From the NCBI GenBank assembly GCA_000708835.1, contig DF237016.1, positions 62,001 to 126,000 on the forward strand: a stretch of 64,000 nucleotides of DNA. Reading direction: 5' to 3'. Position 1 is the stretch's first letter. Each line of letters begins with the position of its first letter. Source of the stretch: Klebsormidium nitens. Taxonomy: Eukaryota > Plantae > Klebsormidiophyceae. The notes beneath the pieces are model-generated. The model saw only the letters and a program-made list of their open reading frames with translations. It was not told the origin of the DNA and ran no database searches. This document shows, one piece after another, positions 1-64,000 of this stretch. The position numbers were made by a program, and so were the translations under genes.

Positions 1-701
1 CTGAAGGTAGCCCGATTCTGTGTGCAGGAACATCTTCCCCTCCGCCAGAATACAGATGTAAAGCAGAGAGAAGCACCCAAGCCCTTGCATAGTCCTAGCT
101 CCAGTCCTAGAAAAGCCCCCACATTCACGTTGAACTTCAGCGCTGCTTACTTCCCTGTATAGCCGCAGATGCCAGGACCTCCACGCTCAGCTTCTCCCGC
201 CAGTCTGCAAGCGGCAAACTAGAAAGCGTGCGCTTAGAATTGGTCTCTGTCTCCTTCTTCAATCGTCCCCTTGGAATCAGAGACGTGAGTGTGACGGTCG
301 CTTCCAACAAAAAGGAAAAGAGCAAGCTGATCTTCACGAAAACAGAGCTAGACGTTTCAGTAAGGGGGGTAATGAGGACGTTTTCGGTTGCAAAGGCTGA
401 GTCATCAGAGGTGTTGAGTACTGCAGCGTGTTTGCCCGGAACATCGAACCGGGGTAGTGAGTCGAAGCACCCGGCCCTATTGGATAGATTGAGAGGAGCG
501 CTGAGGCAGGCCGCCTGGTACTCGGTCAGTCCATCAGCCTACCAAGGCTTGCATCCAGAGGCCAAAGGCGGCCATGAGAAGGAGGACAGGCATACGTTGG
601 CTGAAGACGGCAACGCGGAAGTAAGGCTTTTCTTCGCCACGACGGGTTCCACCTCCTACATCTGTCTTGAGCTCCGGGTTCGTGCAACCCCTCTCGATCA
701 T
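1..701 (-). CDS. Possible 5' part of an uncharacterised spliced gene running off the window start
   Basis: ATG at 701 opens MIERGCTNPELK...MPVLLLMAAFGLWMQAL and is followed by a gtaggc donor. Further candidate exons with gtaagc/ttctag sites lie near 150-230 and 1-100. No family recognised and the exon phases are ambiguous. Confidence 0.2.
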
Positions 702-2011
702 GTTCGCTACGGATCATTCTAGAATACTCAACTCGACAACTCTTTGCTGTAGTGAGATGTGCAGCAAACCTCGGAGGTGGGCTTCTAACCGTCGATCAAT
801 TTTGCGTCTTTTGTCAGGATTCTTTGCTTCAGAAGTGGGGAAGTACGTGGTGGGGTGAATCCTTTGGACAAATAAACACCAAGGAGGAGACGCACCTTTG
901 AATCGAGCTAGGGCTTATAGATTGTGAGCCCGCATTAGGATTGCGAGTATGTCGATCGTACACAGCTCAATCATAAGGGGCAACCAAGACAACTTGTGGG
1001 AATTCATGCTAGCTATAGGAAATCGACGAGCATGACGCTCTTGTAAGGTCCATGGCATAGAGAGTAGCTAGGGTGTTAATGATATAGATTGTACAGCATG
1101 CTGATAACGAAGGCTATGTACATTGGGTTGGGTACGGTAACGCTGACGACACGGTGGTTTGCAGCCCATGGGCAGTCTGGCAGATTGGCAGACCTGCAGC
1201 GGTAAGGGAGATTGAAGTTGGGCCGTATGTGCCCGCCATAGAGACCGCGTTGACTTGCAGTAGATAATATATATTGGCTAGATTCCAAGAGCCTGGTACG
1301 TTAAAGCACGTCACTACTTTATAGGTGGAACTGAGGTTGTCAGGAAGGAGGTGTTCGGTCGCGATCTTCAATTTCAATTTTGATCTAGCTCGCGACTGCA
1401 GTGCATCTCAATCATCAGCGGAAGCTAGCCATGTAAAGCATCGCGATGACGTACCTAGCCTGAGATGGATCGACTAGCATGTACGAATATATCCGGCCGA
1501 TAGTCGGAAAGAAAGCGTGTATATATTATTCAGAACATGAACAACTCGAGAATGCATTGCAGCCGACTTTTTCCCGCCTATAGCTGTATGGTTTCAACCG
1601 ATCCAAGAAAGGACATTTAAGGAAGCCACGCGGATCAAAAAATGAGCTTGAGAGTCAACTGTTCACTGCCAACCCACCGGCGCATGGATGATCTCAAGTG
1701 ACTGGCCCGTGCCCCACCAGCTACTCCTACAAGCGAATCTGAGTATCTCTCTTCAAAATTGCAGTTTCTGTACAATCGCTGCGTCTACGAGGCCTTGTTC
1801 CGTCAAAAACCTCGTCTACAAGCGGCCATATGCACAGTAGTTTGACGCATAACAAGTAACAATCAGGGCAAAATCTCTCAAAAAAACGCCGTCTCAGGTT
1901 TTGATCTCTCAAGAAACGGCCGGAAGTTTTGTTGAACCCCTCGAACAATGCAACAAGCTGTAACCTAAGGAGCAATGTTTTATGGAAACTCTAATACGTC
2001 AATATGGAGGG

Positions 2012-5000
2012 TCACTGGACATTGGCAGCCTGTTCTTTGATCTGCTCCGAGACGCCCCGCATTTGCATTGCAATTTGTGTCAATGGGACGTCGTTGCTCT
2101 GCAAAGAAGACCAGGAGAAGGTCTTAGCTCGTCGGGCTTCCGATTACGATCTCCACAACAAAGTACAGCGTACCGCAACTATGTACTCGAGGATTCAGAT
2201 TAATCAACAAACAACATTGTTTGCTTGTCGATGATATCTTCGGCATCATTTAAAAAAGGGAACGTGTCCGCATCACCACAGAAGCGTAAATACCCGTTGC
2301 TTCTGACAGACGTCCAAATTCAAAACGGTGAAGGTCACCGACATAACCAGCCAGAAGCAAACCTGCCACGTCACAGCCACGCGGAGGCCTTTACAGCAGC
2401 AGGGCGCAAAGATCTGGAGGAGGCAGGGGTGCATTTTTATTGCTTACCTTGGAGCATATTGTGGCGCACTCTCGGGTGAACTCTTGACACAGAAAGTCCA
2501 GCTGCCGGCCGATGCTGAGGGGACGGTCGGAGCCTTCCTCGTCTTTGCCTTTCTTCGGAGATGTCGCTTGCCTAGTACGAAAGGGAGGATAACTTAAGGA
2601 GAGATACACAGCTGACGCCGAAAAGTGGCCAATCACATGCCTTCCGCTGGACCTAAGGGCAGCCCCGTTAGACCATCTCTGGCGGTTAAACGCCATTGCT
2701 CTTCAAACGTTTGGTAGCTACCAAGTGATTTCCTTAAACAAACGCTTTCAGGTTGACTGAAGGCTCTAAAGAAACATCGAGGGTCAAACAGAGGCCCCCA
2801 CTCAAACACCTGATTGAAACACGTCCGTCTCAAACGTTTGAAATACATTCAGGCGGGAATGGACCCTGTCAAGCATACTCAGCACTCAAAGAGAGTAAGG
2901 CTCTGAACACCTCCACTAACATCCGGACCGAGGGGGGGCCACCCGCTGCGCTCGACAGCGGTAAGCCAAGTGAAATGGGTCCACGGGACCGGTCAGAATT
3001 TGTTATCAAAGTCGTTCCTTGAAGCAGATGGCTAAGAAAAGTCACTGCATCTGACTACCAATTAATGACTGACAATGGGAGGCCTTAGCTGAGCAACGTC
3101 CTCGAACAGCGAATAACCAAGTCGCGGAGAAAGGGCAGCCCGGCTTACTTGTGGTGTCCGCTCAAGAGCTCCTTGGCAGCCACGATGTGCGATCGCAACC
3201 GGTCAACCTGCGAAGGGGACAAATCCGCTCGATCATCATTGTGCTATGTTCGACAGCAGCCACATGTTAGATAGCAGGTCATCGGAATTCACGTACCGCT
3301 CCATTCGTACACAATTCAGCAAAGGGACCAAGTTCCTGTATCTGCTAGAAGGGACGGGGTCCCTTAGACCTTGACGACTGACGGCAGGCAAAACCAGGTG
3401 CGATGTCGGCGACCGACCAAACTGGTGTCTGCCACGTTGATAGGACGAAGGGCGAGAGGCTTGCATGAGGCAAGCAGGCAACCGCTGAGCTGAGACAGAC
3501 AAAGGCGCGCCGACCCACGAAGAATCGATGACCGCGTTAGAGACTGTGGGCAGAAATGACGGAGGGAAGCACACTGGTCAACAGATGCAAATACGTCCGA
3601 AACAACAAGGCGCGGCTCACTTCTTCCCGGACGTCCAGCCTGGTGGTGAGCAGGGCCACCTCCTGCTCCAGCCGTCCGGGGTCCAGCGCGCGGAACGTCT
3701 CCAGGAGCTCGCCCACCTGAAGCAGGCTCAATTTGTGAGCCCTTCTTTTACCGATTGAAAAAGAACATTTACTTGAGGACTCAACAAAGGAAACTCACCA
3801 CAACCTTTAGAATCAAAGTATCTCGTTGGTCTATTGACAGGCCTCCTTGAAGAGAGCACACAGCATTTGGTTTGTCTGAACTTGAAAGGTCGCGTTCCTT
3901 GCAGCTGGCTTCGCGCAGACTAAGCGAGGCTGAAAATGGCAAACAGAGGGCGGTACAAGCACGGCACGTCGACATCCACGTACGGCTCGTTAAGTGCTCC
4001 CTTTGCGAAGAACTTTGTTTTAGCCATCGATTTAATGCAAGGTTGTCCCGACCGCCGTGACAGTACAAAGTCCTCTTCTCTGGATACCCGGACACTTCAA
4101 TGAACGGGCATGCATGGCCCTTTCAACTCCCAACCGGCAACCGGCTGTATCTTTCGAGACGAACACTACCTGCGAAGCTGCACGCTTTCTCGCCAAATGA
4201 GCGACAGATAGGAGCAAAGTGACAGCGTCTTGCTGAACTGCGCACCTGTTTCTGCATCCGATCTTTGAGGTGGGGCAGCCGTTCTTGCGCCGTCACGGCG
4301 GCTTGCTCCACTAGGGCCTCCAGCTCGGCGACCTGGCCGCTGAGAACCGCCCGCAGCCGGTCGCCCTCCGCGGCCCGGCTGTCCAGCAACTGGTCCAGGG
4401 CGTCGTGAAGACTGCAGAAAGGTCGTTCCCCACAAGAAGGCCGGTGAGCCGAGCGAGAGAGTTGCAAGACGTCAGCGGACGGAAAACGGACACGTCATGG
4501 AAGAAAGAGCGCCGGAATAACGTGATTTAAATACCACGTGCTATGAAAGGCTGCCGCACAAGGGCACACAGCCCCACCCGCATTTTGGCCGTGCTTCAAA
4601 GCCCACCTTTCCGTCAGCTTCTGCACGAAGTCTTCTTTCTCCTCCTCGCTCTCCTCAGGCTCTTCCCATCGCACGACGCCCTGTGCGCAGTTGTGAGAAT
4701 AAGGATACATGAGGCGCTTCAAAGCTGCAAATCATTTCGAGAAAACGCCAGAAGATATGATGTTCGCCGGTCAACATAGAGGCAGCGCGTCTAGGGGGGC
4801 CGTCTTTCCTCCACTTTGGACAATCCGATCATCTCAATTTTGCATAATCATCAGAGCAGGGCAGATTCCTGCGTTGTTCTGGCGCGCTGCATACAGGCGT
4901 TCAAGGTTTTATACCGTCTGAAGACTCACCGGAATTTGGAGAAGGTGCCCATAGTTGAACCCCCCCGGTAATTGGCGTGCTTCGCGTTGGAAAAGTCGGT

Positions 5001-8000
5001 TCATCGCCTCAAGTGCCTGCACGTGCGGTGCATTTCTTGCAATTTGCTTCGCATTCCTTGGAGTTTTCGAAGTGCGTAGGGGACGATTACGCAAGACGCA
5101 TATAAAAAATCTCTGCTCCTGCGGACTTCTGACGATCCTGGTTCAACAAATCCTCGATGCTCTTTCTCCGGGTAGTGTGTTTATGACACTAGCGGCTTCT
5201 TCTGTCCATTGGCACTCATATAAAATAAGGATCAAAACACAGTGGGACGTTATCCTCGTTGGATTTCAAGACAAGAAACCTTATCATAACGTGCGTGCTT
5301 GCGACAAAGGACCGACGCCAGTCCTCCACAATGCTGGAAGGGAGCCGCTCACAGGACAAAGGATAATATGATATGCAATTACTCACTTGTAGCATGGCGT
5401 CCTCGTCTATGACCAGCCGCCGGTCTTGCTGCTCCTTGTCCATCTGCAAGCGCGGCGCAATGTTAGCACGCACAGATAGAGCATCAGCCCACAGTTTTGA
5501 ATTGCGGCCAATCCCTCCGACGAATTGCCGCCAACGCATAGAAAGTCCAGATATCAGAAAAGACGGCGGGCTCAGTTCAGCCGGACTTCAAAACGCTCAA
5601 GCTGACGTGTTTGCTTACTGAAGGGCTGCTTACGTGGCGACCTGGGCCATTTGGTAGACCCTTCGAAACAAGTTTTGATCGATCGGAAGCACGATCAACG
5701 AAGATGGTGCAAATTAATCTTTGCAGCACAAGGACTGTTTGTCAAACGGACAAGTAAATCTGAGAAGCGCAAGCGCTGCTATCCCCACCTTGATGTCGAG
5801 AAAGCAAGAAACGGAACCGCGCGCGAATCTTTCGGCGGCAGCGGCGAGGGCGGCTTGTTCCAAGGAAGAGTAGCCACTGGGCACGCGAGCGCGCACGTCC
5901 AAGCTGCGCCCATTCACGCTCTTCACCTGACAAACGGGTGGACGTTCATGCAGAATCTCAAAGGTTTTGCTTCGTCCCTTCAACGCGCGACTTTGGTAGT
6001 CTCTAGAAGCCTTCCGCCCCTTCTGCTTCGCAAAATGCAGCATCTTCAGGACATCACTCCAACCGCCAGCTGACGTGCTCATGCAATAAGCCCGACGTAG
6101 GGGGCGACATAAGCTTAGTGAATCAAAATAGTCTCCTTGCATTCTATGCGCCTAAGAACGCTCAGCCAAATCAAACGCGACGGACTCTCCTCCCTTCACG
6201 GTGCGGCCTTTGCCGACTAGCCCACAAGCTTCGGTTTTCAAGAGGTGCAGTTAGCAGCAACTAATCCATCGACGCACCAAAGTACCTTTTGGTGGAAATC
6301 GAATTCAATCCTAACGCCTCAAGAAGCCAGCACAACCAGAGTACGAAAAATATTCATACAAGATAATGGAAAACGGTACATCGGTCCTGGTCCTTGCACA
6401 GGACGTACCTCCCAACTCCAGCACCTTTGCTTGTGCTTCCCGTCCACTTTTGAGAATCCCGACATGCTCGAGATGCGCGAGCGTACTTCTATAAGGTCGA
6501 CTTCCGTCGACTGCTCCTGTGTGATGGTTTTTGCAAACAATTTTTTGAAGTAATCCAGATTGCAGCAGTCGATCTGCCAGGGCCGGATCCTGTGCGAGGT
6601 AACTAAACCGCCCGCAACATATGGGTCTTGTGAAACAAAGTCCTCCACAACTGCGAGCAAAACGAAAGCGGTGGTAAGCATACTGAGTCTGCATCGGATC
6701 TACAGGGGAGAACAAATTTCCCCGGGTGACAGTTAGGGCCCCTCACTTTTTGAACAAAAATCGAACAAGACGGAACTAGAATGCTCCCATTAACGCGCCA
6801 ACATCGAGTTGATTGTGAATCTATATCCGTCGATCAATCACCGAGCCAGGGAAAGCTTCGAGCCCTGGAAAGAGCGTCCCTGCATCTTAGCAATAATTCT
6901 GAGTGAGTACGCCAATCCGAATGTAGCAACATGCCTGCAAAACGATAAAGAGGTCGCGTTACCCTCCTGGGGCTAGCAGAGTCATGACAGTCAACGGCGC
7001 ATTCTTACCGGACTTGTCGTTCGTCCCAAAGAGGAGAAGTGCGCCGTCGATGGGGTCCCCTTTTGGCCCTCCGATGATGCACCGTTCTGCCGCCAGTTTC
7101 AGGTGCGCCTCTCTATATGGGCCCCTCTTTTCCAGAACGTCACTGACGTATGCTGCAACCAGATAAGTGGGTTCTCTTTTGCAATACCTAAACGAAACTA
7201 CAAGCCCAAAGATTGAAACGTTAAACAGCGTATCAGGACCAAAAATACTCTCACTAATATTCCTAATGATCTTACTCACATGTTGATCTCCAGCAGCAAA
7301 TTCTTATCATGAAACGACTGCGTCTAGACAAGGAAACCCGAGATCGACAGCTCCTTTTCCAGAGGGCAACTAACATTTGAAGCTGTTGCAGGCCTCTCTA
7401 ATTACAAGCTCACGAGTTGGATACGATCTTTGAGAGTGACGGTAACAATGCAGGCACTCACTGTATTCGAGCAGATGAAGTACCGGCAAGTCATGACCGG
7501 TGACTGGATCTTCCGCAAAAGCTGCCTCTGGGAAATTGCTCAGAGATTTGACAACAGCGGTCCACGGGGTCAGAGAGACTCTTCCCACCCACTCTGGTTC
7601 TCCTAATTCGATATACAAAAAATCTGCGTCGTGGTGCAGAATGTTGATGTGAGAAGAAAAAGGAGCGAAGATAAAGGAAGGCAAGGAGTAGGACAGCCAA
7701 CACTAAGTTTGAGGCAGTTGGTACTAGCAAGGCAAATTACAGAGGAAATTCTCAATCATCTAGACATGCTGCTCCAATGAAACAAATGAATGTTCAGTCT
7801 TTCCAAACATGCATGTCGGAACCTCACCTTCTAAATCTTCCGTCATGTGGAGTTCGCAAATCCTCAAAGGAACTTCGGGGCCAATGCTTCCCTCTATCAT
7901 GGATTGTTGAAGCATGGCAACATTTTGGTTGTCCAAAGGGAAACCAACTCCAGCATCTTCAGCAGGGTAAGAGTGGGTTTCAATTTGTGGAATGTCCCTG

Positions 8001-8751
8001 ATGAGTAGGCACATCAAACTTGATCACAGCAGAACAAGTGAGAAGCCCAAGCGAGCATGCTGGGAGCAGACATCCTCCTCATGATCATAGGAAAGGAAAT
8101 GAGAAACACATCCCAAAGAGGCTGGCAAGTTTGCCAGCACGGCAAGCAAAGTTTTTGAACAGCAGATATGACAAGGCGCCTGAAAAGATTCTCAGCACGA
8201 GCGGCAGACTGATGTGCAGCTCCTGAGTTCTACTTGCACCACCTGCCCATCAAGTGACCATATGCAACCAATGAAAAGCTTTCAAAGCTCAGACTGCCGT
8301 AAAGCTGTAACTCCAGATGAGTGGACCCAGGGTCTGGTGCCTCACCATACTCAAGCATCGTCAACTCAGCACTGCTTTGCATTGAGCTTGCTTTCGTCGT
8401 ACAAACCCTGGCTGCATTGCACCATGGAGCCCATCTCCAGCCTCGCTTCACTGCAATGTAATCGGGGAATGCTTTCTGATGCCAAGTTGGATTGCTTAAA
8501 TGGACAAGTTCACCCGTTGATTGCTTCCATTCTGATAGACCCCTGCCCAGCAGCCCCCTATAGGGAGCCAAGTGCTGCCTGCCTTCTCCATTTCGTTGCA
8601 ATGCACTTGGAACATGGAATGATCTGGTCTGCAATGCAGTGCAGCTTGTCATGGTGAATCTTTCCAGCTCCAGCTTTGAGGCTGGACGAACACAGTTGCA
8701 AAACGTCAAGCGCTTCTTGAGAGGTCTCGTCAAACCACGCAGCTTTAGCAT
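2012..8751 (-). CDS. yicC: Fusion protein of about 704 aa: transit peptide + unknown domain + YCII domain + YicC/YloC-family endoribonuclease (14 exons)
   Basis: Phase-consistent GT-AG exons: 8751-8243, 7997-7828, 7623-7462, 7152-7009, 6650-6409, 5926-5789, 5443-5387, 5016-4930, 4680-4607, 4411-4246, 3716-3621, 3207-3149, 2571-2448, 2098-2012 (2115 nt). YCII motifs: YTYVSDVLEKRGPYREAHL, IIGGPKGDPIDGALLLF, VEDFVSQDPYVAGGLVT..IRPW. YicC motifs: SSMSGFSK..WSWEVKSVNGRSLDVR, RAAEGDRL, RLEQEVALL..DVREEVDRLRSH, GRQLDFLCQEFTRECATICSK, EQIKEQAANVQ*. Confidence 0.9.
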
Positions 8752-9167
8752 TCTTGTTTGTCAATTCACCTACAACACTCCTGCAGAATGCATGGCGGAG
8801 GGTCAGCATGGGTCAGCATTTGATAAGTTCAGAGTGAACAAGATCAAGAGCGAAAGAGCACCGCCACCGGCTAGCGCGCTGGTGCCAGTGGATTTTCCAG
8901 AGTCTCCAAAAATCGTGCTCATCTATAATCAGTGTCAATACGCTTACAGAGACGGCAGCAAAGCTGACAACCGACGGCAACCTATCTTGACGAGATCAGC
9001 CCTTCAGCGCGGGTCCGAGCGAGTCCCGGTTTTCTGCTCCAAAATCCTCCATTTCTGACACCAGAATTCCAAAATGAATACTTAGATCGCGCTTGATATC
9101 AAACAATGTCAATGGTCCTACCTCTTGCTTGGCGCAGTCAGCTAGCGCCAGCGGCGCAAGTACGACG

Positions 9168-9710
9168 AAGTAGACTCCTTTTGTTAGTGTCTCAGGCCCC
9201 AAAAAAGTGTGAAAACTTCTTACACGCGGGATCATAGGTTCACAGGGTATCCGCGTGGACCGTACTGTCAGCTCTGGTCCTTTGAACAAAAATGCGTCAG
9301 AATTTCAGGTTTTACCGTACACTTTGCGGTACAGATTACAGTACGGATGGAACCGGGTCAGGATAAATGGCCTACAACACTAAAAGTAAAAGAACTCTGC
9401 CCGGTTGTCACTGTCAATGAGTAACCCTAATGTCACTGGGAAATGGCGTAACCCTAACAAAGCGCTCGTCGATTGGCGTGAACCGTCACAGGTTTGCAAC
9501 GTAACCCTATGGTCAAAGTAAGCGCCCCGGGTCAATGTCAATGTCAACGTCGATGTCAATGTCGATGTCAGTCTCGTTGTCAACGCTGTAACCACTCCCG
9601 TTTTCCACCGACAGACTGCAATAATTGTCACAGTTCAGGTGCTTCCAGGTGGGTTGAGAGTGATTCACACCAATCAGAGTGGCGGAGACACTAACAAAAG
9701 GAGTCTACTT
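9168..9710. mobile_element. MITE-like element with 26-bp perfect terminal inverted repeats
   Basis: 9168-9193 (aagtagactccttttgttagtgtctc) is the exact reverse complement of 9685-9710 (gagacactaacaaaaggagtctactt). The interior is non-coding and about 540 bp. No TSD was found. Confidence 0.6.
9406..9585. repeat. Array of short motifs: three GTAACCCTA copies and a degenerate (TGTCAA/TGTCGA)n run
   Basis: gtaacccta at 9421, 9448 and 9501; gtcaatgtcaatgtcaacgtcgatgtcaatgtcgatgtca at about 9531-9570. Confidence 0.7.
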
Positions 9711-9931
9711 TGATAGTTTTGCGCCAGTGGCAGCAGAGTCTGATCAACCGGACCCTTTCCGGCCAAACAGCCGTCCGAACCTGTCGATGGACGGAAATGT
9801 TTGCGATCATGTGTGATCGCTGTATGAGGCTGAGCTGGACGAATTGTGCTAGCGCCGGCGGCGGCCTTCAGTTTTGGCGAGGGAGCACTTCCAAGCAGAA
9901 GCCTGAGCTACAGCCTGAACGGTACAGCACG

Positions 9932-12900
9932 ATGAAGGTTCATCAAGGAACGTCCGTCTTGTGCACTGGGGCAGGTTCTGGCATTGGTCGAGAGACGGTG
10001 CTGGCGCTTGCAAAGCTAGGTGCAGATGTCACAGTGGTGGATCTTTCAGAGGAGGGCGGCAGAGAGACTGTCCGTCTAATTGAGGAGGCAAGGCAAACAC
10101 TTTCTGGCAGACAAAGTGGCGGGCCTCCGGCGGCCATTTTTGTCAAGTGCGACGTCACCAAACCAGGTAAGTATGCTTAGCTGTGACTGCAGACTCTGCG
10201 CTTCTTAGGAGCTGGATTGGCTTCCTAGCTTGCTTTGGGCCTATCCTCTATGAAAGGAAAGTGAGCTCACGCAATATGTCATTGAAACTCCTTCAATTCT
10301 TGTTTACTTCTTATGCCCTTTGATCAATGCTAAAAACTGAAGCCATCATGCACGTACAATAAGATTATACCACCCCATGTTTAGCTTCACCGATCTAAAA
10401 GGACTTGTGTCAAACATCTTTTGCAACTTCAGACCGCTCAGTGCGCCTGTCCAGTGGTGGCGTCCTTGATTTCTGCTTGCAAACAATTGAGAGACAGCGG
10501 ATTGCAGTTGTAGAGACACTCTGCGTTGTAACATGCATGATCAATAACTTCTGTCGTCATATTTGCAGAACAATTGGTGGCTGCGTTCAAGGCTCATCTC
10601 AGCACTTACGGCAAGCTAGACATATGCATCAACAATGCTGGGATAATGGAGAACACGCGCTTTTTGGATGATGCCTCAGAAAATGGGGCAGGGGCCTGGC
10701 GAAAAGTCGTGGACATCAATCTGACGGCCACCATCGATGGAACGCGGCTAGCCGTAAGTGCTCTCATAGGTCCAGGAGACTGTCTGCTTGATGTGTTTAG
10801 GCATTTGATGAATCCATCATCAGAGGACCGTCACAGGACAACAATCTTGTACAGCCCTTAAACGAGACTCGTTGACTCCGTTAAGAACGCTTTGGAACAG
10901 GACTTGTTGGCGCAGGCAAGTTGCTTGGACCAGAACTAAAGCCTGGATTGTTGTCAGGACTACATGACATTGAAAGAGCTGACGCCGTAAAGACCGAACT
11001 ATTTGAATGGTCTGGTGCCAGGTAGAGCTTCAGGGTGACGGCAACTGCAGGATGTCAGCTTGATTGCTGCTTGCATGTGAATCTTTCTGCCGACGAAACC
11101 GGAAACAAATTGGAAAGTCGCATCTGTTTGCCGTCAAGCTTTTCCAGCTTTTCACTATTCCGTTTTTGTTTTGACTCTTCTGCCTGAGCCTGCTTGTTTG
11201 CTTCCAATCATCCAATGTCCTTCTTTTCTCGCTCTCGCAGCTGCGGGCCATGCTGGAGCGCAAGACGCCCGGCGCCATCGTCAACATTGCCTCAGCCGCC
11301 GGCCTCTACCCCACCCCCTTTGGGCCCATCTATGCTGCTTCCAAAGGTAAGCTCATCTGCCATTATGTGTCATAGTTCACTCCTGTTGTGTGTGTACTTG
11401 ACTAGTTTCTCTGTAGATCAGGGTGAATTTCTGAAATCTTTAGTGACCTTCAGCAAGACAAAAAATGGGCATGTATTGCCAGTCACTCAGAAGTAGCTCT
11501 TAATAACTGCTTCGTCCAAAATCCAAAGTGTTCCCCAATCTTGCGTGTCTGGCCTAGTCTCTGTCGCCCCTACGGAAGATTCTGAGATCAAAACCGCTGA
11601 ATGACACTGCAATGAAATCCATGAGGTTGCCCCTGCCTGTCGGTGCAGGCGGTGTCGTCCAGTTCACCCGCTCGCTGGCCCACTTCTCTAAGAAAGGCAT
11701 GCGAGTCAATGCCCTCTGTCCCCTCTACATCCAGACCCCCATGTCATCTCCCGGCGTTGGATTGATCAAGTCCTACTTGGACGAAGCTGGGGGGTACATC
11801 CCCATGCAAACTGTCATAGATGGTGAGAACGCTTTAAAACCTTATCCCCCCTCTCTTCTTTTCCCAATTTCAGGGGGGGTGGTCCAGCTGACGAGATCAT
11901 TGGGTCACTTCAAGAGAAAGGGAGTCCGAGTGAACGCTCTGTGCCCCGAGTTCATTGACACGGCCTTGGGGAAAATGGCCGAGGAACACATCGGAGCGCA
12001 TCTCAAGTCGGTGGGGGGCTTTATTCCCATGTCGGTCGTAGTAGAAGGTACGGCCGGGTCTTTCCGGTTGTGCTTCACCAAAGGATTTCAAGTAGGAAGC
12101 TGTACAGGCGAGGAAGTCAACATTCCCGTTCAACATTCCAACACGATTGTCAGGAAGAGTAGACACGTGCCAAATGCTCGAGTGTTCCGGGTTTTGTTGC
12201 CGACTTTGTCAAGCCAGACAAGGCGTTTTTTTGTTGCACCATCAGTATCTGATGCTTATATTTCGTATGGTTTCCTGCTGACCTGCCCGGTTTTATCATC
12301 CCAAGTCAGCCGGTTCAGCTTGCTGAATCTGTGCGCTAATCTCCTCTGCTAACCCGGCGCGAGTATCGTCATTCCACAGGCATCCTGGAGCTCATTGATG
12401 ACGACAGCAAGGCGGGGGAATGCATGCGCATCACGAATCGGACGGGGCGAGACTACTGGCGGCCGAAAAACGTGGGGCCGCCAGCGAGGGGGCAAGGGAA
12501 ACCTGTGGCTGCAAACCTTCCAGCGGAAACCCGGAAGATGTGAGTGAAATTTGACTTGCTGGGGGGAGAACAGGAGGAACGCAGATTTTCGTTCTCCCTT
12601 TCGTGACCCAATTGTGATAGCCTTAGGCCTTTGTTGCGAGCCACGGCAAATGCGTGAAGTGCTCACAGACTCCCTGCTTTTTAATCTCGTGAGATTGTCG
12701 TGATCGAGGCGATGGTAAAATGGACTTTCGCAGTGTAGCAGAGAAGCTCTGCGCACGGGCGGCAACGAAACCTCTTTTGAGAGCGTTTCGTCACGATCTC
12801 GTTGAAAATAGACAATGTCCCCAAAGTACTACGTGACTCTTCAAACAAGCAGCATATTCGACTTTCATCTTTGTGCCGAACCTGGACGAGCGGACGTTGT

Positions 12901-15815
12901 TTCCACGTTGTATCTCATCCTTCTTCACCCTGCAGTGTCGTCCACACTCTGAGCACGGACTTCCGCTCCGCCACGCGGCTAGTGTCAGAACCCATGCCGC
13001 GTCCTGCCAAGGGGACCATCCTGATGCGACACGTCTACGCCGGCATCAACGCAAGCGACGTAAGGGCTGGAAACATTTCTTGCTCCCGTTCGCTCCGAGT
13101 AGCCGGTCACGGAATCTGTTGATAATCCGATAAATCTGTGCTTAAAAGCTCAGTCCTCGTTGATACTTTCTTAGGAGTTGTACTTGGGCATGTCCCATAA
13201 TCGTGCTTGGTCTCTCAAGCTCTCAGCTGGCACTCCCTTTCATCCCAAGTTCATTCGCACTGCGTCTCCACTTAATATTTCCTACAGGTTCGGCCCAGCC
13301 CTGTGACTGCAACATGTGCTCAGACTGTGTTTCCGCACCTCCTCACCTAAGCTAATCCACCATACTTCAACTTTCTTTCTGACCACTTCACGAAGTATTG
13401 TTAGTGAGCATTAACCTACCCATGTTTAGCGCTTTCATTTCCGCTCTACTGCAGATCAACATGAGCGCCGGGCGTTACTTTGGCAGCCACGAGAACGCGC
13501 TCAAGATGCTGCCGTTCGCTGCCGGTTTCGAAGCCGTTGGAGAAGTCGTCGCGGTCGGGGAAGGCGTCAAGGACTTCGCCGTGGGCGCGCCGGTGGCCAC
13601 GCTCTCGTACGGCGGCTTCGCAGAGTACTCACAGGTGAGGCTTTCTTCCTCGAACGATTCATACGAGTAGCCGTGGCTTCTGTTCTTGTGTCTCTCGCGA
13701 AAACGGAGGTCAAGCGGCGGCTCTGCCGTTTCAGATGCTGGCTGACACTTGAAGCAGCTCACTAGTTGCGGTCGTTGACAGCGACAAATTTTTCGCAACA
13801 AGCGTCGGAATCTGCAATACATGCTCTGTGCAGTTTAGCACCGCTGTCTCTTTCAGTTCCCGCGGGAAGGTCGAGGGTGAACAAACCTGCAAAGTGTGCC
13901 TTCCTCAGTTTCATGGAAGCATGCTTGGGTTGCCAGTCCCTGGGTTTGCCATTCGACGAGCTTCTGTAGATGAAGTCAATGATGAACGAAGGCGGTGCAA
14001 TTGAAACGAACGTGGATGATCCTGCGCAGGTGGATGCAAAGGTAGCCATCGCCGTGCCGGAGATCTCTCCAGAGTTGGTTGCCATGCTGACGTCAGGTCT
14101 GACGGCTTCCCTTGGACTCGAACAGGTGGGCCTTTCGTTCGAACTCTCGGGTATTCCGGATTTAGGTCCTTCCGAACAACAAGGAGCGCCTCAGCGGTGT
14201 AATTGTGATGCAACCGTCACTGTTTGCGATTTCTCGAATGGCTGCCTTGCCGGCAAAGGATCACAGGCTTCCACTTACCGCGCACACGTCACTGAAGATT
14301 CCATAAGCAACCATACGCTGGCCTGCTTTCTTTGCCTCGTTCTGCGTCAAGTCTTACCGTTCTTCGTCAGGGCAAAATGGGCACCGGCGAGACGGTTCTG
14401 GTCACGGCGGCTGCGGGCGGCACCGGCCAGTTTGCGGTCCAGCTGGCGAAGCTGGCGGGGAACACCGTGGTCGCGACGTGCGGGGGCGCGGAGAAAGCGG
14501 CCCTCTTGCGGAGCCTGGGGGTGGACCGCGTGATCGACTACCGGACAGAGGACGTCGGACAGGTGCGGAAGTTTTGGATAAGAACGCTTTGGACGGCCAT
14601 AAAGTCGTTGCATTGCCGTGGAGGGACGCAAGGTTTATGGAGGTTAGGAGTTGGTGCTAGCGGTCTCGGGCTCTGCAATGGTTCGAAACGACGTTCGGGA
14701 CAATCCGCTAACGCATCTGCGCTCAACATTTGAGCTTCCAATTTTCTACTAGCATCCTCTGGCGAGCACGCTTGCGCGAACGCGCGAAAAAAATTCATGC
14801 CATCAGCCTCGGCAAACATTGACTCAAGTAACCCCCGTCGTAATCCGTGCCCGCTTTCAGCTCATACAAACCCCTTTCAGGGACTCCAGATTTTTTCCTA
14901 CTCATTGAATTCTTTGACCCGCACCGCAGGTGCTCAAGACGGAGTTCCAACAAGGTATGGACGTCATCTACGAGTCGGTGGGCGGCAAGATGTTCTCCAC
15001 GTGCGTCAACGCGCTTGCGCGCGGCGGCCGCCTCGTCGTCATCGGGATGATGTCACAGTACACGGCTGACGCCAGCAAGGGCTGGGCGCCCTCGCAGCAG
15101 ACGGGCCTCCCGGAGAAGCTGCTGTGGAAGTCGCAGCAGCTCATCGGCTTCTTCTTGGTGCACCACACGCGGGACTACCGCAAGCACCTCGCCAAGCTGA
15201 GCAACCTGCACCGAAGCGGGCACCTCAAGGTGGGCGGAGTTTGCGAATGTCAGGGTTTTGGCGCTTTCCGGGTGCTGGGAGTTTTGCAGACAGCTCGAAC
15301 ATTTGGGAATTGAACCGTGCTATGAATGTTTGCTTAACTTGAATAGGCGAGGCGGTTCTTGGTGCTGCTCAGCGCTCCGCCTTTTCTTCCTAGGAGGCCT
15401 CTTTCTTAGCAGTACAGAGGACCCTCGCGATGCAAGAGCGGATGTCCTGGGTTATTTGAGCTGAGGAGGAAAGGCCTGCTCAAACCGAAATTGTGTTGTC
15501 TGTTTGGATTTTGATTCTATACATGAGGAACCATGGATTCCAGCGGGTCTGTTTGAGAGTTCGTCAAGACTGCTTTCCTTTCAACAACTGTCATCCGCTT
15601 GAACCGCTCTGTGATTCGCGGTCTGTTGCTTTAAAGAGTCTAGCGTTCGCCTCATTGTGACACGTGTCCCGTCTATGCAGGTGGCGATCGACCCCGTGCA
15701 GTTCCGGGGCCTCGAGTCCGTGCCGGATGCAGTGGATCACCTACAAGCGGGGAAGAGCTTGGGCAAGGTCGTTGTCACGATTGCGAAGAATGCGCAGCGG
15801 AGTTCAAAGCTGTAA
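9932..15815 (+). CDS. Bi-domain oxidoreductase: N-terminal short-chain dehydrogenase (HPGD-like) + C-terminal MDR/ZADH2(PTGR3)-like quinone oxidoreductase, with a PTS1 signal (plant NQR/ARP-type)
   Basis: SDR motifs TGAGSGIGR, INNAG and YAASK. MDR motifs YAGINASD, AGFEAVGEV, LTSGLTA, VTAAAGGTGQFAVQLA and YESVGG. The C-terminus is ...SSKL* (TAA at 15813-15815). Exons are canonical GT-AG. Confidence 0.92.
11649..11822 (+). other. Duplicated exon A (174 nt, phase 1-1) of the SDR domain; putative mutually exclusive exon
   Basis: cag|GC...G|gtgag boundaries; encodes GVVQFTRSLAHFSKKGMRVNALCPLYIQTPM...GGYIPMQTVID. Confidence 0.8.
11874..12047 (+). other. Duplicated exon B (174 nt, phase 1-1) of the SDR domain; putative mutually exclusive exon
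   Basis: cag|GG...G|gtacgg boundaries; encodes GVVQLTRSLGHFKRKGVRVNALCPEFIDTAL...GGFIPMSVVVE. Same length and phase as exon A, with 51 nt between them. Confidence 0.8.
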
Positions 15816-17074
15816 AACACTCCTGCGGAAGGCGTCGCACTTGAGAGATCAGCTACGTGCCAGTTTGTACCATACTCGTTATCGAGGTCAAGGCACAAGT
15901 TTTGACAAGAGGTATTTCGCAAGCATATGGCACACGAGTAACCAGAGGACTAACTTTGCCCCCGAACACTGTCAAATAGACTCCAATTTGAAAAGGCCTC
16001 GGCTTGGTTTGAATGCAACGGGTCGTGCGAGTCTAGCCGGCTTGAACGGAAATTTCAACCTGACGGTCATACGCACGGCCTGCATGAGGTTAAAGAATGT
16101 GGCAGAGGAACATTCATTTAGTGGTGGCATGTGCAATATGCCACCTGCTTAGGATGATCCGGCATTCATATGTGCGAATGATCGATCGATCTACTCGATC
16201 AGCGCAAACCAAGTCGTGCAGGCGGGCGCCGCTGCGTGCATACTAGTATACGCAGAACGTACGCGGCCGCGCTGCCTTTCCATTCGATAGTGTTATTTGC
16301 GTATAGTGCCGGATCATAGACAGCTGGCTAGTTATGTCCTTCGCTTATCACATATAGCTTGGCGCGCGCACCTGGCGCTCTGCGAAAAATACAAAAGTGT
16401 CCATGATGCCCGGGCCGAGGCGATCATTCAGTGGCATGCATGCCACACATTGCGCAGCTGCAATCCAGCATGTTGCCGGGGCCATGCTTGACTTTAGGGT
16501 TCTGAAGAGAGCTGACTTCTGTCCCGGTTTGAGTGAAGGGATCGGGAAGCCGCGAGGACACGTAGAAGGTTTGCGAAGCCTGGCTCGCTGGGTCGACTTA
16601 CAGGAACGTCATGGTAGAGATGCGATCGAAGTGAAGGGACTCAGGTGTTTACAAGAACGGCTCCCTTCCATAATGTCTATCAAAGACGGCACCGTCCAAC
16701 ATTTCAAAGCATATGGGAAGAATCTGGATTCAATCCGACGGAACGCTCTCAACGTCTTGCAATAACAAGACAATGCACAACAGCTTAGGAGAAACTCTTG
16801 AGACCCCTACATTTCTGCTTCTGGCTTGGACTGGTTCTCGTCGCAACACTGCGCAATCACCTCACCCCAATGACTGTCCGCCGCGCTTACATGGAGGACC
16901 AGATGCTATCCGGCCCCGATAGCGAACGTTTTCCCGGCCAGGGCTCCATAAGCCACGGACCTTATGAAGTTCTTCACAAGCTCGTTGCTTCCAAGCAACC
17001 GTTCCCATCCATATTTAAGCTCTTGTAGTCCTTCTTGAACGTTCCCTTTCGCCTTTTGTTCGCAAATGCCTCTC

Positions 17075-17374
17075 TTACCGAAGTACGACGACCGTGAACG
17101 TCGTGACCGTTGACGCCACCAGCAGGCTAACGATCAACGTGACGACCGCCTCTTCCAACGGTCCTCCTGGCCGATACTTTCCCAGGGGCACGTACACAGC
17201 GTCGTGAACCGGGCCGAGAAGCAAGCTGGCGCACCCCGGGCCGCGCGCGCACCAGGGCGCGCGCGCTCTGGGCACCAATTCCCTATTGATTGCAGCCACG
17301 TAGGAGAAGAGAAGAACGAAGACCAGGGTCTTGGTCAGCAGCAAGTCTCGCAGGAGGGGCCAGTAAGAGTGCAT
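17075..17374 (-). CDS. Small two-TM protein, paralog 1 of a tandem trio (unknown family)
   Basis: Intronless 99-aa ORF MHSYWPLLRDLLL...ARAPWCARGPGCASLLLGP..VYVPLGKYR.GG, clearly similar to the ORFs at 18733 and 20380. Confidence 0.65.
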   Translation of the reverse strand: MHSYWPLLRDLLLTKTLVFVLLFSYVAAINRELVPRARAPWCARGPGCASLLLGPVHDAVYVPLGKYRPGGPLEEAVVTLIVSLLVASTVTTFTVVVLR

Positions 17375-18414
17375 CGTGTCCTGACGACCAACTAAGGAAA
17401 GCAGGAAGGCAGACGCGCTGTCCACTAAAGGACCATCCAGAAACGAAGAGTTTGACGCCATCCTTCCGACTAGGAGGGTGGCAAGTTGACAAGCGAAGGG
17501 ATGCATGTGTCCTGGACTGAAGCACCCTGTAAGCAGAGTGGGTCCGACGGCTCTCTCGAAGTGGCGACTCCGGTCTGGAAAATAGTGATTGAAACGTTTC
17601 GGCAAACTTCGAGGCAGCGCACGCTTGGAGGGTGGGCTCGAGCGCCTCGGTCGATCTTGAACGATACGCGCAAACACGCAGACTGTTTCATTGAAGGTTC
17701 TTGTGCTCTAGATCTGTGAATTAGATCGCAAACAACAGTGCGGCCCACCCGACAAAAGTACTCCTCTCGGGAGAAGTAAACTTTTTCATGGCAGGATAAT
17801 TGGAAAAATGCTTCCAATAGGGAATAAAAAGCCAGAGCTTGAAGCAAATCTGGTCACGGACAGGGTATTCATCCATGTTGCACGCCAAGCTTGATGATTA
17901 CGTTGCCGGGCTTCTGGATAAGCGCCTCGCTGCTAATGAGCCGTGTGCAATTCTGAATGGGTGGAGAACCAATGACAAAACATGCCCGTTGCATCCGATT
18001 CGCGTTGCGGATCCATGACTTCCTCAAAATGAATTCACAGGGTGTGTGCGCATTGTATGTGATCGCAAACCAGGCCACAAGCTACCAGCTTTGACAAAGC
18101 GTCACTTTGAACCGTCAAATCAGAGTCAAATGACGAGGCGTCATTATGCTATTGACGAGACTCCGCCTCGCACAGAAGTAGCACAGTGAAGTCTCCCATG
18201 AAGCGCATGAGTGCATTGCCAGCCAAAAATGTTTGAGATTCAGGAGAGCGAGTCCGATAAACCGCCCAATGCCTTGAATTACGTCATGGCTTTTGGATTG
18301 AATTAATATCTAGCGGCCTGGAACGACCTTATTGTGAACGCAGATGGAAGGAGAGCAGTTTGCTTCGCTCAGATTATTCTGGAATACTCCATTGACGAGC
18401 TTGTTTCCAGGGCT

Positions 18415-18483
18415 AGAACATATTGCTAAAGGATGATGCGTAATGGTCCAGAACATATTGCTAAAGGATGATGCGTAATGGTC
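18415..18483. repeat. Perfect 34-bp tandem duplication (period 35)
   Basis: agaacatattgctaaaggatgatgcgtaatggtc at 18415-18448 and 18450-18483. Confidence 0.9.
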
Positions 18484-18732
18484 AAAGTATCTGGAATTTC
18501 AAGAAGTCTATCAAGTGCTTCATGCTTCAGAACCATACTGGCTCGACTATGATCGTCCAACCGCTCCAATCTACCGGCCCAAGGCCTGCTATTGCTCCGT
18601 GAAGGCTTTAGAACGTCTTCGAAACAGGAACTCTAGGACCTCTCCTCTACAGACTTCCCTCCCAAAGGCCCCACTTGGGCGCCCAAAGATGTAATCCCCT
18701 CTTCTTGATTTCACTCAAACCAAGCAACCGCT

Positions 18733-19011
18733 TTACCCCAAAAGCGCCATGAACTTCGACGTCAGCGAATACACCAGCACGCTAACCAACAGCCCAACTG
18801 CCATCTCCCCCACTGACGCTCCTCCGCGTCGCAGCTTCTCCAGCGGCACTTGTAGAGCGCCGTGCGGCGGGCCCAGGATCAGGCTGACGCACCCCCTGCC
18901 GCGCGCGCACCAGGGCGCGCGCGCTGTGGACTTCGTCTCTTGGCTGATGGCGGCCGCGTAGGAGAGGAGCAGGTGGGCGACCATGATGAAAAAGAGCAGC
19001 AACTCAAGCAC
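18733..19011 (-). CDS. Small two-TM protein, paralog 2 (start codon uncertain)
   Basis: Contains ARAPWCARGRGCVSLILGP..LQVPLEKLRRGG. Homology extends upstream (SFWQTVLELLL) without an in-frame ATG; the nearest ATG is at 18984. Confidence 0.6.
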   Translation of the reverse strand: MLELLLFFIMVAHLLLSYAAAISQETKSTARAPWCARGRGCVSLILGPPHGALQVPLEKLRRGGASVGEMAVGLLVSVLVYSLTSKFMALLG

Positions 19012-20379
19012 AGTCTGCCAGAAGCTGATTCGGGCATCGGGGCGCGCTCAAGGATTACAAACACCAGATTGCTGCTACTTCTCGTCGGAAAAAGATACAA
19101 AGGGGTGAATAACCTTTTGCCGGAAGGGGTGAATCAGAAGCAGAAGGGCCGAGACTGCTCTTCTTTCCCCACCCGGAATACATCTGGTTGCAGCAGATTG
19201 AGCCAAGAAGCGATACTTGATCGAAGCAATTTGAGGTGGGCAGAGAAAGAATCTCTCGAGCTTAGCTAGCTACGCTGCAAATCCATGTCGCTGGTGATCA
19301 ATTTGCAAGCAGTTTGTCAACTTCGAGACATCTGTTCTGAAGAAAAAGCGGCTCGGGCGCCTCGACTTCATCTTGAGTGACTCGCCCACACACAGCAGAT
19401 TCGAGACGCACAACTTGCATCTCATGTCTGTCCGCGAGCATAGATCACGAGTACGAGATAAGGACGAGGATGCTGTATTTGGCTCAACTAGTCCGACCAG
19501 CGGATAGCCTGAGCCGCTGGCGCACACGCTTCGCTCGGGATGCAAACAGCTTGGGATACTGCCGTGAAGCATGTGTCAATTAGCTTTACAGCAGCTGCAG
19601 CGGACAGCCATGTATGGGCACGCGAGTGTCAGAGATTCATGCTACAACGGAAGAGCCTTAAAAGTGGCAGCGTGGTGCAAAGGAAGCGTCCGATCATCCA
19701 AGCTGCCTCTGTCTTATTTATTATCGTTTCCTGAGGATTGTGGCACCCGCCTCTGTTAGATGACCTGACTAACACTGGATCTGGTTAGGAAGCTTCCCTA
19801 GAACGCTTTGACTTACAAATCGGAATGCTGGACAGAAGGTCCGGCTGGAACTTGGACATATTGTTCTCCAAACCTAGTTCTCCATGATGAGAAAGCTGAA
19901 CAGCTTGAGACAATTCCTCACGCTTCACGAGGCGAGTTAACGTCAGCGCCTGCACGTCCTCAAACCCGCGCGTGCTTCATCCTATGTATTCATGATTGAT
20001 AAGTCTCAGTTACTTGATTTACTCAACTAGTCGACCCGACCTACAGACAAGTATTTCTTGCGTCACCCAATGTACTAGTCCAGGCAAACTTCACATCGAC
20101 TTATCTGAACCAACATGACTGACTCCGTCTGTGAAGCACGATTTAACATCCCGTTTTCAATCTCATTTGGTCTCGAAAGCTCATTCTTCTGCGCTTATGG
20201 AACAAATGTCTGCCAGGAACTGTCCAGATGCCTTCTTGAAACGTGTTTGACCATTTTCCCCTGGCTAGCCTGTCTTGGCTTACAATCGCCCTGTTAACGT
20301 CTTTTTCAAACTCTAAAGGCAACTGAGATATCCTTTGCAATCCTACCTTTGCACCCTTTTTCAACTTTACCCATAAGAG

Positions 20380-20703
20380 TCAATACAGAAGGTCCGCTAT
20401 GACCGACACAAACGCCCCGACCAGCAAGTTCACCACAAAGTTGACCGCGATCTCTTTGCAGACGCCCCCTTGCCAGCGGTACTTTTCTAGGGGCACGTAC
20501 ACAACGCCCTCCCGTGGCCCCATCAGAAGGCTCACGCACCCCTCTCCGCACGCGCACCGCAGCGCGCCCGCGCCCGCAAGCACGCCCTCGTTGGCTGCCT
20601 GCAGCTTTGTGACGTAGGAGATGAGGAGGTGGTAGGACAGGCACGTGACCATGGCCATGGTGAGGAGCAGGCTCCGCAGCAGCTGCCAGTACGGGTGCAT
20701 CAT
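20380..20703 (-). CDS. Small two-TM protein, paralog 3
   Basis: 107-aa ORF MMHPYWQLLRSLLL...AGALRCACGEGCVSLLMGP..VYVPLEKYRWQGG. Confidence 0.65.
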   Translation of the reverse strand: MMHPYWQLLRSLLLTMAMVTCLSYHLLISYVTKLQAANEGVLAGAGALRCACGEGCVSLLMGPREGVVYVPLEKYRWQGGVCKEIAVNFVVNLLVGAFVSVIADLLY

Positions 20704-22746
20704 GACAGGGCCACCTTTAGCAGGTTGCTTCCGATCAGAGAACTCTGTGTGGTAGACGAGAGATAGAAGAACGCGCCTCTGCAGAAATAATGGAAGCTTT
20801 CGCTGGAAAAAAAGAGCTCTCAGTCTGGTTGGGAAGTAAGGGAGAGCGACAGAAGATTAGATTGCCTGAAGGTCTGAAGGGGGAACGCACCAACCTGTCC
20901 AGAACACTGTGACTGAAGTCCGGAGGTAGCGCAGCACATCTGGTTCTTGAGCCGGCTCTTCTTGGAACGCCTTCTTTCTCTGGCGCGCGGGAGGTGTACA
21001 GCTTGATACCCTGACCTTTGCCTCAAGGATGAATTTTCGCTAATGATACTCGACCACATCCAATTTTGCAAGCCCTATCTGCGGTCATGGCTCAGGTAGT
21101 CTAGATACTGTATTGAATTCAAAAAGTGCCGTGAACGCGTGAAAGGGCAGCCGAGTCCTGCCAGGATTGAATCAAAGATAGCTCACAAATTTCTGTGTTG
21201 AGGAATGTCCTTAGACACTAGTAACATACTCACAGAGGAACCAGGGAAAGATTGACTAGCTTCTTTTCATAGGAATCTAGATAGAGGAGCTTTTCGTTGA
21301 AATCTGCAATCAGCGTGCAAAGTATAAACGTGTAGCTTCGCTGAATCCAATTGTACCTCTGGTACTTGAACATATAGAGAGTTGAAACCCCAAATAGTTG
21401 TTTGGACTCTCCTCAAGTAATCGTATTCGAACGCTCCTATGGTTCGGTCTCAATCAGTTTCTCTCCTTCCGTTTCCTTCATGCGCGTCCTCATCGCGATA
21501 TGTTTCCAAATCACGAAACAATGCCAATATAAACCTTTAGGGTGACGTCTATGGAAAAGCACTACGTGAAAGTACGTCGCTTCGATCATTCGTTGCCAGA
21601 ACTTGCTCGAACCTTTTGAGCAACTGTGATACCGTACTGAATTGAGGGCTCATTTGCAGATGGGCATGTTAGGACGAATCAGAGTCGATCATCAGGTAAA
21701 GATGAGACGTCCACGGGAAATTAGCCCGCGGAGTCAAGTCATTGAAACTGGAGTATCAGATGGGCGCCTGGTTAAATGCAGCGTGTGAACCTGTTGATGG
21801 GTCTGCCCATCTCAGATGTTTTTTAGTTTGCGCTCGTATCTATTGGTCGTCGTCTCCAAGAAAACCTGATAAAAGCAAGTAATGCCGTTCTCGGATTTCA
21901 CGCTTTCCCGCGCTTAAGCCGTCTGATTGCCCACAGCCAGCATGTACGGTCAGTGTCCAATACAGTGATAACCGGAATAATAGAGCACCATTTACCCTTC
22001 TTCTACACGGCTCAAACTTGATTTTCCAAGTGGGCAATTGCGCAATTACGCTGTCTATGGATTACCGTTGGATTGTCACTACAAGTTGTGATATTGAAAG
22101 TTTCGCACCGGATCCACTCCGTCTAGCAGCTAATGTCACAGGGCAAGTGGTTACGTACGCGTTCATTAGTCAGCATAACATACCACCAAGATTGCAGAAT
22201 AGCAGCCCACCTTCCCACAAGTACCGGAGATGCACATTTTCAATCGAATTTAAAGAACGAAGACTCAACATTCTGGGTGGACAGTTGATCACTCTGATCG
22301 AACACTATCAACGATGTTGCCTAAGATAGTTCAGTTCTTTTAATAGGCTTCCTCTTCCAACTCGCAAATCACAGAATGGTCAATGTCGGTTGCTTGAAAT
22401 ACGGTATATGAATGGATGTGCCTAATTAATTTTCAAGAAAATTGGTCGTGCATACTAAAACAAGGAATGGTGGTCATTGGTAAACTCTGCGCTAATTTCA
22501 AATATTTCTCTCAACCTACTTAGACCCTCTTCGAGTTTATACCCTCTTCGAGTAAGAATTAGTCCTCTTCTTTTAAGCTGGCCGGTCAAGGCAACCAATG
22601 AATGTAGCAATAGAGAAAATCCAATTTTGGCCCTTGTTTTGACAACAATTAGTCTACTGTTATGAGAATTGAGCCGAATCGGCTAGGCTTCCGGATCTTA
22701 CAGTAATCTTATGTACAGGCTACAGAACGACTAACTATCCGCCTTT

Positions 22747-25700
22747 CTAAGAGCTTTTGACCTCCGCTCTCGGCTCCACTTCGATTAGGTCGCCTTTCGC
22801 ATCATAGCGAGCCCGGTCCCTCTCCATGAGGCGGTGCGTCGACCGGTGCGAACCGACCAGTTGGTCCCACCACGTAAAATAGAGGCTCTGTGCGCACACA
22901 AGAACATATTAATGACGCAATCCCAAGTGTTAACCTCTTGCCTGACCTGACAAGTACCAAAGACTAAAAGAAACGTTGCCTAATCGTAGGCTTAGTGCGA
23001 CTGAATATTTCCCGTTTTGAGTTCGCTATTTCGGGATTAAGGGGCACAGAGACAAAGTCAACTCTCAAGCATCTGACCACAGACAAGGCGACAGAATATG
23101 GTGGTGACCGCTCCGCTAACATCAGAGAATGTCTTCTGGTGACACTGGCATACCTACAACGCAATGGCTCCTACCCTTGGCAATCAAAGACGCCGACTCA
23201 AAAATCATCAAGTTCCTTTTGACCATTAGTCTAGGAAACACCAAAAGAAACAACAAAGGCCATACAGGAACTGCCCATCAACGCGCGAGAATGGCGAAGG
23301 GCGTACCTTATTGTAGCGCGGGTCTAGCTGCACATGAAAGAAAAAGACTGTCAGATAATGGACAAGAGTTGCTCCGGCGTATGACATGGCAGGATTCGAT
23401 TCTAATCTTCTGTCCAGAAGAAGAACTTCATGAACGACCGTTCCCAACGTCGTTCACTTACGTAAGCAGAGGAGAGCCTACGACGAAGTGTTCGCAAGAA
23501 AACCATTCGCGAGTCAAGTTCCTTGATTTTTGAAGCACCTGACTGGAGCCCACATGTCTTTCCATCTCAACACAACAGTCGACATCAAGCGCGAGCACCA
23601 GACGGTGTAATATCTCCTCGTCTAGTAGAAAACTAGGTCGGGGGGATTTCTACTCACGTGGTGCACGTAGTGGATCTGCGCGTTCTGGCTCCAGGGCGTC
23701 CCGAGGCTGCCCAGCGAGAGCGCCGTCGTGAGCCAGTGCGGCAGGTCATACCCGCAGTGGCCCACCATGTTGGCCGCATTCTCGCACGCGAAGTACCACA
23801 GCAGCGCCGCCGCGTTCCACATGGGCCGCTGCCAGTAGAGCCACGTCATCACGAAGCCGTGAAAGAAGCTGATGGTGGCCAGCAGGTCCGCCCACTCCAT
23901 GAAGCCCGTCGAGAAGACCGACAGGTCGCCGCCTGCACGAAGAAAAGTTGAAGATTGATGAACTGTGCGCGGCGACCAGAGAAAATTGGACAAGCGATGT
24001 AGCAAAGAATTTGTGGCGCAAGATGTAAGCGAGCCCGCTTCGTCCGGCCTCTGGCCCGTCAACAACTCGTTTACATTGGCGGCATTAATTGAATAACCTC
24101 GTCCTGCTTCTTCTCATATGTGGGCTGACTTCGAAGTATTGTTGTCTCGAAGGAGGATATGCGCCGTTGTTCTTCTACCCATAAGAGCAGATATGGTGCC
24201 AGGAATAAAAGTATCAGGAAGAGCCGTCCTTACCTGACTTGTGGTGCATATAGTGGAACCGCATGTAAATCGCCTTGTACTTGTGCATCATATAGTGCAC
24301 GGTAACTGCAAGCAGCCAGTGTAGTCTGATGAGTTGGAAGGACAACAAACTACTGAAGATCATGCACTGACATAGACGGCAGGAAAGAAGGATAGGGAAA
24401 CTTAGCGACATACAGAACTGAAGCAAAGAGAGCATCAGAACAACAGATCGTCTTGCAATTTTAGGTTTGTGAACAAAACGTTCTCACGATGTGGACCTCT
24501 CGACGCAAAGGCGAACGATATGGATCAAAGTTCAATCAACTGGGCGGTCAGACGGTTCGATCGAGACGAACGCTTTGATCGTCCTTTCGTCTCACATAAG
24601 CAGATCGACCGCAGGCGCCGCTATGAAATCCAGGTAAACTGGCGCCGACAAAAGACGAGGAACCAATAAGTTGCATTACTCACAGAACCACCAGTCGTGC
24701 AGGAACATGAAGGCCCACTGGAAGATGAGCATGCCCAGCGGATCGAAGTGGAAGCCAATCCGGTTCAGAAAGCCGGCGCGGTAGCGGGTGAGGAAGAAGC
24801 CGACGGGGACGTATGACAGGCTGACGCCCAGGAAGCTGCCAGTGCGGTAATGCAGCGCAAAGTCGACTGCAGAGAACATAGTGATACGCACTGTAAGTAA
24901 AAAGCATAGTGAGTGTAGGATACTCGAACGGTCTGGCAAATTTTACTCTCACGCGCATATACCACCACCACATTCCGAAGGCACCTTCGGAGTGACGCCA
25001 ACCAGCAGAACGCTCGGGGTTCAATCCTTTTGGAAGCATTGGCCATTGAAAGCACTTGCTTGTCCACAATTAAGGGTTATTGCAGAAACACTTAACTCTG
25101 CCAGTGAGCTTTCAACAACTGCTTGGGGATTTTTGTTTGGAAAAAGGAGTAGGAGATTAGTGTATGGTGAACCTCGGAATCACTATTCCAACGAGTTTGC
25201 AACCAGGTCGATTAGACTCCATAAACGTAACCGCGTGAATGCAGGCCAACTTGACTCTATTCTCTGATCAAACATGGCTTGAAAGCCTTCAAGAAGGCTG
25301 GTTTGCGGCTGAAATGAGGAGCGCTGTCTTACTGGCCCACAATGAACGTCCTTCTGAAAATACCGAGTAGAAGGAACCACTGGCGTAAGAAGGAACCAAA
25401 AGTGGCAGCCCAAAAAGCAGCTTCCAATGTCCTTGCTGAACCAAAAGGTCACAGTTAAAAAGGCCACAGTTGTCTGTTCCCCTTTGCTGGAGTGGAAGTT
25501 TCCATCTCCTTACCAATCAACAGACCTTAGGCCTCAGAAAAAGGACGCTCGAACCCAATGCAACAGTTTCGAACAATCTTCTTGGTAAGACCTCTCCAAG
25601 CAAAGTCAACCAGAAAGAACGATACAACGTGAGAAGCTGAGTGTTGATCTCAACCTCTCTTCAACAGCGCTCTGTGACCATAACACCCACCTGCTATTGA

Positions 25701-25940
25701 CGGGCAGATGCGTCGGATGATCTTCCTGTTTTCCAGCCCCTTGCAAATGGCGTACATGCTATGCTCCACCACAAAGTTGAAGACCCCAACTCCAAACCCA
25801 ATCACCAGCGCGCCCAAAATCTGGAAAGCCAGCTCCCTCCCAGGGGAAGAAGCAGGGGCGCCGAGCTTTTGGCATATGCCTCCGGCTAGCCTGTGTAGGA
25901 GCTCGCCTCTGCTTGCAGAGATGGTAACATTCCCCGCCAT
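22747..25940 (-). CDS. Fatty acid hydroxylase / sterol desaturase superfamily membrane protein
   Basis: Spliced exons give His boxes HYMMH, HYMHH and HYVHH, plus GHCGYD and YFTWWDQLVGS. ATG at 25940 (MAGNVTIS), TAG at 22747-22749. Includes a 21-nt exon at 23307-23327. Confidence 0.85.
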
Positions 25941-28236
25941 TGTTGACGTCAGCGCGACTCGGGAAAGTAGTGGCTCAACACAGAAGCAATCCGGATCGAG
26001 TAAAGAGTGCTTCTCTAAGTTCAATCAGCAATCTCTGTTCTTCTCTTGTGAAATTGACCCTGTCAAAAACTGCCAAAGCAAGGAGGTGATAAGCGATTTT
26101 GATTCCACCATGCACTGATGGGCATCCTCAAATGCGAGCGAGATTGACGCTACTTTCTTCTCTGCAACTGACTTTTCCTCCAAGGCCGAGAAAATCTAAA
26201 GAAAGAAGCCCTTTTGCTGAGGGCCAGAGGCAGATCACTACTGCGAACTTTGAGGACGTTCTGTGTAGGACCCTCGATCAGAGCACACCTGTTCAAGGTG
26301 ATTCGCTTTTCCGCTTGCTTTCGCTGGCTCCTACTTCAAGTTCAGCAGCTGCCGAGGTTGATTGCGGCAGAATAGAGGCCCACGTTCGCTCGCTCTCCGT
26401 AATGTCCCATGCTTGTGGATCTGTGAACGTCATGAAGCTCCATCATCGGCACGCAAACCTACTTTCCAGCATGCATGCAGTCCAGCTTGCTGGCTAGACA
26501 AAACCGGCAGCCTATGGTACTTCGAATCCTAGCTGTGCACTAGCTGGTGTCAGAGCGCGAGGTGACGATGCATCATGCAGGTTGGTCCAGCTTGTGCATG
26601 GTGGCGCGGCGCTCCATGCAGGCCTCAGCTTGACACGAACAAAAACACGTGGCAAGCTCGGGCGCGATTTGATTGGCCGACGTCGACCATCGGACCCGTC
26701 AAAAGTAACCACTCGGGATTCTGTTTGCCGCGCTGCATTTCTGGCCTCAAGCTTCAGTGCATTCAGTCCAAGACTCGCAAAGTCCCAAGGTTGGTAGTCC
26801 AGCAACAATAGAGGAAAAGAGGCTGAGCTTGCATGGCATCCTCGGGGCTGCATTGCATGAGTTGCGGGGCAGCATCATTGCCGCCCCCCCTTCATGGGAG
26901 CGTGCAACGAACGGGAGGAAATATCGCCCCGGGGGCGCCCAAGCACACAACCACACAAGCAGCCGCTGGACCACCACCCATTCTGGTCAAAATCAAATGT
27001 TCGCAACTTAATATGGTTGAACTTTCTGCATCAGCCTCAGCCGCAGCCTTCATTCCAATGCCTTCTCATTGAATTCATGCAATGTCACATGCCAACATCG
27101 ACCGGCCAGTAACCTTGCACCCTAAGTGCAACAATTGCGCGCTTTGCCCCGCATACGAAAACGGCGACGGTCCTTAAGTCATGCCTCCAGAATTTTCTAA
27201 AGCACGCATTGTCGAAAGGGGCACTGCACATGATTAGCTTGTATAGGATGGTACCACGCGACATTTGAGTAAGCTGATAAGCTAGGCCGGATATCGTTAT
27301 AGGATGCATGATCATATAAGTCAGAAAACTTGCTTTCCGCATTAGTAGCTTCTAGTGTTCTACAGCAATTCGATGTAGTGACACAGTGATCGAAGCCTGC
27401 CTGATTTAAGGCGCCTGTCATTTGTGTAACTTGCAAGGAAAGTCATTATTTGTAAGACCTACTTGGACCAACTTACCGCTAGATTCAACCGCCATGATGA
27501 GCCTAGGGCAACTAGGTTCTGAACTTTGACATCGCACCGTTTGCAGCCGACAATTACATGGGAAAGAAGTCGGCCAGGCGCGTGCTGGCGCCGCGCTCCA
27601 CACTTCTATATACGCATGATATAAGTAGACTGTCAGGTCCTATCAAGAGTCATGCCACCCAACCTAGAATCCGGATTTAGCGCAGTGGCGTACCCGCCAG
27701 TCATACTCGTTGCATTGATTGCATGCCGCACGTTTCTAGTCTAGGCTGAATTCACGCGATTCTTGTCGATGCGCGTCACATATGTTCAATCAATCACAGC
27801 AAAAGCTACTCGACATATGATACTATTTTTTGATCCTTGACAAACATTGGTGCTCGCGCTTATTCGAAATATTACAGATTATAGTGCAAATGCTGGTACT
27901 AAGGTAATCAGCATTCGAATATGTGTTTTCCAAACCGCTCCAGCTTGCCAATTCCAAGTTCTACTCTACGCCAATCCGTCCGAATGTCCAGATTTCGAAT
28001 CGTGTTTAGTCATTGATTGAATTGATACTCTTACCTTCACTCATGATTGACTCTACCTGCATGCAACGCAACCGGCCAAAATCCAGGAAATACCACGCAT
28101 GTCCAAACCTACATTCCTAGCATCAACACATCTGTATACGTACAACTAGGCTGGTTTCTCGATTCTTACGTGCACGATGATTAGCAATAAATATGCTAAG
28201 GTTCACTCAGAGTGGCATGTCTCAAACTCAAAAAGC

Positions 28237-31200
28237 TCAAGATGGAGAAAGTACCTCCGCTAGGCTTGCATCCATTTCCGCGGCCCCGCTCTCAACGAGG
28301 GCCACGTTTGACTCCCTGTCGAGCCCCGGAACAGCAGTCAATGGGCTGTCAACGGACGGCTGGGACACGGAAACCGTGGCTTTGCGGGGCACAATCTCGC
28401 AGCGGTCCAGACACAAGTTGACGTACTCCGCCGACTCGTCCACGTAGCGCACCAACCACGGCTACAAGAGGGGTAGAGAAATTCTGATAATACCTTGATT
28501 TTGGAATTAACATTCATTTTGATAAACTTGACCTGATTGGACAAAGACAGAAGGCAGCGTGGCTACGAAGACCTTGAGCGCGTTGACGATTTAGAAGGGA
28601 GGCACCGAGACTCCTGAATAGTGATTGGACATCTTCACAGGTTTCAATCGCTTGAAAATAGACTTTGCTCTGCTCCGGAATACTTGACGAAGTACCGCCA
28701 CTAACGACCTGCTTTGACATTGTTGTCCCCGGTTAGAATCAGATTGCGGGCACGGGTCAGCGTATTTGATATTTGCAGGGCAAACGAGTAGTGAACAACA
28801 AACAGAACGCTTTGCAAGACGCCGCTCACCTGTGTATTCCTGAAGCCCATCGTGGCATCGAAGCTCTCGACCGTCGCCCACATCCACAGACGGGTCTTCA
28901 CGTCGAGAACCCGTACCTCCCTCCCAACAAGCGCAGCCCCATCGAGAGCCGGGTTTTTGATCAGCGCCGCTTCCGTCACGATCTTTTTAGGTTTCGGGGC
29001 CGAGGGTTGCCGGACCTTCCGCTGCCGGGCCGGCTTCTCCGGAAGGGTTAAGCCCAAACCCGCTCGCCAGGCGGCTTCCTGGGTAGCGTCGTTCCGCTCG
29101 AAAGGGTTGGGGAACAACTCGACCCGGTCTAATACCCGGGTAATTTCTAGAGTAGCTGCACTTGGGCTTAGCATGGATCCCGGAGAGAGGCCGCTCGGCG
29201 CAAAGTCCGGGCACATCAGGTCTGTTGCTAAGGTAGTATCACCAGTGCCGATTTTGCCCAGCTCTTCAGGCTCCAAACCGGGGAAGAGGAGAGTCTGGAC
29301 CACAGGATCGGGGCTTCGAACAGCTGCCGAGAAGGGTCCGCCCACGGGAGGGACCTCGGAAACTTCAATCGCCGTTCCGCCCCTCTCGTTCACTTCGATT
29401 ACAAGGGCGACCCCAGGTTCATCTGGAAAAGCGGTTGCTGGTGTTGTCTGGGCCGCAGCGGGAGACGCCCCGGTCCTTTCCGGGGCAGCCGGGGCAAAGT
29501 TTCTGGTCAGTGAAGGCGCCTTCGATGAGGGAGGACTCGGCCCGGATGATTCCCCTAGCCCTACCTGAGAAGTTAGCCGCTGCAAAAGTGCACTCGCCAG
29601 CGGCGAATGCCGTCCGCCGTTGGGGTCGGGTCTTCCAACCGAGGCGCTTCCGCTGGCTTCCCGCTCGCTCCCGGAGTCCTCGGAACATTCTACCGGGCTG
29701 CCTCTGCACTTACTCTCCTCCCCGCTGAAGAGCCCGGGACCTTCAACCGGGCAGCTGCCTGCAGCCGACCGCTCAAAGCAGACTGACGCCGGGGAGGACT
29801 GGTTCAAGGGCTCTACCGAGGGAGAAGGAGAAGAGTTCCCGGGCAAATGTACGCCTGGTTCCAGAGGGGGCGGGCTGCCGCCGGTGGCGCTCGGAACTAG
29901 CCTCCATTGCTCCTGAGGGAGGTCCAGATGCTCAACGGTTTCGTCCGCGGCATAGAAGATCTGCAGAAAGAAGATGCAAGTAAGAGCGCAGGGATAGAGT
30001 GAGAGGAAAGGAACCGAAAACAGGTGCTCTGCAAGACTGAACTTGATGCAACTTCAAGATGGACTTCAGATTTGCAATGGAGAGGACGGGACCGCTGGCC
30101 TCGATATCAGATCTTCTTCTGTTGCATGGAGTTGGTTGTTCGCGGCTTCGGTCAATTTTAAGGGCTTCCTCCGAAAGGGGAGCATTTTCTCTTGCAAAGG
30201 AACATGGTGACTTCCTTCTGGTCCAGAGAACCAGCACGCGTTGCTCTTCACTATCTAATCAGAAGCCGAGCATGTGCCTCTTAGCGAGGAGAGGATGCCG
30301 TCCAGGCAACGCCCGACCAGACGTGCCAACACTCAAGCCGACTATCAGCAGAATATGGGGCCTCGAATCACGACTAGCCGCTGACCTTATATGGCCTCTT
30401 GTTCCGTGGGTTGAAGCTCTGCACAAGGCCCACGTAGAAGGTGTTGTCCTGCGGCCAATACACCTCCACGTGGCGGCCCACCAGGGCCTGCCCGAGGAGC
30501 CCGGACGAAACCAGGGGCGGCGCCACGTCGCCCAGCTTGCGCTTCAAACTGGGCGCAGGCATGCCGCCATCTCCCTGCAGAGACCAGATCCAGGTCTAAT
30601 GTGGCGATTGGGCTCGGACAACCGCATGATCTAGGATATGTTCGGATCACGACCACCGTTTTGGGTTGGTCAACTGGACCGCGAGAAACCGTTAAAAGCA
30701 GGATCGGAGCTTTGCAAGATCGTTGTCAAACTTTTGCACCTCTCGTGGATCGGAGAAGCGTGGTGTAAGGAAAGGCATTCTGAAGAGTGGCTTGTCGAGA
30801 CGAAACCCTTTGCAATACCTGCGCAAAAGCAAGACTCCCTTTGGAAACTTTTTAAGGCTCAATTCTGCTCCGGATAACACTTGGTAAACATTGCTTGAGC
30901 CAGAGATAGTAACCAGATCACAGCCAGACAGTTGCCAACTGCTCTTATCCCATCTTTCCCCTTACCATGTACTCGCCCTTCTCGTCAAAGCGCCGCAGCC
31001 AGTCGTGCTCCGCGCGCGCCCACAGAACGATGCGCGCGTACTCGTCCGGCAGGTCCATCTTGTCCGAGATCTCCTCCGGACTGCGGTCCGGCCAGGGCAC
31101 CACCTTGTCCACCCACAGCGAGGACCACTTGTTCTGCTCGCCTTTAAATACCACCAGCGTCTTGCCCGTCTCCTCCTGCGCGAGCACCGCCGGGGACGCG

Positions 31201-34200
31201 TGCGCGCGGCTCTGGAGGACGGCGGGGTACCACTTGGGCCTGGATGGGAGAAACAGGGGGGAGCGCAGATCAGCATGGTTGAGAAAGACTGATTGAACTG
31301 TGGTGATCACCCTTCCGTTTCAGCAGTCAGTCTGCCGCCTAAGGGACTGTGCGTGAGACACAGGGCTCGCGGTCGAACTTTGAGGGAATTTGACTGTCAA
31401 GCTTCAGCTCACAACCGGGCCTAGAGGACGTCTTTCTAGCGGCTGGAGCAATCGCATCACGTAACTACTGCCCCGCTTGGAATGTGGCCCCGATCAAAAG
31501 AAGGCCGGACTGTGGAGACACAGCTCGGCCTTCTAGTCAGATTTGTAATATTTGAACCAGCAAGCTTTTGCACGGACGATCTTCAGGGATCGATGAGACA
31601 ACTTGCAGATATGGATAACTAAGACGGTCAAGAGGCATGACAAGTTTCGGAGCAGTGGCACACCTCCAGCCGGTCAGCGACGCCCAGACGACCGACTCCG
31701 CCGTCCGCGGGTATGCCTGGAAGTCGTCCAGCTTCATGCCGTACGTCCGAATCAGCTTCAGTTGCACGCTCTGCGACACCTCGAACCGTTTGTCCTTGAG
31801 TCGCTTGACGTAGTTCCTGACGTCAGCCTCAGCGAGGCCCGGCCGGATGGCTGTCAGGAACTTGCTTAGCGGGGTAAACGGCAGCAGCTCGGGCAGCTCC
31901 GAGAGGGCGCCACGTGCCAACAGGCCATTGGCTTCTCGAGGTGCTGCGTTGCCAGCGAGCCGCCACGCTGCACGCGGCCAGGCCTGCAGAAAGAAGTGCG
32001 TGATGTAAAGAGTCGGGAGTACAATTTCATTGTTGCGGAAACGAAGATATGACAAGGCTCGTCAATGAGAAGTACAGCTTCAATGTGCACCAACTCTGAT
32101 CAACACCAGCTCTGAGAAAAGCTTCTCGCTGGATACGGCATGCGCAAACGATCTGACTAACTTCATAAGACAGAAGCACCATTCGTTTATAAGCAGCGCC
32201 AGGTTATTAGGATGACGTGCTTGATGACGTCTCCAACTGTGATCCCTGCACTCGGTCCTGTTCAAACTTGTCCGCTACGCATGAAACAAAACTGCCAAGA
32301 AAACAAACCCGATGAGTTCTGTTGGTCGGTTCTGGAGCCGTTCGCATCGCAGTATTGGGTAATCTGATTACGGGCAGGGCCAAAATCACTGACCTCTGGG
32401 GCTGCGGGGTCGAAGGCTTGGTCGCCGTTTCCAGTCGTGTACTTCCGCCCCTCATAAGGGTTGGCAAGTCGTTTGCCAATGTACCAGGCGACCGGGACTG
32501 ACACCGCGTCGCCCACAAGAGCGAACCGCGCCCTTTCGTGCGCTTCGGGTGTCAAGTCACGGCTGACGCCTCCCTCAGTGCGGAGGCAGGGCCACGTGTG
32601 CCCGATCTCAAAGCCCTGGAGCCGCTCGGCATCTTCGATGGCGAGAAGGCCGGGAGGGGTCTCGCTGCCGGGGGTGACGATCATCCACCTGTGAAGATGC
32701 AGATGCCGACCACAATGAGTTCAGACTTGTATGATCGACCGACTAATCACGAGACTTGTGAGGTGGACTTGGAAGCTTCATCTAGCAAAGCCCCTAAAGG
32801 GCAAGTTCAGGAGGGTTTAAGCAGAACTTTTTGATTGGCCTGTCACAGTCAATCCTGCCTGAGAGTACTCGGCTGTTGACTGCGGCCCCCGGGTTGTGAT
32901 TGGGATTCCTGATCTTGGTCAAAATTTGGCGCCCACAGTTGGCCAGCAGGACAGTCTTGTAAAAAGAACTTATGGATAGGGACAGTAGCTGGATCAACAA
33001 CGGGGGTTCATCAGACAAAGGTTGGGTCTTGATTTCGACAGCATGCACTTTGGCCATGGACTATCGTTGATGACAACGACCAATCAGAGAGCAATAAAAA
33101 TCAGTATTCCTTGCAAAAGTGGGACCCAGTCTTTCTACCCGCTTTGTGATTGAAGCCAACCGAGAACAAACCGACATGCGGGGTTTGTTCTTCCTAAGCT
33201 TCATCTCTTTTGAAGATCAAAAGCGATGTCGACGTTCACCAGACGGCATCCAGTCTGTCCGACGAAAAGGATTATTTCCTAAAGTTCAGATGATCAAGTC
33301 GAGAGGGATCCCCCACCTGCTCCCGTTGCTCTTGGTGAGCGTTGGCATGACGCCCACGCAGCCCCCCGAGCGCCAGCACTCCAGGTCCATGGCATGAACC
33401 TCCTGTTCAAGGTCCTTCCCGTTCTCCCAACACAGCACGCACGGCGCAGCGCACGGGCTGCCGCAGCTGCCGACGTCAGCGAGCAACGCGTCTCTGCAGC
33501 AGTGGGAATTTTGATGAGGCGGATAGAATCAGGACTGAAATAAGAATTAATAACTTGTTGAAGACGTCAGCAGCGCCCTCGTTCGAGAAGGCGAGGAAAG
33601 TAGTGGAGACTCTGCCACTTTTGGCTACGATAGGCGCGCTGATCTTGATGTAATCAGCTAGCAGGTGGTTCTTGGTAGGCTGTCCTTTTCACAAACTTCT
33701 TTTGGAATGGGTGATCAAACAATTCACAGCAAGCAACGCTTACAACCTTTTGATGGACTTAAGGTAGAGAAGCAACAGACTCAGAATGCCCCATTATGGA
33801 TTTTGATTGGTAGCCAGAAACTACAGAGCTTCTAGCACACCTCTTTGTGGAAAAAAGAAATGACCCCCACTGACCTGGGGTCCCCGTGCAAGCAGGCCAC
33901 TATGAACACCCTGCGCCTGCGCTGCGGGTCTCCAAAGCCAGAAGTGTTGATGATTCGATAAGCCCAGCTGTAGCCGAGTCTCTCAAGCTGCTCCGCAACA
34001 TAGCCCATCACCACTGGCTGCCCGTGGATCCGATCGAGCAAACCTGCGTATGAAGACCAAGCACTACGGTTTGAAGGAGCTCAAGCGACGAGGCAAGCTC
34101 ACACTAACTGAGTTTTATGCCAGTGTTTCAGCTACAATTGCCTCCCTACAGCGGCCTCTTAACAAAAAGACAGGCTCCAGAAATGCAACGCAAGGGACTG

Positions 34201-35457
34201 TCGGATGATGGCTAGGGCTGATGAGTACTTGAAGGGTCACACAACTCTGACAGTTGAGCGTGGTGGTGCGAGATTGGAGGGTTGTCTGAATAAATGGCCA
34301 TAGTACAAACGCCTTTTCTAAAACGGATTTGTCAGCGCTCGAGTAAACAACAGCTTAAGCTAGTGGCCAAGTAAGAGTCGGTGTGAGCTCATGGCCATGC
34401 CCCCATCATAAATTCAAGCTTTTAAGGTAGAGTATAACATCTCTCCTTCCCTTACCAGGAACGTTCTCAAGTAGCACCCACTGGACGGGGCGCGAGGCCT
34501 TCAGCAATCTAAACACGTGGTGCACCATGCTAGTCTTGCTCCCCTTGAGGCCCTTCCTCGTGCTGGACTCAGGGCTCAGGTCTTGGCATGGGAACCCAGC
34601 AGCCACGATGTCAGTCTCCTTGGGCAGAGTTTGGACCTGCTCGACATTGGGGTGCAGCAGAGTCCCTGGGAAGTGGTGGCGTAGGACCTGGCGGCAACGG
34701 GGGTCGATCTCCACCTGGGGCAGTTGACAAGAAAGTGAGTCTTGAAGGGGTTACAGCTAGATTGATACTCTGCCAGGGGTATTGGAGTCTGAACACCCAT
34801 GTGTCATTGAGGTAATCATAGCACCCGTGCAAGCTCCCTAAGGTTAATTGCCATGGAAGTAAGCTTCTTGGAGGGGAGCGTCGATCTATACGTTTGAAAC
34901 AAGATAATATATGGAAGTGTTACCCTAACAAACGGTCCTGAAGAGGAGGGGGCAAGTTTTGGTTCGTGTGTACGCCTCTGATTGCTGAAGGTGGTGGTCA
35001 GTAATGGGGGATCCCTCTGAGCTAATTTCTCAGGGGGGATCGCTCTAACAAATTGATGTAAGTAGTGGTGGCGTGTCCATTGTTTGCAGGTCACCTCAGA
35101 TAAGACCACCTTCTACTTAGACTGCAAGGGAATCAGTCGATACTTCACCCTTCTATAAAACATGTCTAGATTGAGCACACAATCATTGTCCATCTTCACT
35201 ACTAAAGCAGCTCATTCCATTCCACTATCATCCCCTCCCAGAGGCTTCCTTCTCTGGTGCCCATCAATGCAATCGGTTCAAAGCTGCCGGACTCCATTAA
35301 CGCTGAATGCACCCTGCTTTCAATAGCCACATTGAGGACATCTAATCACCTGAAATGTGACTGTTTGTCCACTTACCTGCATGATGACATCATGGCCCGC
35401 CTTGGTGAGACCCAAATCCAGGCCACCGCAGCCACTGAAGAGACTGACCACCCTCAT
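28237..35457 (-). CDS. C5 cytosine DNA methyltransferase (bacterial-type catalytic domain) with C-terminal PWWP and two Tudor-like domains
   Basis: Motif I LFSGCGGLDLG (exon 35457-35377), IV AGFPCQD and VI LLENVP (34714-34456), VIII PQRRRRVF (34043-33875), IX AERLQGF and X VGDAVSVPV (32688-32394). These are followed by PWWP-like VVWASLTGWRPKWYPAV, Tudor-like LVGRHVEVYWPQDNTFYVGLVQSFN...IFYAADETVEHLDL, and a second Tudor-like LVGREVRVLD..WMWATVESFD..WLVRYVDESAEYVNL. Stop at 28237-28239. Confidence 0.88.
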
Positions 35458-36814
35458 TGCCAGACCAAAGGAACGTCAATGCTTTTCAAGACTGCGACCG
35501 GTAGGCTGGCGGCACCTGCATACTGCTTCATCACATGCTGCATCTAGAAGGAGTGCACGAATAGGCTTCCCCAGGCAGGCTACTGCAATGTGGGACACAG
35601 CTGGATCAGGTTCAATCAACAAGTCATCTTGGTTCACCTTACATTTGCTAAAGCCCATCTGACAGTGCTGGATGTCTCAGCTCCAACTTTCACGCAATCT
35701 GTGCAACATTGCAGCGCAAATTCTGAAAGCCAACCCACTCATTGTTATGTAGATGGTCCCAACTGCGTAAATAGTGCTCAATCTGATCTCAATAATGCAC
35801 ACCAGTGGCCATGGACCATCACCAAATGGCAAAAAACGTCCTGCTTATGGTAAGAATCGTAAGATATTGCTTGTGCCAGTTGTGGCAGCAGCTCCACGTT
35901 TCGTATGCAGACTCGTCACTCCAGAGCTCTCTAGCTCCGAGACCTGCCAAAATGTTTGCGGCCGGCTGCCGCGGCAGCCGCGGTTGCGGCCGCGCGGTGA
36001 GTCCGACCAAATGGCATGATCGACCCAGCCGCCCCGCAATCCCCGGGCCGAACCTAGCAGAACCTTGCGAAGTGCTACCTTGACGAAGCCAACCGCAAAT
36101 CAATCACAATGTGATAAGCTGTGCTGTTCTGATTGCAAGGGCACTGCACTGGGGACCTCGAAGTTTTTGCAACATGTCTCAAACCCGCGAGCCGAGATTT
36201 CAAAGTGCACGTGCGCAGCGCAAGCATTGAGGAATGAAGGAACAATATAGCGCCGCTTGCAAGGAAGCCCTGATGATGGTCTAAAGTGAACCGGCAGAAA
36301 CGGCGAGGCGATCGTACTATTGGCAGGCTTGGGGCGGGCTCTCAATTATAAGCAGTATCTTGAGCGCAACAAAAGAGGCGCTTGCGATCGCTTGCGTCGA
36401 CCGCAAGCGACGCTTTACGTGTTGCGTTTTGTGACAATCTACTTAGGCGCAAGGTCTTTCGGCCCAAGAAAGAGGAGGCAGCCGCGAGGCTGTGAGGACC
36501 GTTTATGACCTTTATTATGTGGGGTGACGGACATCGTTTCCAACGGCCATCAGAAGCCAGAGTTGGCACAACGTGCTTGTTTGAAAACTGATCAAGGACC
36601 TTAACTCGTTGTGAAACAGTTGGGGATTCTGAAATTCATCTCTTTAAGTTTGAGGTCTCCTTGCAATTGTTTTTTTTTTTTTTTGCGGTCGAATGGCCCG
36701 CTGGACTGGCCCGCTTCTGATTGTATGTCGCCGACTAGTAAGGAGGAGCAGAAGTATTGGGGATTGTTTTGAGAGTTCCAAAGAGGGCTTCTTTCACCTC
36801 TTATTTCTAGCCTT

Positions 36815-37340
36815 TAGAAGGAGGTCGACGGGAGATATCGAGAAGGCGAAGGCGGTATAAGTGCGAGCTTCTCTGCAAGGTGGATGACGTCGTGCTCTGC
36901 TTCGAGCAGATGCTTGAGCCACTGACGGACGTTGGAAGTGGGACGTTGAGGTGAACTTCTCAGCTGAAAGACTCGTCCCGCTGATTGACCATCTGAGCGC
37001 TGGAGAAGATCATGTCTGTGCTTCCCTGCTGCGCTGCAAGAGTCGAGATCCTTAGGCAACGCCGACCATCGTCAACTTCCCTCGTCAACCTTTTGATGAA
37101 CCACCTTCCGAATCCGACTCCAAGTCGGAGAAACGGACTCGCAGCCAGCCAGGAATGTTTGTTCAATGTGAAATATGCTTCAAGACAGCAACACATACCT
37201 CTTAGGAATCCAGAAGACGCGTTCGAACTCGTTGGGTGACAAGGAAACAAAACGAAAAGGATACAGAACGGACGCAACGACTTTGTACGAGAAGCTCATG
37301 TGTCCATCTATGTCGTTACGACAGTCTGTTGCAATAAATC
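36815..37340 (+). pseudogene. Degenerate paralog of the 38119-39528 ORF pair
   Basis: Homologous blocks with frameshifts and stops: LCKVDDVVLCFEQMLEPLTD vs LCKMEDVKDCFEQMLEQFTD; LSAGEDHVCASL vs LTAGVIHVHASL; CSM*NMLQDSNTYLLGI vs CSVWGILTDNDSYLFLV; VHLCRYDSLL vs VHLSRRYSLL. Confidence 0.7.
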
Positions 37341-38118
37341 AGAAAAGATGGTTTTTTCCAGAAAACCTCTGTCTTGAGAAGAAACGACCCTCCAAGTTGG
37401 CGCAGGCTAAGGGACAGTGCGCAACGACCGAATTGAAGGCAGTGTTCTACTGAGCCCCGTTTAGGCGGTGGATACGCAGCCTTCAACCTAAGTACACTCG
37501 GCAACACTGTAGGACGACTTTGGCACTGTACTTGCTTCGTAAGAGAAACGCTTGAGTATGCATACATGGGCTGACCATTTCACGACTTTATAGCACGTTG
37601 CTTAAGCTCACCCTCGTCAAGCCTCTCGTGGTGGCTTAACTTGGTGACATGCCAATCGACCGTCATGTTTCGCCCTCAGTGCTTTCAGCAAGGGTTGCCC
37701 AGACAAGAAGTGGAGAATCGCTTATGAAGAGATCTTTTCGGCCGGTGGTGTCTCGAGTTCTGCTTATACAGATGCATCATGCATCGAGGTTTCCTTTCGC
37801 ATGTAAAGATGCACACACAAAGTGGAGGCTGAATGCGCCATCCGATGGATCATGATCTATATTCAATGCTGCTTTAGCGCCTGTCATGCGGGCGCGGCCC
37901 TTCCCCGCGGGCGCCTTAAGCTGGATCGAGCCAGCACTGCGGACGCGCGCGGCCTGGAGGGGTCGGCTGGTGTACGCGGCCCGCGGCCGCGAAAGCCTAC
38001 AAAGGACTGATCTCAACGAGAGACGTCCGTACCATTGCCTTGAGGCATGAGGTCTTAAAGTAGAGAAGCGCCTCGTGCAAGCGCTTAGGGACACTTAGGG
38101 ACCAAGCGAGCTGTCGCT

Positions 38119-39528
38119 ATGTCGGCTTCCACGGCCCCTAGCAAAGATAGAGGCATGAGTGGGGAAGCGCAGCAGCTTTGCGGAACGTCTAAAAGGGGTC
38201 GCTTTCGAGAAAGCACCGAGAAGCCCTTGAACAAAACCAGGAGGAAAAGGACAACAGAGGAGATGCTTCCCTGTGACTCGACGCCTCCGGAACCTCTTCC
38301 TCGACGCAAGTTACTGCGCTTCATGAGAGACAAGGCAGATGAGGCTGGCATGAGGCAGCACGAAGATGAGGACGAGCAGAGATCGACCTGGATAGACAAA
38401 TTCGGAGCAATCGTTCAGCTTCCCTGGCCGCCTTATGGCTATTTCATTGATCCTAATTGTGTCAAGGAAACAGCTCCAGTCAGTGGCGTGTCGCTGGATC
38501 ATGAAGTAAAGCAGACCATTCTCACAGTCATTGCAAGAACGGAGGCGGCTGCAATGCGTAACTTTTCCAACTTGAGCTTGAAGGACAGGAACTGCGTGGC
38601 TGTTCAATCTGGCGTTTTGGCCACGTTCCACAAGATGGCCTCGAGCTTTAAAAGCGTAGATCTCCGACCAACGAATCCTACAACGCTTGGTTGGAACAAA
38701 ACCAAGCCGTTCGAAGGTTCAAGCAGAAAACAGAGGGAGACCTGGGGCTATGCCAAAGAGATGTTTGAAGAAGGCTTGCTTTCGTCAGACTCTGAGTGTG
38801 AGGGAGAGGCTGATGGAGTAGGTGAGGAGCAAGAGGTCAGGCAGATCAAAAAGCGCAAAGACGCAGACACCAAAGATGCTCTTTGCAAAATGGAAGACGT
38901 GAAAGACTGCTTCGAGCAGATGCTCGAGCAGTTTACAGATGACAGCACGATGCCTGTGGAGGTGTGAATGGTTGAACAAAGCTCCCTGGAATTGACTGCA
39001 GGGGTGATCCATGTCCATGCCAGCTTGAACAGCGAAGAATTTGGACCGAGGCTTTACCGCCTGCTAAACCGCTTGGCCCTGGTAATGGAGAGTAATCTGG
39101 ACAAACTGCAGCTCAGCCGAAACAGGGCCTCTGGAGAAGAGCATGCCTGGCGAGTGACTGTCGAAAACACGAAACAAGGCACTACTGCGAAGTGCTCAGT
39201 ATGGGGTATCCTCACCGACAATGACTCCTACCTCTTTCTGGTTTTGGAGGCTGCCTTGCGCAAAGATGGTTCGCAGAAATGGACCTTCTGCAAGGGAGGC
39301 CGTGTGCATCTGAGCCGCCGTTACAGTCTGCTTCTGTCCTCTAGGCTAGGGAGGTCCGCTGCTCCTGGAGCAAGCTCGTGCTTGGACAGGCTGGCGCAAT
39401 TCTTGGCACCTCAGCTGCGAGTAAAATCAGTAGCAGAAGTGAAGGAAGTTTTCGAGAGCGCAGAGGCGGAGAGGGTCGAGCAAGATGCAGACGTGGTCAA
39501 GGATTACAGAATCTATAGCAGGTACTAA
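38119..39528 (+). CDS. Intronless orphan protein split by one in-frame TGA (282 aa + 186 aa); C-terminal half has a Crinkler-type REase-like motif
   Basis: ORFs 38119-38967 and 38968-39528 are in the same frame (GAG GTG TGA ATG). The paralog at 36.8-37.3 kb aligns to both halves. VWGILTDNDSYLF resembles the GIvTdg..W.F motif of CR-REase domains; this was recognised by eye only. Confidence 0.55.
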
Positions 39529-40362
39529 CGTAGCGGTTTGTTTAAATGCACCCCCTTGAGCGGTTGTACTAAAGTTCGTGATGGTGGACTGCATCCTGTG
39601 CGACATGATCAGCTAGACGGTGTGTGCGCTTAAGTGTTCGTCTTTCTGGAATAAACCAGCAGCCAGCTAAGGCTCTTTCAAACGTAGGAGACGACCTGCA
39701 TTGAGAATCTGGATGTATGTTCGTCATGGATTGACAAGCAGAATCAATCACGGATTCGTGGATTAACGTTTGGATAAGCATCCTTGTCTGAGCAGCCGAA
39801 TCTGACAAATCTCAATATACTTCACAAGAGGATGAGGGTTCGACTGGCTGCTTCATGTTGATGTGACGGAAGGAAGCACATAGACTGTGCTTCTTTGATT
39901 TTAATCAGCCCTAACGGACGGCCGTGCTGTATACTATAGCATTGATAACGTTCATGGTCGTAAGCATCATCATGGTGTTTCATTTGATATAGTAGCATGT
40001 CGAAGCGATCATAAAGACCGTCCTTCGGAAAACAAGCTCACAACGATCGCACACTGCATCCTCACTCACCGCGTACATGATGCAAAGCAGAGTTTGAACT
40101 CGTAGCAGATGCTGTGGATTGAACATGTTTTCCTCGTTCTTTGAAAAGCTCTATGACAAAAAAACTCTTCTGTAAAGCTCAAGTACGTTGTATTGCATAT
40201 TGTGGACGCGCCGCAACGCTCGGTTTCTCCTGGATTTAGAGCACCTTCGCAAAATCCTACCACTGAGTACGCGCAAGGTACTTTGTTTTGTGGGGTTCTT
40301 ATGAAGCAACAGTTCCTTCGAACGCCGCTCGTCGACTTCCCTTCGTGTCCACCCCCGCCGCT

Positions 40363-43300
40363 CTAGTCCTTCCCTTCCGTCTTCTCCTTCCTGAGCGGGT
40401 TCAGATCCGCAAAGTAGTCCTCTCGCAGGGTGTCAGTACTAGCAGGGACGAAATGGCTGGCGGTCGCTTCCGGGGAGCTTTTCACTTCCTCTTCTACCTT
40501 CTCCCAACCCTCTGGCGACATCGAGAAGATCTGCGAGCTGGCGCCGGCCTGCAACGGGCTCCCTTCGAGCTGCTCGATGGACACGCCCGGGGGAGTGCTG
40601 ATGGGGATCGGCGGACTGGGGGAAGCGCTTCTTCCGGCGGCGGCGAGCGCGGCGTCTTCAGGCGTTTCTTCCGGAGCGGCCTCTTGCACAATCTTGCACG
40701 GGAATGTGAAAAGCAGCATCAGATCTCCAAAAGCTAGAAAACGAGCACGACTCTTGAGTAAGCGGGCCTTTGATCAGTGTCTACGCCTATCCGGAGACTT
40801 GGCGGACAAAGAGGACCGTCTGCAGGCTCAGTGCATTCTCGAAACGAGAAGCGCTCATCTGAATGGGCAGATCGAGTTTGATAAGATAACAGCTCGAACC
40901 ACAGATTGTGTGTCGCTTAAAATACTTGCATCAACGTCTACTCTTGAAAGTGATACCAACCGCTCGTAGAGCCTAAGCGGCGGGGTTACTGTTAAAGGAC
41001 TGCTTCTGGCTTAAGAGCAGCCACGAAGAGCAGAGACAAACGACTGCGCCTTTCGTCCCATGTCTTCAAGGTTCGACTTTCCGTTTCAGACTGGTGAGTA
41101 CCGAAGCGTCGTAGCTCTCGTGATGCGCAACTTTGGCCTTTCAGATTCACTCTTGCCGAAGAAACAAAGGGTTTCAAAACATTACCTGCACCGTTGTTTG
41201 ATGCTCCGGAGAAGACGATATCGTATCTGTAGACGGCGCCTGCTCTTGCTCTGCCACGTGTATCAACGGGGGTGCCTCCACGTCATACAGCAAGTCTCTT
41301 GGTGGAGCGTACTCACCCGCGCCCCTAGTGAAAAAGCGCTGCAAGCAGGAGTTTGAGGCCGTAAACTCTCTCATCGATTTCAAGGCTTCTTTCATTCTTC
41401 TGGATTGATACTTAGGGGTGAAGAATACGTAAATGATCAAGTATTGCAATGTGCCTACGGAAACTCAGACAGAATGACCCGTCTATAAACGCGTGTGTAT
41501 CAACTCTATTCAGCTTTAGACATCTGATGTCTTAAACCAGTTGTCCAAAATGGCCCTGTCGTTTCCATCGTCTGAGCGCTGAAGACTTTGCAGTATTGAA
41601 AGAGATACGGAGCGTGGGTAGTTTAGAGCGGCCCTCTATCGAGTACAGTACAGAAAATCTTCCCGCCCCCTTAATGGAGCCCTTCTTCTCAGATTTGGAA
41701 GAGTCTCCTTTTTTTTCGAACATTGAAGCATCAATTGGCTTCATTCCCATGAACATGGATTCAACATGATTACCTGATAGACATTGCGAGTCCCTGCGAC
41801 AAGCGCGTCTGACCACGTTGGAAAGGTTCGGAGGAGGAGCTCCCAAAGCAGGCAACCGGCGACGACAAGAATGCTGACTGCAGGGAATACCCAATGTTTC
41901 TCAGTCCTCCAAGAGAGTACCCGCTAGATATTAAAACCATAGATCAAGGCAAATCAGACGCTCCGACTTCCTGTTCTATAATAAGAAGCGTCTACGGGCA
42001 GAGGTCTGAGGGGAGCGTCAATTCACAGCTTGACGTTCGCGAAGTAACAGGGCATCCCAGATCCCATGCACTGTGCGAACAATGCTCAAAGAGGTGACAG
42101 AGGGAGGATAGGAAAGCACGAGGATAAGAGCAGCCCGCCCGTACCAGCGAAGCAGTCGAACCAAGTCCAGCCGTCGTCAGTGGACGATACGCAAGAGGAC
42201 GCCGGCAGGCTGATGCTAAGCAAGCGGTGGTTGCCCAGGTCAGACACGAGCAGGCTGCACGGCCGGCGACGCAGCAGCACGTCCGATGGGCCATTCAGGA
42301 GCCCTTGGTCGCCCCCGCTCCGCTCCAGTTCCGGCTTCGTGGTGGGCTTTCCGGCAATTGTAGAAACAAAACCTGAAGAAGGAATTGGTGGGCGGTTAGG
42401 AAGTGTACCCAGATCAGGATCTTCGTTGAGGTGCTCCGTGTCCTTTCTGCAGGATCTTCAAGTGCTTTGATTCCGAAGAATTGGCACTGAAGTTGGAATG
42501 TAGTTGCAAGCAGAAGGGAACTCTAACATCCAAGATGCTTCACCCTGCACATCCTAAGTTCGAGAATTCTTCCACTTGACCCGCAAACGACTTCAACGGA
42601 CATCGACTGACATTCTCGACGTTCTCTTAGTAATGCACTGGCACTTTAGCATGACCTTGATCAGAGTGCCTCCTCACCCATGTTATCGAGCATCCTGATG
42701 GCGTTGTTGCCAGCATCGGCAATGTACAGGTTGCCTGCATCGTCTGCCTCGACGCCTTCAATCTTCTCGAAGAGGGCAGTCAATGCAGGGCCATCGTTGT
42801 AGCCCTTCTTCCGACTGCCAGCCAGCGTCTGGATGGTGCCTGCTCGAAAACATTCTGTAAGACCGCTGGTTTGCGCTGGATTTCGTTGCCAGATTCTTTG
42901 CAAAGCACTGAAAATGAAACATCATTGAAGCACTACACTGGTCAATCTAGTCAGGTACGAAAAAAGCCTCCGTTGAAATACGCACAGGTAGATCATAGCT
43001 CTACTTGAAAGCAAAGAAAGATGTCAAACGAAGGGGCCTTTCTGAGTTTTCGAAGCAGCACTTTCCCACTGTGAAGGCTTCACTCGTCTTTCCGGAAGGA
43101 AGGCAACTCGCAGCAGGACTCGTCTTAGCTGGTGAAGGTCAGAAATCTTTCTCCTTACCGTTGCTGTGCAACACGCTGATTGCTGCATGGTTGTTCACAA
43201 AGAGGAGGCCCTCATAGAAAGCTCTGCTGGTTTGGCCGCTTGCCTTCACAAACTGGCCAATGTTTGCAGAAGTTTCGTTCACATGTCTGATTGTGGTCAC

Positions 43301-43679
43301 AACATAGTCTGGAGTGGATTGAGCTGCAAGAGAGAATGTAAGAGCTGGTGTAAGGCCTGGAGTCTAAGATTAATGTCTTGGCGCAGTGGTAGAGCTTCAA
43401 ACAAAGTGACCGTTAAAACATATATTGACCTGTCCAAATCGAAGAAAACGCCCCTTGCTGTTCCTCCGCACTTTCTTGAACAAAACAACGTTGAAAACCC
43501 CCTCGCAAGCATGCCCATATTGCAGGCATTGCCCCATGCACCACCAAAATTACTACAGGGCTGAACCAACGGCAACTTTTCTACGTGGGAGTCAGCCACT
43601 CACAGAATGATCCACGATACCTACCTGTCTGAAGAAGCTGAAATATGTGGAGAGCTGCGCAAAGAATGCGTGACTTCAT
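40363..43679 (-). CDS. NHL-repeat, single-pass membrane protein with a signal peptide (plant NHL-domain type)
   Basis: ATG at 43679 (MKSRILCAALHIFQLLQT). NHL repeats TLAGSRKKGYNDGP..GNLYIADAGNNAIR and TIAG..LNGPSDV..LLVSDLGNHRL. Hydrophobic segment VSILVVAGCLLWELLL and a low-complexity tail ending at 40363. The 3' exon junctions are less certain. Confidence 0.72.
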
Positions 43680-44863
43680 TTTGTGAAGTAGTCAGATTGC
43701 AAAGAAGGGCATGCTTTAGGAAACCCGCAGAGGTTTTATCAGCTGGCCTCCACTTCCAAGATTGTAGCGCGCACCTCATCAAGCTGAGGCAATGAATCAA
43801 GCTCTCCCTCTCTCATTTCCGAAAGGAACGGATACAGGCTCCGCCTGCTCTACAACGAAGATTGTGCTTCATCATCATGAGTGTAGTCCTACTGATTCAA
43901 TTGTTACGTAGGCAGACTGCAAAGGTTATTGACGTCATCATGACGAATCAATTGCCGGGAGGAGCAGCTAGGCGACCGCTCCGCTGTATGTCCGTTCCTT
44001 TCGCGTTGAGGTTCTATCGGAACGGAGCTTGGCAGAGCGATCGCGCGCAGAGTTATGGTGCATGGCGCGGCGCAGTCTTGCCCAAGTGTATATGTGCACG
44101 GGTCGCCCATTCCACAATCTGGCACTGACAGTGTGCTTATGCAGCTAGCGATCGGCGCCAACAGCTGCAGCACCAGCCCGCAAGAAGCGGACTTGTGTAT
44201 ACGTTTCTGGCACGGCAAGTAATTAGCTTATTCTAGAGCTCTTCTAAGAGAGTAATGATCTAATTAAAGAGCTTCAATCAGGCTTGCCATGCCATACAAA
44301 CGCACAGCCAGCGGATGATGATTCGAGCTGGGTACATTCCGGTGCACTGCATGACAATGATTGAACAAGTCAGGCCGGCGCAGTCACAATCATCCGCACA
44401 CTGACAGGTTTAATTTGGGCAACATGCGGCACATGCTCAAATCTGCGGCAGGCATCCATGTGGTTTTGCACGTACATGCGTACGTGCGGGGCAGGCTGGC
44501 ACGTCAATGTCCCGGGCCCGGCTGTCAAAGTCAGTGCACATGCATGAAGATGTTTGAAGCCATGGCAGCCGCCTGCGCCGCCTGGCAACGAGCTGCAATA
44601 ATGGCGCCGCTGAACTCGCTAGCTTGGATATGGGCACAGGGTCGGTCAAGCACGACTACTTGAGGGAACACAGATTCGTGCGTGTCGAAAGGCGAATCTG
44701 ATCTCAATACGGCCGAGCTAGATGGCCGAATGTAAGGAGTGGTGTAGGCGTCGTATATTTGGAATGAACGCCTATAGGATCACTGAAACGCAGCCTGAGC
44801 CAGTGCCATTGAATCCCGAGTAAGGACAAGGGCGCTACCGTGGTCGTAACAGACGGACACGTT

Positions 44864-47800
44864 TTAGAAGCTGATAGTTTGTTGATCAGAAGGTGCTGCG
44901 CACTGCCACAAGCTCCGGTACGACTCCAGTTCGGCAGCCTTGATGCCAAAGTGAGCAAGCTGACGACCGTACTCCTGCAAGAGGAAAAGAAGTAAATTCG
45001 TCACAGCGTTCTCGAGTGGCCTAAGACATCGTCGCGCAGTCACCGACCAACATGTGGATGCCTACAGCGTGAGCGAATTGATGTCGTAGGGAGGCCCAGA
45101 TGAGGCCTACTTTTAACCCCAGTTTCCTTCTTGTACTTTTTTCGTCACTATTCTTTCTCGTAGATCACTTGGCGAGATCCTGAACCTGCACGTGCATTCA
45201 AGAAGCACAACACAAGACCACGTGTGCACCGTTTCCGCCCAATCCGAAACGACTTCGCAGCACAGTCGAGCGGCCTACGGACAAAACGAAAGGCGACTCG
45301 GCCCCTTACTTGAGCGTCCAAGAAGAGCTGCGCGACCATCTTGTCCGTGTCCGAGATCGCACTCGCCCCGGTGTCCGCCCCGGCTCCCCGTCCCCGGCCG
45401 CTCTGCTTCAGCCGCTTGATAGCAGACTCTGCTTTTCGGACCTGCCAGAACAACGAACGGCAAATCGGACAACGAACCAAGCCCGAAACCAATCCGCTTG
45501 GGTAGAGGAGCAATCCGAAGAGTTACTGCTAAGGGGAGAGTCCGTTGCCACAAGCGGTTGTATGCTTTCTGGACTAGCTGAAGAGCTCGCGAGCAGGAGT
45601 GCATCTCCAGGTTGTCCGCCAAAGAAAAGCTGAGTATGGGGTCACCAGAACCGCTTCTGACACATGCATTTTCTACATTAAGGGGTCACAATGTACCAGG
45701 GCCAGGCTCTATGAAACCGCTCGAGAGCGGTAAGACTTGGAATCAGTCATTGCACGGCCTCCCGCTCCTCATCTTATGGCAACGCAGTTGAAAGTGAAGT
45801 TGGGGTGGTCCTTACGGAGGTGACCAGCTCCCTCGCGATCTCGTCGAAGCGCGCCGTGACTTTTTCAATCACGACATTGACCACCTCACTGCGCGCATCA
45901 GCACTGAGGTAGACCCCCTTCTCGCCATTGACAAGATCCTGCAGCCCAATGGGCGACGTCAGCAAGAAAGTCAAGAGACCAATGCGCATCGGAGCGCGTG
46001 ACTCTAAGAAAAAATCTTAGGATACAAGAAGCGGACAAGAACACCTACTGTGCGTCCCAAAGGTTGGTCAACGTAAAAGGAGCGCTCGTTTGATGACGCG
46101 TACAGGAATTATTTTGCGGGGTGCTCTTTGATCGTGCAAAGGGTGACCAGGCTGGGCGCGGTGGCAGCTGCTGACAGACTTGCTCTAATCTACGAACAAT
46201 CAAGTACAACAATAAGTCTCGGAGAAAACCTCATGACCCGCCAGTACTGTCGAATTCGATTGGTAAAAATGTAAACGGCGTTGGACAAAAGGTGCAGATC
46301 CAACAGGTGTTTTGTTCCCAACACTTGAGCGACTGTAACGCACAAGCTGGACTCAGTAGGAAAGCATGCGTTGCCGTCTAGAATACTTGTCGCCTTTAGT
46401 AGTCCCTTACCGAGCAATTCACGTAAATGATACCATGCAAACTGTCCATGTCTTACCTTCAGGCTCTTCAGTATGTGGGTCACATACGGTGAGTGCTTTG
46501 TTGGCAGCTGCTTGTTGGTCATTCTGTACGCCGCCGAGATCCCCTTGAGCTGCTTCACAACCTGCAACCCAGGCTCTCGCACATCAGCGAACCCTGTGTT
46601 CAGAAACCGAACCACTTTTCTGCGTTGTTCGAATCCACCTTACTTGATCAGAGCGGCACAACAGAATTACCCTATCAAAGTGCGCGACGAACGTGGAGAT
46701 TGGTCGATGTGAACAGTATGCAAGCACACGACTGCCACAGCTCTCGGTCATATAACGCGACCGCACACTCTGCCCTGAAAGCTCAGACTTCAGAGGTCTG
46801 AAACAACCCGGCTTCAGGCCTAGACAGTTGGCTCCTCCGCTTTCACGTGCTGTCCTGTGACTGTCAGGATCAACTGAAACTACCAGCCTCAAGTAATCTA
46901 CCGCAAGTCAACTTGCTTGAGGGACAGCGAACCCTGTTTCAAGCATGCTGGACGCTAGGACAACCGCTGGGACAACGAGATATACCAATAGTTGCACAGG
47001 CCCCGCATAAACGAGCATTTCCCCATCCACTCGACGGTGACGAGGGCAGGGAACGTTTCCGGTAACGGAGAGTCCATCTCACGCGATGACCACCATCTGT
47101 CTGAGACACTACTTGCCGAAAAGGTATTTTATTCACTGGTAATCGTTCCTGAAACACGTGACTCCACGAAAGCCGCAAAACGTGGTCGGAAACGTCCCAG
47201 AACCGTACCTCAACACACTTGTCTGCGAGCCCCTCCGTGACCACCTCCGTGACTGTGGGTACTTGTACCTCCAGCCCATCTGCGCTCGAGGCAACAGTCT
47301 GCCGCACGGACTCCACTGCCTCCGCTGGCAGAGTACCCATCTTGCTGGCCACGCTCGCCGCAAACGGACCCCGGACTAGTTGTACCACGGCCTCCACATC
47401 ATGCCGAACCTGAGGGAAAGACGGGAACCAATCACCAACATGCTTTCTCAGACAGACGCTTCCTTGTTTGTCATATGCTGATCTTGAGAGTAAAACACTG
47501 ACCAAAGTCTACTCGCTCGCCAACCGGACCCTTCCGGAGGCCGCACTCCCTCTACGCGTGCTCGTTCCATCTGAGTCAATAAAGAACGCACGTGAACAGG
47601 CGCAACACCGTGCTCGGTTGCTGACGCAAAGTTTGATATGGAGCACACTCGAGGATCTTCCAACTTTGCAGATCGGCCAGCACAAGCAGCACTACAGAAG
47701 CAAGGGTAGTACTTCGCACGAGCGTACCAGTACGAAGTCCTCGGCTTGGGCCACCCTGGCCCACTCGCCGCCGCCCTCCGAGCTAGCCGTTTTCCGCGCC

Positions 47801-50800
47801 TCACAGCCTTTTCGGAGCCACGTAGTGTACCTGGGGAGATGACGCCCGAGTCAATGGAGATCACTTTACCAGCACTTGAGCTTGAAGAAAAACTTCATAG
47901 TTCTTAGTCCTTGAGCAGCGCAGGAGAAGGAACACGCTATGTTAGAATTAAGCACTGATGAGCAACGTCCCTGATTCAGCTCCGAGAAGGTCAACCTCGG
48001 ACTCTCATTCTATCACTCTTCCTCCATGATAACGGGGAAATGTCCTGGAATGGTACTCAGGACGATTGCTGTGCCAAGCACTCATCCGTCGTCTCTCAAT
48101 CGACCCGCAAACGCGTAGCTTCCAGCAAGCCAGATCCTGCTTTATCAACACTGAACCAAAAATACGACGACTTTCATTTGATGCTGAGCATGCAAGAGTG
48201 TCTCTCCGGGGCCCCACCTGGCCACCAGCTGCAGCGTGAGCCGGAGGAACCTGTCGGCCGCGGTGGGGATGTAGATGTCGTCCTTCCAGCAGCGCTGCAA
48301 GCTGTCCCACAGCACGGCGCTCGGTTGCAGGGCCAGGCTGAGGCGGCCGTCGGGGCCGCGCACGGGGGACGGGTGAGCGAGGGGGGCCACCGGGGCAATC
48401 AGGACCTTGTCCAGCGACTCGGCGATGTCCTGGAACCTGAAACGGGAAAGGCGGAGGAACGGGGCTGACATTAGTATAAAGGGTAGCGATTTTGAGGACA
48501 GGGTCAGCTTTTCGTGAGGGATTACCGAAGAAGTCAGCGTTTGAGTCAGATATTTAAGAGAGTTCGTAGCAGAAAAAGCTGGTACGAAGTGCTTATGTGA
48601 GCGGTCCTGCTTGGGGGCGTTCCTGACTTTGAGCCGGAGTATCCATTAAGGCTTCCCCGCAAACTTGAGGCACGAATGCAGAGAGCTAAACCCGACACTG
48701 CAGCGCCGAAGTGCTAGCGACGCTGGTCTGGCATGTGCACGTACGAATTTCAACCACGTCAAAGCGTTTGGCTCTGACGTCAGCCCAAGCGCTCACCTGC
48801 CTTCAATCTGCCGTAGTCGGACTGCTGAAACGAAGGGGGTAGAATCAAGGGCGCTCACCTGATCGAAAAGTAGGCGGGCAGGTTCCACTGCTTCACGAAG
48901 TCAGCGTATGCGGGCTGGGACCGGAACTTGAGCAGCTGCGCCTGGGTGGGGCAGTAGCCTGTGGTGGCAGAAAGAAAAGTATGGTCGGCGAGAGGGAGAG
49001 CGCCAAAGCGGGACAAGAAAGTGCGGAACGTCGTCCAAACGACCTTAGACCGTAAAAATCTGGAAAAAAAGGGGCGGTTCCTCCCATCTTCGAAGTGGCC
49101 GCTTGGATAAAATGGAGACAAACACGGTGTTGTTGTCAAGCACCACTAGATTTTCCCGGTACAGGCCAGCTTTGTGCTTACGAGGAAGAATTAACGTAGA
49201 GTTAGCCGTGATCGCCTTGAAGATGGGACGATGGCGGAACGATGATATGAAGCCGCTCTTGCCGTGGAATACAGCAGCTTCGTGGAGATGCTGAGCGAGC
49301 CCCTCAACTCCGCCCCCTGGGTCCAAAACCTCATCGTAAAGCGGTCCGGAAAAGGAAACTTCCGAGCAAGGAAAGCTTTGAAATTGAGTAGCCTCCCCTT
49401 TCAGCGAACGTTGACCCTGAGTATCTGACCCAGAGAAGCAAAGCCCCAGGAAGCAATTGAGGCGTTGAACAGAATCCTGAACCAGGAAAAGCCACAGTTC
49501 CCGTTCGGCCATCCGAAGACAAGCCTCCTGAAGCTGCCCGATACACCACCTGACCCCACTATTTCCCACTTGTACAAAATGAACGTTGTCAAATGGCACA
49601 GCGACTCCAGGAACGGCTTGGCTGGGGCTGACCTTCAAGGATGTCGAGGAAGTAGAGGCTGGCCTTGTAGTTGACCAGGAACTCGTCCGGCTTGCCCGGG
49701 GAAAAGGCGCCGGGGCGGTTCTTGGAGATGGCGGAATGGACCTCCCGCAGGACCGAGTTGGCCAAGAAGTGGAACGCGTGGAGCCCCGAGTTAGCTGCGA
49801 GGAAGCAACGGGAACACTAGTAAAAGTACTCCCGAATTTACTGCAAGTTATAAGTTCTCGATGACATAACAGGATCGGAAGGCAGACTTTTGGAAAAGTT
49901 TCGGCCTGCAAAGGAGGTCTCAAATTACTGAGGACATGACGAAGCGAAAGCTGTCGGAGAATATGGAACCAGTTATTGAAAGGAGGCCAGCAAGCAAACG
50001 AGCAACGCTTCTCGTTCCATCTTGAAGATGCTGACGTGCTGATCCATAGCAAAAGTTCTGCAAGGGTCAGGGACAGGGCGTAGAGCTCCCCCTACCAGCA
50101 CCTTGCATCTCGGATCCGACTCCCAGACTACCCATACAGACATGATCGTTCTCACGAGGCAAGTTGTGCCGTGCAGTGCGAAGCAGTCTCAACCCACTCA
50201 CGCTGGTCCACGATCTCCAGCAGGAACTTGCAGTCCCGCTCGATACGCTCCCGCACTCCGGCATACACATCTGTCAGCGTCGCGGCCCCTTTCGCCTGGC
50301 CCCCTGGAACGAGCTCTGCAACAAACGGAGTGACAATAGCGGCCCGGAAGGCCTCCTCAGCGCCCGCGGCGTTGTCAATGGACGCGTAGGCGCGCAAGCA
50401 GTGGTAGATGACAGCGGTGTCCCGGCGTTGCAGGCCGCCCTCGAGGCACGCCTGGAGGTGGCTGTTGAGGGTGGCGCTCGCAGCGGAGATGCGCTTCTGC
50501 ATGCTCTGGATGAACGGCAGCTCCTGAAAAGGGAGTTTGGAAAGCAAGGTGAGGAAGATGGGATGGGCAGGAAGGACGGCGGCTAATAGAAAGAAAGGAT
50601 GAGGTGGCGGCCTGGAATGCCAGATCAAAGAGACTTCTGGGTGAAGTAAGGAATCCACTCTGTTGAGGAGGAGAAATGGCTGAGTAAGTGCGAAACCCGG
50701 TCGTTGTTTTCAGGTTCTGTGATGAGCCTTGAGATGCACAAGAGTGAGGGTTTGGTTTCTCAGATAGGTTACTACCTATCTAGCAAATGATGATTTCCTC

Positions 50801-52443
50801 CACGTAAAGGGCGGCCTCCTGGAAGACAGGAAGGTAGCTTCAGAAGTAAAGAAACGAGACTGTGTACCAGATTGCCAGAAGTCACAGATAAGCAGGTTAT
50901 AACCTGACAGTCAGAGCCTCTGGTGGAGAATCTGGCTAAGAATCGGTTCTCACTGAGCTTGAGGGAGTGTATGACTGGCACCAGTTCTGCCATCGTTACG
51001 ATTTGCGAGCAGGCGAATGGTTGTAAAATTCAAGAGGGGCCCAGTGAAAGTCTTGGGGATGAAAATTCAATTGCCCATCAGGGCATAGATCATCAACAGA
51101 AAACACCGCCTGAGTTTTCAAAGGGTAAGGAGACTGCTGCAGCACCAATCACAAATGCTACATCACAGTGAACAACTGCGGTGGGCGTCATTTGTGATTG
51201 CACAGCTCCAGATCCGCGTCCCTTGCCATCAGATGACCTTGAGAAGATTTTGAAAGGAAGTTGTGCATGGTCAGAGACCCCATCCTTAGGAGGCACTTAC
51301 GGCAGCCCTGGCCACATAGAACCGGAGCCTGTTCATCTCGCTGGCAATGCGCTCCAACAACCTACTCCGTGCCTCCTCCGTCCCCACCCCTTCCCCAAAC
51401 CCGTCCCTGCCCAGTGCTCCACTCGCTTTGGAAGAAGCTCCATTCTCCGCACCTCCGTTGGCGGAGGCGCTCTCAAGTTCCAGCAACAGCTTTTCAACCT
51501 GCCAGTATAGCATGGGCGGGCTTGTAGAGTTCGTGCTCAAGATTCCAAAGTGCAGATTCAGGAATCAAACGTATCATACAAATTTGATACCGGCACCACA
51601 TCTCAGTTGAATCTGGAACAGGAACTTCAAGCTTGGTGTCCCGATTCTCAATTTAGACCCGTACAACATCGTATGTGAGGTGAGCAAGAGGACCGCAGCT
51701 TGTGGGAGAAAAAAGGAGCAGTACGGGAACAGAGATGACATAAGTATGGGGCTCTAATGGGACTCACCTTTGAGACTACGTGAGAAGTATCAAGCAGCAA
51801 TTCGAGCATCTCGCGAGCGGCGGAAGTCTCCGCTCGCCTCTTCAGCCCCTCCTGCAAGGCGTCCAGGGACACCGCTACACTGTCCCGCACAGCCAAAAGC
51901 TTGTTTCTGCAAATCACCGACAGCGGGGTTTACTGACGCTGGAAACTTCCTAGAGTAAGATGAACAGGCGTTCTCCAGCGCTGTCCTACATTTGCACTGC
52001 ATAATAGACTGAAGCTCTCCTGGGGGGGATTGTGATCCTGAAAAATGCAAAAGGGCAGTATCACGTGCGCATTTGGTGGCTGCGTCGTCTTGAAACCCTT
52101 GACAACTGGACCAGGCTTCTCACCTAAGCTCGCTGAGCGGCATCCGCATCCGCAAAACTGCCCCATCGACGTCCGTCAGCTTTGTGCTCAGATTGACAAA
52201 GTCGGTGTAATCCCTGTTGATCAGCTCCACCAATTCATTTTGCAGGCCTGTCAAATGGCTCTTCAACTCAGCCCGCAGCGTGTCCAACGGCACAAACCTC
52301 CGTAGATCTGTGACATAAATCTCTGCATCGAAGTCTTTGTCAAGGAACGCATCTTTTTTGAACCAAAGGGGCTGGGAGTCTGTGTCATCGCCAAACAGCG
52401 CAGCAACATTGGATGGTCGGGGCGAATCTGCATTCGCTGCCAT
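44864..52443 (-). CDS. COG2: Conserved oligomeric Golgi complex subunit 2
   Basis: N-terminus PLWFKKDAFLDKDFDAEIYVTDLRRFVPLDTLRAEL..LVELINRDYTDFVNLSTKL; internal RLQLVARW and AAYRMTNKQLPTKHSPYV; C-terminus SDTDKMVAQLFLDAQEYGRQL...TISF* (TAA at 44864-44866). Multi-exon. Confidence 0.93.
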
Positions 52444-53598
52444 TGTTGTCACGCTAGTCTATTGGTCAATATTGTCCTAGGCTACCTGCACTTTGATCTT
52501 TAGAAACATCGCCAGTGGTGAATGACATTTATACCCAATACATGGCACCAGCCTGCTCCAGAGGATCTTATTATCTATATCACGACCACCATGACTGCCA
52601 ATTCCAATGGGCCTTTAAATCGCACATTTAACATTGCTCCTCATTGTCTCATCTTTGAGCAATTGGCAGGATTCGGAAGATGTGCAAAACCCCACGCCCT
52701 CACGCCCTCATGCAGGCTTCTCACTGACATCACTGACATCAGTCTGTTGGAGTTTGGAATGATACATCTCTGGCCCATCTCTGGCACCGGGAATCTCCCC
52801 CGATCAGTGTATCATCTCCCGGTGAGCATAGCATCGGTTCTCGGCAGGCAATTTTGAGAAGGTGGCCGGCCTGGACATTTGTCGACAGTATCGCATGACG
52901 GTTATCGGTATACCTCCATGCTCCTCGGAACATGCACCCCGACCCCGTCTTCCCGAATATTTTACCAAGTACGTACAACTCTCCCCTCTGCATCAGCTGC
53001 ATGATGTTCACAAGACTAGCCAGAGTTCCACTTTCACAAATCAGCTCCCCATCATCACTTCTGTCTTGGGGGCAGGAGCAGTCCTCGTGAGCGGCTAGCA
53101 AAGCAACATTGCTTTTTGTATGAAGCGTGGTTCTGAGAGAGTGCGTGGGCACTCTGCAGAATATGCATCATCGCATGGAGGTAATTCGCCTCAGAAACAG
53201 CGCACTTCTCATATGTTCCTTCAGTCAGTCAAGAGTGATGATTAGGGCAATGTCAAACAAAGAAATACGAGAAGTGGTGGAGTGGCAATATAGTTTCTGC
53301 CAGATCTGAGAGCAATCAGTGGTTCCAAGATATCATAATCACGCATTCGGTGGGCTAATGGCATCTAGAATCAGATTCTTTTGTTATATTGTCCGCCCCT
53401 CACCCTTAGGTCACTACTTCCCCCTGCTAAAGCTGGAATCAGCAGCATTTCAGAGTACCTACACCACTTACTTATCCGTTGGGTTAAACTCCTCATCAGC
53501 TTGACTGAATTCTGCGGGTATCTTGTCTTGATCCTTTTGAGCTGAAAGTAGGTCCCAGTGTTGTCACAGGGTCTGTTGTTAAACAAAGGCAGTACAAT

Positions 53599-55505
53599 AT
53601 GCCACAGCATACAGAGTTGAAGCTTCTTGAGAGCCCAATTCCTGCTCAGAGCAGTGTCTCAGCTGGAACCACTGCCTTAGAAATCGCACCAGGTCTAGAA
53701 TCGCACAAGCACGCTGCAGCTGGACTGCCCAAATCGTCGGCGCCAGTCCTGAAACCACCAGCATTGAGTGACAGGGAGGGGTCTGAAGAGCAGCCACTTT
53801 TACCCGTGTTCCGTAGAAAGCGCAGCAAGCTTTATTGGTTGAGGAAGGTGGGGCTGCTGTTGGCCATCTTCAGTGCGTCCCTCTCTCTGGTGGTTGTATT
53901 GTTTCTGCACTTGCCGACCATTGACACCGTCGAAGGGGACAGCGAGCAGGCGGCGCTCAAGGTGCCGACGACTTTGGAGGACTTGAAAGTGTTCCGCAAC
54001 GTCATCGACCGCTATCAGGTGCGAATTCCTTCTGGCCACATGTCATCAAATCACTGTTCAGTAGTACAGCTTCGACTTTGTATTAGCAAAGATCATCAGA
54101 TGACGGTGGATGGATGTCAAAACTGGACGTCTGTTTTCAACAGGGTCAGCCACTTCTTAGCGGTTGTCCGCAAGGGCAGACAGTTGTCACATGGTCGCTC
54201 GTCTGGAAGGGCCCACTCTCGCGGATGTCCTGGATCCTACAGGAGAGCTGCAAAGACATTGTCATGCCCCGTAGACATCATATCACGTAGTCGAGTTGAG
54301 AGGGTGGACGCACATTCAGGTTCGAAGCAATTGTCTTACGTGACAGGCCCTCTCGATTTGACAATTCGCAAAATTATCTGGCGCCCCGGTGAAAAGTATG
54401 AGCTGCGATTTGAAGAACGTGAGCATCACTAAGTGGCAGCTAGACTGATCATTTCGGAAGCCAGAGGATTCAAGTGTCGTTGTGCCATGATGCCCCATCG
54501 GAAATGGGTGAAAGAGGCTTGATGTTTGGCTGTCTCACTCCAACAACGAGTTCTCTGGATTCGGCCTCGGACGACATATGCTGCAAGTCAACGCCTGCGC
54601 TTGAGTGACCTCCAGGTGATGCCTTTCCATCACAACAGTCGCTGTAAATCGCTAATCTCTCCGTGCAGTCAAAGAACAAGTACCGGGTGGCGATTGCCCT
54701 CATCATGCTCTACATCTTTCTTCAGACTTTCATCATCCCGGGGTCCATCTTCATCAATCTCCTCGCGGGCAGTTTGTACAATTTTGGGACGGCCTTAGCC
54801 TTCTGTACGGTAAGTGACGAATTTTTGAGATCGTCCCGGCACGACAGATACGTCAGATAAAGAGGCACCACTGTTTTTCACGGTCTCGTGTTTTCGCAGC
54901 AAACACCCATCAAATTTGGATAGTCTGCGGTACGCAGTTCCAAAAGCTCGCGGCGTTGAAGAATTGCTCGTGTCATATGATTATTTTATTGGTCCTACAC
55001 AGGTACACTTGCGAGATGACGGTTACTGATTTACTTCGGAAGGGATGTTGACCTCTCTCCTATCTCCATGCAGGTCGTATCAACTATCGGGTGCTGTTGC
55101 TGCTTCTTGATATCGCGACATCTTCTGAAAGATGTTATGTACAGCATATTTCCAAAGAAGTGCGATTCTTTAAGTGGCGAAGTTCAGAAGCACAAGCAAA
55201 ACTTGTTCTTTTTCATCCTTTTTCTTCGCATAGCACCCATCCTCCCTGGATGGTTTGTGAATATAGCTTCACCCGTGGTCAAAGTCCCGCTTAGTCCCTT
55301 TTGTTTAGGAACCTTGGTAGGAATGCTTCCACAGAGTTTTCTCACCGTAAAAGCTGGAAGAACGTTGACTACCATCTCTAGTCTTGCGGAGCTCTATGAT
55401 TGGCAAACACTAGGGACCTTAGGGGGCTTTGGCGTCCTCGCTTTGCTTCCTGTTTACGTGAAGCATAGGCTGGAGCAAAGCCAGACAGGCCACAAAAGCG
55501 TTTGA
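53599..55505 (+). CDS. TMEM41-like / SNARE-associated (VTT/DedA) membrane protein
   Basis: Exons 53599-54018, 54669-54809 and 55074-55505; motifs YIFLQTFIIPGSIFINLLAGSLY and FLRIAPILPGWFVNIASPVV. Confidence 0.9.
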
Positions 55506-56249
55506 AGTGTTCCTTCAAATAACGTTCGGGTGAGGTTTAGTACTCGTGCAAATACCCAGAGTTCTATTGTGCTTGGAAAGTTCAGTCGGAGCAAGCAACA
55601 TATTTCATTGGGCGTTTTTGCATTTCACCGGTCAAGGATCTCAGAAATGGTTTTTGGAACCTGCTCTTCTTCGTGGCCCGTTGCCGAGCAAAACGCGCCC
55701 TTCAATGTGTCAGAGAACGCTCAGTTGAGGAACGAATTGGGACCATATGCTGGCGAGCAATGCTTAGCACTATGGATTTGACTTGACGTGTAAGCATTGC
55801 TGCCGGCGGCCACTATTGACGTACTCAACGGTATGCATCATTGGTGTAGAGTCGTTAATCAGCGACCACTTATGCACTACCTATGCGATCCGGACCAATT
55901 GGTGAAAGCATGTGAAGGTTTTTGTCAATTGAACCCTCCGACTTGCAACCGAGCCGCCGTCACTGATTGCAGTTTAAGAAGCATATTGAACACCTTTCAG
56001 TTTGCGAGCCACCCGCTAGCCCGTCCGATGGTCACGGAGCTCTGCAAAGCCCCTGTGATCATTGTAGTCCTAGCCTATTGGGGCCCCGTCTTGAAATTCT
56101 GAAATGTCTGGCGCGCGGCAAGCATTCAACTTCCCAGAGCAGAGTCCGATCAACAATTGTATGTCATGAGAAGCCTATGCCGCACTGGCTACGGCGTTAC
56201 GAAAAGATGAAAAAGAGACCATCATGCAACGCGACGCGCATGGAACTAA

Positions 56250-56795
56250 GGCCCTATTCTCATTAGCGGCGGATGGCACAACAATTTTTAATCTAAATCT
56301 TCTGATTGGCTCCGGAAAACTTCTACCGCGCTTCCACTAGCAGTTGTGCCGGCGGAACTCGATAAAAAAAATGCTTACGTCAGCGGCACAAAAATATCCA
56401 AAGTTCGACCCTTGTGCCCCCTCGGGTCGAACTCCTATTTTTCTGTGCCGGGCAACCACGTGGTTGAACTGGCCACTCACAGCCCGAGGTGCTAGATTCT
56501 GGCGCGCCAGGGCTGCAAGTTGCAACGTAGTGATGACTGTGCACAGGAGGCAAGCACAGCAGCTGTAGGATAGCCTGTAGGGTACCTAGCTGGTCTTTTG
56601 CCTGCTCGGGGTTTAGGGTTTTGCATGCCAGCGTGGCAATTCCCGATTTTGTACCAGGACTTGTGCCGTGGTGTGATTTCACTTGCGGCCGGCACAACTT
56701 CACGCTTTTCGCTTTTTTGGGCACTTCCGGGCAAGTTCCGGGCAAAAAAGGATTTATTAATTGTTGTGCCGTCCGCCGCCAATGAGAACAGGGCC
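56250..56795. mobile_element. Non-autonomous PIF/Harbinger-type (Tourist-like) MITE, 546 bp
   Basis: 37-bp TIRs with 3 mismatches (ggccctattctcattagcggcggatggcacaacaatt vs the reverse complement of the right end, ggccctgttctcattggcggcggacggcacaacaatt). TAA target-site duplication at 56247-56249 and 56796-56798. Confidence 0.85.
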
Positions 56796-57301
56796 TAATC
56801 GTAGAGTAATTAACTTGACTGGATTAACTTCGCGTAGGCCGGCCGGGGCCGCGCCAAGCGGCCGGCCCGTCTGCTTCCCGCCGGGCGGCGGCCGCCAACT
56901 GGAGGGGGGGCGGCCCGGGATACTTCATAAACCCTTTTGTAAAGGGCTGCTACCGTCCGATATGGATGACATGCGACTCATGGACGGTGAATAACGCCAC
57001 CTGACTGCGTGCGAGCGTCCACGTCAGCAGCACCACAACTGCCACCCGGCCAAAAAGCTGTTCGAGTCAGCGGTGATTGCCACTGATTGGAACTGGGCAG
57101 TGCGAGAAGGTGGCACTCAAGAACAGCAAACGGTTTTGCTGCACACAGCACACTGCAAACCATTGGCATTGGCTTTCATTGAAAATTCTACATTGTGCTG
57201 CAGCCTGCGCATGCTCCCATTGAATCTGCACTCTACCATATTGCGATCTTCAGAAGTCGATCAGTGCACCTCAGAGAATTTCAGCAGGAATCAGTATCAC
57301 A

Positions 57302-59171
57302 ATGGCTCTCTCTGCGGCAGCTGTCACTTCGGTGGGGTTGGTCCACGCCGCCTTGGCTACCAGCAGCGTTGCTCACAGGACAGCAGCGCCAGCTGCACCG
57401 AGCTGCGCGGGCCTTGCTGGCTCCGCATCTGCTCGTTTCTTGAACAGGAAGGCCACATTGGGATTCAGGAGCATTGTCAGGAAACAGATTGGTGAAGGCA
57501 GGTCGGCTGGTGTTGTCTGCGAAGCAGGGGATGTGGTTGGAGGACAGTCCTTCTTGATTGGTGGAGCGATCTTGGTGGGGCTAATTGGCACTGCATATCC
57601 CCTCCTGTTCGCAAAGAAGGGGGACACGTAAGTTTGATGTTGCATTCTTTGTTGTTCACAATCCGCCTCCAAAAATATGAGGCTGGTCAGCACTGCTTTG
57701 CAGTTTTACTAGTGGTCAGACCAGTCATTGCTGTTGGAAAGACCTGAGAAGAGGGGCTCAGGGCTACCTGTTCTGATCTTTTCGAGAATGATGATTGATG
57801 CTGGGTTTGCCTAGTCCCATATGCCAGTTGACGCATATTTCCAAAGTGCCGTCAGCTTATGAGATGCAATATCCTCCTGGCCAAGCCTCTTCCCTAGATG
57901 CCTGCTTATCTTTCTTGCAGATGGGTGCATTGTGTTCACAACCCATCCTTGCATTATCCTGCTGTCAAGAATCTTTCACGCAGCCTTCCCGATTCTCGAC
58001 AAGAGATTGCAAGATGTTTACAAGCGTGTGATCAGTGTTGAATGATGTCTGCTGTCCCTCACTTCAGACACTAATGGCGCATAAGCTGTTGGCTTCTATT
58101 TGCGGAAGATGCGCATATCACTGGAAAATTCAGGAGGCCAGTCAGTCTGGCTCCCCAGGACATCCTGAGGCTTCAAGCTATCCTCACCTTGTTGTCTTTG
58201 GAAGGATTTTTGGACCTTTAAACAGGAATTTTCACCAGCACCTTTAGCAAGGGCATTGTTTCGACCTAGGATTGTCCCGCTGTCTGTCCATTATTCTTCA
58301 TAGGAGCCAATTCACACCTTATTACGAAAGTATAACCTAGCCTGTTTATGACTGATTTGGACACTTCTCATTGGCTTGGGCTCACTACTTTCATCCTTGC
58401 GGCTTGTTCTTCCACCTTTTTGTCTGGATTCTAGACATTGTTCTGATGCTGAGCTCGATTTGGCCAGATTCTGCAACTTATGTGAACTTCTGCGCAGAGA
58501 TGCTGCTTGCAGCCTTGCTCTTGCTTGATTGCAAAGACTGGGAGGAGGGGAAGGGGGAGGGGACAGATTGGGAAGGGGGAAGGGGCGGAGGGTGAACATG
58601 TATTTGCAGTCAACATGATGTGCTGCTAAGGTGACAAGAATGGATGCCCTGTAATGAGGAACCTTTTGGTGATCTGAATTATCTAAGTTGCTCGTCACAT
58701 AGAGCGTGTACTCGCATATGTCAAGCTTCCCTACTCTGTTGGTATGGTAAGTTTGCTCCTGCAGCACCCAACCATTGAAGCTGGCAACAGTGTCAATGCA
58801 TCTTCTTGTATATACTGAGGAGGGAGGGTTTGTTTGCAGATGCCCCACATGTGGCGGTGCTGGATTTGTCCGCAAGTCAGGTGGCCGCTTGGCTGCTAAT
58901 GCTGCAAGGAAGGACCAGCAGGAGATTGTATGCCAGACTTGCAAGGGTCTTGGCAAAGTTGGTAAGTTGGTGTTCAGCCCTGCATTCGTGCATTTGACGC
59001 ACCAGGAAACCTTTAGTTTGCAGCGTCAAGCTACACCAAAAGCTTCAAAATTGTGCATAGGTACAGAAATCCAATGAACGAGTACTTGATTGAAATGAAG
59101 ATTAGTTTGAGTACATTGCAACTGAACAAGCCCAGTCCTTTCTTCCTCCAGGTGTGATCAGCAAGAACTAG
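57302..59171 (+). CDS. Plastid-targeted DnaJ-like cysteine-rich Zn-finger protein with one TM helix
   Basis: Ala/Ser-rich transit peptide, TM FLIGGAILVGLIGTAYPLLF, then CPTCGGAGFVRKSG..AANAARKD..IVCQTCKGLGK. Exons 57302-57627, 58840-58961 and 59152-59171. Confidence 0.85.
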
Positions 59172-60416
59172 AAGGGCATCCAGGCAAGAGCGGCGGCGCA
59201 TGTCACGCTTCCCTCTAGAAACTGGGCACGCTTCTAAACGTGATGAGGTAGGTTGAGCAGTGTTTGTGCATAGTGTTATATCTTGCATACATGGGTGCCA
59301 TGTGCGTTGACCGCGCGTTAACCTTCGGTGGAAGATCATGTACAATTATAGATTAGCGACAAGTAGATGCATCTGACTTGAGAGATTTGTAAAGTGCCGC
59401 GCTTTTGATAGCGGCCAGTAATCTGGAAGAGACACGAGCTGAGATTTGGACTGAATTTCATTGAGCACCTTCCTGCAACATTGCCTCGAGTTCGCTTGAA
59501 TTGTGAATTCAAATATGTGTTGACATTTAATCTTAAAAACTTTTCAGACTTAACTGGGTGCGGGCGTGTCTTTATATTGATGGTCACTTTCTATACATGA
59601 TTATTATATCCAAGTTGCTTTACCTAGATATAATGTGGCTCTTATATCAAGTTGGTCGGATGCATGAAGCGGTCTTGGTCTTGTAACATTCATAATCGTT
59701 CTAGGCGTATCCAGCTATTCCCATTTTAAGATGGGTTTATCAGATCGGAATCAAATCTATATAGGTACTTGTCTGGCCACCAACTGCAATTCGTCACCCG
59801 GCCACACCGTCAGGCCGACCTCATATTGTCGGAGTCTTGCCTAGCTGTGCTTATTCAAGGACCCAAGCTTTCCATTCATGCAATTTAAGTGAAACTTACT
59901 AGCGAGAAGCTCAAATATTCATGGTAGAAAGAAGTTACGATCAGTACCATTGGCAATGCATGCGCTCCATGCGACAGATCGCTATTGAGGTATGGTACAA
60001 TTCCTCGATCCTCCATACCGGAGACCTATCTGCATGGTGGTCGGATCAACTCCATACATGTCATTAAGGATCGCGCCATGCCGCTGGCACCGCGCGGCCG
60101 GAAAATTATAGCTTCAGGACATCATGTGTGTATATACATCCACGGCTGAGAACAATGATGTTAAAAAGTGACCGACAAAAGCTGATCTGGTGTACAATCC
60201 ACGAACCTATTACTACTCTGCCCTTGCCACGACCTTGGGCCAATCCACAAACCTGCGACGGCAGTGATGTGCCGGCGCCACTTATTTGCAGACAATTTGA
60301 GACCTGAAAGCAACAATTTCAGGTACCCACAATCCGACCCGCGCCTCCGTGAGTTTCGAGTCTGTGGTTGGAAACCGTAACCAAGGGCAAACACTGTGTC
60401 TACAAAAGACAGATGC

Positions 60417-62243
60417 CTAGCCGGCCAATGGATTCGCATGGATTGTCACTTTGTTTAGTCGAATCTCGGCCAGAGGTTTGTCTCCCGGGCCCGTCGGTGT
60501 CTACACACGAGAGCCATGGGGGTCAAGCAATGCCAGATTCTTTTTGGAGAAGGAGAGGAAAAGGACTGCTTGCTTGAACAGCGCAAAAGAGATAATTCCT
60601 CCAGAATAAGAAGTATGGGACTGCTTGCTCGAACTTGTGAGGAAGTAATCGAAGATGTTGTAAAGAAGAAGCTCACCTTTTCCATGATGTCGAGTACCTC
60701 GAAACCGTGTATGACTTTCCCAAACACAGTGTAGAGACCGTTTAGGTGAGCCTGGGGTTTGTACAATCTGCACACGAGCAGCGCCGAAGTGCTTTTAGAA
60801 AACATGAATGCAGTGCCAATAGGGAGGTTGGACACTCAAGCAGACGAGCAGCTTCGTCGAAATCAAGTGACAAGATACGAAAAGCAAGTGGAGTGACGGG
60901 CGCATCTGTTTCTGCTCATACGGGTGATGAAGAATGAAGTGGCTTCATGCAATCTCTATAAAGCGGTGTTTGAAATCTGACCAATCTTCGTCAAAATACG
61001 CGTCTGACAGGTGGACCAATAAAGAGAGTTTAAGACAATACACTGCGGTAGATAAAGACATCTGCTAAAATCGTCAAAAAGAATGAGTAAAGATTTCTAA
61101 GTTGCGAACTCACAGGAAAAATTGGGACTTGTTTGTGTTTGGGCCGCTATTTGCCATCGACAAGATGCCCCTGCACAGACCAAAGGAGACAAAGTTTGAC
61201 ATCTCATCAATTGTGAAACAACCAGCCTGGACTGGCGCCACATCTGCCTACTTACATTTGGGTTGTCATATAGAAAGCGAGCCGCTCTTCATCAAGGAGC
61301 TCAACGTTTGTTCTGTGGCAGGACCTGAGCCCTGAGAGGTTCTCAATCAGATGATTGAGATTTGAGTGAAATCTGGCAACTTGACCCCTTGCGGAAGAAC
61401 CTAAGATATCTGTTCGATCTCCTCTTGAAGCAATTACGTCACCAAAATCTCCAACATCAACTGGTTGCTCAGACGTATGCCCACATAAGCGGCTTCTTCA
61501 CAGCACAGTATGAACACTCTGCTGAAAAGTCTCACCTTGCATTATGCTTAAGATTGTCTCTGATCTCATCAGGAAACTTGCCGCCCCAGATGCTCTGCCC
61601 CCCCTTCCCTGTTCCTGTAGGATCGCCGCCCTGTATCATGAAACCTTTGATGTTCCTGCAAAGACCGGGAGGGCGGGGAGCTGAGCATCTTCACCACCCC
61701 CTGACTGCACATTTTCATTTCACTAAACGCAAGATAACTATCAAGGCGGCCAATAAAGCAATGAGAAAACATTGAAAGCCTTGCAGGCCGATCGAAGCAC
61801 CGGTGGCAATCACCTGTGGAAGACGGTACCATCATAGTAGCCGCTGGCGCAGAGCGCCAGAAAGTTCTCTGCCGCTTTTGGGACGTCTGTACAGAAGACC
61901 TCGCACTTGATGTCCCCAAGGTTGGTGTGGAGAGTCACCGACTGCAATGGCTTTGTCTCTTTGAGCAAATAGATTCTTGAAGAGAAGAGAAAACCAACTC
62001 AGTGGAATTTTGTAACATTGAGGACCAGACGATGGTGTGAAGGTGGTAAAACAGGCTTGGATGAGATGCTGTCATCTGACACATCGTATCAAAGATCATC
62101 GCTCAAATTGGATATGCGATTCACAACAGACATCTTTTTCTCAGGCCCTAAAAGTCTGATAAACCGAATCATGCAAGGGCGTAGGAGTAGCGTGATACAC
62201 GAGACTTGGCAGCATGTTCGATCTTGACCGCTTCGCTTACCAT
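60417..62243 (-). CDS. PPIL3: Cyclophilin peptidyl-prolyl isomerase, PPIL3 / CYP18-1 type
   Basis: ATG-only first coding exon (62241-62243), then [55 protein letters not shown], and the end [27 protein letters not shown]. Confidence 0.93.
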
Positions 62244-63455
62244 CTGTGGCACCGCCACATCAGTGTACCGCCAACCGCAAATGTTGTGTCCACCCTCCAA
62301 TTGGCGGCTCTAAGTTGATTTAACGGGGGTCTGAACACCAAAGCTGGTCAAGAAGAGGGCCGCAATGCTCAGAACTTCTGTGACATAGAATGGCCAGCTT
62401 TACGAAAGCCTTTGGTGAGTAGTAACTAATAGGCAGTGATTTCTGATGCGAGGGCGTGTTCAGGCGTGTTGGGCAACTGGGCTTTTTGCAAATATGGGAA
62501 TCAAAATTGAGTTGTCAACACTGTCAGTCAATGTTGAAAACTGAAATTTGCATAGCAGAGAAAAGCTCGCCAATTTTTTGCCCGGGGTTCCGCGAAGCAA
62601 AGAGCGGAACGAGGACCAAGGTTTTATAGGGGTTTGTCGGAACGAGCCTGAGGCCGCATCACTAGCCTATGCGGCCGCGGCCGGGCAGCCGCGCGTGCGC
62701 CCATCCGAGTCAGCCTGAGAAGCCAAGGATGCAGATCACAGCCCGGCCACACATGCGCGGCACCGAGGAGTCATTTCAAGTTGGTATGCATCTCACACGC
62801 AAGTTTCAATGCCCATGAAGGCTGCAGTTTGCGACCGTAAGCGATTGCAGGGGCAAGGCCTCCGCGACGGGCCCATCCGGATTGGTCCTGCTCGCAAATC
62901 AACTCGTCATGACAATGGATACACAGCAATCCAACAAAGTGGCATACAAACATGGCCTTATGATTTGCAGTAGTCTGGCTCGCCCATATGTCAGATAACA
63001 AAGGTGCAATAGGTTCTCTTCCATAAAGCACGGGTTCCAAATTGCAGGCTTAAGGCTGTAAATCGACGCCTCTATGCACAGGAAAATCATGAACATGGGC
63101 ATACATGCATTTGTTGACCTACAATGCTCGGATGCTTGCTTACCAAGATTCAAAAATGCTTTTCCGTTTGAACAATGAAACAACATTGCCAGGTGTTACA
63201 AACAGAAAAGCGCCCCTGTGAAAGTATTCAGACCCCCCAGTCCTTGTTCCAAGTCTTGTACTTTCAAACCAAGACCGACGTCACACCTACTTAAAAATAT
63301 CCATGGCAGACTCCACAGCATGCCCCTCGGGTCAGAGTGAAAGAATTTGTTTCGCCTTGACGACAGCTGCTCTTCTTTCCGTCAACAGACAAAACGTGTC
63401 GAGGACCTGACTGAGAACTAAGTCAACTAAACGGAAGTTACTCCGCACACCAGAC

Positions 63456-63828
63456 TTACGCGTTCACAGCTTCTGGGAAGCGGGTTACATAGTTGAGAGG
63501 GACCTGCACCAACGAAGGAGGCACAAAGTGTCAATGAATCGGACTTTGGCTTCGACTTCGACAAACCCGTACAATAAGTTCGCTCACAGTGGAACAGCAC
63601 AACATGCAGAGACCAGATTTCGCGTTGCTTAGGAAGTGCTTAAATCTACTGACTCCTACATGAATGCACCAGCTAACCAAACAGAGAGAAGTAAGCGGTT
63701 GAGGGTTTCTCACCAAGAAAGTTGCAGAAATCTGTTTTCCCGCAAACCACCTGCCGTGCAAAGCTTTCTGCGCATTCTGGGCAGAAGTGGTTGCATCAAA
63801 CTTCAGATACACATGTCCCATGCTGTTC
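63456..63828 (-). CDS. RBM39: 3' end (C-terminal UHM/RRM) of an RBM39/CAPER-like splicing factor; the gene continues beyond the window
   Basis: Exon 63828-63714 NSMGHVYLKFDATTSAQNAQKALHGRWFAGKQISATFL and last exon 63503-63456 VPLNYVTRFPEAVNA*. Confidence 0.75.
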
Positions 63829-64000
63829 CTGCGGCACGTCACGGAATAAGATTCAGGGGAGCTGTAAGCCCGCACAGAAAGGCAAAACGGACTTGGGTCT
63901 GTTCTTCTCAGCTGTTCTTGCAGCAGCAGCAGCTTTGCCCAGTCTCCAACCAATCTAGGGAAACAAAAGCAGCGCCTCCAGCATCTGCCTAGTCAAAGCA

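Follow-up and report, generated by a model that had tools for sequence, protein, structure and literature searches.

Background

YicC/YloC proteins (PF03755 and PF08340; TIGR00255) were recognised as a family of RNases only in 2021-2024, and the papers on them consulted here describe the family as bacterial and do not mention eukaryotes. We found no paper on a eukaryotic YicC, and the word 'YicC' is absent from the main text of the plant papers retrieved with 'chloroplast'. Plants have several other nuclear-encoded RNases of bacterial type with N-terminal import signals (RNase E/G, RNase J, PNPase, and Mini-III), which occur widely across green plants and algae and are for the most part cyanobacterial in type. 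In Escherichia coli YicC, ten residues are essential (M5, N28, R30, E216, E217, F244, R251, E252, R280, and E281), as alanine mutants at these positions lose activity, and R280 is needed for RNA binding (PMC10793500). The active enzyme in published assays was N-terminally SUMO-tagged YicC, and thus a large N-terminal addition is tolerated (PMC11417398).

In the present study, we analyzed a stretch of 64,000 nucleotides from Klebsormidium nitens (GCA_000708835.1 DF237016.1:62001-126000; hereafter the window, in which all positions are counted). Our account, to which we assign a probability of about 0.7, is that a gene in this window encodes an expressed YicC RNase of alphaproteobacterial type fused to a YCII domain, and that the product is possibly organellar.

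Results

The gene lies on the minus strand and, in the spliced model, has 14 exons and 13 introns, all of which are GT..AG. It is publicly annotated as the hypothetical protein KFL_000670100 of K. nitens (525 aa, P0001), which was recovered exactly when the upstream exons 7956-7828 and 8358-8346 were added to the model. Spliced RNA contigs (four runs, one each from four studies) confirmed 12 GT-AG joints, namely all of those among the last 10 exons and 7009/6650, 7462/7152, and 7828/7623. The RNA evidence covers the stretch up to 7900, and thus exons 1 and 2, together with the start codon, are supported by annotation and conservation only. The gene is nuclear, and K. nitens expresses and splices it. 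The initial annotation of this DNA had divided YicC over the last 10 exons, with RNA-seq named as the check on the junctions, and the contigs from the four studies bear out this division (exons 6650-6409 through 2098-2012). It had also let the gene begin at 7623; at this position, however, an internal exon begins, and two coding exons lie upstream. A first gene model, which took ATG 7376 as its start and used exons 7376-7280 and 7197-7009, was ruled out by joints 7462/7152 and 7828/7623, which make the basic peptide of 7376-7280 intron sequence. A second model, with ATG 8014, was replaced by the annotated acceptor 7956, which gives P0001 exactly.

The fusion gene was also found in three other contigs of related algae (L002, L003, and L004), and the exon structure is the same in L003 and L004. 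Coding exon 1 (8346..8652) holds the annotated ATG 8358 (MLEY) and the proposed start, ATG 8652 (MTSCTAL...). Coding exon 2 (7828..7956), kept in L002 and L003 and with its donor joint 7828/7623 in the RNA contigs, encodes the first part of a conserved N-terminal region (residues 5-47 of P0001). The rest of that region (TPWTAVVKSL...) and the first YCII strand (LPVLHLLEY) are encoded by exon 3 (7462..7623), of which joints 7828/7623 and 7462/7152 were seen in 4/4 runs and which has orthologous exons in L002, L003, and L004. Exon 4 (7009..7152; joints 7462/7152 and 7009/6650) encodes the YCII core (YVSDVLEKRGPYREAHLKLAAE...LLLFGTNDKS) with His118, and is followed by the fusion exon (exon 5, 6409..6650), which spans the YCII C-terminus, a linker, and the first residues of YicC. 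Exon 6 (5789..5926) encodes the N-terminal sheet of YicC (VKSVNGRSLDVR...), which includes N235 and R237; exons 7-10 (5443-5387, 5016-4930, 4680-4607, and 4411-4246) encode the cap, hinge, and start of the helical stalk; and exons 11-14 (3716-3621, 3207-3149, 2571-2448, and 2098-2012) encode the C-terminal domain (DUF1732), all with RNA-confirmed joints. The stop codon is TGA at 2014-2012.

P0001 contains YicC-like_N at residues 209-369 (116.7 bits, 1.6e-33; Pfam cut-off 25) and YicC-like_C at residues 390-524 (100.8 bits, 7.4e-29; Pfam cut-off 27), in the usual domain order. Exon 5926-5789 alone matched YicC-like_N (8.5e-11), and YicC-like_C was also matched on single exons among exons 11-14. 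In BLASTP, residues 224-540 of the model aligned with residues 2-287 of E. coli YicC (29% identity, E 6e-33), exons 7-10 corresponding to residues 70-200. The AlphaFold model of this part (pLDDT 86.8) predicts a hook shape, consisting of an N-terminal sheet, a long helical stalk, and a C-terminal helical domain. Foldseek matched it to 8VER, 8VES, and 8HVJ (E 5e-20 to 4e-11; TM 0.64-0.79 by target; 296-319 columns), and the matches that follow these YicC structures have E >0.01. Nine of the ten residues essential in E. coli are identical; R280 is replaced by K518, where the orthologue L003 has R, and E. coli R211, a further position, is kept as R430. The corresponding residues of the C-terminal domain are R430, E435, E436, F482, R489, E490, K518, and E519. 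K. nitens and L003 both retain the four catalytic glutamates and the other essential residues. Specific to the clade is a stretch of about 20 aa with low pLDDT, inserted into the C-terminal domain at the boundary of exons 12/13. This part of the product is a complete predicted endoribonuclease of YicC/YloC type and of alphaproteobacterial kind.

Of the Pfam profiles named in the initial annotation, PF03755 and PF08340 scored above their cut-offs and PF03795 (YCII) below. The latter scored 20.3 bits with the whole protein and 21.7 with residues 1-200, covering profile positions 3-95 of 95, against a gathering cut-off of 24; this value is a threshold for detection and does not define the family. 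With single exons, searches of Pfam and of PDB sequences detected no YCII, the whole domain being required. Two proteins that carry PF03795 are the nearest relatives of this part, P0126 (E 1.3e-17, 49% identity) and P0127 (E 3.4e-13, 48%); exon 4 is 46-47% identical to them and 72-81% identical in L002-L004. Compared with P0126 and P0127, the domain has a 5-residue deletion after helix 1. Residues 92-176 of the model have pLDDT 72-95, its four best PDB matches are YciI HI0828 (E 1.8e-6, TM 0.70 by target) and TftG, and an ESM Atlas search with the predicted model found YCII clusters over residues 82-185. His118 (REAHL) and Asp158 (QDPYV) fall on the equivalent positions of HI0828 and do not vary among P0126, P0127, and the orthologues. 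In alignments A2 and A3, MAFFT placed the exon fragments and the short YCII proteins wrongly, and these rows were left out. Homologues, fold, and residue pair thus confirm one YCII domain with the His/Asp pair retained.

Ahead of YCII lies a conserved region of about 90 aa and of uncertain fold. BLASTP and hhalign were negative for a duplicated YCII here. The AlphaFold model is unreliable for residues 1-71, and the Atlas search of that model matches only residues 82-185; a ferredoxin-like or YCII-like hint for the region comes only from the Atlas's own model and language-model features (TM 0.5-0.69, scores about 0.8).

The fusion exon, 6650-6409, is read in one uninterrupted frame, VVEDFVSQDPYVAGGLVTSHRIRPW...ISSMSGFSKVDGKHKQRCWSWE, in which YCII ends at about 6571, the linker takes up 6570-6478, and YicC begins at 6477 (ISSMSGFSK...WSWE). 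The whole exon lies within spliced contigs and is joined on both sides, so that frame and RNA agree with the earlier proposal that YCII runs into YicC inside a single exon. The order in the product is N-terminal region, YCII, variable linker, and YicC; this architecture is common to the four loci and the DNA similarity of L003 and L004 to the window is confined to exons, both of which speak for selection. The fusion exon also occurs in P0002, P0003, and P0004. No other annotated protein with a YCII+YicC fusion was found beyond the related algae. None of the best 120 YicC matches carries PF03795, and no YCII+YicC cluster is among the nearest ESM Atlas clusters. A bacterial gene pair that could have given rise to the fusion was not found either: in none of 80 alphaproteobacterial loci does yicC have a YCII ORF within 1.5 kb. 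In JGI metagenome contigs, a pattern search with the fusion exon yielded 72 matches, with 0 confirmed. Two phmmer hits, P0005 and P0006, are translated tandem repeats and thus match the linker by chance. The fusion gene is real and undescribed, and is confined to a few close relatives; a wide or already characterised distribution in eukaryotes, which the initial annotation had said would count against its reading, was not found.

Almost all of the best 120 database matches and of the best 80 GTDB species for the YicC part belong to Alphaproteobacteria; the closest matches are all alphaproteobacterial and 40-44% identical. The motif W.WE.KSVNGR.LD had been judged alphaproteobacterial in appearance, and the consensus of the alphaproteobacterial relatives, WTWEVKSVNGRSLDVR, agrees. 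No other annotated eukaryotic protein is among the best 120 YicC matches (nr, UniRef, and EukProt). In the tree, the algal clade has 100% support and lies inside an alphaproteobacterial polytomy, with no specific bacterial sister. As this tree has E. coli for its only outgroup and a long stem (1.22) below the algal clade, it is compatible with both horizontal transfer and mitochondrial descent.

The frame of coding exon 1 has no stop codon between 8760 and the donor at 8346, and an open frame of 135 codons ends exactly at this donor. Translation from ATG 8652 would add 98 aa to the annotated product, and this extension would be basic and Ser/Thr-rich (K+R 12, D+E 5, S+T 18; in the first 40 predicted residues, K+R 5, D+E 1, and S+T 7). 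Its protein sequence is conserved in L002 (68% identity, E 1.5e-56) and L004 (32%, E 7e-11), both of which retain its length, its frame, and a Met. The Met of MTSCTAL is also present in L003, so that MTSCTAL or MISCTAF was found in all four loci, and the orthologue comparison shows an in-frame 2-codon indel within the conserved upstream frame. L002 lacks the in-frame ATG that lies still further upstream, at 8751. The GC3 of the upstream ORF is 0.51, as compared with 0.69 in the confirmed exons, and its substitutions by codon position (24/19/32) show a mild third-position excess. The annotated start at 8358 yields an acidic N-terminus without any presequence.

Discussion

The proposed working of the protein follows that of bacterial YicC. 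By analogy, the YicC part would form a hexamer, a dimer of trimers, which may close around RNA and cut it with a divalent metal. Catalysis would fall to the conserved glutamate cluster E435, E436, E490, and E519, and the RNA would be held by basic residues, namely R237, R430, R489, and K518. Six N-terminal YCII modules would then stand outside the barrel, most likely as a regulatory, ligand-binding, or substrate-selecting appendage, although this role is a guess. As to its history, the gene may have passed horizontally from an alphaproteobacterium into an ancestor of the Klebsormidium lineage, where it would have gained introns and later have been joined to a YCII gene, perhaps of the kind now found as small presequence-bearing proteins.

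The location of the protein depends on its start. An R/K/S/T-rich N-terminus had earlier been taken to suggest an organellar RNase. This N-terminus falls because 7623 starts an internal exon: the correct frame of exon 7623-7462 is acidic (DFLYIELGEPEW...), and the R/K/S/T-rich reading comes only from a wrong frame of that exon or from intron 7376-7280. The organellar idea is now plausible only through the conserved extension from ATG 8652. We put at about even odds the proposal that this ATG is the true start and that the extra 98 aa may be an organelle import signal. Alternatively, an active protein might start at ATG 8358 and work in the cytosol or nucleus, the upstream open frame being a 5' UTR or an upstream ORF. 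The public annotation, the acidic N-terminus that follows from it, and the low GC3 and mild third-position excess of the upstream frame are in keeping with such a protein, which we consider a real possibility that falls somewhat short of an even chance. However, a frame that ends exactly at the donor, the length, frame, and Met shared with the orthologues, the in-frame indel, and a composition typical of import signals argue for translation of the extension. Whether the protein still cleaves RNA can also be questioned. The change of R280 to K, the lineage-specific insertion in the C-terminal domain, and the RefSeq label of E. coli YicC, which is still that of an RNase adaptor, would suit an RNA-binding or adaptor scaffold that has lost nuclease activity, as first proposed for E. 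coli YicC. However, with the four catalytic glutamates and other essential residues retained in K. nitens and L003 and the fold predicted at high confidence, we regard such a loss as unlikely.

The initial annotation had left the source of the gene between horizontal and endosymbiotic transfer. Its view of a bacterial gene that became intronised is the probable history; the YicC part is of alphaproteobacterial type, and the two routes are kept as alternatives. A mitochondrial heirloom, acquired by endosymbiotic gene transfer and lost in nearly all other eukaryotes, would account for the alphaproteobacterial affinity, the long stem without a specific bacterial sister, and the modest identity (40-44%) of the best bacterial matches. 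However, it demands massive parallel loss, no other annotated eukaryotic protein is among the best 120 YicC matches, and beyond this gene the fusion turned up in no more than three contigs, all of related algae; we consider this origin rather unlikely. Horizontal transfer appears more likely than a mitochondrial relic. The bacterial best matches of the YicC part might also raise the suspicion of bacterial contamination or of two neighbouring genes wrongly joined. Such an artefact is already refuted, and its probability is negligible: the gene has thirteen spliceosomal introns, its spliced contigs were obtained in four studies independent of one another, the junction is inside one exon, L003 and L004 share the exon structure, and the gene order, including a neighbouring SDR gene, is kept in a related species.

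An expressed, intron-bearing streptophyte copy with its predicted catalytic residues intact extends the YicC/YloC family to eukaryotes and adds a candidate to the enzymes of organellar RNA processing. It would also be a clean, datable case in which a transferred bacterial gene went on to acquire introns (13) and a fusion partner, in a recipient lineage close to the ancestors of land plants. Furthermore, the YCII-YicC fusion, kept in four lineages, is one of few functional hints for the large orphan family of YCII, and the two parts probably act on the same process. The narrow distribution of the fusion gene limits its wider importance. If the fusion is read as a Rosetta stone, YCII might act in RNA metabolism as a gate on the hexameric YicC that senses a ligand or modified nucleotides, in a new organellar enzyme of RNA decay. 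In Alphaproteobacteria, yciI is in a conserved operon with tsaD (tRNA modification) and an EVE reader of modified bases (PMC7641849), which fits a link of YCII to RNA metabolism. We consider this extended reading unlikely; if true, the protein would be the first of the YicC-type RNases to act in a eukaryote.

Among known systems, the plant organellar RNases differ from the algal gene, which is of alphaproteobacterial type, is limited to a narrow algal lineage, and has an organellar location only as a candidate. With the YciI/YCII proteins HI0828 (1MWQ) and TftG dehydrochlorinase (4LBH/4LBP), the algal YCII shares the ferredoxin-like fold, the His/Asp pair, and about 25% identity, whereas it is part of a larger protein, upstream of an RNase, and has a Pfam score below the cut-off. 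Both Pfam domains and full-length colinearity are common to the algal protein and to E. coli YicC, Bacillus subtilis YloC, and Clostridioides difficile CD25890 (8VER, 8VES, and 8HVJ), as are the predicted fold, the catalytic glutamate cluster, and the RNA-binding arginines of YicC/YloC endoribonucleases. Unlike the bacterial genes, the algal gene is nuclear with 13 introns, and its product has 200-300 extra N-terminal residues (a possible presequence, the N-terminal region, YCII, and the linker), about 20 aa inserted into the C-terminal domain, and K in place of R280. A bacterial YicC with a RemA-like domain (ESM Atlas cluster, 394 aa, Thermodesulfobacteriota) has another partner domain and a bacterial host, and indicates that YicC tolerates fusion to a small domain.

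Structure and expression of the fusion gene

Reading the minus strand in three frames gave a chain of short open segments with GT..AG borders, which was initially assembled into 12 exons with canonical splice sites throughout. One segment, 6650-6409 (minus strand), is a single unbroken frame reading VVEDFVSQDPYVAGGLVTSHRIRPWQIDCCNLDYFKKLFAKTITQEQSTEVDLIEVRSRISSMSGFSKVDGKHKQRCWSWE; as the initial annotation had stated, the end of a YCII domain and the start of YicC lie in frame inside one exon. A run search found portions of this gene stretch in 20 runs of 7 studies, and spliced contigs were checked over window positions 1901-7900 in four runs, one each from four studies. All four had the identical 12 joints: 2098/2448, 2570/3148, 3205/3619, 3713/4243, 4411/4607, 4679/4929, 5015/5386, 5443/5789, 5924/6407, 6650/7009, 7152/7462 and 7623/7828, each CT..AC on the plus strand, that is, GT..AG on the minus strand. 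The RNA nature of the runs was guessed from their records; however, the contigs do not have the 12 introns of the genome, and thus their source must be spliced RNA. Furthermore, the whole fusion exon occurs in contigs spliced on both sides, and therefore a single mature RNA encodes YCII together with YicC.

The ten downstream junctions proposed previously were all seen in these contigs. The gene had been thought to start at 7623, but the two upstream joints show that an internal exon begins at this base; they also rule out the guessed 5' exons 7376-7280 and 7197-7009. In fact, 14 exons (8358-8346, 7956-7828, and then the 12 RNA-confirmed exons from 7623-7462 to 2098-2012) exactly reproduce a 525-aa protein (P0001), named in NCBI as hypothetical protein KFL_000670100 [Klebsormidium nitens], which was also the top phmmer match of the fusion exon. 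Apart from the corrected 5' boundary, the fusion gene is present as described.

Unspliced contigs of low depth were also seen in three runs (2135-2461, 2587-3090, 3199-3592, 5899-6436, 6622-7038 and 7123-7491), with depths of 3-30 versus 110-180 for the spliced form; as they run through several introns, they look like pre-mRNA or intron retention. Just before exon 4, the final 45 intron bases (7153-7197, minus strand), spanned by the unspliced contigs at 7123-7491, are in frame with that exon and read ...KREPTYLVAA, continuing into it as YVSDVLEKR. This reading resembles the first strand of the YCII domain, and LAAAYV stands at the same position in a related contig (L002). An older exon boundary may have left this trace, or the site may serve as an alternative acceptor.

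Identity of the YicC and YCII parts

When single exons were searched against Pfam, the YicC matches were partial and YCII was not matched. In the spliced protein, both YicC models anticipated by the initial annotation were found, YicC-like_N at residues 209-369 (1.6e-33) and YicC-like_C at residues 390-524 (7.4e-29), and alignment with residues 2-287 of Escherichia coli YicC gave 29% identity (E 6e-33). Modelled with AlphaFold, residues 205-525 (pLDDT 86.8) match the known bacterial YicC-family structures 8VER, 8VES and 8HVJ, with E values from 5e-20 to 4e-11; beyond YicC structures, the search with this model gave no match below E 0.01. Alanine at any of ten residues abolishes the activity of E. 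coli YicC (PMC10793500), and nine of these are identical in the algal protein (M212, N235, R237, E435, E436, F482, R489, E490 and E519). The tenth, E. coli R280, corresponds to K518 and is R in the orthologue on contig L003. The sole poorly modelled piece of the YicC part is a charged, lineage-specific insertion of about 20 residues in the C-terminal domain, HHKQATSPKKGKDEEGSDRPLS (residues 453-475), of low confidence and situated where exons 12 and 13 meet (3149-3207 and 2448-2571); bacterial YicC has none, and L003 has one of different sequence.

On the whole protein, the YCII score was 20-22 bits, just below the cut-off of 24, with a match covering the entire profile. The YCII region found two small proteins that carry PF03795 (P0126, E 1.3e-17, and P0127, E 3.4e-13), both with long N-terminal leaders and 48-49% identical to it. 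An AlphaFold model of this part is confident at residues 92-176. Its top four hits in the PDB are structures of HI0828 (a YciI protein) and TftG (a YCII enzyme), and His118 and Asp158 are aligned with the His/Asp pair of the family. The PF03795 relatives, the fold match and the His/Asp pair settle the identity of this part as YCII. About 90 residues ahead of it are also conserved among the orthologues. The ESM Atlas's own model and an Atlas feature search hint at a degenerate second domain in this region, with a ferredoxin-like or YCII-like fold; its profile comparison with YCII was negative, and the AlphaFold model made here is unreliable over it.

Proposed start codon and N-terminal extension

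The frame of exon 1 stays open upstream to 8760, giving 135 codons. This stretch is kept as protein in L002 (68% identity, E 1.5e-56, with one in-frame 2-codon indel) and in another related contig, L004 (32%, E 7e-11), and its end at the donor is always M[LV]EY. All four loci share the Met of MTSCTAL (ATG 8652), which no in-frame Met precedes in L002 and L004; the Met at 8751 is Lys in L002. Because this Met and the open frame are conserved, we think that the protein begins at ATG 8652, upstream of the annotated ATG 8358, and would have 623 residues; the extension lies 5' of the RNA-contig span 1901-7900 and is read from sequence conservation. The GC3 of the upstream stretch is 0.51, versus 0.69 for the confirmed exons. 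The 98 added residues contain 12 K+R, 5 D+E and 18 S+T, with one acidic residue in the first 40; organelle import is thus plausible, provided that translation starts at 8652. Further upstream exons are not expected, because a divergent short-chain dehydrogenase (adh_short) gene begins at about 9900 (plus strand, about 9900-14600; collinear in L002 at 600-5100), with about 1.2 kb of upstream sequence common to the two genes. The earlier interpretation was therefore largely right except at the N-terminus.

Distribution and origin

When 1.84 billion representative proteins were searched by phmmer with the fusion exon, six matched. Besides P0001, the best, only three fragments (P0002-P0004) cover the YCII end, linker and YicC start. 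Two long proteins (P0005 and P0006), with ten linker matches each, are translated tandem-repeat DNA (repeat ...YLKSLYTKTVTVQQSEH...) and were rejected as chance matches, not relatives. The contigs of the three fragments hold the same multi-exon gene. L002 is collinear with the window across 10 kb, its introns aligning too, at about 69% identity, and is therefore from a congener; the JGI metagenome contig L003 has the entire gene as far as ...REQAANVQ, and L004 has its 5' half. The DNA-level likeness of L003 and L004 to the window is confined to exons, which indicates purifying selection. When exon 6409-6650 of K. nitens is compared with L004 2735-3019 and L003 6612-6995, the linker varies from about 20 residues in L004 to 31 in K. 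nitens and about 75 in L003 between nearly invariant flanks, which fits a flexible tether.

Elsewhere, a metagenome scan did not find the fusion exon, the N-terminal 225 residues searched against 289-919-aa proteins in 5.8 billion sequences returned P0001 alone, and PF03795 was absent from all 120 best YicC matches. These 120 are proteins of 283-327 aa, and all named ones are alphaproteobacterial (Rhodovibrionaceae, Kiloniellaceae, Pelagibius, Roseibium). Among GTDB species, the best 80 of 582 matches are nearly all Alphaproteobacteria. Identity to the bacterial relatives is 38-44% (alignment A1), versus 29% to E. coli, and the alphaproteobacterial consensus WTWEVKSVNGRSLDVR...DFLCQEF agrees with the algal sequence, bearing out the resemblance first noticed in a short motif. 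A maximum-likelihood tree of 98 rows unites the three algal sequences (SH-aLRT 100%) on a long stem (1.22), and this clade is placed within non-Hyphomicrobiales Alphaproteobacteria, where the branching order is a polytomy.

The initial annotation had allowed both horizontal and endosymbiotic acquisition. As the sampling was biased by alphaproteobacterial search patterns and E. coli was the only outgroup, the tree upholds the alphaproteobacterial type and is compatible both with mitochondrial descent and with a late horizontal transfer. Because the distribution is very narrow, the simpler reading is that the gene was transferred into the Klebsormidium lineage. In 80 alphaproteobacterial genomes, the 1.5 kb on either side of yicC contain no YCII gene; the fusion therefore does not reproduce a bacterial operon.

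Possible function and comparison with known proteins

YicC homologues are hexameric clamshells, which close around RNA and use divalent metal to cut it (PMC11417398, PMC8906540, PMC12255296). In published assays, the enzyme bore an N-terminal SUMO tag (PMC11417398), and thus a bulky N-terminal addition is compatible with activity. By homology, the C-terminal 318 residues probably form such a clamshell around RNA and cut it with divalent metal, and six YCII modules would be suspended from the N-termini by flexible linkers. To our knowledge, only one YCII member has been characterised, and it is a dehydrochlorinase. Alphaproteobacterial yciI shares a conserved operon with tsaD and the gene of an EVE modified-base reader (PMC7641849); for this reason we favour, and infer, a regulatory or substrate-selecting role for the YCII module.

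Literature searches on YicC, YloC, DUF1732 and TIGR00255, including chloroplast or eukaryote, returned bacterial work only, and the YicC family papers that were searched do not mention eukaryotes. The K. nitens gene is the first YicC to be described from a eukaryote, with introns and a fusion to YCII. The combination of YCII and YicC is not among the nearest ESM Atlas clusters. One bacterial cluster (394 aa, Thermodesulfobacteriota) is likewise a natural YicC fusion, but its partner is a RemA-like domain.

What the first reader, a model, noticed from the sequence alone, without database searches (positions are those of the whole stretch)
11649..12047. Tandem-duplicated, probably mutually exclusive exons swapping the SDR substrate-binding loop
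Seen: two homologous exons, each exactly 174 nt and phase 1-1, both with intact acceptor and donor, separated by only 51 nt. They are conserved at the start (GVVQ.TRSL.HF..KG.RVNALCP) and end (GG.IPM..V) but diverge in the middle (LYIQTPMSSPGVGLIKSYLDEA vs EFIDTALGKMAEEHIGAHLKSV). Established: in SDRs the segment after YxxxK and the ALCP strand forms the substrate-specificity loop, and very short spacing between paralogous exons can sterically block co-inclusion. Inference: one gene produces two peroxisomal (SKL) isoenzymes with different substrates, a mechanism rarely described in green plants.
Basis: partly seen in the sequence, partly recalled or inferred. Interest (0 to 1): 0.75.

Follow-up and report, generated by a model that had tools for sequence, protein, structure and literature searches.

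The report
Either-or twin exons in algal dehydrogenase
A Klebsormidium nitens gene for a peroxisome-tagged two-domain oxidoreductase holds two adjacent 174-base twin exons for the substrate lid, and related algae keep both as working code only 29 bases apart, so each mRNA most likely takes one or the other; no RNA data could be checked.

Summary
Exons 4A (11649-11822) and 4B (11874-12047) are each 174 nt, phase 1-1, with AG/GT sites. They are 51% identical as protein and 51 nt apart.

The gene is the K. nitens orthologue of plant peroxisomal NQR. It fuses a 15-hydroxyprostaglandin-dehydrogenase-like SDR to a PTGR3-like MDR and ends in SKL.

Three related algal genotypes from metagenomes and SRA assemblies keep both exons:
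- Length and splice sites are the same in each.
- dN/dS is 0.09-0.14 at near-saturated dS.
- The flanking introns no longer align.
- The spacer is only 29 nt, breaks the frame, and holds the likely branch point for 4B.

All 19 orthologues compared, from other streptophyte algae to Arabidopsis, have a single copy. This argues against a dead copy and against a single long exon. It makes double inclusion unlikely and fits mutually exclusive splicing by steric interference.

The public Augustus model (GAQ80953.1) includes both exons and has a wrong 3' end.

The 51-nt K. nitens spacer is in frame and might be spliceable.

This scan has already noted other either-or exon pairs elsewhere in this genome, so this is a new member of a known kind.

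The parts
9932..10166 (+). Exon 1: start codon and Rossmann motif TGAGSGIG of the SDR domain
   Evidence: Found verbatim in GAQ80953.1.
10569..10753 (+). Exon 2: SDR, with the NNAG motif
   Evidence: Pfam adh_short E = 2.4e-8. AG/GT sites.
11241..11346 (+). Exon 3: SDR, with the catalytic Ser and Y-A-A-S-K. It ends in phase 1.
   Evidence: Pfam adh_short E = 2.5e-7.
11347..11648 (+). Intron upstream of 4A (302 nt). The pyrimidine tract before the 4A acceptor is weak.
   Evidence: Not alignable with the relatives' 472-484-nt introns.
11649..11822 (+). Exon 4A: the derived twin (C-P-L-Y after the beta strand), 174 nt, phase 1-1
   Evidence: dN/dS is 0.09-0.13 against the relatives. Pfam adh_short_C2 E = 1.9e-6.
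11823..11873 (+). Spacer of 51 nt, GT..AG. It holds the strong pyrimidine tract of the 4B acceptor and a yUnAy match (CUUAU) with its A at 11844, 22 nt from the 4A donor. It is in frame and has no stop in K. nitens.
   Evidence: It is 29 nt in L001, L003 and L006. The branch point is a motif-based inference.
11874..12047 (+). Exon 4B: the ancestral-type twin (C-P-E-F, as in all orthologues), 174 nt, phase 1-1
   Evidence: dN/dS is 0.09-0.14.
12048..12379 (+). Intron downstream of 4B (332 nt)
12380..12539 (+). Exon 5: last SDR strand and the linker to the MDR domain
12936..15229 (+). Exons 6-10 (12936-13059, 13455-13634, 14030-14125, 14371-14562, 14930-15229): the PTGR3/ZADH2-like MDR domain
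   Evidence: The orthologue's MDR half matches 2WEK at E = 1.5e-76.
15681..15815 (+). Exon 11: conserved C-terminal strand, ending S-S-K-L and stop (PTS1-type end). The public model lacks it.

Best explanation
Exons 4A and 4B are a mutually exclusive pair that arose by tandem exon duplication in the Klebsormidium lineage. Exon 3 is spliced either to 4A, which then joins exon 5, or directly to 4B, which then joins exon 5. Each route gives a 628-residue protein.

Double inclusion is prevented sterically. The pyrimidine tract of the 4B acceptor, and most likely its branch point, lie within 29 nt (relatives) or 51 nt (K. nitens) of the 4A donor. U1 bound at the 4A donor and U2AF/U2 bound at the 4B acceptor therefore cannot sit there together, and the short spacer cannot be removed as an intron.

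The two isoforms share the catalytic core. They differ in strand betaF's exit and in the lid of the 15-PGDH-like SDR domain, so they probably differ in substrate or in how they close over it.

Shown: the anatomy, the conservation of both exons, the short frame-breaking spacer in relatives, and the single copy in all orthologues. Inferred: the splicing outcome, the branch points, and any functional difference.
For: (1) The twins have the same length and phase, intact sites and 51% identity.
(2) Both exons are retained at 174 nt with AG/GT in L001/L002, L003-L005 and L006.
(3) dN/dS is 0.09-0.14 for each twin at dS of about 1-1.5, similar to exon 1. Synonymous change exceeds non-synonymous change with Fisher p from 1e-8 to 2e-10. 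The flanking intron does not align.
(4) The spacer is 29 nt in all three related genotypes. It is not a multiple of three, and reading through it hits a stop (P0001 and P0002).
(5) Regular introns of this gene are 245-487 nt.
(6) All 19 orthologues aligned have one copy. The K. nitens double-inclusion model is a 58-residue insertion relative to them.
(7) Each twin keeps the core motifs (R-V-N-A-L-C-P, I-x-T, G-G-x-I-P-M). The lid is conserved within each twin but differs between them: 26 shared invariant positions and 9 fixed differences.
(8) In the AlphaFold2 model of the double-inclusion SDR domain, one copy's worth of sequence (residues 192-247) has pLDDT below 50.
(9) There is precedent. 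In C. elegans, mutually exclusive pairs with 3n-length exons rely on intervening introns of 14-34 nt that are never excised (PMC4165533). The same principle is stated in PMC6071210.
Against: No RNA evidence was obtained. The public protein GAQ80953.1 contains both exons. It is an Augustus prediction (PMC4052687) and is demonstrably wrong at its 3' end.

Both 174 and 51 are multiples of three. In K. nitens, neither double inclusion nor spacer retention would break the frame or trigger decay. A 51-nt intron is not impossible for a spliceosome, and I could not obtain the minimum intron size in Klebsormidium.

The AlphaFold2 result is steered by the alignment. The relatives' taxa are unnamed, and all come from only a few samples.
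Confidence: 0.72

Rival explanations
1. Both exons are constitutively included, as in the public annotation. The 51-nt (or 29-nt) spacer is spliced out as a very short intron, and the enzyme carries a tandem 58-residue repeat inside its SDR domain.
For: GAQ80953.1 is modelled this way. The frame is kept because 174 = 3 x 58. Both copies being under purifying selection is also expected under this reading.
Against: The model is an ab initio Augustus prediction with a wrong 3' end. The relatives would have to splice a 29-nt intron, while the gene's other introns are 245-490 nt. No orthologue has two copies. The repeat duplicates a central beta strand of the Rossmann sheet, and AlphaFold2 leaves about 56 residues unplaced. 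Even so, the copy that would be looped out keeps its strand and cofactor motifs invariant.
Confidence: 0.12
2. Only one exon is used in K. nitens today, probably the ancestral-type 4B with its strong pyrimidine tract. The other exon is silent or used only rarely.
For: The 4A acceptor has a weak pyrimidine tract, especially in the relatives. No transcript evidence exists for either exon.
Against: Both exons show dN/dS of about 0.1 across near-saturated synonymous divergence, and across the shallower L001-L003 split. Length and splice sites are intact in four genotypes. A neutral copy would keep an open frame in only about 8-9% of substitution-only simulations, and it would not keep this amino-acid conservation.
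Confidence: 0.07
3. In K. nitens the spacer is retained, and 11649-12047 acts as one 399-nt exon or as a third in-frame isoform.
For: The spacer is 51 nt, in frame and free of stops in K. nitens.
Against: In all three related genotypes the spacer is 29 nt, and read-through ends in a stop within a few codons. The spacer sequence is a typical GT...pyrimidine-tract...AG and shows no coding-type conservation. An open in-frame spacer has a chance expectation of about 0.15 (my arithmetic: one third times (61/64)^17).
Confidence: 0.05

Closest known systems
Mutually exclusive exon pairs enforced by steric interference: rat alpha-tropomyosin exons 2/3, and C. elegans egl-15 5A/5B, let-2 9/10, gly-5 and gly-6 (PMC4165533; Smith and Nadal-Ginard 1989 as cited there)
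   Same: Adjacent homologous exons of equal 3n length. The intervening intron, or the donor-to-branch-point distance, is too short for a spliceosome, so double inclusion is physically blocked without relying on nonsense-mediated decay.
   Different: This pair is in a streptophyte green alga and in a metabolic enzyme. Exclusivity is not shown by RNA. The K. nitens spacer (51 nt) is longer than in the relatives (29 nt) and longer than the C. elegans cases (14-34 nt).
Arabidopsis peroxisomal NQR, At1g49670 ('ARP protein'), and its land-plant orthologues annotated as prostaglandin reductase-3 or ZADH2-like
   Same: The same SDR + MDR two-domain architecture, a length of about 630 residues, and a PTS1-type C-terminus (SRL, AKL or SKL). 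Identity is 47-55% over the aligned SDR part.
   Different: Land plants and the other streptophyte algae compared have one copy of the exon-4 segment. That the Arabidopsis hit P0129 is At1g49670 rests on my memory of its length and name, not on a tool result.
Human 15-hydroxyprostaglandin dehydrogenase (HPGD, PDB 2GDZ) and human PTGR3/ZADH2 (PDB 2WEK)
   Same: For an orthologue of this protein, the closest solved structures are HPGD for the N-terminal half (E = 1.9e-36) and PTGR3/ZADH2 for the C-terminal half (E = 1.5e-76). Exon 4 aligns with the stretch of HPGD after Y-x-x-x-K that includes strand betaF and the lid.
   Different: In humans these are two separate proteins, and no alternative lid exons are involved there as far as I know. 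The substrates of the plant and algal fusion are unknown.
Other either-or exon pairs noted by this scan in K. nitens (DTC carrier, GSH1, OEP80-like, pyruvate kinase, prolyl 4-hydroxylase, LUC7, MUT9-like kinase)
   Same: The same genome and the same design of tandem twin exons. Several are reported there as RNA-checked.
   Different: Those are unchecked AI notes on other loci. They raise the prior, but they are not evidence for this locus.

Membership tests
Mutually exclusive exon pair from tandem exon duplication | Adjacent homologous exons of the same length and phase with their own splice sites | tested here: met
   174 nt each, phase 1-1, AG/GT, 51% identity, E = 3e-22. The same holds in L001, L003 and L006.
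Mutually exclusive exon pair from tandem exon duplication | Both exons are functional coding sequence under purifying selection | tested here: met
   dN/dS is 0.09-0.14 for each, Fisher p from 1e-8 to 2e-10.
Mutually exclusive exon pair from tandem exon duplication | Each mature mRNA contains exactly one of the exons | not testable with these tools
No spliced contig or transcript-derived protein was found.
Mutually exclusive exon pair from tandem exon duplication | A mechanism that forbids double inclusion, here an intervening intron too short to splice | tested here: inconclusive
   The spacer is 29 nt in three related genotypes, which is below any conventional minimum. In K. nitens itself it is 51 nt. 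The minimum intron size in Klebsormidium was not obtained.
Classical SDR (Pfam adh_short), 15-PGDH-like | T-G-x-x-x-G-x-G, N-N-A-G, catalytic Ser and Y-x-x-x-K, and a profile match | tested here: met
   The motifs were read in exons 1-3. Pfam hits were found exon by exon. The orthologue's best PDB match is 2GDZ.
MDR, PTGR3/ZADH2-like | ADH_N plus ADH_zinc_N domains and close similarity to PTGR3 | tested here: met
   Precomputed Pfam PF08240, PF00107 and PF13602 on GAQ80953.1. The orthologue's C-terminal half matches 2WEK at E = 1.5e-76. The K. nitens exons 6-10 are 39-86% identical to the fern orthologue.
PTS1-targeted peroxisomal matrix protein | C-terminal S-K-L-type tripeptide | tested here: met
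   ...SSKL-stop in the window, L001 and L006. Orthologues end in SRL or AKL. At1g49670 NQR is in the peroxisome proteome with SRL (PMC3355810).
PTS1-targeted peroxisomal matrix protein | Actual localisation in peroxisomes | not testable with these tools
   This needs microscopy or fractionation.

The most novel reading that the evidence does not exclude
Klebsormidium regulates a lid swap in a bifunctional peroxisomal enzyme. This enzyme joins, in one chain, homologues of the two consecutive steps of animal prostaglandin breakdown: a 15-hydroxy dehydrogenase and an enone reductase. The swap would give two enzymes with different oxylipin or hydroxy-fatty-acid substrates from one gene. It would be part of a wider use of steric either-or exon pairs in this alga that land plants do not share.
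Probability: 0.3. Interest if true: 0.7.

Novelty: new member of a known kind. Interest (0 to 1): 0.5.

Why it matters
Either-or exon pairs that swap a defined protein module are common in animals but rarely documented in the green lineage. This candidate has the textbook steric design: 3n-length exons and a 29-nt spacer in relatives.

It sits in the alga's orthologue of plant peroxisomal NQR, an enzyme whose substrates are unknown. The two lids therefore offer a natural pair of variants for finding what the SDR half binds.

It also shows that the public K. nitens protein (GAQ80953.1) is probably wrong in two places. This matters to anyone using it in alignments or in structure prediction.

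Tried and rejected

2. Short protein searches. I looked for transcript-derived fragments with exon 4A alone and with the open frame 4A-spacer-4B. Only genomic read-through ORFs of relatives came back.

3. Exact-pattern scan of metagenome contigs for a spliced 4A-to-5 or 4B-to-5 junction, degenerate enough for K. nitens and the relatives: no hits.

4. The search for related loci in metagenomes with the exon-4A alignment: only distant SDRs at 34-61% identity over part of the query, and no further twin-exon loci.

5. Representative-library search: no representative carries both copies. It gave the orthologues used later.

6. Alignments of single-exon rows to a full-length orthologue were badly scattered by MAFFT (A3 and A4). 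Only the four clean rows were used for the profile search (A5).

7. RNA folding around the spacer: less stable than shuffles, so no selector or docking structure is claimed.

8. 'One copy is a dead exon' was rejected on dN/dS. 'One long exon' was rejected on the relatives' 29-nt frame-breaking spacer.

9. I never joined exons into a spliced protein for any search or fold. Exons were searched one by one by reference. Whole-protein steps used the database proteins P0055, P0059 and P0015.

Full report
**Observation**

- Exon 4A is 11649-11822 and exon 4B is 11874-12047.
- Each is 174 nt, follows an AG, precedes a GT, and is entered and left in phase 1.
- The translations are 29/57 identical, with BLASTP E = 3e-22. 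The DNA is only 53% identical and synonymous sites are saturated, so the duplication is old.
- No third copy lies in the window.
- The 51-nt spacer 11823-11873 starts GTGAG and ends in a long pyrimidine run and CAG.

**The gene**

Reading the flanks and checking phases by script gives an 11-exon gene plus the twin. All introns are GT-AG.
- The start codon is at 9932 and the stop at 15813-15815. With one twin included the protein has 628 residues.
- Exons 1-3 carry T-G-A-G-S-G-I-G, N-N-A-G and Y-A-A-S-K, and match Pfam adh_short exon by exon.
- Exons 6-10 form an MDR domain. The last exon ends S-S-K-L.
- The regular introns are 245-487 nt, so the 51-nt spacer is a clear outlier.

Exons were searched one at a time by reference, and whole-protein steps used database proteins.

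**Organism and public annotation**

Earlier notes of this scan named Klebsormidium nitens. I tested this.
- NCBI GAQ80953.1, 'ARP protein [Klebsormidium nitens]' (P0055, 843 aa), holds exons 1-10 of my model verbatim.
- That model includes both twins, joined as ...T-V-I-D-G-G-V-V-Q-L....
- After exon 10 it uses a spurious piece near 15397 and reads exon 11 in the wrong frame. It therefore loses the conserved C-terminal strand and the SKL.
- The genome paper states that nuclear genes were predicted with Augustus (PMC4052687).

The double inclusion in the database is therefore a prediction, not a transcript.

**What the protein is**

- The profile search returned hundreds of land-plant and streptophyte-algal proteins of about 630 residues with the same SDR + MDR architecture. 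They are named ARP protein, prostaglandin reductase-3, ZADH2-like or 15-hydroxyprostaglandin dehydrogenase.
- For an algal orthologue, the N-terminal half is closest to human 15-PGDH among solved structures (2GDZ, E = 1.9e-36). The C-terminal half is closest to human PTGR3/ZADH2 (2WEK, E = 1.5e-76).
- At1g49670, listed as peroxisomal NQR with an SRL end (PMC3355810) and as an unclassified SDR conserved across Viridiplantae (PMC3541173), is to my knowledge the Arabidopsis member. That identification of P0129 is from memory.
- In the alignment to 15-PGDH, exon 4 covers the rest of helix alphaF after Y-x-x-x-K, strand betaF (R-V-N-A-L-C-P), and the lid up to the last strand.

**Comparative evidence**

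Two short ORFs found with exon 4A (P0001 and P0002), and one found by the representative search (P0008), led to genomic contigs of related algae:
- L001/L002 and L006, from two JGI metagenomes;
- L003-L005, from three SRA runs.

The taxa are unnamed. Across the gene they are about 73-97% identical to K. nitens as protein, exon by exon, with dS of about 1-1.5.

In every one of these loci:
- Both twins are present, each exactly 174 nt with AG and GT.
- For K. nitens against the relatives, dN/dS is 0.09-0.13 for 4A and 0.09-0.14 for 4B. That is like exon 1 (0.10-0.12) and somewhat above the other exons, which range from 0.02 to 0.09.
- The excess of synonymous over non-synonymous change is significant for each twin, with Fisher p from 1e-8 to 2e-10.
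- The intron upstream of 4A cannot be aligned between K. nitens and the relatives.

So neither twin is a dead copy.

Within the exon, 26 positions are invariant and shared by both twins; these are the helix end, the strand, I-x-T and G-G-x-I-P-M. Nine positions are fixed differences. The lid centre is conserved within each twin but unrelated between them.

**The spacer**

In L001, L003 and L006 the spacer is 29 nt.
- It is not a multiple of three, and the read-through ORFs end at a stop a few codons into 4B. The reading as one long exon therefore fails there.
- The 29 nt hold the 4A donor (GTGAG), a conserved A-U-C-A-C, and then a pyrimidine tract and CAG.
- If that A is the branch point of the 4B acceptor, it lies 9 nt from the 4A donor and 20 nt from the acceptor.
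- In K. nitens the best yUnAy match (C-U-U-A-U, with its A at 11844) lies 22 nt from the donor and 29 nt from the acceptor.
- These branch points are motif-based inferences.

The design matches steric interference as described for mammalian and C. elegans pairs. In C. elegans, the five mutually exclusive clusters with 3n-length exons that cannot rely on decay have intervening introns of 14-34 nt that are never excised (PMC4165533; PMC6071210). The 4A acceptor has a weak pyrimidine tract and the 4B acceptor a strong one. This suggests 4B may be the default and 4A the regulated choice, but that is speculation.

**Orthologues and origin**

- All 19 orthologous SDR domains aligned have one copy of the segment. 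They include other streptophyte algae such as Spirogloea, as well as bryophytes, lycophytes, ferns, a gymnosperm and angiosperms. The K. nitens double-inclusion model shows a clean 58-residue insertion relative to them.
- All carry C-P-E-F/Y as in 4B. The C-P-L-Y/F and lid of 4A are derived.
- In a tree of the segment (57 columns, so weak), the 4A sequences form one supported clade (97/84) and the 4B sequences another (96/90). The two clades are sisters with weak support (73/53).
- The duplication thus predates the split of K. nitens from these relatives and is probably specific to their lineage.

**Test of double inclusion by structure**

AlphaFold2 was run on residues 1-345 of GAQ80953.1 with the orthologue alignment. 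It gave a confident Rossmann fold that uses the helix start from 4A and the strand and lid from 4B. Residues 192-247, about one copy's worth, had pLDDT below 50. The alignment steers this result, so it is only consistent with, and not proof of, a fold that has room for one copy.

A stronger argument comes from conservation. The part that would be looped out keeps its strand and cofactor motifs invariant, which makes sense only if it sometimes serves as the real strand.

**What is missing**

- Protein searches found no transcript-derived product of this gene in the size ranges 31-231 and 350-1115 residues. The range of 231-350 residues was not covered.
- A junction pattern scan of metagenome contigs found nothing.
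- In K. nitens itself, the 51-nt in-frame spacer means exclusivity is less firmly enforced than in the relatives. Some double inclusion or spacer retention cannot be excluded.

**Verdict**

The reading as an either-or pair that swaps the SDR lid is the best explanation (about 0.7). It rests on comparative genomics, not on RNA. The 'different substrates' part is inference.

In kind it is a tandem-duplicated mutually exclusive pair with steric enforcement, which is well known in animals. It is new as a case in this enzyme family and in a streptophyte alga.

This scan's own notes already list other either-or pairs in the same genome, several reported as RNA-checked. I did not test those notes and they count only as a raised prior.

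Noticed in passing
window 15230-16760: The public model GAQ80953.1 is wrong at its 3' end. After exon 10 it uses a piece near 15397, reads exon 11 (15681-15815) in the wrong frame, and runs on to about 16760. The annotated protein has 843 residues instead of 628 and lacks the conserved C-terminal strand and the SKL end.
   Followed up: yes
window 9932-15815 (whole gene): The protein joins a 15-hydroxyprostaglandin-dehydrogenase-like SDR to a PTGR3-like enone reductase. In animals these are separate enzymes of consecutive steps in prostaglandin breakdown. The fusion is conserved from streptophyte algae to angiosperms and is peroxisome-tagged, but its substrates appear to be unknown.
   Followed up: partly
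window 9147-9731: A 47-nt inverted repeat (81% complementary) flanks 491 nt and ends about 200 nt upstream of the start codon. It looks like a small non-autonomous (MITE-like) insertion in the promoter region.
   Followed up: partly
window 9421-9590: Two to three GTAACCCTA (telobox-like) motifs lie at 9421, about 9448 and 9501. They are followed by a run of GTCAAT/GTCGAT hexamers at 9531-9590, all inside the inverted-repeat element.
   Followed up: no
L001 1479-2540: The related algal contig carries a reverse-transcriptase ORF (RVT_1) about 2.5 kb upstream of the orthologous gene. No counterpart was looked for in the window.
   Followed up: no
L007 3361-3528, L009 289-456: More distant relatives from other samples have a single exon-4 equivalent. 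In the L007 and L009 ORF calls its ends look similar to those in K. nitens, though I did not check the splice sites. On these short contigs there is no second copy within the few hundred bases available. The organism is unknown.
   Followed up: partly

Follow-up and report, generated by a model that had tools for sequence, protein, structure and literature searches.

The gene lies on the minus strand of a 64,000-nucleotide stretch of Klebsormidium nitens contig DF237016.1 (the window), at the positions given in Table 1. Joining its exons by hand-splicing yielded an uninterrupted CDS of 3120 nt with consistent intron phases, whose start codon (35457) and stop codon (28237-28239) fall exactly at the limits of the gene span that an earlier note, made from the sequence of this DNA, had proposed. 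Every residue of the spliced product is identical to GAQ80957.1 of K. nitens (UniProt A0A1Y1HWQ5; P0182 in our protein set), which is annotated as a SAM-dependent methyltransferase with PF00145 and nothing more. Furthermore, the exon series recurs in a related metagenomic contig (L005/L006). One intron-rich nuclear gene encodes both the methyltransferase and a C-terminal reader module, and the domain order read by the earlier note was confirmed, that is, a motif-complete methyltransferase, then a PWWP, a first Tudor, a Pro/Ser/Ala-rich linker and a second Tudor.

Table 1. Features of the GAQ80957 gene in window coordinates
Feature	Position (strand)	Protein extent	Basis or remark
Coding region	28237..35457 (-)	1039 aa	Ten exons, nine GT-AG introns, no internal stop
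Exons 1-5	35457-35377, 34714-34456, 34043-33875, 33493-33317, 32688-32394 (-)		Hand-splicing
Exons 6-10	31983-31664, 31239-30966, 30574-30386, 29960-28830, 28461-28237 (-)		Hand-splicing
C5 DNA methyltransferase domain	32394..35457 (-)	aa 1-327, exons 1-5	Pfam PF00145, PDB matches
Conserved interdomain region	31714..31983 (-)	aa 328-417	Opens with WPRAAW motif; phmmer, L005
PWWP	30966..31713 (-)	aa 418-525, split by intron 6	Iterated profile, PDB, AlphaFold2, Foldseek
Tudor 1	29889..30517 (-)	aa ~545-612, split by intron 8	RDM15/PDS5C type, 7DE9 match
Pro/Ser/Ala-rich linker	28983..29888 (-)	aa 613-914	Composition in translation
Tudor 2	28387..28982 (-)	aa 915-990 (core ~925-990), split by intron 9	hhalign, AlphaFold2, Foldseek
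C-terminal tail and stop codon	28237..28386 (-)	aa 991-1039	Translation

A bacterial-type catalytic domain

Translation placed motifs I, IV, VI, VIII, IX and X in the canonical linear order, without circular permutation, all of them present as previously noted. Motif I coincides with the start of the protein (aa 1-12, MRVVSLFSGCGG) and is followed by the catalytic PC with Cys70 (codon 34588-34586), ENV (110-112), QRRRR (154-158), RLQGF (251-255) and finally GDAV (288-291), the latter representing motif X, for which GNAV is expected. A Cys-rich insert (C180, C184, C188, C191) follows motif VIII and precedes the target-recognition region. Pfam recognised PF00145 with E = 5.5e-38, and the best PDB sequence matches were M.HaeIII (2.6e-17) and M.HhaI (4e-16), which outscored DNMT2 (2.6e-8, the best eukaryotic entry) and DNMT1 (4e-7). 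In the same PDB search, the catalytic domains of DNMT3A and DNMT3B did not appear at E <= 0.01. These matches, along with a sister group in the tree that includes a Curtobacterium enzyme, uphold the bacterial-type character claimed earlier. With respect to the L005 orthologue, the catalytic domain has a dN/dS of 0.09.

The resemblance to bacterial type II and Dcm-like enzymes (M.HaeIII, M.HhaI and Vsr-fused forms) extends to the order of motifs and to the shortness of the target-recognition region; however, GAQ80957 has no restriction or Vsr partner, its gene contains nine introns, and it carries a eukaryotic chromatin-reader tail of ~700 aa. Pfam found no ADD, RFTS, BAH, chromodomain or UBA on the protein, and in agreement with what had been noted, its layout differs from those of DNMT1, DNMT3, CMT, DRM and DNMT2. 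For instance, DNMT1, MET1 and CMT have RFTS, BAH or chromodomain companions, while DRM combines permuted motifs with a UBA. DNMT2 is a stand-alone protein of ~350 aa, in contrast to the 1039 aa and three reader domains found here, and DNMT6 is reported to be consistently free of companion domains. Animal DNMT3A and DNMT3B likewise join a cytosine methyltransferase to a PWWP and would be functionally analogous as histone-guided de novo methylases, but their PWWP is N-terminal and they possess an ADD and no Tudor, whereas the PWWP of GAQ80957 is C-terminal; the catalytic domains are not close either.

Between the catalytic domain and the PWWP, the interdomain region (aa 328-417) had phmmer matches in most family members and is 87% identical to its L005 counterpart (dN/dS 0.08). 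It corresponds to no known domain, Pfam giving no significant match.

The C-terminal reader module

Pfam called neither the PWWP nor the Tudor domains of GAQ80957, a silence that we put down to sequences too divergent for its models. An iterated profile started from aa 415-530 nevertheless converged on PF00855-annotated domains in relatives, and the family PWWP profile matched the PWWPs of NSD2, DNMT3B, NSD3, MSH6 and BRPF1 in the PDB with E = 4e-18 to 3e-9 (1e-15 for DNMT3B). The AlphaFold2 model (pLDDT 76) displays five strands followed by helices, and its best 50 Foldseek matches were all PWWPs, although the statistics were modest (best E = 4.4e-4, TM ~0.65). By these results the PWWP fold suggested by the earlier note holds up, even with an atypical P-K-W-Y-P in place of the signature motif. 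The alignment pairs W433, Y438 and F465 with residues of DNMT3B that lie in KGF-SWW-P and VQW-FGD, and on this basis they constitute, together with E468, a candidate cage. The dN/dS of the domain against L005 is 0.16.

Tudor 1 has its closest solved relative in PDB 7DE9, the Tudor of Arabidopsis RDM15(PDS5C) in complex with H3K4me1, which it matched with E = 1.6e-7 as a single sequence and 4.4e-18 as a family profile, bearing out the first Tudor fold. In RDM15, the cage consists of Trp616, Tyr623 and Tyr641, with Asp643 and Asp645 coordinating the monomethylammonium and thereby conferring me1 specificity (PMC8184781). By alignment, W565, Y572 and F590/Y591 of Tudor 1 occupy the three cage positions. 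At the position of Asp643, both HMMER and MAFFT alignments place an Ala, and at that of Asp645 an Asp or Glu, whereas the Tudor of chlorophyte relatives retains all of the H3K4me1 signature known from RDM15 (W, Y, Y-D-D-G-D). The dN/dS of Tudor 1 against L005 equals that of the PWWP (0.16). A Tudor of this type is also found on plant MSH6, with which GAQ80957 would share the logic of joining an H3K4me1-type reader to a DNA-transaction enzyme; its known carriers, however, are cohesin-regulator or mismatch-repair proteins, while here it belongs to a methyltransferase.

The long Pro/Ser/Ala-rich linker, real by its composition as described earlier, is presumably disordered and evolves fast (31% identity to L005 with many gaps, dN/dS 0.41). 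Beyond it, Tudor 2 had no direct match in the PDB or Pfam, but hhalign aligned it to the Tudor family profile with a probability of 78% and E = 1.8e-5. Its AlphaFold2 model (pLDDT 79) was built with a Tudor-1-type alignment as input and is hence biased towards a Tudor fold; the top Foldseek match of this model was again 7DE9, with a TM of 0.89 normalised to 7DE9 and an rmsd of 0.9 A. With this qualification for the model, the second Tudor fold holds up too. In the alignment, the cage positions of Trp616 and Tyr623 are taken by Asp941 and Met948, and Y971 is retained, so that Tudor 2, with two of three aromatics missing, is by its sequence a degenerate copy with a broken cage. Residues 915-964 and the start of exon 10 are well kept in L005, unlike the adjoining linker, and aa 915-990 show 64% identity with a dN/dS of 0.36. 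The tail that ends the protein (aa 991-1039) is poorly conserved (25% identity, dN/dS 0.61). Compared with linker and tail, the lower dN/dS of the methyltransferase, the PWWP and both Tudors indicates purifying selection.

An algal family described in part

The order methyltransferase, PWWP, Tudor is the common arrangement among the retrieved family relatives, occurring in 89 of 318 proteins. These relatives are mainly chlorophyte, and the family is not streptophyte-specific. Among them, P0016 is a complete 780-aa ORF with methyltransferase and PWWP on a single intron-free Logan contig of 2.7 kb, which speaks for co-transcription of the two domains in this relative, and P0198 is an MMETSP transcript model with the full methyltransferase-PWWP-Tudor order. 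In a catalytic-domain tree whose sequences contained no DNMT1, DNMT3, DNMT5 or DNMT6 references, GAQ80957 fell inside a 43-row algal group of reader-bearing proteins (SH-aLRT 96), including those of Trebouxia, Chlorella, Coccomyxa, Dunaliella, Tetradesmus, Cymbomonas and Ostreococcus. On the other side of this branch are stand-alone or Vsr-fused bacterial-type methyltransferases, one of them from Curtobacterium. In two of three rescanned relatives, Pfam detected a mono-CXXC unit (PF15626) that separates PWWP from Tudor, and a precomputed assignment exists for P0273 as well; the K. nitens protein lacks this unit.

The earlier note had considered that this layout fits none of the known enzymes and might represent an undescribed pathway of streptophyte algae. 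Here the claim fails, as the catalytic domain nests in a previously described, mainly chlorophyte family with methyltransferase-PWWP-Tudor order. In 2012, DNA methyltransferases with a C-terminal PWWP were reported from Ostreococcus, Micromonas and Chlorella, one of them bacterial-like (PMC3457860); in 2023, the clade was labelled "Chlorophyta DNMT6-like" and "diverged from DNMT6 and DNMT3" (PMC10538959); and in 2025, it was named "ChloroDNMTs", covering chlorophytes and charophytes and treated apart from DNMT6, its members "often" bearing a PWWP gained independently of animal DNMT3 (PMC12344493). That survey was built on EukProt proteomes, in which GAQ80957.1 is present, and its Table S1 counts one ChloroDNMT and six orphan DNMTs for K. 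nitens, as counts without accessions, in addition to DNMT1, CMT, DNMT3 and DRM (PMC12344493). On the basis of this table and of co-clustering with chlorophyte proteins, we assign GAQ80957 to the ChloroDNMT clade of the green lineage as its K. nitens representative, and it may be the one entry that the table counts for this alga. It shares with the clade its restriction to the green lineage, the leading C5 catalytic domain and the C-terminal PWWP, and differs by the missing mono-CXXC and by a second Tudor beyond a linker of ~300 aa.

The text of the three ChloroDNMT papers (PMC3457860, PMC10538959, PMC12344493) makes no mention of a Tudor module, and the literature searched contained no functional test of any ChloroDNMT member. 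The Tudor module of the family and the relatedness of this module to an H3K4me1 reader seem to be unpublished, and so does the second Tudor that is specific to Klebsormidium. Comparable acquisitions are found in bacterial-type adenine-N6 methyltransferases of the same organisms, which also gained histone-reader domains, although these represent an unrelated catalytic family with different chemistry and no Tudor reported.

Probable reader-guided methylation and its alternatives

The explanation that we favour, and hold to be probable, is that of a ChloroDNMT with reader-guided methylation, likeliest at gene bodies, the mechanism being the inferred part. The enzyme would methylate DNA cytosines where its readers direct it, with substrate, sequence context and reader ligands all predicted. 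By analogy to DNMT3 and NSD, the PWWP might dock on nucleosomes of the H3K36me2/3 type together with linker DNA, and Tudor 1, by analogy to RDM15, on methylated H3K4, although its preferred methylation state may differ in K. nitens because one specificity aspartate is replaced by Ala. Since in plants the two marks are typical of gene bodies that are transcribed, gene-body chromatin would be the likeliest target. Tudor 2 probably has a non-canonical role, for instance contact to a partner, DNA or RNA, or bivalent spacing, because its cage is broken yet the domain is conserved. CG gene-body methylation is present in K. nitens (PMC5890265), and animal DNMT3 targets gene bodies via its PWWP and H3K36me3 (PMC12344493). 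However, the link to gene bodies is imperfect, as prasinophytes carry family members but reportedly have no gene-body methylation (PMC11244446), and as DNMT1, CMT, DNMT3 and DRM of K. nitens could also serve.

We consider it rather unlikely, although more credible than the other alternatives, that the readers do not serve histone lysine methylation, or that they target regions other than gene bodies. In that case, the PWWP would mainly bind DNA, the Tudors would recognise nucleic acid, methyl-arginine or a partner other than histones, and the enzyme would methylate transposons, viral insertions or nucleosome linkers, either de novo or for maintenance. The Ala at the Asp643 position of Tudor 1, the broken cage of Tudor 2 and the atypical PWWP motif are in line with this, as is the mono-CXXC inserted between PWWP and Tudor of chlorophyte relatives. 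A CXXC-type unit could bind DNA. Similarly, the prasinophyte case just mentioned and the enrichment of K. nitens methylation over virus-derived genes (PMC12344493) would fit such a role. Against it, the three aromatic cage positions are filled in both Tudor 1 and PWWP according to the alignments, chlorophyte Tudors bear the full RDM15 signature, and the nearest solved relatives of PWWP and Tudor are histone methyl-lysine readers.

Less credible is a catalytically dead enzyme, or an RNA-directed one like DNMT2 and DNMT6, in which the chromatin domains would act as a scaffold. Although motif X deviates, DNMT2 is the top eukaryotic PDB match and the clade was placed near DNMT6 in 2023 (PMC10538959), motifs I, IV (PC), VI (ENV), VIII and IX are intact, the catalytic domain evolves under a low dN/dS, and bacterial DNA methylases are far better matches than DNMT2. 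Moreover, the RNA-directed DNMT2 and DNMT6 are reportedly consistently devoid of companion domains (PMC12344493).

It is very improbable that two distinct genes, one for a methylase and one for a PWWP/Tudor protein, were merged in the model. A terminator and promoter could in principle sit in intron 6 (424 nt) or intron 7 (391 nt), but intron phases agree at all junctions, the PWWP is itself split by intron 6 and starts within the exon of the conserved post-methylase region, hand-splicing gave exactly the model deposited in GenBank, and the order is shared with the 89 relatives, including the P0016 ORF and the P0198 transcript model. A recent insertion of bacterial, giant-virus or transposon origin, instead of a host gene, can practically be dismissed: the bacterial-like catalytic domain, the giant-virus insertions known in K. 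nitens (PMC11244446) and its six "orphan" DNMTs (PMC12344493) are outweighed by nine spliceosomal introns, a G+C content similar to the flanks, the occurrence of orthologues across Chlorophyta and an exon structure that is syntenic in a related alga, and ten long ORFs scanned within the window showed no transposon or viral domains.

Returning to reader-guided methylation by a ChloroDNMT, a broader and tentative reading, which we deem possible though doubtful, is that ChloroDNMTs constitute a second, independent "DNMT3-like" solution, in which the PWWP (H3K36me) and the RDM15-type Tudor (H3K4me1) would guide CG methylation to gene bodies in Klebsormidium and Chlorella. Klebsormidium might then have re-tuned the module by loss of the mono-CXXC, change of the specificity aspartate and gain of a cage-less Tudor. 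This convergent reading was not stated in the searched literature.

A smaller gain of this study is that the full reader tail is now recognised on GAQ80957 and that the Tudor of the family is of the H3K4me1-reader type. The family offers a natural experiment in convergence: animals joined a PWWP to DNMT3 for the methylation of gene bodies, and green algae equipped an unrelated methylase of bacterial type with both a PWWP and a Tudor. How gene-body methylation arose in the plant lineage is unsettled, and K. nitens differs from land plants in its pattern; a ChloroDNMT guided by its readers would be a concrete candidate for the enzyme that deposits gene-body methylation in this alga.

Gene model and catalytic domain

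The ten exons, spliced by eye on the basis of ORF list and sequence and then checked by script, join into a coding sequence of 3120 nt (1039 aa) with 0 internal stops; all introns are GT-AG with agreeing phases, and the G+C level is flat over the gene and its flanks. The translation matches K. nitens GAQ80957.1 (UniProt A0A1Y1HWQ5; P0182 in our protein set) without differences, and thus the deposited gene model, with the database name 'S-adenosyl-L-methionine-dependent methyltransferase superfamily protein', is the same as the hand-spliced one. That a methyltransferase (MTase) gene had been artefactually fused to a separate reader gene is made unlikely by intron 6, which splits the PWWP domain, and by the start of the PWWP within the exon that carries the conserved post-methylase region. 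Furthermore, 89 of the 318 retrieved relatives have the same domain order, and in the relative P0016 both MTase and PWWP lie within one complete 780-aa ORF of a 2.7-kb Logan contig that has no introns. We hold the identity and architecture of the K. nitens protein with high confidence; the observation in the earlier note, which had given the coordinates, the MTase motifs, the PWWP and two Tudors, proved correct in every particular.

Motif I forms the very start of the protein, and in its translation Pro-Cys (Cys70), ENV (110-112), QRRRR (154-158), RLQGF (251-255) and GDAV (288-291) follow in canonical, unpermuted order (PF00145, E = 5.5e-38). The best PDB sequence matches of the catalytic domain are the bacterial M.HaeIII (2.6e-17) and M.HhaI (4e-16), whereas the eukaryotic DNMT2 (2.6e-8) and DNMT1 (4e-7) are far weaker and DNMT3 is absent from the matches at E ≤ 0.01; therefore, 'bacterial-type' is a fair label, as had been proposed from the sequence. 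Inside the catalytic domain, a four-cysteine cluster (C-x3-C-x3-C-x2-C) that may bind zinc follows motif VIII and precedes the target-recognition region; comparable clusters occupy the same place in relatives. The strongly conserved region between MTase and PWWP is common to most family members and matches no Pfam family, and the alignment of P0047, a stand-alone relative of 406 aa encoded on short metagenomic contigs, runs through it up to residue 412 of the K. nitens protein.

Features of the window and of the metagenomic orthologues, with divergence from the L005 orthologue
Feature	Position	Strand	Amino-acid identity to L005	dN/dS vs L005	Remarks
Studied gene	28237-35457	-			Start codon at 35457, stop at 28239-28237; coordinates as in the earlier note
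MTase			82%	0.09	
Cysteine cluster	about 33467-33432	-			aa 180-191
Interdomain region	31714-31983	-	87%	0.08	aa 328-417, between MTase and PWWP; opens with W-P-R-A-A-W
PWWP			87%	0.16	
Tudor 1			60%	0.16	
Linker			31%, many gaps	0.41	
Tudor 2			64%	0.36	
C-terminal tail			25%	0.61	
ORF antisense to exon 9	28852-29568	+			238 aa, wholly inside the G+C-rich linker-coding stretch; most likely a composition by-product, not a gene
SDR ORF	11612-12352	+			Short-chain dehydrogenase/reductase families (PF13561 4.9e-12, PF00106 9.7e-8); presumably one exon of an adjacent SDR gene
Tandem duplication	18415-18483				Perfect, 35-bp unit; far from the gene
Two adjoining ORFs	38119-39528	+			282 and 186 aa; no Pfam match
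L005 orthologue	9093-17889 of L005				JGI metagenome contig; source metagenomes of L005 and L006: 3300060284, 3300060285
L006 orthologue	433-9229 of L006				JGI metagenome contig, close K. nitens relative

Elsewhere, no tandem repeat of the window other than this duplication exceeds a score of 80, the two adjoining ORFs lie within its only stretch of marked G-over-C skew (0.12), and tRNA and Rfam scans of the whole window returned nothing.

Reader domains and their constraint

Whether given the exons one by one or the complete protein, Pfam found PF00145 only and no reader domain; therefore, detection of the PWWP and Tudor domains needed profiles and structure models. For instance, a PDB search with the single PWWP-region sequence gave nothing significant, while an iterative profile that started from residues 415-530 and was extended through the retrieved relatives converged on their PF00855-annotated domains, and the resulting family alignment matched the PWWPs of NSD2, DNMT3B, NSD3, MSH6 and BRPF1 in the PDB (E = 4e-18 to 3e-9). 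The AlphaFold2 model of the same residues (pLDDT 76) has five strands followed by helices, and its best 50 Foldseek matches are all PWWP domains, with modest statistics (best E = 4.4e-4, TM about 0.65). The signature reads P-K-W-Y-P in K. nitens, and W433, Y438, F465 and E468 are predicted by alignment to occupy the DNMT3B cage positions.

Tudor 1 (about 545-612) matches 7DE9, the Tudor of Arabidopsis RDM15 (PDS5C) in complex with H3K4me1, at E = 1.6e-7, and the family Tudor profile places 7DE9 on top (4.4e-18) with the LBR Tudor next. The RDM15 cage consists of Trp616, Tyr623 and Tyr641, and its monomethyl specificity derives from Asp643 and Asp645 (PMC8184781). In the alignment, the putative cage of K. 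nitens Tudor 1 comprises W565, Y572 and F590/Y591, and the Asp643 position is taken by Ala; the Y-D-D-G-D signature is complete in the Tudors of chlorophyte relatives. Tudor 2 (about 925-990) had no direct match in Pfam or in a single-sequence PDB search, and was recognised by hhalign against the Tudor family profile (78%, E = 1.8e-5). Two small insertions are common to it and Tudor 1. Its model (pLDDT 79), which was built on an alignment of Tudor-1-type sequences and so leans towards that fold, has 7DE9 as its closest structural match (TM 0.89 normalised to 7DE9, rmsd 0.9 A), followed by the PHF1 Tudors. The domain carries Asp941 and Met948 in place of the cage Trp and Tyr.

On the metagenomic contigs L005 and L006, which come from a related alga, the gene recurs with its exon series preserved, with per-exon identity of 70-89% in the MTase exons. 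The tabulated dN/dS values and the raw L005 alignment show constraint on all four structured modules; in that alignment, residues 915-964 (the first part of Tudor 2) and the beginning of exon 10 form conserved islands beside an almost unalignable linker. For Tudor 2 the constraint is seen mainly as this identity island, as its dN/dS differs little from that of the linker (0.36 vs 0.41).

Family relationships and published record

Exon 2 had 4877 matches at E ≤ 0.001 in an exhaustive search, with proteins of about 700-1200 aa among the best. Word-indexed searches with the relative P0085 and the K. nitens protein named family members in Trebouxia, Myrmecia, Coccomyxa, Apatococcus, Elliptochloris, Chlorella, Micractinium, Auxenochlorella, Parachlorella, Tetradesmus, Scenedesmus, Dunaliella, Haematococcus, Botryococcus, Symbiochloris, Cymbomonas, Pedinophyceae and Ostreococcus, together with numerous proteins from marine metagenomes; most carry precomputed PF00145 and PF00855, and some PF21743. 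The sole named streptophyte protein among the matches of the database searches was that of K. nitens. In a maximum-likelihood tree of 83 catalytic domains, drawn up without DNMT1, 2, 3, 5 and 6 references, the reader-bearing algal proteins, K. nitens among them, fall on one side of a branch (SH-aLRT 96), and stand-alone and Vsr-fused enzymes, one from Curtobacterium, on the other. K. nitens is sister to P0016 (support 95).

This closest relative (L004:178-2520, a transcript-like contig of Logan run ERR12684112) has MTase and PWWP without Tudor, which shows that proteins close to the K. nitens branch do not all carry the Tudor module. A mono-CXXC domain (PF15626) sits between PWWP and Tudor in the relatives P0275 (612-670, E = 3.7e-20) and P0205 (801-841), and is precomputed for P0273; many others show a C-x-x-C-containing Cys-rich stretch at this position. 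The K. nitens protein has no mono-CXXC, its PWWP and Tudor 1 being only about 20 residues apart, and inspection of intron 7 found no C-x-x-C ORF. Membership of the retrotransposon-borne Klebsormidium DNMTs (de Mendoza et al. 2018) was considered and does not apply to this gene, since those enzymes lack introns, belong to the Dnmt3 type and lie within Gypsy Pol ORFs.

Iyer, Abhiman and Aravind (2011) reportedly delineated a chlorophyte methylase clade with chromatin domains, which we take as a lead only. Two putative Ostreococcus tauri DNA methyltransferases with C-terminal PWWP, one bacterial-like, were described in 2012; they occur in Micromonas and Chlorella as well, and were judged independent of animal DNMT3 (PMC3457860). 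The Chlorophyta-specific clade was later recognised as 'Chlorophyta DNMT6-like' (PMC10538959, 2023) and named ChloroDNMT (PMC12344493, 2025), for enzymes of chlorophytes and charophytes that often have a PWWP gained independently of animal DNMT3, with counts of 1 in K. nitens, 3 in Spirogloea and 1 in Mesotaenium (Table S1), 1-3 in most listed chlorophytes, and none in Chlamydomonas, Volvox or land plants (PMC12344493), a distribution that agrees with our database matches. Of the earlier note's interpretation, the independent gain of readers holds, while the layout is neither undescribed nor special to streptophyte algae. In the searched literature, the name ChloroDNMT occurs only in PMC12344493 and its preprint, in one sentence, the main text of PMC12344493 lacks the word 'Tudor', and the combination of mono-CXXC with PWWP and Tudor was not found described.

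Possible guidance to gene bodies

Purifying selection, intact motifs and the architecture are established, and both reader types are homologous to histone methyl-lysine readers; the enzyme would methylate DNA wherever its readers bind. Transcribed gene bodies would be the likeliest target because of the PWWP type, the RDM15-type Tudor and the CG gene-body methylation present in K. nitens (PMC5890265): H3K36me2/3 is read by PWWPs like those matched here, in animals the route of DNMT3 to gene bodies (PMC12344493), and the RDM15-type Tudor recognises H3K4me1, which marks gene bodies in plants (10.1101/2022.05.28.493846). We propose the gene-body model tentatively, the balance tilting somewhat against it. 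Tudor 1 is short of one specificity aspartate and Tudor 2 is cage-less; furthermore, prasinophytes have family members, yet are reported to be without gene-body methylation (PMC11244446), and other K. nitens DNMTs could deposit the gene-body methylation (PMC12344493).

The K. nitens gene belongs to a named family that is functionally unexplored, as the searched literature yielded no functional study of it. What remains new is the Tudor module with its kinship to an H3K4me1 reader, together with a second Tudor specific to Klebsormidium and the lack of mono-CXXC.
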